From Candidatus Heimdallarchaeota archaeon (GTDB taxonomy: Archaea; Asgardarchaeota; Heimdallarchaeia; Heimdallarchaeales; Kariarchaeaceae), in the NCBI GenBank assembly GCA_030149205.1, contig JASBSB010000003.1, positions 210,001-242,000 on the forward strand: 32,000 nucleotides of DNA, read 5' to 3'. Made by a program: the position numbers and the translations under genes. The notes below the pieces were generated by a model. The model was not told where the DNA came from. It was given only the letters and a program-made list of their open reading frames with translations, and searched no databases. Of this stretch, positions 1 to 32,000 are shown one piece after another. How positions within the stretch are numbered: position 1 is the stretch's first letter; each line of letters starts with the position of its first letter.

Positions 1-745
1 CTGGTGCGAATTTATCTGCTACAGTAAAGAGTTTCTTTGTTAAATTTAACTCAGAGAGAATGTCTCTTGCAATAGAAAGTTTAATTCGTTTCTTATCTAA
101 ATATTGTTCAGAAAGAATTTTGGATTGTGTTGAATATATGCCAACCTCTCCTTGTAGCTCAAACCCTAGTAATAAAGTTGATATTTGATTCTGGATAGCA
201 AAGCAAGCAGCCCTGTCTCCATCGGTAAATCCTAAGGTATTGATAAAACCAAAATGTGGTATTCCCTGTGTACACCAATATATATTTTTTCTGAATTGAT
301 TTAAAGAAATTAAAGGAATAAAGGATTCGACTAAGGAAAGATTATCAGAGTGAATTAACACGAATATTGTTGTCCCTGAGTTTAGTGCATTGAGTACCAT
401 TTCAAGACCGCCATCTAAATCTGTGAAAAGAAACTCAGGAATTAAACCACTTTCAAAAAGATACGAATAAGACCCATCTGCTGCAATAAACAAAGGAGTT
501 TTAGAAGATGGAACAGTCTTAAGTTGTTCCTTTAGTTCTATAACTTGTTCTTTTAAAATATTTGCTCCACCAAATACTATTACCTTTTTGTTTTTTGGTA
601 AGAATACGGAAAGTCGATCTTGTACCCCCATTTGGAACGTAGTAAGATTCTTATAATCAGCCAAGTATGCTAAATCATCAAAAATATCTAATTTTTGAAA
701 AATCAAAGGAAGCCAAGTCTTTACCCAGTATTCTAAGGTTAGCAC
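1..745 (-). CDS. mptE: 6-hydroxymethyl-7,8-dihydropterin pyrophosphokinase MptE-like (DUF115); 3' end runs off the window
   Basis: Not in the ORF track; translated by hand. GTG at 745, open to the window edge: (M)LTLEYWVKTWLPLIFQK...VIVFGGANIL...FIAADGS...FLFTDLDG...LIHSDNL...YWCTQGIPHFGFINTLGFTDGDRAACFA. AADG, TDLDG, HxDN and GFTDGDRA are the motifs of archaeal MptE. A TATA-like element 25-32 nt upstream supports this start. Confidence 0.78.
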   Translation of the reverse strand, partial: MLTLEYWVKTWLPLIFQKLDIFDDLAYLADYKNLTTFQMGVQDRLSVFLPKNKKVIVFGGANILKEQVIELKEQLKTVPSSKTPLFIAADGSYSYLFESGLIPEFLFTDLDGGLEMVLNALNSGTTIFVLIHSDNLSLVESFIPLISLNQFRKNIYWCTQGIPHFGFINTLGFTDGDRAACFAIQNQISTLLLGFELQGEVGIYSTQSKILSEQYLDKKRIKLSIARDILSELNLTKKLFTVADKFAP

Positions 746-769
746 TGATGTGAACAGATTTTACAGGAA

Positions 770-777
770 TTTATAAT
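770..777 (-). promoter_or_regulatory. Putative TATA box of mptE-like gene
   Basis: Minus-strand ATTATAAA 25-32 nt upstream of the GTG at 745, the spacing expected for a leaderless or short-leader archaeal transcript. Confidence 0.4.
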
Positions 778-847
778 TAGTCATAAAGGAACACCTCTTT
801 CGATATATGAAGATTATTTCAAAAACACATGAATAAGAGCCATATTA

Positions 848-855
848 TTTTATAT
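848..855 (+). promoter_or_regulatory. Putative TATA box of ArsR-like gene
   Basis: TTTTATAT 22-29 nt upstream of the GTG at 877; divergent from the mptE promoter. Confidence 0.4.
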
Positions 856-876
856 TTAGCTGATACATAAAGAAAC

Positions 877-1296
877 GTGCTTTCTCAGAATCAACAACTC
901 CTTCTTCAGGTCCTTCAGGACAAGACAAGGATGAGAATTCTCGAACTTCTTTCTGATAATCCACAACATCCTGAAATTCTAGTTAAGGAGACAAAAATTT
1001 CAAGAACTGCAATTGAGAAACACTTGAAGTTGTTACTTAAATGGGGATTAATTGAGAGGAGGGCTCAAACAGTTCCTCGACTACGGTATATCTATTCAAT
1101 TACATACGAAGCAGAGTTACTGGTTTCTAATATTTCTACAGCTACAGATTCTTATATCGAGAATATGGTAACCATCTGGGAGGAGGAATTATCCAGATTA
1201 GATCAGTCTTTTGTTTATGGACATATTTCAAAAGAAGAATACAAAAAGCTCAAGGAGGATTACGAGAGTAGGTTATCAGAAATCAATGAAGAATAG
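877..1296 (+). CDS. ArsR/SmtB-like winged-helix transcription regulator with C-terminal SHOCT-like helix
   Basis: DKTRMRILELL...ISRTAIEKHLKLLLKWGLIERR...RYIYSIT is an ArsR-type wHTH. The C-terminal YGHISKEEYKKLKE fits the SHOCT pattern GxIxxEEY/FxxxK. No Cys residues. Confidence 0.75.
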   Translation: MLSQNQQLLLQVLQDKTRMRILELLSDNPQHPEILVKETKISRTAIEKHLKLLLKWGLIERRAQTVPRLRYIYSITYEAELLVSNISTATDSYIENMVTIWEEELSRLDQSFVYGHISKEEYKKLKEDYESRLSEINEE

Positions 1297-1360
1297 TATT
1301 TCTTATCAGAAGTACATCTTATCATACCTAGAAATTGATCTAAATAAACTTTCAAAGCTG

Positions 1361-4300
1361 TTAATTATGATTCCTTAAATATCTTATCTTGCGATTAAAC
1401 ACCAGGACAACAAACGTTATTAAAATTATAAATCCTGCAAAGGGTATCGATTGAGTGGAAGTTGATTGAATAGGAGGGAGAGTGGATGGGTTATTGTTTT
1501 GGATACTAATTTGAACACTATAAGAATGTTGAAAGACACCATCTGTAAGTATAAGTTTCAGGGTATACTGACCATTTGAATAAAGAGTTGAATCAAACAA
1601 AATAAAGTTATTTGTTGAACTAAAGCCTACAATAACTGATAATGACCCATTGTTCAATAATACTGTCCCGGATACCCTGGTATCAGCACTCCATGATACA
1701 TTGTAGTTTCCAGATATTACATCCTGATTCTTTGGAGATAACATTTGGGATGAAAAATCTAAATGGTTATTGAACGTTGCATTAAAGGATTGTGTGAATA
1801 AAATTGGGAAATTCATCCCTTGAGTAACCTCTAGTCCAAAGTTGCCATTGGGGAAAAGGCTTGTGTTAAACCCTAAAGCTGTACCTACATTGGTAAATTG
1901 AGGGCCACTAATCGTATTAATTGTAATATTGAAAGGAAGAATAGCATTGTTGTAGGCTCCATTCACATAATCAATATATAGAATGTATTCACCGCTCTGA
2001 GGAATTGAAAAATATCCTGTCTCGTTGAAAGCACCAATCCTAGAACCATGTTGATTAAATAGATCAAAATTGGGGATGGCAGGGTCATTGATTGATATCA
2101 GATACATGTCCAGATCGACTTTTGAAGAGAAATAATCTAGAGAAATTTTTCCATGTGTACCTTTTTGAAAATTAAGAATAAAATTTTTTTCTGGTGATCC
2201 ACTGCCCTTTATGAAATCTAATTTAGAAAGAGAGCTTGTTATTTTTCTCTGAGACCCGGTATAAACCATTAGACTGGTATTTTTAATTTTTAGTTCTGGG
2301 AAGTTTGCAAGGTGATATGAATTGCTACTGAGTTTTAATTCACCAGATACATTATTCGTTAGGTTTTGATTAAAGCTAATATTTGGGGCTTTTAATACCC
2401 CAGGAACTAAATACCTAGCTGTAACAGCAAAAGTATAAGGTCCTGCAACAAATGGGGTTGCCACAAAATGGATCATAAGAGTGTACTCTCGAGATTTTAC
2501 ATTAATAAATAAGGTCTGAGTTTTTACATCAGAAAGAGTAACCACGTAAAATCCACCTCCCTTATAAGCAACATTTGAACTTGAAACAAGAACACCTTCT
2601 TTGTTATAGAGGTATAAGGCGGGTAATAATCCTGTCTGTGTCCAATTAACCTGAAGAGCGAATTGAGTTGCGTTGGAAGGTAATTTGAAGTCATAATACC
2701 TATAATCTCCTGCCTCTGGACGAGCTGTTTGACTAAGCCAATTGAAGGCTGCATAAGTTTGTCCTTGTTCAAATAGAGAGTTTAGGTTAAGGTCAGCTTT
2801 CATTTGTTTTACTGACTTCCCAAATCCGACCTCATGCTGGGCTAATATAGCTATGTGCCCATAATTTGTCGTGCTTCCATTCTGTATCATAAGTCTACCT
2901 AACTCATATGAATTGATTTGGACTGAAGAACTAATGTTGAGCTGTTTATTAGTGACCCCTAATGACAAATCTCCCCATGTCGTATGATTGAATGTTTGAG
3001 CATGAATTTGATAGACCAACCCATTCCAATTGGGGATTAAATTTACATATCCTGGGTCCTTCAACTGGAATGCGGGTACTCCAGAAAAATCATGGTTTGG
3101 GAATCCAGAATAAAATTGTGTTGCGTAGGCTGTTGTAAACGATTGATCTACCAAAGTCTTATTTATTCCTGTATCAACTAAATTAATTTCAGGAGGACTC
3201 AAACCGTACCGAGAAAGCTGAGTGTAAGTTCCATTAGATATTGAGCTTGAAATTACAAGTAACTCTTGGTTGTTGAATACCCCCTTCAATTCGTTAAACA
3301 CATATAGATCATTCGTGCTTAATCTAGTTTTAAATGTGAAACTTGTTGATTTGGTCCTGTTGAAAATTTGGATTTGTTTGTTCAAAAGGTTTGGATCAAC
3401 TAAGGATCCGTTTCCAAAACGAATCTGAACTGTTACCTCTTTTTTGGTAAGGTTTTGGGGATAGGTATAAATGAAGCTATCCGCCACAGGATTAAGCACT
3501 CCTGGATTTGGTGTATTAAATACTGCTTGAAATGCAGGAGAGAGCTTTTGAGCTATGTATTTTGCCCCTTGGGTGTCCCAGATTATTAGTTCATTATTTT
3601 TCATTACAGAGCTTACAGCACGATAAGCATCTACTAATCCGGCCCCTTGCATTATACTAGGATAGCCAAGGTTTTTTGCAGTACTTTTTAGCCTCGTTCT
3701 AACCTCAGCTAATGAGGAGGGATATCCTTTTTCTTTCAAAGCTTGAAAAACCAAGACTGCAATACCAGCAGTCCTAGGCGTGGCTTCACTTGTCCCACCA
3801 AACACACCTGCAGCCCTCGTTCCATTTCCTCTACCAAATGATACAGTTTTCAGTGTATATCCAAAGGAACCCAGGGCTACCAAGTCAGGTTTAATAATTC
3901 CAGATGGTGTCGGACCATTGCTGCTAAATAACGCAACGTCATTTTTTCCAGAGTTGTTGAAACTGTGAAAACTTGTAGAAGCACCTACAGTTATTGCAAG
4001 ACTAGCGGTACCAGGACTGGCAACTGTCCCAAAACCTGGCCCACCATTCCCTGAAGCAACAGTAAAAATAATGCCCTTGTAGTTTGGGTATGAAACACCA
4101 AATGATACTGATGAAAATATATCTGGTGTACTTAAGGCGTCCAACAACAGAGAGAATAAATCTAATCCTTTTAACGTTGAACCAATTGCACCAGACCCCC
4201 AAGAATTTGATGAAACATTTACAACATGTTCTCTGTTCACTACCCATCCTCCTCCTATTTTTGGTTCCAATCCAGCACTCCAGAGCCATCCCAGTACAAA

Positions 4301-5656
4301 ATCATTAAGGGTTAGCCCTTTTGTTGCAATTATACTAACATTTGGAGCTGAACCTGGAAGTGTGTAGTTTAAGTGAGATTCTACTTTAGGAGTTGTAAAA
4401 TTATCATAAATTTGATAATAAGTCTTTCCTCTGGATCCTGCAGCTGAGGCTACTTGGGTTCCATGTCCAATAGCATCATACATTATAGCCATACCCCTTC
4501 CAGACTTGTCAATTCCACGGACTAACCCCCCATTAACTTTTCCATTAAAATCAATAGAGACTGTTAATGAGCCCATCGAAATATCATTGACTCCATCCCC
4601 ATTTAAGTCCCTAGCAATGATTGGATTGCTTGAGTCATGAGGAGTTTCGTCAGTTAGAGACCAATCAACAAGCCTACGGTAGAGACTACCTCCAGAGAAT
4701 ATATCTCCATTTAAAGAGAGACTCAATCCCAAACTGGTGGAAAGATCAACATAAACAGTATCATACACCCCACTCGTTTTTGAGTCAACTAAAACATATA
4801 CAAAAACTTGTGTAAAGCTAGTTGGTTCATACATCATTCCAACTTTATAGACATTGCTTTTGGAAGTAACTGGAATACCAGTTATATCAATATTTTGAAC
4901 AGTAATCCCAATTTGTTGGGAGGAAGAAGATCCCCCTTGCTCCCCACGAGTAAATGATAAAGTTTTATTAAAAGTTGGTAAAAAGGTTTTTCCACTCTGT
5001 TGAATGGGCGAAACAGACAAGGAAGTTGCTGTAACCCCAGACCCAGTTGCATCAAATGTTGATGGAAGCCCACTTGAAGTCCTATATAATGATCCAGAAA
5101 GGTCAGTCACACCAAAATCGACCCCCGAATCAGTAATCCCTAGTATGATTCCTTGTCCTGAGATATTGTAATTAGACCATACATCAATTGTTCTAAGTAA
5201 ATGTGAAGCCAAAGATGCGTTTTTAATTGGACTTGCTGGCAATGATTGATTAAGACTATTAAATGGATTCGAAAAATCTATATTTTTATCATAGATGATC
5301 CCCTTTACTGATGGATTTCTTTGAATTGCAAAAAGTGATTGATTTGTGTATCTCTGAATAAAATGTAGATAGTTATTCCCAAGTTTGAAAGGAGGCAGGA
5401 ATTCACTTTGAAATTTAACACTTGAATCACTTAAGATCATTAGTTTCCCATTTGAGTTCGAAGGAGGAGGTGTGAACTGATTTGTAATCGACCCAAGTTT
5501 GTGAAGATCTGATTTAACTTTATTCAAACTTGAGTTTGTTGGAATATGAGAAGCTGCTCCGTTTTGAGAGTTTATAGTAAATAAACTGGATGTGAGTCCA
5601 GAGCTAAGTAATATTAGTAAGACAAATAGGAATTTTGGAAATCCTTTGTTTCCCAT
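1361..5656 (-). CDS. Secreted, C-terminally membrane-anchored S8 (subtilisin/pyrolysin-like) serine protease, 1431 aa
   Basis: N-terminal signal peptide. Catalytic motifs GITDSGVD (Asp), GHGTQVAS (His), ASGNGG (oxyanion Asn) and GGTSEATP (Ser). Long insert between Asp and His as in pyrolysin/TPP-II-like S8s. Beta-rich C-terminal domains including a PPC-like VDLDMYL segment. C-terminal TM helix plus basic tail. Confidence 0.92.
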   Translation of the reverse strand: MGNKGFPKFLFVLLILLSSGLTSSLFTINSQNGAASHIPTNSSLNKVKSDLHKLGSITNQFTPPPSNSNGKLMILSDSSVKFQSEFLPPFKLGNNYLHFIQRYTNQSLFAIQRNPSVKGIIYDKNIDFSNPFNSLNQSLPASPIKNASLASHLLRTIDVWSNYNISGQGIILGITDSGVDFGVTDLSGSLYRTSSGLPSTFDATGSGVTATSLSVSPIQQSGKTFLPTFNKTLSFTRGEQGGSSSSQQIGITVQNIDITGIPVTSKSNVYKVGMMYEPTSFTQVFVYVLVDSKTSGVYDTVYVDLSTSLGLSLSLNGDIFSGGSLYRRLVDWSLTDETPHDSSNPIIARDLNGDGVNDISMGSLTVSIDFNGKVNGGLVRGIDKSGRGMAIMYDAIGHGTQVASAAGSRGKTYYQIYDNFTTPKVESHLNYTLPGSAPNVSIIATKGLTLNDFVLGWLWSAGLEPKIGGGWVVNREHVVNVSSNSWGSGAIGSTLKGLDLFSLLLDALSTPDIFSSVSFGVSYPNYKGIIFTVASGNGGPGFGTVASPGTASLAITVGASTSFHSFNNSGKNDVALFSSNGPTPSGIIKPDLVALGSFGYTLKTVSFGRGNGTRAAGVFGGTSEATPRTAGIAVLVFQALKEKGYPSSLAEVRTRLKSTAKNLGYPSIMQGAGLVDAYRAVSSVMKNNELIIWDTQGAKYIAQKLSPAFQAVFNTPNPGVLNPVADSFIYTYPQNLTKKEVTVQIRFGNGSLVDPNLLNKQIQIFNRTKSTSFTFKTRLSTNDLYVFNELKGVFNNQELLVISSSISNGTYTQLSRYGLSPPEINLVDTGINKTLVDQSFTTAYATQFYSGFPNHDFSGVPAFQLKDPGYVNLIPNWNGLVYQIHAQTFNHTTWGDLSLGVTNKQLNISSSVQINSYELGRLMIQNGSTTNYGHIAILAQHEVGFGKSVKQMKADLNLNSLFEQGQTYAAFNWLSQTARPEAGDYRYYDFKLPSNATQFALQVNWTQTGLLPALYLYNKEGVLVSSSNVAYKGGGFYVVTLSDVKTQTLFINVKSREYTLMIHFVATPFVAGPYTFAVTARYLVPGVLKAPNISFNQNLTNNVSGELKLSSNSYHLANFPELKIKNTSLMVYTGSQRKITSSLSKLDFIKGSGSPEKNFILNFQKGTHGKISLDYFSSKVDLDMYLISINDPAIPNFDLFNQHGSRIGAFNETGYFSIPQSGEYILYIDYVNGAYNNAILPFNITINTISGPQFTNVGTALGFNTSLFPNGNFGLEVTQGMNFPILFTQSFNATFNNHLDFSSQMLSPKNQDVISGNYNVSWSADTRVSGTVLLNNGSLSVIVGFSSTNNFILFDSTLYSNGQYTLKLILTDGVFQHSYSVQISIQNNNPSTLPPIQSTSTQSIPFAGFIILITFVVLVFNRKIRYLRNHN

Positions 5657-5855
5657 GAATATCTTACTTTAATTTCATACACATTTAATCCTATTCTTAT
5701 TTGTTATTCAGATTTGAGGATTACTCCTGTTCCACAGCATCTAAAACCTAAAGGTTGTAGATATTCTATTCCATTTTAGGTGAAACTATCGTATCAGTTA
5801 AAAATATGGGTATCCTGCGTAATTTGACAAAAAGCTTCACGGAGCATTTGTTATC

Positions 5856-5982
5856 CGGGAGGTAGCTCAGACTGGCAGAGCATCCGGCTGTAGTATAATA
5901 TATACTCAAAATGAACCGAAAGGTAATGATTTCTTGTTAGCCAGATACCGGAATGTCGCGGGTTCAAATCCCGTTCTCCCGA
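5856..5982 (+). tRNA. tRNA-Tyr(GUA) with a 53-nt intron at position 37/38; CCA not encoded
   Basis: Acceptor CGGGAGG/TCTCCCG with discriminator A (C1:G72 and A73 are archaeal/eukaryal Tyr identity elements). D-arm GCTC/GAGC, anticodon stem TCCGG/CCGGA, anticodon GTA at 5890-5892, T-arm GCGGG-TTCAAAT-CCCGT. Confidence 0.95.
5894..5946 (+). other. tRNA-Tyr intron (53 nt), relaxed bulge-helix-bulge
   Basis: Removing 5894-5946 restores a 7-nt anticodon loop CTGTAGA. C32-T33-G34 pair with CAG at 5942-5944, giving 3 of the 4 central BHB pairs (U35:C5941 mismatch). Confidence 0.85.
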
Positions 5983-5995
5983 TTTACATGTTGTT

Positions 5996-6562
5996 TTATT
6001 GTTTTTCCTTATTTTCGAGTAACTCTACAATTATCTTTCCTAATTCTTTAAAGGCAGTCTCAACATTTTCACCAGTCTTAGCAGAAGTCTCAATATATTG
6101 AATACTAACTCCCTCTAGTTCCTTTCTGGATTGAAGTTGAGCAATAAAATTTTGTATTGTATCCAACTTCAAATCTTTAGACTTTTTAAGATCAATTTTA
6201 TTTCCAACAATAATCAGAGGGATTCTGAATGTTTTGTTTGATGTCCAAAGCTCATTTAACCAGCCAGGTAAGTTATAGAATGTCTCAGGTCTAGTTAAGT
6301 CAAATACAACAATTGCACCTTTAGCCTTAAGAAGGAATCTTTGTCTTATCGCTTTAAAGTGAGGTTGTCCAGCGAGATCCCAAATTTGAGCTTTCAAAAT
6401 TTTCCCTTCTCCAACCCTTATATCAGCATTTGCAAAATCAGATCCTAATGTCATCAAATGTGAGTTAGTAAACCCTTTTCCAATGTATCTTTTTCGTAAA
6501 CTAGTTTTACCAACTGCTCCCTCTCCCAAAATCACTACTTTAGCCACAAACGAGCCAGACAT
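5996..6562 (-). CDS. Rab-like small GTPase (Ras superfamily)
   Basis: G1 GEGAVGKT, switch I MTLGSDF, G3 WDLAGQ, G4 NKID, G5 ETSAK. Rab-family-like segments LGSDF, KAQIW, HFKAIR and VVFDLT. No C-terminal Cys prenylation motif. Confidence 0.93.
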   Translation of the reverse strand: MSGSFVAKVVILGEGAVGKTSLRKRYIGKGFTNSHLMTLGSDFANADIRVGEGKILKAQIWDLAGQPHFKAIRQRFLLKAKGAIVVFDLTRPETFYNLPGWLNELWTSNKTFRIPLIIVGNKIDLKKSKDLKLDTIQNFIAQLQSRKELEGVSIQYIETSAKTGENVETAFKELGKIIVELLENKEKQ

Positions 6563-6584
6563 TAACTAATATTCTTAATCATTG

Positions 6585-6593
6585 TATTTTAAG
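6585..6593 (-). promoter_or_regulatory. Putative TATA box of the Rab-like GTPase gene
   Basis: Minus-strand CTTAAAATA 23-31 nt upstream of the ATG at 6562. Confidence 0.35.
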
Positions 6594-6655
6594 ATTATGG
6601 AGTTGATTATGTTGATATTCAAAGCTTATTTTTTAGAAGGAAGAAATATTTGAAT

Positions 6656-7384
6656 TTAGTTTAATATTTCGATTAAACTTGGAGTAATGTCCAATTTCCC
6701 ATTGTTGTTTAATATCTTACCGTCAGCCTCTAGTTTTGTTATTGTTCGAGAAACCAATACGGGTGAGACACTTTTTACCATAGACTTAAGTTGTTCTTGT
6801 TCAACTGGTCGGTTCTCAGCAATTATTGAGAGAATCTCAACCTCAGGTATTTCCAATAACCCACTTGAAAGTAGAAAAGATAATCCTGAGAAATTGTTCA
6901 TAAGATTATTATGATCAGTCTTTAACTGTGAAACTTCTGATTTGAGTTGATCAACTTCTGAGTCTAAATTCTTAAGTAAGTTATTCTTTGTCTCCTGTTT
7001 TTCTTTTAAATCAGCTTCTGACTGAATGATTTTCGACTCCAAAAGGTTAATATCCTTTTGTAATGTCTCTTTTGTTTCTTTTAGGGTGGATATTTCTGTG
7101 TTAATACGATTAATTGTTTCATTCAACTGATTTTGGATACCCTGCTGATCAGAAATGTTTTTTTCAGTGACAGAGGTCTCGGTTTCAAGTTTTTGAACAT
7201 GCATAATTAGGCTAGAGCTTTGGGATTCTAATTGTTGGATAGTGGCTCGCAATTCTTTTTGATTCTCTTCTGCTTTCTTAAAAGAATCTCTAATATTTGT
7301 CAACAAGCCATTCATTTCATTTTGACTGGTCTTTAAACGGTTTATATGTTGATCCAACATCTGAAGTGTATCATCGAATTTCAT
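6656..7384 (-). CDS. Long coiled-coil protein with C-terminal winged-helix domain (paralog B)
   Basis: About 160 aa of heptad-rich Q/E/K/L sequence, then PEVEILSII...EQLKSMV...VLVSRTITKLEADGKI (wHTH pattern). Its ATG overlaps the upstream stop (TAATG at 7382-7386). Confidence 0.8.
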   Translation of the reverse strand: MKFDDTLQMLDQHINRLKTSQNEMNGLLTNIRDSFKKAEENQKELRATIQQLESQSSSLIMHVQKLETETSVTEKNISDQQGIQNQLNETINRINTEISTLKETKETLQKDINLLESKIIQSEADLKEKQETKNNLLKNLDSEVDQLKSEVSQLKTDHNNLMNNFSGLSFLLSSGLLEIPEVEILSIIAENRPVEQEQLKSMVKSVSPVLVSRTITKLEADGKILNNNGKLDITPSLIEILN

Positions 7385-8145
7385 TATAATCGTATCTCCT
7401 TTTTAATTTCAAAGTTGCCTGAAGGCTTTTCATAAGATATAATACCTTTTTCATGTAGTGACATTAGAATTTTGTTTACATTATCTTTTGAGACTCCACT
7501 TGAGAGTGCAAGTTGACCCAAGTTTGACATATTAGATTCACTTAGTGCTTTTAGAACATCATAGGTTGAATCTTTGATGTATGAGTCCTTCAGAAGCTTT
7601 TGGAGAACTTTAAATTGCATCTGTTTTTTGGAAATTTCAGACTTCAATTGATCTCGCTCCTTTACAATGTCCTTTACCCTGTTTTTGTGTTCATTTTCAG
7701 CTTGGATTAAGGCCTCATCAGCTGCTTGAAGGTTTTTTTCAAGATTGTCGTATTTCACTTTCGTCGTTCCATAATGGTCTTTGAGTTTTTCAACCTCGTG
7801 GGACAATTCACCCTTTTCTTTGTTCAAAGATTCAGAATGTTGTTTTAAGGTGTTAATGTTCTCTTGTATTTCCATTTGTTGTTTTAGTTGACTTTCTTTC
7901 TTTGTCTCAAGATTTTTTTTCTTTTGTTCATTACCTGTTATTTGTTCTTCTAATTGGGTCTTTTTTTGACTTAACTCATTTAGTGACTCCCAGAAGGAAT
8001 TTAACTCTGCTGTATCGGTTTCAAGTTTAGTGTGAAAACTGCTTACAAACTCATCATGAAATGATTTATATGATTTAAGTTCTATTTTGAGTTTATCAAA
8101 ATAATTTGATATTTCAGCCTGTTCCATTGAATTAAAATTAAGCAC
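7384..8145 (-). CDS. Long coiled-coil protein with C-terminal winged-helix domain (paralog A); alternative ATG at 8127
   Basis: About 170 aa coiled coil, then TYDVLKAL...LGQLALSSGVSKDNVNKILMSLHEKGIISY (wHTH pattern). No Walker motifs. Confidence 0.8.
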   Translation of the reverse strand: MLNFNSMEQAEISNYFDKLKIELKSYKSFHDEFVSSFHTKLETDTAELNSFWESLNELSQKKTQLEEQITGNEQKKKNLETKKESQLKQQMEIQENINTLKQHSESLNKEKGELSHEVEKLKDHYGTTKVKYDNLEKNLQAADEALIQAENEHKNRVKDIVKERDQLKSEISKKQMQFKVLQKLLKDSYIKDSTYDVLKALSESNMSNLGQLALSSGVSKDNVNKILMSLHEKGIISYEKPSGNFEIKKEIRL

Positions 8146-8251
8146 TAAAGTTAATAAATAAATCGACCATGTGTTGAAATTCTCAATATTATTTTCTCGT
8201 AACTAACGTCAATTCAGCAAAGGTTCAAATTCTTCTAGACAAAAATCAAAT

Positions 8252-10384
8252 TTATTTTTGCTCGAGAAATATTATATTAGAATCTCCGGGTATGTAATGT
8301 GCAAACTCTGATAAATCTAGAGTATATATCTTTCTAAGATCTTGTTTATCAACTAACCGCCCAAAATGTTCTTTTACCCGCTTTGCTACTTTTCCTCTAG
8401 GTGTGTCCCCTGGAATGAGCTTGACAATATGGTTACACTTATGGTTCTGAAGTGTGCTTAATGAACCCACCATCAACCGAGCCCAGTTAGGTTCTATAAT
8501 TATACCAAGATATAGCTCCAATGAAATATTTCGGATATAATGCTTTTCACCGTATACCATTATTGAACCTTGTGGCATAAATTCACCACTTGGTGCATTT
8601 AATGAGACTTGTTCAGGTTCTACCATGTAAGCATCAGCCACTACCCTTTTAGATTTCCAAGCTGATGAAAAACACACACCTAATAAAGCTGCTAGATTTA
8701 CCGTATTTTCAGAAGGAGTCTTCCCGTTCGATTTGATGATAACGAAGGGTGCACCTACAAGATCAGGGTGAATAAAAAAATCGTCCACATCAAGATATTT
8801 ACGAACTAACTGCTCATTCGTTTTTGCATCTAAACCTGCGATAATTATTGTGTTATCTTCACTAATTGTCCATCTCCATTTCTCATACCATCTCTTTCTC
8901 CTCTTGAGAAGAGTTACTTCAACTTGAACATCATTTCTTTTAGATTCAGCTGTAGTTTCAGCCTCTTTTATTTTCTCCTCAGTCAACCGAATTGCCTTAT
9001 TTGCTCCAACAGCTTTATGTTCTTGTTTTTTGGACTTCTCATACAACTCATTTGCAATTTTACTTATCTGCTTCCTGAAATCTAATCCTATAACCTTTTT
9101 TGATTTTGGAAGCTTTACATAAATCAAACCAACTGATGGTTCGATTCTCTCATACAATTTCACGGATGGAATGTTTCGATCTTTAGCAATTTGTAGTTTA
9201 TCAGTTATATCTTCCCATGAAACATTATTTTTTCTGGCGTTATATACTGTTGTTAGAAGCTCATCTATCTCTGTAAAATTTTCGTATATCTCGTTAGCTG
9301 ATTCTTTCACTTCTATTGCTGATTTTTCCATTTCTTTTTGATGGTTCAACTGTTGTTTTAATCTATTTTTAAGTCTATCAGCTTCAGTTTCTAATTGTTC
9401 TGCATCTCCGATTAACTCTGTGTGATCCTCTTGGGATGAGTAGAATACATCATAAGCTAAGTTTAGGGTTTCAACAAAAACCAAATTTGTATTTTCAATT
9501 TCTCCTTGTGGCCAAGGTAGAATCTTAATTACTTGTTCTGGGTCAAAGGGAAGTTCGTCATCAGACCATTGATCATCAAAATCAACCTCTGTATCTTCGA
9601 TTTGTTCACTCGTACTTTCATTATCCAATTCAACATCATTGGTCTCATCACTTTCAACTCCAGTATCTAAATAAACAACTGGGTTGTATTGATTTTGTGT
9701 TAACCTTGCATAGAGGTCATAAACTGCTCTTGTTAGGTATTCTTGCTCTTGACTTGTCAATTCTTCAATCTTTTTTTTAGTAATTTTTGCTTCTTTAAGA
9801 AGATATTTTGAATAGAATGGCCCAAGACCAACCCAGTTATTAAGTGCAATAACTACCTTTCCAGTTGTAGAATAAAGATGACTTATTTCATCTATCCCAT
9901 TTGTTAGGATGTTTCTACCTTGTGTAGGCATATGTTGAAATATTCTACCTGGATGAATATCTCTGTCTCTCATTTTACGGTATCTAAGAGCTACGACTAT
10001 TTTATCATTTGGAGAAATCAAAATTAAATTACCCTCACCAAATAGTTCAATTACTACCCTATATCCCTTATCTGGTCCTATATTCAACTCAATTACTCTA
10101 TCTGCTTCAACTTGTTTAAGTTCATTAATTCTCCTATCTCTTAGATGACTTCGTAACTGTTTAGTTAACTGTGGTGGTTCTGTGGGCATTTTTCTATTAA
10201 ATTTCGTAATATGAAATCTCTTACCTGGTTCTACAAGTAGAAATATTTGACCTAACTCAGGTTTTCTAAGTTTAAAGATAAAAATATTTGAGGACATCTG
10301 GTAAATATTAGTTATCCAAGCTCCTACAATTAAATTTTCAGCCTCATGAACTAAGACCCTCACATCAACACTGGTTAAACTCAT
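8252..10384 (-). CDS. rqcH: Ribosome quality-control factor RqcH/Rqc2 (NEMF, NFACT family)
   Basis: NFACT-N start MSLTSVDV...ITNIYQ...LLVEPGKRFHIT, with EADRVI (the DR motif) and ELFGEGNLIL. Central coiled coil, then WYEKWRW, IIAGLDAKTNEQLV, FFIHPDLVGAP and SSAWK (NFACT-R), and APSGEFMPQGSIMVYG. Confidence 0.92.
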   Translation of the reverse strand: MSLTSVDVRVLVHEAENLIVGAWITNIYQMSSNIFIFKLRKPELGQIFLLVEPGKRFHITKFNRKMPTEPPQLTKQLRSHLRDRRINELKQVEADRVIELNIGPDKGYRVVIELFGEGNLILISPNDKIVVALRYRKMRDRDIHPGRIFQHMPTQGRNILTNGIDEISHLYSTTGKVVIALNNWVGLGPFYSKYLLKEAKITKKKIEELTSQEQEYLTRAVYDLYARLTQNQYNPVVYLDTGVESDETNDVELDNESTSEQIEDTEVDFDDQWSDDELPFDPEQVIKILPWPQGEIENTNLVFVETLNLAYDVFYSSQEDHTELIGDAEQLETEADRLKNRLKQQLNHQKEMEKSAIEVKESANEIYENFTEIDELLTTVYNARKNNVSWEDITDKLQIAKDRNIPSVKLYERIEPSVGLIYVKLPKSKKVIGLDFRKQISKIANELYEKSKKQEHKAVGANKAIRLTEEKIKEAETTAESKRNDVQVEVTLLKRRKRWYEKWRWTISEDNTIIIAGLDAKTNEQLVRKYLDVDDFFIHPDLVGAPFVIIKSNGKTPSENTVNLAALLGVCFSSAWKSKRVVADAYMVEPEQVSLNAPSGEFMPQGSIMVYGEKHYIRNISLELYLGIIIEPNWARLMVGSLSTLQNHKCNHIVKLIPGDTPRGKVAKRVKEHFGRLVDKQDLRKIYTLDLSEFAHYIPGDSNIIFLEQK

Positions 10385-10523
10385 AAATCATCACTTTAGA
10401 GTGTCTATATCACACCTTCGATACTTAAGTGGATAGATCGCAATTACTTATTTGACAGAATGTGTTGAGAGATTAAAATATGTCTGAGTTTGAAAAAATT
10501 AATTTGTAATTGAGGCTAAAAAT

Positions 10524-11891
10524 TTATGAATCTGCGTTAACCTTCCCAGACATCATCCTAGATAGTCCTTCAACACCCTCAACAAGAACCGGATGACCAT
10601 ATACCATGTCTGCTAATTGAGACCAGCCAAGATTGTTTTCCATTGCTAAAACTATCATCTGTATGATGCTACCAGTTCTCACACCCCAGAGATGAACTCC
10701 AAGAATCTCATTAGAGCCTTTCCTTCCTATAGCTTTAAGAAAACCTGTGTAATCACCAACAATCATTGATTTTCCGAGCCATTTGTTATAAAATTTTGAA
10801 ACTATTACATCATCACCATACTTATCTCTCGCTTCTTTTTCAGTTAATCCCACTGCTGCTAACTCAGGATAAACAAAAGTCATTCTAGGCATGTTTGGGG
10901 TGCGTAACTTTTCCCAATTAGCTGTTTCTTCTCTGCTTTGTCGTAGGTTATTGAGAACCAGTCTTCCTTGGAAGGCTGCCCAGTTGGTAAACATTGGATT
11001 TCCTATCACATCACCAACTGCAAAAATATGTTTTTGTGTTGTTCTTAGGTATTCATCAACCTTAATCACTCCTCGCTCGGTTTCTACTCCAATCTTTTCC
11101 AAGTTTAAACCAGATATTCTAGGTTTACGACCAGTAGCAACAAGCAAGAAATCCCCGTAGTAATCACCTTTGTTTTCTCCTTCGTATATTGATAATTTAT
11201 ATTTTCCACCCTCAAACATTCCTTGGTCAACGGCATCAACAAACCTACCATTATATATTTTGATACCTAGGGACATCAAATGCTCTTTTATTGCATCAGC
11301 TATTTCTTCATCCTCTCCTGGGAGTAAATGTGGAAGTCCTTCAAAAATGGTAACTTCTGAACCTAAATTATGAAAAGCTTGAGACAGTTCCAAGCCTATT
11401 CTTCCACCACCGATCACAAGAATAGACTTTGGTACATGATCAATATGAAGAAGATCACTTGAAGTAGAATAGTCTACGCTGTTTAACCCTTTAATAGGTG
11501 GAATTGAGGGTTCACTACCGGTCGCTATAGCATACATATCTGAACTATATTTTTCCCCTCCAACTTCAATTGTGAATTGGTCTATGAAACTTGCTTCACC
11601 ATGAATTACTTTAACTCCAACCTTTTCTTCAACATTCCTAAGAGTGCCAGATCGGATACGTTCGACAATTTTATCTTCGAGCGCTTTAGCCGAGTCCAAA
11701 CTTGAATTGTGGAGGGCTGATTCAACAATAGCTTTAGTGGGGATACACCCAGTGTTGATGCATGTTCCCCCGAAATGATGATCTACATCTTTTTCTACAA
11801 TTGCTACCTTCCAACCAGATCTTTGTAAACCTGCTGCAAGACCTCTTCCTGAAGAACCACTCCCTATTGAAATAAAGTCAAACTTTTCCAT
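10524..11891 (-). CDS. Class I pyridine nucleotide-disulfide oxidoreductase (dihydrolipoamide dehydrogenase/glutathione reductase family)
   Basis: FAD motif IGSGSSG, redox disulfide GGTCINTGCIPTK, NAD motif IGGGRIGLE followed by an acidic IFEG, ATGRKP, AVGDV and C-terminal HPVLVE. Start taken at MEKFDF (ATG 11891); the track uses TTG 11906. Confidence 0.88.
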   Translation of the reverse strand: MEKFDFISIGSGSSGRGLAAGLQRSGWKVAIVEKDVDHHFGGTCINTGCIPTKAIVESALHNSSLDSAKALEDKIVERIRSGTLRNVEEKVGVKVIHGEASFIDQFTIEVGGEKYSSDMYAIATGSEPSIPPIKGLNSVDYSTSSDLLHIDHVPKSILVIGGGRIGLELSQAFHNLGSEVTIFEGLPHLLPGEDEEIADAIKEHLMSLGIKIYNGRFVDAVDQGMFEGGKYKLSIYEGENKGDYYGDFLLVATGRKPRISGLNLEKIGVETERGVIKVDEYLRTTQKHIFAVGDVIGNPMFTNWAAFQGRLVLNNLRQSREETANWEKLRTPNMPRMTFVYPELAAVGLTEKEARDKYGDDVIVSKFYNKWLGKSMIVGDYTGFLKAIGRKGSNEILGVHLWGVRTGSIIQMIVLAMENNLGWSQLADMVYGHPVLVEGVEGLSRMMSGKVNADS

Positions 11892-11941
11892 ACACATAGT
11901 TTCCAACCGTTTTATTAAATGTGTACCTTTTATTTCTAGAA

Positions 11942-12322
11942 CTATTGAGTTTTATCTGATTCGATAATTTCTAGTTTGGTCCGACATACAGGACAAGTGG
12001 AATTGCTCAGTAACCAACTGAATAAATGATTGTAATGAAAAGTACTCAAACAAGAGGGACAAATAATGAGGTCTTTATCAACCTTCTCCCTACAAATGTC
12101 ACAACTATGTTTCTCACCATTTGGCGCATATATTTGCTTCATTTTAATAAATGAGCTACTATCTACTCTGTGTCCACAATGGGGACAAAACTTTGATGTG
12201 GGAGATAAAGGTTTTTTGCAGGACTCACACAGTTTTTGATCCGTATTTACTGATGCACCACATTTATGGCAATATTGAGAGGAATCTCGTAAGTTTGCAC
12301 CACAATTATTACAGTTCAACAA
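11942..12322 (-). CDS. Double zinc ribbon plus C-terminal RING finger protein (putative E3 ubiquitin ligase)
   Basis: Four N-terminal CxxC pairs (CNNC, CHKC, CESC, CPHC), then CDIC-x10-CPSC-x4-H-x2-H-LFSW-x6-CPVCR with RING hallmark Trp, Pro and linchpin Arg. Confidence 0.85.
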   Translation of the reverse strand: MLNCNNCGANLRDSSQYCHKCGASVNTDQKLCESCKKPLSPTSKFCPHCGHRVDSSSFIKMKQIYAPNGEKHSCDICREKVDKDLIICPSCLSTFHYNHLFSWLLSNSTCPVCRTKLEIIESDKTQ

Positions 12323-12405
12323 AAAATTTTGTATTAAGGCTAAATAAGCATTAAGGCTATTACCTGAATTTTGAAGAGTTTAATAACCTATTGGGATTTA
12401 ATCTA

Positions 12406-13053
12406 TTATAGTGAAATTAAATATGGAATAGCTAAGCTTATTATTCCCACTGTAAACAAACCGAAGGTCATTGACATATAATTTTTACTCCTCTCTGAAA
12501 TATACTCTGTTCTAATATCCTTTAAGGGTTTTTGGAGATATTTTTGCTCTTCATTTTCAATTTCTTCGAGCTCCTCATCAGTAAACTCATTGATATCGTA
12601 GAAAGTGAACAACACCTCTTGACTTTTTAGTTCTGAGTTCATATCTTTAATTTTAACAGTGTTAGTAGTGGAACCATTAAAATCATTTAAAGTAAGTTCT
12701 ATATCTAAAATTCCGTTCTCAAGATCAAATTGTCTTAACTCTTTCTCATTGCTTAACAAGATAATTTTATCAATTTTATCATCAGTTCGAAAGACTTTGA
12801 ATGGTACTTTATTATAAAAGGTTCCTCCATCTCTAGGAGATACAATAACTAAAGGCCTCAATGGTGTATACCTTCCCGGACCTATCAACCCTCCAACGAT
12901 AAACAGTAACCCTGATGTGCTTAAGACAAAAATAGTAAATGGTGCATTTGTGTGTTTAGTGATAAGAAAATAGATTATATACTCTACCATCCAAATTAGC
13001 AAAGATATACCAGACCCTATGAAAATCCCTTGCTGGTATTTTTTGAAATCCAT
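12406..13053 (-). CDS. Hypothetical membrane protein (two N-terminal TM helices, Ig-like beta domain, acidic helix, C-terminal TM)
   Basis: Hydrophobic segments at about aa 10-31, 38-58 and 195-213. LVIVSPRDGGTF start of a beta-rich segment resembling bacterial Ig-like domains. Confidence 0.65.
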   Translation of the reverse strand: MDFKKYQQGIFIGSGISLLIWMVEYIIYFLITKHTNAPFTIFVLSTSGLLFIVGGLIGPGRYTPLRPLVIVSPRDGGTFYNKVPFKVFRTDDKIDKIILLSNEKELRQFDLENGILDIELTLNDFNGSTTNTVKIKDMNSELKSQEVLFTFYDINEFTDEELEEIENEEQKYLQKPLKDIRTEYISERSKNYMSMTFGLFTVGIISLAIPYLISL

Positions 13054-13070
13054 TTTAATCCTTTATGGTT

Positions 13071-13688
13071 TTAATCCTTTTTATTTTCGGTGTTATCAAA
13101 ATCACCAGTCAACACTCTTCTCAATCTATCCCTTTCTGCTCTATCCTTAGCCTTCTTTTCTGAGGTCAAAACAGTTATCTGATCAAAGAAATCACGTGTC
13201 TCATGTACACGATTTTTTCTTTTTTCTTCCCTTTCTTTTCTATATTCTGAATTAAATTCTCTCGAGATAACCTGTAAAATGGGCAACTTTTCCTTTCTTT
13301 CAATAGTTCGGATTAATCTCATCACATAGAAAAATTGAGAGGTTAGAGTACCTACAATAAAGAGGATAAATAACCCTGTTCCGAATACCCCCCCAAGGTT
13401 TAAACTCGACAACGCAAGCCCAAAGGTTATTAACGCTACTGAAAGGAAAATTAAAACCAGGAGAGGAATAGCTACAAATATATAAATAAGTTGTACTATT
13501 GCCTGAGTGAGAATTGGACTTCCATTGTAAAACAAAACCATCCAAATCAAAATTACTACAAATGGTAAAATTAAGACAGGAATGTACCAATATAATTTGG
13601 TTAATATTTCTTGTAGAATTGTGTCAAGAACGCTCATATAACATATTAAATATAATTTGAACCTATAAGAACTTATTGAATTATCCAA
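13071..13688 (-). CDS. Hypothetical polytopic membrane protein with charged C-terminal tail; ATG at 13637 is an alternative start
   Basis: Three to four hydrophobic helices followed by an R/K/E-rich helical tail. Co-directional with ahcY (16-nt gap). Confidence 0.65.
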   Translation of the reverse strand: MDNSISSYRFKLYLICYMSVLDTILQEILTKLYWYIPVLILPFVVILIWMVLFYNGSPILTQAIVQLIYIFVAIPLLVLIFLSVALITFGLALSSLNLGGVFGTGLFILFIVGTLTSQFFYVMRLIRTIERKEKLPILQVISREFNSEYRKEREEKRKNRVHETRDFFDQITVLTSEKKAKDRAERDRLRRVLTGDFDNTENKKD

Positions 13689-13704
13689 ATCTCAGTGATT
13701 GTAT

Positions 13705-14979
13705 CTATGTTCCTTCATCATACGCAGTAAGATAGGCTGTTTGCTCATCAGATAATCTGTCAAGCTCAATTCCCATTGAGACTAGCTTATATTCTGCAAT
13801 ATCTTTATCAATCTCATCAGGTAAAGTATATACATGGTTACCTGTCACATCGATTTTCTTTTGTGCTAATGAAACCAAAGACATTAACTGACCGGAAAAG
13901 GACATATCCATGACTTCAGATGGATGCCCTTCAGCAGCTGCTAAGTTAACTAGTCTACCTCTTGCAAGTAAATACACTTTATGACCCTCTGGTAAGACAA
14001 TTTCCTCATTGTTAGGTCTAATTTCCTTAACGGAAGTAGCATACTCTAACAAAGCATCAACCTGAATTTCAACGTCATAATGACCTGTATTGGAGAGAAT
14101 TGCACCATCCTTCATAGTCTTGATATGATCCAATGTGATAACATCCTTCATTCCAGTGGTTGTAACAAAGACATCACCAACTTTGGCTGCTGTCTCCATT
14201 TTTTGCACAACAAATCCCTCCAATGTAGCTTTTAACGCTGCAATTGGGTCTATCTCGGTTACAATTACGTTTGCTCCCATACCTTTTGCTCTGTTTGCAA
14301 CGCCTCTACCACAATGACCATATCCTGCAACCACAATGGTCTTACCTGCTAACAATATCGAAGTTGCTCGTAAAATACCATCTAGGGTGGACTGCCCAGT
14401 CCCATAGACATTGTCAAACTCCCATTTAGTTGGAGTATCGTTCACCGCGATAACGGGGTATTTTAATTTAGAATCTGCATCCATTGCCCTCAATCGATGT
14501 ACACCCGTAGTTGTCTCTTCTGTACCACCTAAAATTCCTTTTGCGAGTTCAGAATGGTTATTATGCACTCTAAAAATTAAATCTGCTCCATCGTCTAATG
14601 TCAATGTTGGTTTAAACTCAAGTGTTTTATCTATCGCCCAGTAGTAATTCTCTGTGTCCATACCATGCCATGCCCAGATTTTGATTCCATTTTTTGCCAA
14701 GGCTGCCGCTATGGTATCATTAGTTGATAGAGGATTACATCCTGACCAAGCTACTTCTGCACCAGCTGCAACTAAAGTTTCTACAAGTACTGCTGTCTCC
14801 TTGGTTACATGCAAACAACCAGCAACTCTTTGACCTTTTAATGGTTTTGTTTTTGAAAACTCGTCCCTAAGTTTCATTAAAACAGGCATTCGTGATTCTG
14901 CCCAGTCAATTCTAAGTCTACCCTCATCGGAGAGTGAAAGATCCTTAACTTTGAATGTTTCTCCTTGATCCATATTCAA
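13705..14979 (-). CDS. ahcY: S-adenosyl-L-homocysteine hydrolase
   Basis: GCLHVTKETA, GCNPLSTND, LDDGADL, EETTTGV, VNDTPTKWEFDNVYGTGQS, VAGYGHCGRG, GRLVNLAAAEGHPSEVMDMSF. Confidence 0.97.
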   Translation of the reverse strand: MNMDQGETFKVKDLSLSDEGRLRIDWAESRMPVLMKLRDEFSKTKPLKGQRVAGCLHVTKETAVLVETLVAAGAEVAWSGCNPLSTNDTIAAALAKNGIKIWAWHGMDTENYYWAIDKTLEFKPTLTLDDGADLIFRVHNNHSELAKGILGGTEETTTGVHRLRAMDADSKLKYPVIAVNDTPTKWEFDNVYGTGQSTLDGILRATSILLAGKTIVVAGYGHCGRGVANRAKGMGANVIVTEIDPIAALKATLEGFVVQKMETAAKVGDVFVTTTGMKDVITLDHIKTMKDGAILSNTGHYDVEIQVDALLEYATSVKEIRPNNEEIVLPEGHKVYLLARGRLVNLAAAEGHPSEVMDMSFSGQLMSLVSLAQKKIDVTGNHVYTLPDEIDKDIAEYKLVSMGIELDRLSDEQTAYLTAYDEGT

Positions 14980-15021
14980 ACTTCGTTTTTTATAATTTTT
15001 AATTGTTTACATACAATTCCT

Positions 15022-15765
15022 TTATTCAGCCTTCACAAAACCTAAGAACTTTCGACCCAACTCAGGATCTTTCAGAATGTTTTGGGCTTCACCATGAAAT
15101 ACGACCTTACCACTTGAAAACACGTAGGCATAATCTGACCTCGAAAGCGCTGATTTGGCATTTTGTTCAACAAGGAGCAAGGTTAAACCTAACTCCCTAA
15201 GTTCAGTTATTTTCTCTAAAATCATGTCAACATATGAGGGGCTTAAGGCTGCGGTTGGTTCGTCCAAGATCAAAAATCGAGGTCTGGTCATTAAAGCCCT
15301 CCCCAATGCTAACATCTGTCTCTGACCACCAGAAAGCTTAGATGCAAAATCATGTCTTCGAGGATACAAATCAGGAAATAATGAAAATATTTCTTCGATA
15401 TGATCATCAACGTTATCTTCCTGTAGGAATGCACCTAACTCAAGATTTTCACGGATAGTTAAATCTGGAAAGACATTATCGACCTGAGGAACATATGACA
15501 TCCCCATTTTTATCAGATCGCTAGTTTTTGAATCCATGATAGGATATCCGAAGTAGGAAATTTCTCCTGTAAAATAATTTGCTATCCCAGTTAAAACCTT
15601 TAGAAAGGTAGATTTTCCACAACCGTTAGGACCTATTATTGTAACTATTTCTTCCTTAGCAACAGAGAGGGAAATTTCATAAAGAATCTGAATTTTGCCA
15701 TATCCACCATCTAAGGAATTAACCTTCAAAATTGCTTTCTTACCAATATTCCGATCTTCTGTCAT
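15022..15765 (-). CDS. livF: Branched-chain amino acid ABC transporter ATPase LivF
   Basis: Walker A GPNGCGKS, VPQVDNVF, signature LSGGQRQ, LDEPTAAL, VEQN. Last gene of the liv cluster. Confidence 0.88.
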   Translation of the reverse strand: MTEDRNIGKKAILKVNSLDGGYGKIQILYEISLSVAKEEIVTIIGPNGCGKSTFLKVLTGIANYFTGEISYFGYPIMDSKTSDLIKMGMSYVPQVDNVFPDLTIRENLELGAFLQEDNVDDHIEEIFSLFPDLYPRRHDFASKLSGGQRQMLALGRALMTRPRFLILDEPTAALSPSYVDMILEKITELRELGLTLLLVEQNAKSALSRSDYAYVFSSGKVVFHGEAQNILKDPELGRKFLGFVKAE

Positions 15766-15767
15766 AT

Positions 15768-16535
15768 TTAGTACCCCAAATATATTTCGGCAACACCTTT
15801 ATGCTTTAGAATTTCTTCTGGTGTTCCACTTGTCAAAATTTTACCAAGATTCATAACATATACAAAGTCAATTCCTGTGCCTAAAATAAACTCTAAGTTA
15901 TGTTCAATTATAAAAATAGTAACTCCTGTAATTTTTCTTAAGTTGTCAAGCTGTTGAAATATCTTTTCGACCAGCGGTCCAGCGACACCTGCAACAGGTT
16001 CATCTAGAAGTAGAACCCGAGGATTACTCATCATCACACGAGCAATATCAACAAGTTTCGATTGCCCACCAGAGAGTTCTGATGCCTTATTAAACGCCAT
16101 ATGATCGATTTCTAAAATTTCAAGAACGTTATAGGCTTTTTCTATCAAAATGTCTTCTACTTCCTTTACACTTTTGGGAAAAACTAAGCCTCTTATTCTT
16201 GTCCCTAATTGGTTTTTAGGAGGAAGCAGGATATTTTCCATAACAGTTAAGTTTCTCCAAAGCCTAGTGTTTTGAAATGTTCGAGAGAGACCCAATAAGT
16301 TTATTTTGTCAGATGGTAGATGTGAGGCTTCCTGACCGTAAATCAACACATTTCCTCTTTGGTATGGAATTAACCCTGTTATAGCATTAAAGGTTGTAGA
16401 TTTACCACATCCATTTGGACCAATTAGACCTGTGATTGATCCAGATTTGACTTTGAAATCAATATTATTAACTGCAACTAGACCATCATAGCTCTTAAAT
16501 AAGTTGCTTATTTCCAAAGCATATTCATCATTCAT
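15768..16535 (-). CDS. livG: Branched-chain amino acid ABC transporter ATPase LivG
   Basis: GLIGPNGCGKST, RTFQNTR, LSGGQ, LLDEPVAG, IEHN and C-terminal IYLG. Start re-assigned to ATG 16535 (MNDEY), which overlaps the livM stop. Confidence 0.88.
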   Translation of the reverse strand: MNDEYALEISNLFKSYDGLVAVNNIDFKVKSGSITGLIGPNGCGKSTTFNAITGLIPYQRGNVLIYGQEASHLPSDKINLLGLSRTFQNTRLWRNLTVMENILLPPKNQLGTRIRGLVFPKSVKEVEDILIEKAYNVLEILEIDHMAFNKASELSGGQSKLVDIARVMMSNPRVLLLDEPVAGVAGPLVEKIFQQLDNLRKITGVTIFIIEHNLEFILGTGIDFVYVMNLGKILTSGTPEEILKHKGVAEIYLGY

Positions 16536-17691
16536 CCTTATCAAGCTCCTTTTGTTCTCTTTGTTGATTATTAATACCATTCATTTCAGATGATGGGATA
16601 GTTAAACTTGTATCGATAATATCTTTTAAAGGTATTTTAGCATTTAACTTTCTTTTAGGTCTATATGGTAATTCAGGAATTACACCTTTTTCAAAATATC
16701 TTGTGAAGACCAATATCACAATCCCAACAAAACTTAATTGTAAATAATTCAAATCAAGGCTAACAGAATTTTTTGCATTGAAAAAGTTTAACCAAACTCC
16801 ATTCCCAAATACAGTACCCTCAATGTTAATCAACCAAAACCTGTATATTGAATTGAAAAAATCTATGATCACTGTATAAAATGAAGTAGAATTAGCTTGA
16901 AATTGGGCAGAAACTGTTGTAACTAGATTGTTTGTCAAAACAATAATGAAGCTTCCGATTACCATCCCTTTGTTGTTTCCTCTTCCTCCCATTACGAAAG
17001 CAGCCCATACAACAAATGTGGTAGTTACAGGGTCAAGAAATTGAGAAGAAAATCCACTTAGTTCCCAAGCCCATAGAGAGCCAGCAAATGCTGCCACTCC
17101 AGCGCCTATAGCTAATGCGACAGCTTTATACTGAAAAATGTTATAACCATATGATTTTGTGACATCTTCATCCTCTCTAATTGTTCTAAGAACCCTTCCA
17201 TAAGGACTATTTCCAAGATATTCAAGCAAAATGAACAAAATTAAAAATAGGCTTAAACCAAATAGAGCTTGGAACCCAAAAAACGGTATTGTTGGAAAGT
17301 TCTGCTTCCACCAATCAGAAAATGGTATTTGATAATCTGCGATTCCAGGAACACTTATACCACTACCCTGATTGCTAGTTCTTAACCAAGGTTCAACAAC
17401 CATCATTTTTTGTAAAACTGCACCAAGAGATATTGTAACGATAGCAAAATAATCTGTTCTCAGCTTTAAAGATGGAAAGGCTAATAGATACCCAATAAAT
17501 GCAGAGATTAATACACCTAAAAACATTCCAACTATTGAATTTAATCCATACACCCTATTTAGAAGAGTAGGAACAATTGCCCCTATTGCAACAAAAAATA
17601 TGACACCAAAATTAACTAAACCTGTATATCCTGTGTGAATATTCAATGATAATGCCATAATCCCGAATATTGCAAAAAAAAATGAACACAA
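16528..17691 (-). CDS. livM: LivM-type permease moiety; the N-terminus lies in the livH frame, so this is a probable frameshifted LivH-LivM fusion
   Basis: LSLNIHTGYTGLVNFG, LKLRTDYFAIVT, SPYGRVLRTIREDE, VMGGRGNNKG. The TTG start at 17691 falls inside the first TM helix. Confidence 0.8.
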   Translation of the reverse strand: MCSFFFAIFGIMALSLNIHTGYTGLVNFGVIFFVAIGAIVPTLLNRVYGLNSIVGMFLGVLISAFIGYLLAFPSLKLRTDYFAIVTISLGAVLQKMMVVEPWLRTSNQGSGISVPGIADYQIPFSDWWKQNFPTIPFFGFQALFGLSLFLILFILLEYLGNSPYGRVLRTIREDEDVTKSYGYNIFQYKAVALAIGAGVAAFAGSLWAWELSGFSSQFLDPVTTTFVVWAAFVMGGRGNNKGMVIGSFIIVLTNNLVTTVSAQFQANSTSFYTVIIDFFNSIYRFWLINIEGTVFGNGVWLNFFNAKNSVSLDLNYLQLSFVGIVILVFTRYFEKGVIPELPYRPKRKLNAKIPLKDIIDTSLTIPSSEMNGINNQQREQKELDKDE

Positions 17692-19249
17692 TAAAAATGA
17701 AATTTAAGTATTCATTATAACCACTTGCAGGTTGAATCAACAATAGAAGTGTCAATAGAGTGAAAGAGAAGACAAAGAAAATGTTTTGATTCTTGGGAGT
17801 TTCTAAATCCCCAAATTTACTTTTAAACCATCTGACCCTTTTTTTAATGTTATCAGATATTCGAAAGTATTGATGTATCAACATCCTAAAATTTGAAATT
17901 ATTTTATTTGTAAATTTATTTCGTGAAAATGCTTTACTCACAAAACTTATCCTGTGAGGAGTTGAAACAGCTTTATATTCATCGACGGTAACCAAAGAAA
18001 ACTTGTTCTGTTCCTTTCTTGTGTGGTCCTTATTTTTAAAATTATCAACCCAATTTGCTATTTTCGGTTGGACATCTTTCAACCAATTTTCAATGGAATA
18101 ACCGATACCTTCTGTATAAAAAAACAAAACAAAAATTAATAAAATAAATGGTACAATTTCTTCGTATGAAGTCAGGGTGTTTCTCCCTAATGGGTCAGCA
18201 AAAGAACTTAGAAAAGGAGAACTAACAGACCGAAATCCGCCAACAATAAATGAAGCAATTAATACTCCTGGTAGTGAACCAACACTGCCGAGCACAATAC
18301 AGGCAAACGCTGGTAACAGAAAATCAGCCGCAACTTCTGGTTTTATAGGAATTGCCATGGCAACTAAAGCTCCAGCAAACGCAGATGTACCTCCTGAGAT
18401 AAACCAGCTCAATTTATACACTTTCTCGACATCAACACCAGAACTTGCCGCAAGACTCGGATTTGAGGAGGTTGCTCGAAGTGATTTTCCGAATTTTGAA
18501 TATTGAATGAATATTATAATACCAATCACAACTAAAATTAATGAAGAAATTATCAATATATCAATTGCTGAAATAGTATAAGTTGACAAGGAAGTTACAG
18601 TTAAAAAGCTTGTATTACCAAAACCCATGACGAGTCTAGGATCAGGTATTGTAATTTGAGATTGAGAGAATATTGGGTTGAAATGAAAATCTGACCCCGA
18701 AAACCTTAAATAAATTGCAGATCTAATAACTAATGCCAAACCTAATGAAGCAATCATTAAGGTTTGGATGGATGAATTCCTATCTCTCAATGGTTTGAAG
18801 ATTATTATATCAGAAAGAACTGCAATTAGTCCCCCAACAATAAATGAAAACACTAACGCAGTAGGCAACAAAAGAATAGAAAATGAATTTCCTCTTGAAA
18901 ATATATTCATGCTTTGAAGATAAAGTGCGGTATAAGCTCCTAAAGTAACGAATTCTGCTTGGGCAAAGTTTGCAAATTTGAAGACCTTGTAAGTAAGAGT
19001 TAATCCGAACCCAATTGTTAGATATAAGGCTCCCCAGAACAAAGCACTTCTTGTTGTAGCAAAAACTGGTATGATAACGTCTGCTTGTTTCCCTATAAAA
19101 ACAAAAATTACTTGGAAAAATATCCAAACTAAAGATATGTATCCTATCAATTTACCGAATTTTCTTAATTTTGATGTACTATCAAATTTAACACCTTCCA
19201 TTGTCATTGATAATGATTCATTCTGATTGTCTTCATTAGCTTCATCCAT
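17612..19249 (-). CDS. livH: LivH-type permease with long C-terminal extension that leads into the LivM N-terminal helices
   Basis: GLTLTYKVFKFANFAQAEF, SKFGKSLRATSSNPSLAASSGVD, FACIVLGSVGSLPG. After the LivH core come a hydrophilic linker of about 100 aa and two further hydrophobic helices. Confidence 0.82.
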   Translation of the reverse strand: MDEANEDNQNESLSMTMEGVKFDSTSKLRKFGKLIGYISLVWIFFQVIFVFIGKQADVIIPVFATTRSALFWGALYLTIGFGLTLTYKVFKFANFAQAEFVTLGAYTALYLQSMNIFSRGNSFSILLLPTALVFSFIVGGLIAVLSDIIIFKPLRDRNSSIQTLMIASLGLALVIRSAIYLRFSGSDFHFNPIFSQSQITIPDPRLVMGFGNTSFLTVTSLSTYTISAIDILIISSLILVVIGIIIFIQYSKFGKSLRATSSNPSLAASSGVDVEKVYKLSWFISGGTSAFAGALVAMAIPIKPEVAADFLLPAFACIVLGSVGSLPGVLIASFIVGGFRSVSSPFLSSFADPLGRNTLTSYEEIVPFILLIFVLFFYTEGIGYSIENWLKDVQPKIANWVDNFKNKDHTRKEQNKFSLVTVDEYKAVSTPHRISFVSKAFSRNKFTNKIISNFRMLIHQYFRISDNIKKRVRWFKSKFGDLETPKNQNIFFVFSFTLLTLLLLIQPASGYNEYLNFIFIVFIFFCNIRDYGIIIEYSHRIYRFS

Positions 19250-19457
19250 AAAAACAAAGATTAATACATAGTCTTAAACATATCGGGTTCAACAATTTAT
19301 CAGATGAATATTTACTAAATTATTGGAAAAAGTTCAAATTATATGACAGTTTAGTACACATTATTCGAAAATTTATCCTTGTCAGTTTTGTTGAAAATTA
19401 TTAACTATGATTCTTTAGACTTAATGTTTCTTGTTTTAAGTATACGATTTAACTAAT

Positions 19458-20756
19458 CTATAAATTAAGTAATTTCCTTTTCTTATATAAGACAACAAGA
19501 ACACCAAAACCAACTAAAAAGAATAAAAAGTTAAATGGTGAAGGTGCTTTACCAACAAATATTGGAGCGGTTGTAGCCAACTTAGTAGAGTTCAAAGTTA
19601 AAGTATCACTTTTCCATGACCCTATTGTAACAAGACTTGCCTTTCCACCTGTTGTTTGTACTTGCCAAATGTCATAACTTGCTTTAGATACATCACCATT
19701 GGTATCGAAAGTGATAGTTCCAGATGCACCCTGGAAATTGGTTCCCACTGTCTTGATTTGAGCATTGACATCAGCGCCTACGGTTGATTGAGCTTTAATT
19801 ACAGCATCACCAATAATAGTTGCTGCATCATAAGCTTCAGCAACGAAAATAGTTGGATCCACATTGTATGCTTTTTTGTATTCTGCATTAAATGTAGGAG
19901 TACCTGTTACTCCGGGAGCAGAACCAACCACACCATTCATGCTATCATTCACTCCAGGATTCTTGAACATTGAACTAGTCCCAATTCCATCTGTACCCAT
20001 TATAGGAACATAAACTCCCTGTTTCTTTAATTCATTTAATATTGCAGATCCATCGGTCACAAAACTAACCATAAAAATCCCATCAGGTTTAGAATTTTTT
20101 ATATTTGTAACCTGAGAGGAGAAATCCTTTTGAGTGGCTTGATCATAAGCTTGTGTAGTGGTAATATTGTTAGTAGAGTTTTGAGCCTTGAAAGCCGTTG
20201 TAAAGGCATTGATTAAACCTTGACCATAAGCATCATTTAAACCAATAACAGCAACATTATGTAAATTGAAGTGTTTTGCTAATGAAGCGTCAGCTTGTCC
20301 TTGATAAGTATCTGAAGGAACAACTCTCCAAAGATATCCACTATCAGCAGCAGTTGTAAGTGAAGGAGATGTTGAAGCATAAGAAATCATCGGTATTTTA
20401 TTCGCTACTGCAACCGGCAATGCTGATAGAGTAGATGAAGATGCTGCAGCGCCTACGATCCCAGATACTCCTGCTGTTGCGAGAGCGGCTATAGCATCTT
20501 TTGCTCCTGTAGGGGTGGTTTTTGTATCTTGAGTAACCAAAGAGAAAGTGTATGTACTCTGCTTCTTGTTTAAATCGCTAACAGCAAGCTTGGCACCATT
20601 TTCAAATGAGAGACCAAGCGAACCCAGAGATCCTGTCTTAGGAGCAAGCAATCCAATCTTGACTGGAGTTGCTGCATGGGTGACTTGAACGAGTTGAGGC
20701 ATTGAAAAAGCCATCAAGACGATCAATGAGATAGATAGTAAACTAATCTTTTTCAT
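19458..20756 (-). CDS. Branched-chain amino acid ABC transporter substrate-binding protein (LivK/LivJ-like, PBP1 fold) with C-terminal TM anchor
   Basis: Signal peptide, VKIGLLAPKTG, IVGAAASSST, MISYASTSPSL, YLWRVVPSD, AEAYDA; C-terminal SPF-hydrophobic-KKRK. SD AGGTGA upstream of the ATG. Confidence 0.9.
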   Translation of the reverse strand: MKKISLLSISLIVLMAFSMPQLVQVTHAATPVKIGLLAPKTGSLGSLGLSFENGAKLAVSDLNKKQSTYTFSLVTQDTKTTPTGAKDAIAALATAGVSGIVGAAASSSTLSALPVAVANKIPMISYASTSPSLTTAADSGYLWRVVPSDTYQGQADASLAKHFNLHNVAVIGLNDAYGQGLINAFTTAFKAQNSTNNITTTQAYDQATQKDFSSQVTNIKNSKPDGIFMVSFVTDGSAILNELKKQGVYVPIMGTDGIGTSSMFKNPGVNDSMNGVVGSAPGVTGTPTFNAEYKKAYNVDPTIFVAEAYDAATIIGDAVIKAQSTVGADVNAQIKTVGTNFQGASGTITFDTNGDVSKASYDIWQVQTTGGKASLVTIGSWKSDTLTLNSTKLATTAPIFVGKAPSPFNFLFFLVGFGVLVVLYKKRKLLNL

Positions 20757-20893
20757 ATTTTCACCTGTTAAGGTATTGCAAGATTCTATTTGTGCTTATT
20801 AACCTTGTTGCTATCAGTTCGTACAAAAAAAGTAGAATTCGTAGTAAACATATCGATTACGGGTGTGAAATGTAACTTTTCAGCCGAATACAC

Positions 20894-20910
20894 AAATTCC
20901 CAGGGAATTT
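20894..20910. repeat. Perfect 8-bp inverted repeat AAATTCCC-A-GGGAATTT
   Basis: Read directly. Intergenic, 19 nt past the arvB stop and about 140 nt upstream of the substrate-binding protein start. Confidence 0.7.
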
Positions 20911-20929
20911 TATTTCTACAGTATAAATT

Positions 20930-21277
20930 CTAATTAATTGCAAAATTTTCAATGTTAATTGCGATTTGACCCTGCTCTTTGTGTTGTATTTCGGCATTTC
21001 CAGGGGCTATAACCAAAAGATTGTTCTGTAACAATTTTCCAAATCCAAATCCTCCTGACTTTGATTTGATTGAAATCTCTAATAGCTTGATCCCAATAAA
21101 TTCAGAATTGAAACGTTTTAGACCCTCTTGAATTAACTCCAACTGCTCCTCAGGATTAAGTTTAGATTCAAGAATTAAAATTTTTGAGTTTTCAATTAGA
21201 TTAATGATAAATTTGATCCTCTGTTTTCTTGAGAGGAGCTCTAATCGACTGGCAGTAATAAATTCGATCGACTGTAT
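20930..21277 (-). CDS. oapB: DUF2073-family protein (OapB/ArvB-like), 115 aa, apparent ATA start
   Basis: The frame is open 45 codons upstream of the tracked TTG (21142): IQSIEFITASRLELLSRKQRIKFIINLIENSKILILESKLNPEEQLELIQEGLKRFNSEFIGIKLLEI...LLVIAPGN. This matches the DUF2073 pattern I-x-I-E-F...K-I-L-x-L-E-x-x-L-x-P-E-E...F-x-G-I...L-x-V-I-G/A-P. It lies directly after the oapA stop. Confidence 0.8.
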   Translation of the reverse strand: MQSIEFITASRLELLSRKQRIKFIINLIENSKILILESKLNPEEQLELIQEGLKRFNSEFIGIKLLEISIKSKSGGFGFGKLLQNNLLVIAPGNAEIQHKEQGQIAINIENFAIN

Positions 21278-21278
21278 A

Positions 21279-21884
21279 TTAGACCACCTCTAAAAGTTTT
21301 GAATAAAGCTCATCGATCCCCTTTCCGTAAAGTGCTGAAATTGGTACGACCTTATGATTAGGGAATGTGGAACTTATAACCTCAGGTTTTGCTTCAGGTA
21401 AATCAGATTTGTTTGCTACAATTATGGTCTTCTTTTTCTGCATTTCAAGTGTCCCCAATAATGTTAAACTTACCTGGTCAAAAGGTGTCTTAGTAGAATC
21501 CATTAAAACTAATGCAACGTCAACTTCTTGTAGATATTTTATAGCTTTAATCACTCCAGAAGTGGCTTCTTTTGCACGTTCAATTGCATTTTCTTCTGTT
21601 ATACCTTGTTTAACAAAATCTTTGTAATCAATCGCACTGGCTATACCAGGTGTATCAACCAACGTAAGATCTAGCTTAGAGCCGTTATGGTTGAAATCTA
21701 CATGTTCTAATGTTACTAGATCTCGGGTTTCATGTGCGATTTGGGAGACTGCCGACATATCTGAGCCTATAAAATCATTTGAAAATCGATTAGCGAGGGT
21801 AGACTTACCAGTGTTTACCTCACCAATCAAACAGACCGAAGCTTCTTTTTTCCGATTCAATAGCTTCGTTAAAAATTTATTCAT
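21279..21884 (-). CDS. oapA: Archaeal Era-like small GTPase OapA/ArvA (no KH domain)
   Basis: GEVNTGKSTLANR, AHETR, VDTPGI, IDYKDF, AIERAKEATSGVIKAI, DSTKTPFDQV, ANKSDL, FPNHKVVPISALYG. HETR, RAKEATxGV and FPxH are typical of this family. ATG 21884 preferred over TTG 21902. Confidence 0.88.
   Translation of the reverse strand: MNKFLTKLLNRKKEASVCLIGEVNTGKSTLANRFSNDFIGSDMSAVSQIAHETRDLVTLEHVDFNHNGSKLDLTLVDTPGIASAIDYKDFVKQGITEENAIERAKEATSGVIKAIKYLQEVDVALVLMDSTKTPFDQVSLTLLGTLEMQKKKTIIVANKSDLPEAKPEVISSTFPNHKVVPISALYGKGIDELYSKLLEVV
21285..21290 (-). promoter_or_regulatory. Shine-Dalgarno GAGGTG for the oapB/arvB ATA start
   Basis: Minus strand reads GAGGTG-gtctaat-ATA, a 7-nt spacer. It is embedded in the last codons of oapA. 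Confidence 0.65.
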
Positions 21885-22054
21885 CAATTGAGCTACATGC
21901 AATTTTTATTTATTTTCTAAGAATACTCATATGTTATATGGATATGTAATTTCAAATGGATGACAAAAATTCAAAAATTATTAAAAAAATTAAAAATATA
22001 TTGCAAACCTATTCTGGGACAAAGATTGAGGGAAGTCTGAACTCAGATTCATTT

Positions 22055-22474
22055 TTAGTAATCTGGATTTTCGAGAAGGAGTCGAGAAACTAAACTTTGA
22101 ACGGATATGACTTGATCTCTCTGATAGGTTTGTTTTCCAAACCATTCCATCTCTCTGCAATCATCATCGATGATGACTTCGTTAGTATCTAGAGTTAATA
22201 TCAATGGATACAACCTACAACCCATGGGTCTATCGTAATATATTGTACATTGACCCTCTTTATTCAGAAAGAAACACCTACCATCAACATTTCTTAACTG
22301 CCAAAACCCATCAGCTTGTTTTGGATCCAAACAAAATTCTTCTCGGTTAAATCCTTTAGCTTCTATTCTTTCCAGATCCTCACTTGAAAGTAACATCTCA
22401 GTGTTTAAACAGCATTTATGGCAATCCCTAAAGCCACATTTAACCTTCACCTCATTATCATCCATATCAATCAT
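22055..22474 (-). CDS. YkgJ-family cysteine-cluster (putative Zn/Fe-S) protein
   Basis: CxxxxCxxCC (CGFRDCHKCC), then CFFL, CTIYYDRPMGCRLYP. Confidence 0.85.
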   Translation of the reverse strand: MIDMDDNEVKVKCGFRDCHKCCLNTEMLLSSEDLERIEAKGFNREEFCLDPKQADGFWQLRNVDGRCFFLNKEGQCTIYYDRPMGCRLYPLILTLDTNEVIIDDDCREMEWFGKQTYQRDQVISVQSLVSRLLLENPDY

Positions 22475-22490
22475 AACCTAGTTATCACTC

Positions 22491-22991
22491 CTATTCATTT
22501 ATTAGATTTAGGACAATATTAATAGTTTCATCTATGTCAATATTCAATATTTCTATCACTTTATCTTTTCCAAAGGCCTCAATTGATCGTAGATAACATT
22601 CCTTGAATATTTCTGCCTCAATGTTTTCCTTTACCTTGGATTCCTTGTAACCTCGACGAATCAATCGATCTTGGAGTATTTTTAGATCTGAAGTAAGGAC
22701 TATGCATTTCTTTACAAATCTAGGTGGGATTAAATCGGTGAGATGACCTACAATAACAATATTCTCAGTTGAAGGTAAAGTTTCTTCCAATTTCGTATTT
22801 AATACACGGTGTACTATCTGCTCATCTAGCACATAAGTCTCTTTTTCATCATCATAATCATTTAACAGGTCTAATTGACGATACAGGTCTTTTTCTTCGA
22901 TAACATAGTACCCCTTTTCATTCAATAATTTTCCAATCGTTGATTTACCTGTACCAGGTGTGCCATTAATAACAAATATCTTATAATTCAT
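22491..22991 (-). CDS. Adenylate kinase, AK6/Fap7 (archaeal AdkA-like) type
   Basis: INGTPGTGKST, VGHL (hhhxH motif), RLIRRGYKESKVKENIEAEI. ATGA overlap with the upstream Zn-ribbon gene. Confidence 0.88.
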   Translation of the reverse strand: MNYKIFVINGTPGTGKSTIGKLLNEKGYYVIEEKDLYRQLDLLNDYDDEKETYVLDEQIVHRVLNTKLEETLPSTENIVIVGHLTDLIPPRFVKKCIVLTSDLKILQDRLIRRGYKESKVKENIEAEIFKECYLRSIEAFGKDKVIEILNIDIDETINIVLNLINE

Positions 22992-23302
22992 TCATCATCT
23001 GGGTTGAATATCATTCTGACAACACCATCTTTATCTTCAATTGGTATTGGGTCATTTTCGTTCCTATTCATGAGATGATTTAAATTCAATTGGTATGCAC
23101 CATGACCTTTGATTTTTATTCCTATATTAGATTCATCCCCTGGTTTTAACTTATCAATTTCAGGTTCAATCTCCAATTCTCTGGATTTGCCAATAAACTT
23201 TATTTTCTTACTTTTACAGCTTTTACATCCCTCAAACAAGGCAACTGCTACATCTGAGATATCTACGCCACAATTTCCACAGACTGCAAATTCTTTATCC
23301 AT
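22988..23302 (-). CDS. oapC: DUF2072-family Zn-ribbon protein (OapC/ArvC-like)
   Basis: CGNCG...LFEGCKSCKSKKIKF and IGIKIKGHGAYQLNLNHLM...DGVVRM match the DUF2072 pattern CxxCG...GCxxCG...IxIxxxGxYxxNLxxL. TATA-like ATTTAAATAA at 23331-23340. Confidence 0.75.
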   Translation of the reverse strand: MDKEFAVCGNCGVDISDVAVALFEGCKSCKSKKIKFIGKSRELEIEPEIDKLKPGDESNIGIKIKGHGAYQLNLNHLMNRNENDPIPIEDKDGVVRMIFNPDDE

Positions 23303-23444
23303 TACTCAACATTTCATTATATCCCAATAGTTATTTAAATCTACGTAGATTGAAAACTAGAAAATCCTCTGGAACTTTCAATCTTTTGATTAGAGCTTTA
23401 TGCACTAATAGAAAATGCAATAAACACCATGTAAACTTCTCGTT

Positions 23445-24041
23445 GTGTACATCATAGTTCCATCTCGTGGAGTCAAATATTCAAAATCAAGATTAAGAAT
23501 GAAATTGAACAATACTATGGTGAATAATTTAGTTAGCATTATGTTGGATCACACAATTTCACTTCTAAACCAAATGGATTGCAATATAATCCTATTGTCT
23601 CCAGACAAGAATCTGTCAAAAAGATACAGGTCGGAAAGATTAATTCAAATTGTTGATTCAGGTGACTCCTTAACTTCAGCAGTCCAACAAGTGCTTTCAG
23701 CTCCTGAGCTTAAACATATCAACAACTTTTATCTGATTATGCCTGATATCCCAGAGTTAACAAGTAAAATATTGACAAAATTGATACAAAATTCAAAGCA
23801 TTTTGATAACTTTCTCGTTCCGACGACAGATAAAGGAATCGCATTTTTAAAGTTAAGCAGAGAGAATTTAAGATTAGTTAAATTTGGTCAAAATTCTTCT
23901 TTACAGTTTCAACAAATTACTGAAGTAAATTTAGATGAAAGTTTCGTTTTAAATGATTTAGATACTGAAAATGACTGGAATCAGTTGAAGACTAGTGAGT
24001 TGTTTTCGCAGACTGTTTACAAAACTTTATTTTCCAGCTGA
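23445..24041 (+). CDS. cofC: 2-phospho-L-lactate/phosphoenolpyruvate guanylyltransferase CofC-like
   Basis: IIVPSRGVKYSKSRL, IMPDIP, LVPTTDKG, FGQNS and DLDTEND match the CofC pattern; cofD lies 3.6 kb downstream. The sequence is divergent. Confidence 0.72.
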   Translation: MYIIVPSRGVKYSKSRLRMKLNNTMVNNLVSIMLDHTISLLNQMDCNIILLSPDKNLSKRYRSERLIQIVDSGDSLTSAVQQVLSAPELKHINNFYLIMPDIPELTSKILTKLIQNSKHFDNFLVPTTDKGIAFLKLSRENLRLVKFGQNSSLQFQQITEVNLDESFVLNDLDTENDWNQLKTSELFSQTVYKTLFSS

Positions 24042-24473
24042 CATCATGTCGACCGTGACAGTTGCAACACCAGGAATTGCCTTGAATTCATTCTTTACTG
24101 TTTCAATTGATACGTTTTCTAATTCTGTACTATCGAAATATCCCTCATAAACACATGCGTCTTGGGTGAAACACAAACCTGTAGAATACAAGGTTTTTAT
24201 ACCAAGTCTGATAAATATCGATCCCATCTGACGTAGAAAATCCGGAGAGAGTTTACCAATATTGATATTTATTTTAGTTACTGTGTCAGAATTTGTGGGG
24301 ATAATTCTAATTATTCGTGTATTGGGGGCCAAAATAATCACAGCGTATCGACCCTGATCTTTTTGTAAAGCTTCGATAAACTTATCAGGGAGTCTTATTG
24401 GCTCATTTTGGTCTATAATTGTCATATGTGCGATAGTTACTTCAGCTGGTTTGTTTGTTTCTTCTTCAGTCAT
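24027..24473 (-). CDS. Hypothetical protein with AbrB/MazE-like N-terminus and ACT-like C-terminal domain
   Basis: IIDQNEPIRLPDKFIEAL...YAVII...IIRIIP resembles a swapped-hairpin domain. The C-terminal alternating beta/alpha segment ends in IPGVATVTV (ACT-like) and carries TGLCFTQDAC. The CDS is well supported; the fold assignment is tentative. Confidence 0.6.
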   Translation of the reverse strand: MTEEETNKPAEVTIAHMTIIDQNEPIRLPDKFIEALQKDQGRYAVIILAPNTRIIRIIPTNSDTVTKININIGKLSPDFLRQMGSIFIRLGIKTLYSTGLCFTQDACVYEGYFDSTELENVSIETVKNEFKAIPGVATVTVDMMSAGK

Positions 24474-24743
24474 TTAAAAACTCCTAAAGTGATTCAAATA
24501 TATAAGTATGGATTGTTTTAAAGATATTTCCTTTTCCTTTGAGATGAAGGCTTAGTTTTTTTACACAATTAAAACATCGAAATCTTAAGGGTTGAAAGCT
24601 TGATTCTCCTAAATTATTGTATAGGTTATTTTTACTTACACCACCCTTTATAAATTTTCTCAATATTCAGAGCCTGATACAATTGACGAATTTTTTTATA
24701 AATCAACCAACAAAAGAAACATGATGACATAATATTAACTTAA

Positions 24744-32000: not shown

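Follow-up and report, generated by a model that had tools for sequence, protein, structure and literature searches.

Of all archaea, Heimdallarchaeia stand closest to eukaryotes, and their division and membrane remodelling are an open question. Positions 20930–23302 of the window (the whole 32,000-nucleotide stretch of DNA that was analysed) carry a small-GTPase gene and two companion genes that the first-pass annotation took for a complete, rearranged oapABC/arvABC module in an Asgard-type genome. The locus raises the question of which archaeal system these genes belong to and what they do in their host. The reading preferred here, with a probability of roughly 0.65, is that the window holds the Heimdallarchaeial ortholog set of archaeal DipABC (ArvABC, OapABC), a nucleotide-driven membrane switch placing the FtsZ ring. 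The Asgard assignment is borne out by the nearest named relatives, which are Kariarchaeaceae and Heimdallarchaeota records.

The module genes are five co-directional open reading frames (ORFs), all encoded on the minus strand and arranged C-AK6-YkgJ-A-B: dipC/arvC/oapC (22988–23302; Zn-ribbon protein of 104 aa, PF09845 match); a Fap7/AK6-type kinase gene (22491–22991; 166 aa, AAA_18 match); a gene for a YkgJ-type CxxCxxCC (UPF0153) metal-binding protein (22055–22474; 139 aa, PF03692 54.5 bits); dipA/arvA/oapA (21279–21884; single-domain GTPase of 201 aa, MMR_HSR1 62 bits); and dipB/arvB/oapB (20930–21277; 115-codon frame, PF09846 43.5 bits). ORF and Pfam evidence agree with the positions, shared direction and order first given for the three module genes, and the ATGA formed by the stop of dipC and the ATG of AK6, likewise described before, is read directly from the sequence. 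Between ykgJ and dipA lies an AT-rich spacer of 170 nt (21885–22054) that, as we infer, probably holds a separate promoter for dipAB, and the module would be split between two transcription units in this genome; synteny comparison showed dipAB as its own, divergently transcribed unit in sister genera. The flanking genes encode a substrate-binding protein of a branched-chain-amino-acid-type ABC transporter (19458–20756, minus strand; Peripla_BP_6 153 bits) and a CofC-like guanylyltransferase (23445–24041, plus strand; PF01983 53 bits, TIGR03552 84 bits). Elsewhere in the window, the GTPase initially described as Rab-like was recovered by profile search as a Ras-family match (5996–6562; 138.8 bits).

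DipA, encoded by a single-copy gene, has a complete G1–G5 set (G1, GEVNTGKS; G2, T53 in AHETR; G3, DTPG; G4, NKSD; G5, SAL) and is, according to Pfam and the model, a lone G domain below 250 aa, without KH or other RNA-binding domain. The signatures IPHETR (AHETR in the window), DTPG, RAKEATxG, PFDQ and NKxD are common to 49 relatives, and the invariant columns H51, E52, T53, R103, A104, A107, T108, G110, P134, Q137 and G144 are kept; these signatures and the position of the protein within its genus clade in the tree uphold its identification as ArvA. The P-loop GEVNTGKS differs from the GPPNAGKT of DipABC and is present as annotated, but it is no peculiarity of this protein, GEVN[TA]GK[ST] being the norm across the lineage. 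An amphipathic N-terminus (MNKFLTKLL) had also been proposed, and among the 191 11-mers of the protein the N-terminal one, MNKFLTKLLNR, indeed ranks first in helical hydrophobic moment (0.64; mean 0.27). The helix (residues 2–12), with F4, L5, L8 and L9 on its hydrophobic face, has a net charge of +3, and its hydrophobic-basic pattern is also found in 48 relatives; the AF2 model (pLDDT 90.1) places an N-terminal helix at residues 4–9 with low confidence.

Profile searches also identified the other two proteins, with PF09845 and PF09846 above their cut-offs, as the first-pass annotation had anticipated; NCBIfam holds no model specific to A, B or C and gave generic or sub-threshold GTPase matches alone. 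For OapC, PF09845 (DUF2072) scored 30.1 bits (cut-off 23) in an alignment that covers residues 56–82 alone, and a whole-genome PF09845 scan returned nothing at E ≤ 0.001; a profile from a 24-row family alignment gave 82.9 bits for the window dipC, its sole strong match in the genome. The Zn-ribbon cysteines C8, C11, C26 and C29, together with G68, are invariant in this alignment, and the C-terminal part has the conserved block G.Y.[IL]N[LV]..L...P[IL]....G. With 104 aa, nearly no linker and an acidic C-terminal end, the protein is the shortest form seen, whereas Haloferax DipC has ~330 aa and a disordered linker. When the best 80 named archaeal loci were searched with a profile seeded from the window OapC, most had the gene on the downstream side of OapB, and with profiles from B and C the canonical downstream genes were likewise recovered from the majority of named loci. 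OapB was identified as DUF2073 by PF09846 (cut-off 27 bits) and by the position of its gene directly downstream of dipA; the frame keeps the conserved motifs IEF, ILxLE, LxPxEE, FxGI and AP. The DipB model (AF2, pLDDT 90.1) aligns to SepF and Alba (3ZIE, 3ZIH, 7AL1, 1UDV; 73–77 residues, rmsd 2.5–3.2), with VIA Z scores (6.1–6.5) that fall below the level separating true relatives from common arrangements and are tied among SepF (6.1–6.4), Alba (6.5) and SpoVS; a Foldseek search with this model gave no match at E ≤ 0.001. All three window proteins keep the conserved residues of the family.

ArvABC/OapABC (Mills et al. 2024, PMC10927574) denotes the genes that are called DipABC elsewhere, Oap standing for origin-associated proteins, with a place beside orc1/cdc6 and a replication origin. 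Like DipABC of Haloferax volcanii (HVO_3014–3012) and Archaeoglobus fulgidus, the window encodes a helix-bearing GTPase, a DUF2073 protein and a DUF2072 Zn-ribbon protein, with dipB directly downstream of dipA and FtsZ co-occurring. In contrast to DipABC, dipC lies upstream and is split from dipAB by AK6 and ykgJ; dipB has an ATA start; orc1/cdc6 does not adjoin the module; and the host also has ESCRT-III. A canonical A-B-C operon is not found in the window. Three Cdc6_C matches lie on two contigs other than that of the window, and profile searches showed no Orc gene among the window ORFs.

Synteny across Heimdallarchaeia, suggested earlier as a check, gave the order A-B-C-AK6-YkgJ in three same-genus genomes and a dipC divergent from dipA-dipB in four sister genera; AK6 is followed by ykgJ in the genomes of the same genus and in one further genome. 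The window order is a single inversion of the 1.3-kb dipC-AK6-ykgJ block relative to the divergent layout of the sister genera. The module may therefore be called rearranged in that its order differs, but the difference is trivial, one block having been inverted. The gene for the ABC-transporter substrate-binding protein also flanks the module in same-genus genomes; the CofC-like gene follows ykgJ co-directionally there and is divergent from dipC in the window. Inverted repeats at the block boundaries consist of scattered arms (14–24 nt, 71–93% complementary), none of which pairs two of the three boundaries, and these boundaries therefore show no sign of a recombination site.

OapB occurs in 72/82 genomes sampled from the class, 39/41 from the order and 97/400 from the phylum. 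ArvA homologs had been reported from 14 archaeal phyla, with 8/183 genomes in Asgard archaea (Mills et al. 2024, PMC10927574), and some genomes of Asgard archaea had been noted to encode the system, with a dipC that does not adjoin dipAB (He et al. 2026, bioRxiv 10.64898/2026.05.19.726155). With homologs already published and the gene this frequent in order and class, novelty in Asgard archaea falls away: the window module is ordinary for its class, a known system and no new kind. The present survey corrects the earlier impression, drawn from 8/183 genomes, of a marginal Asgard presence. In the DipA tree, which is unrooted (the locus search comprised the best 80 matches, none haloarchaeal), all 62 rows of the phylum lie on one side of a branch with SH-aLRT 100, and the 69 euryarchaeal, DPANN and Hydrothermarchaeota rows lie opposite. 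The Asgard side respects family and genus order, with the window row in its genus clade (SH-aLRT 96) and in its family clade. Compared with the ArvABC survey, the Asgard proteins are a clade of their own and no euryarchaeal offshoot, so that DipA looks inherited, not imported; the description of the module as Euryarchaeota-style is not sustained, and the phylogeny proposed to separate vertical descent from horizontal transfer points to the former.

The host genome has one FtsZ (FtsZ_C 91.7 bits), and all OapB-positive Asgard families also have FtsZ; SepF (PF04472) was not found in the host genome, which is 93.5% complete. Since FtsZ occurs in 385/400 and OapB in 97/400 sampled Asgard genomes, Dip is not a general FtsZ partner in the phylum. 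It is missing from the two largest sampled Asgard families and from a third, all three of which keep FtsZ. The host genome also has two ESCRT-III genes, and FtsZ may therefore not be its sole division machinery.

Complex prediction supports a direct contact between DipA and DipB, with a score (the confidence of the model itself, from alignments built in this analysis) of 0.76 against 0.23 for the best control, a mark reached by 58/80 solved complexes and 2/110 mismatched pairs. Prediction runs had at least 91% of contacts in common, with a partner pLDDT of at least 73. The predicted DipB site on DipA comprises switch II (81–87), the RAKEATxG helix (101–116) and the Q137–Q149 helix; interface residues include DipA 83–87, 111–116 and 140–145 and DipB 42–54 and 61–67, and conservation is higher at the interface than in the rest of either protein (DipA, 0.74 vs 0.61; DipB, 0.50 vs 0.38). 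To our knowledge, there is no solved complex of the DipA-DipB family. An A-B-C complex had been put forward for structure prediction; it is the A-B contact within it that is predicted, in agreement with the DipB-DipA interaction reported for DipABC.

Haloferax DipABC has been described in a preprint as a Min-like oscillator positioning the FtsZ ring, with pole-to-pole oscillation, divisome mislocalisation and, in deletion strains, minicells (He et al. 2026, bioRxiv 10.64898/2026.05.19.726155). According to the same preprint, A. fulgidus DipA binds liposomes GTP-dependently and loses binding in the L7R helix mutant; DipB stimulates the DipA GTPase and detaches DipA from membranes; and DipC overexpression abolishes FtsZ1 filaments. 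This divisome-positioning evidence concerns Haloferax and Archaeoglobus proteins. By analogy with A. fulgidus DipA, the window DipA would bind membranes in a GTP-dependent manner and hydrolyse GTP. In its GTP form it would attach through the N-terminal amphipathic helix; DipB would bind DipA, stimulate hydrolysis and free it from the membrane; and the Zn-ribbon protein DipC would be the output subunit acting on FtsZ, all as shown in relatives. Such a membrane cycle, with DipC acting on FtsZ, would place the single FtsZ ring of the host. The likeness to bacterial MinCDE is that of a functional analogue (nucleotide-dependent membrane binder, releasing activator and FtsZ inhibitor), since the two systems are unrelated in sequence and fold, MinD being a deviant Walker A ATPase and DipA a TRAFAC GTPase.

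The first-pass annotation regarded vesicle formation as the established role of the GTPase. In Haloferax, loss of arvA abolishes RNA-containing vesicles and its overexpression gives 3.5-fold more, while vesicles are 3.1-fold fewer in the arvB knockout and 1.65-fold more in the arvC knockout (Mills et al. 2024, PMC10927574). The role itself is now disputed between vesicle formation and divisome positioning and, given the DipABC preprint, vesicle formation is not the sole established function. The alternative built on these counts is a budding machine in which the helix of ArvA-GTP deforms the membrane in an Arf/Sar1-like manner under regulation by ArvB and ArvC, giving extracellular or possibly internal vesicles; we consider it the less probable reading, although one to be taken seriously. 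The window DipA has the same amphipathic helix and GTPase motifs, but these features fit vesicle and division outputs alike, and both studies are on non-Asgard archaea. For the same genes, oscillation, divisome mislocalisation and minicells have been reported; DipB is reported to stimulate hydrolysis and detach DipA, in contrast to the GEF role proposed for ArvB (= DipB) by Mills et al.; and vesicle loss or gain could follow from division and membrane defects. In the DipABC reading, the membrane cycle may have vesicle budding as a further output, or budding may simply result from that cycle.

The start of dipB bears on whether the module still works as a whole. One nucleotide separates the dipA stop from the frame, whose first codon is ATA (21277–21275) and not a canonical start and which contains no ATG, GTG or TTG before codon 46; at the homologous position, ATG is found in 19 and TTG in one of the 20 relatives checked. 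An upstream start was discarded, as the frame opens just 4 codons earlier and has no start codon there, and so was a +1 frameshift fusion of dipA and dipB, as GTC-TAA-T allows no re-pairing and, in relatives, the two genes are separate, each with a start of its own. Translation probably begins at AUA, aided by the Shine-Dalgarno-like GAGGTGG kept upstream and by stop-start coupling; dipB could be weakly expressed or recently inactivated. The lack of a canonical start where all relatives checked have one would also suit a decaying module, with dipB silenced by an ATG-to-ATA change, dipC uncoupled by the inversion and DipA alone functional, or an assembly error at the ATA. We hold this to be improbable: the 115-codon frame is open and encodes the conserved motifs and a confidently modelled protein, and the ribosome-site motif and the 1-nt spacing are retained, so that any loss would be very recent. 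Two read sets gave fragments 85–97% identical to the window, and the differences listed do not cover base 21275.

The kinase gene within the module raises a further possibility. Fap7/AK6 is an NTPase that matures the small ribosomal subunit. The window protein has a P-loop kinase domain (AAA_18 90 bits) and is a clear homolog of Fap7/AK6 (hCINAP), its best PDB relatives being human AK6 (1RKB, 3IIJ, 5JZV; E ~1e-18) and P. abyssi Fap7 (4CVN; E 7e-14); one copy was found in the genome. The tie to AK6 pointed out at the outset is real and recurs: the kinase gene lies at most 1.3 kb from dipB in four Asgard families, in three relative orientations and as dipA-dipB-AK6 in one of these families, with a looser match in a fifth, and near dipB in 0/47 informative non-Asgard loci. 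In at least three deep lineages of Asgard archaea, genomes with dipC elsewhere included, it directly adjoins dipAB(C) on the 3′ side, and it never does so in the sampled euryarchaeal and DPANN loci; in six other families it does not adjoin the dip genes. This adjacency is Asgard-specific and was observed here, and a literature search found no paper linking the kinase to the Dip/Arv system. That the Asgard module is functionally tied to Fap7/AK6 is doubtful; if it were, the tie would connect ribosome production with cell division or with the remodelling of membranes, or AK6 would have gained a second job as Dip partner. Among solved structures, the DipA model comes closest to the G domains of Era, EngA, MnmE and EngB (3IEV, 2GJ8, 3PQC; TM by query 0.62–0.70, 22–28% identity), but compared with Era-type proteins DipA is without a KH domain and has the amphipathic helix and the family helices that form the predicted DipB site. 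That DipA is itself an Era-like ribosome-assembly factor acting with Fap7/AK6 on the small subunit, the adjacency marking a shared pathway, is very unlikely: the resemblance to Era bound to the 16S 3′ end (3IEV; E 1.4e-11, 27% identity), the recurrent adjacency and the ATGA overlap speak for it, but DipA is a bare G domain, its conserved N-terminal membrane helix and the membrane and division data of its relatives point elsewhere, AK6 is the sole housekeeping copy and not adjoining in those six families, and related genomes may owe the adjacency to inherited synteny.

The AK6 adjacency, the ATA start of dipB and the predicted DipA-DipB contact are the additions of this work to a known system. 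For Heimdallarchaeia, the result is a Min-like, vesicle-linked GTPase switch that is near-constant and apparently vertically inherited in the class; its distribution and its Fap7/AK6 neighbour are concrete targets for biochemistry and for the comparison of division control among Asgard archaea.

Five closely packed minus-strand genes span 20930-23302 and form a genuine and complete DipABC/ArvABC (OapABC) module that belongs to the Asgard clade and is nothing unusual in its class: dipC (OapC; 22988-23302; PF09845 at 30.1 bits, cut-off 23, alignment restricted to residues 56-82), the AK6 kinase gene (22491-22991; Pfam AAA_18), a gene for a CxxCxxCC (YkgJ-type) protein (22055-22474; Pfam), the GTPase gene dipA (21279-21884; Pfam MMR_HSR1) and dipB (OapB; 20930-21277; PF09846 at 43.5 bits, cut-off 27). 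NCBIfam holds no specific model for OapA, OapB or OapC. The first-pass annotation had placed the genes at these positions in the order C-AK6-YkgJ-A-B, which open reading frames and above-threshold OapB and OapC Pfam matches bear out on the minus strand; its ATGA overlap of dipC stop with AK6 start is confirmed, and it had read both the P-loop (GEVNTGKS) and the N-terminus of the GTPase correctly. In Haloferax the Oap genes are origin-associated, whereas the window module does not adjoin orc1/cdc6; these genes lie on other contigs of the genome, and that context therefore does not apply here.

The reading frame of OapB opens at 21289 and has its first ATG, GTG or TTG only at codon 46. Across 20 relatives, drawn from nine of the phylum's families, dipB starts with ATG (TTG once), 2-6 codons ahead of a conserved I-(E/D)-F and a few bases from the stop codon of the GTPase gene. 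At precisely the homologous position (21277-21275) the window has ATA, and it retains a Shine-Dalgarno-like GAGGTGG upstream; the remainder of the frame is intact with its conserved blocks kept, and the structure model of DipB has a mean pLDDT of 90.1. Translation of dipB probably starts at this AUA; for the ATA itself, the options are near-cognate initiation aided by coupling, very recent loss and assembly error.

OapB was found in 39/41 genomes of the window's order, 72/82 of its class and 97/400 of its phylum. By family of the class (f1, the window's own, to f7), the counts are f1 10/11, f2 29/31, f3 1/1, f4 3/3, f5 21/22, f6 2/2 and f7 6/12; outside it, OapB occurs in families f11, f13, f14, f24 and f30, and it was not found in the sampled f20 (0/135), f12 (0/19) and f19 (0/14). 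The module had been put forward as novel in Asgard genomes, which neither these class counts nor the literature uphold: Mills et al. 2024 (PMC10927574) listed 1,666 homologs from 14 phyla, with just 8 among 183 Asgard genomes, and He et al. 2026 (bioRxiv 10.64898/2026.05.19.726155) reported it from "some species" of Asgard archaea, with dipC a "loner" in some. Thus neither the presence of the module in Asgard archaea nor the uncoupling of its C gene is new.

Among named records, the window GTPase has its closest homologs in Candidatus Kariarchaeaceae (67% identity) and Heimdallarchaeota LC_2 (65%); a same-genus contig titled Candidatus Heimdallarchaeota archaeon encodes one at 81%. Within the genus, identity is 77-81% for DipA, 37-41% for DipB and 25-35% for DipC. 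The P-loop GEVNTGKS is common to nearly all f1 rows and f4, GEVNAGKT to f2 and f7. A tree of 131 GTPases, each adjoining an OapB gene (Asgard loci and the best 80 named loci of the genome collection; LG+G4, quick search, midpoint root, no Halobacteria, no outgroup), has a split at SH-aLRT 100 with all 62 rows from the phylum on one side and 69 euryarchaeal, DPANN and Hydrothermarchaeota rows on the other, which does not support the label "Euryarchaeota-style" first given to the module. Its Asgard side recovers the window's genus (SH-aLRT 96), f1 (99) and f1+f4 (98). The topology, midpoint-rooted and drawn without Halobacteria, fits inheritance within the phylum and not recent import. Rows titled "Nitrososphaerota" (L064, CAZFGR010000001.1) and "Bathyarchaeia" (L050, DATKZI010000022.1) have their DipA inside the Asgard side, the former identical to a genome assigned to the window's phylum; both record titles seem wrong. 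One same-genus genome carries a second dipAB pair (G002:C238:1791-2051, locus L027), with a GTPase nearly identical to that of f4 genome G014; the pair seems to stem from a foreign contig in the bin and not to be a paralog.

On the plus strand the window reads SBP(-) [B A](-) [YkgJ AK6 C](-) CofC(+), where SBP (substrate-binding protein) and CofC (guanylyltransferase) are the same flanks as in congeners. In three further species of the genus, SBP(-) is followed by A B C AK6 YkgJ CofC(+); in four other genera of the family C is divergent from A-B, with AK6 and YkgJ beside C where the contig suffices; in f2, A B are convergent with AK6, and C, CofC and YkgJ lie within ~5 kb. From a divergent SBP(-) [B A](-) [C AK6 YkgJ](+) CofC(+), a single inversion of the C-AK6-YkgJ block (1.3 kb) would give the window order, and a single inversion of the A-B block that of the congeners. 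The order described as "rearranged" does differ, but synteny comparison reduces it to a trivial single inversion. The block junctions hold no meaningful inverted repeats. With the C-AK6-YkgJ block inverted, the dipAB promoter would then sit in the 170-nt AT-rich spacer before dipA. ArvB is directly downstream in 93% of published cases and ArvC at most two genes away in 78% (Mills et al. 2024); among the best 80 named loci, dipC is close downstream of dipB in most that bear it. It lies 5 kb from dipB in locus L095 and on a different contig in f7 and f4. Woesearchaeota-type loci (L073, L110, L112, L113, L118) carry a second GTPase gene (~400 aa) convergent onto the dipC end; L119 and L122 are similar, with the ~400-aa GTPase and dipC separated by as much as ~0.6 kb.

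The window kinase is homologous to Fap7/AK6, and the genome has just one detectable copy; among solved structures it is matched best by human AK6 (1RKB, 3IIJ, 5JZV) and the Fap7 of Pyrococcus abyssi (4CVN). With duplicate genomes discounted, dipB has AK6 no more than 1.3 kb away in 5/6 informative f1 genomes, in 24/24 f2 genomes (convergent, gap 3-17 nt), in 3/3 f7 genomes and one similar named record (co-directional A-B-AK6, gap 33-59 nt), and in 2/2 f14 genomes and a Freyarchaeota record (A-B-C convergent with AK6); f3 has an AK6-like match 0.9 kb from dipB. In f7 and f14 the neighbour is a true homolog of Fap7/AK6. AK6 does not adjoin dipB in f4, f5, f11, f13, f24 or f30, and the 47 informative loci from outside Asgard archaea all lack the adjacency. 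Kin genomes are non-independent, and the adjacency therefore amounts to about three lineages; it may be inherited synteny. No mention of it was found in the literature on Dip/Arv/Oap and AK6. This neighbour is recurrent and unexplained, and is the sole feature here for which no published mention was found.

Elsewhere in the window, the second small GTPase noted in the first-pass annotation is present at 5996-6562 as a Ras-family protein (PF00071, 138.8 bits), within a minus-strand region (5996-8145) that holds, upstream of it, a coiled-coil protein of 242 aa, whose C-terminus gives a weak MarR-like match, and then a 253-aa protein without Pfam family; 8252-10384 encodes an NFACT protein. CofC-like (23445-24041, plus) and CofD-like (27636-28559, plus) genes of F420 biosynthesis type are 3.6 kb apart, with unannotated 610-aa and 306-aa proteins between them. 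Next to CofC is a 148-aa protein (24027-24473, minus) without Pfam or NCBIfam family, whose homologs in f4 and f3 genomes (L039:2222-2665; L040:15839-16276) lie at 2-6 kb from dipAB. A 126-aa protein (11942-12322, minus) has a double zinc ribbon and a RING-type finger (zf-RING_2, 28.3 bits, cut-off 27.3); a 1,431-aa subtilase-family protein (1361-5656, minus) has its Peptidase_S8 domain spread across residues 167-672.

Modelled at pLDDT 90.1, DipA consists of a G domain alone, preceded by a short N-terminal helix, and is nearest to Era, MnmE, EngA and EngB among solved folds, then Ras and Rab. Its N-terminal 11-mer has the top hydrophobic moment of the whole protein, and the hydrophobic pair with basic cluster there is a family-wide pattern. 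DipB matches SepF and Alba (Z 6.1-6.5), consistent with published remarks, the score not being discriminating. DipC (104 aa, the shortest form found, without linker) keeps four Cys and the C-terminal block. A DipA-DipB complex was predicted at 0.76 against 0.23 for the best control (own alignments), a mark attained by 58/80 solved and 2/110 mismatched pairs in a calibration that is only rough; at least 91% of contacts agreed, with a partner pLDDT of 73 or more. Switch II (81-87) and helices with the invariant RAKEATxG and Q137...G144 of DipA face the conserved LxPxEExxLI...FxGI region of DipB, and interface columns are conserved above other columns. The predicted contact is consistent with a direct action of DipB on the GTPase, which has been measured with the A. 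fulgidus proteins.

FtsZ_C was found in 385/400 genomes of the phylum, 90/90 high-quality genomes and 132/135 of f20; by these counts and those of OapB, Dip therefore implies FtsZ and FtsZ does not imply Dip. In the phylum survey FtsZ_C matches number one each in genomes of the window's order, f5 and f6, and two in most genomes of f7, f11, f13, f14, f20 and f31. The genome of the window (3.3 Mb, 12 contigs, completeness 93.5%) has one FtsZ and two Snf7/ESCRT-III genes; SepF (PF04472) had no Pfam match in it. DipB is the sole SepF/Alba-like fold met there.

The vesicle role described as established is published, HVO_3014-3012 having been renamed ArvABC for effects on extracellular vesicles (Mills et al. 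2024), but it is not the sole established role. For the same genes, He et al. 2026 reported pole-to-pole oscillation of DipA, DipB and DipC, a mislocalised divisome and minicells in dip deletions, and loss of FtsZ1 filaments on DipC overexpression; A. fulgidus DipA bound liposomes only with GTP and needed its N-terminal helix, and DipB stimulated the GTPase and detached DipA. The two studies differ, and vesicle function is therefore just one of two published readings. Vesicle budding as the output of the window module is the main rival; most likely, the module would work by the published cycle, in which GTP drives binding to the membrane and release from it, and would act on where FtsZ is placed.
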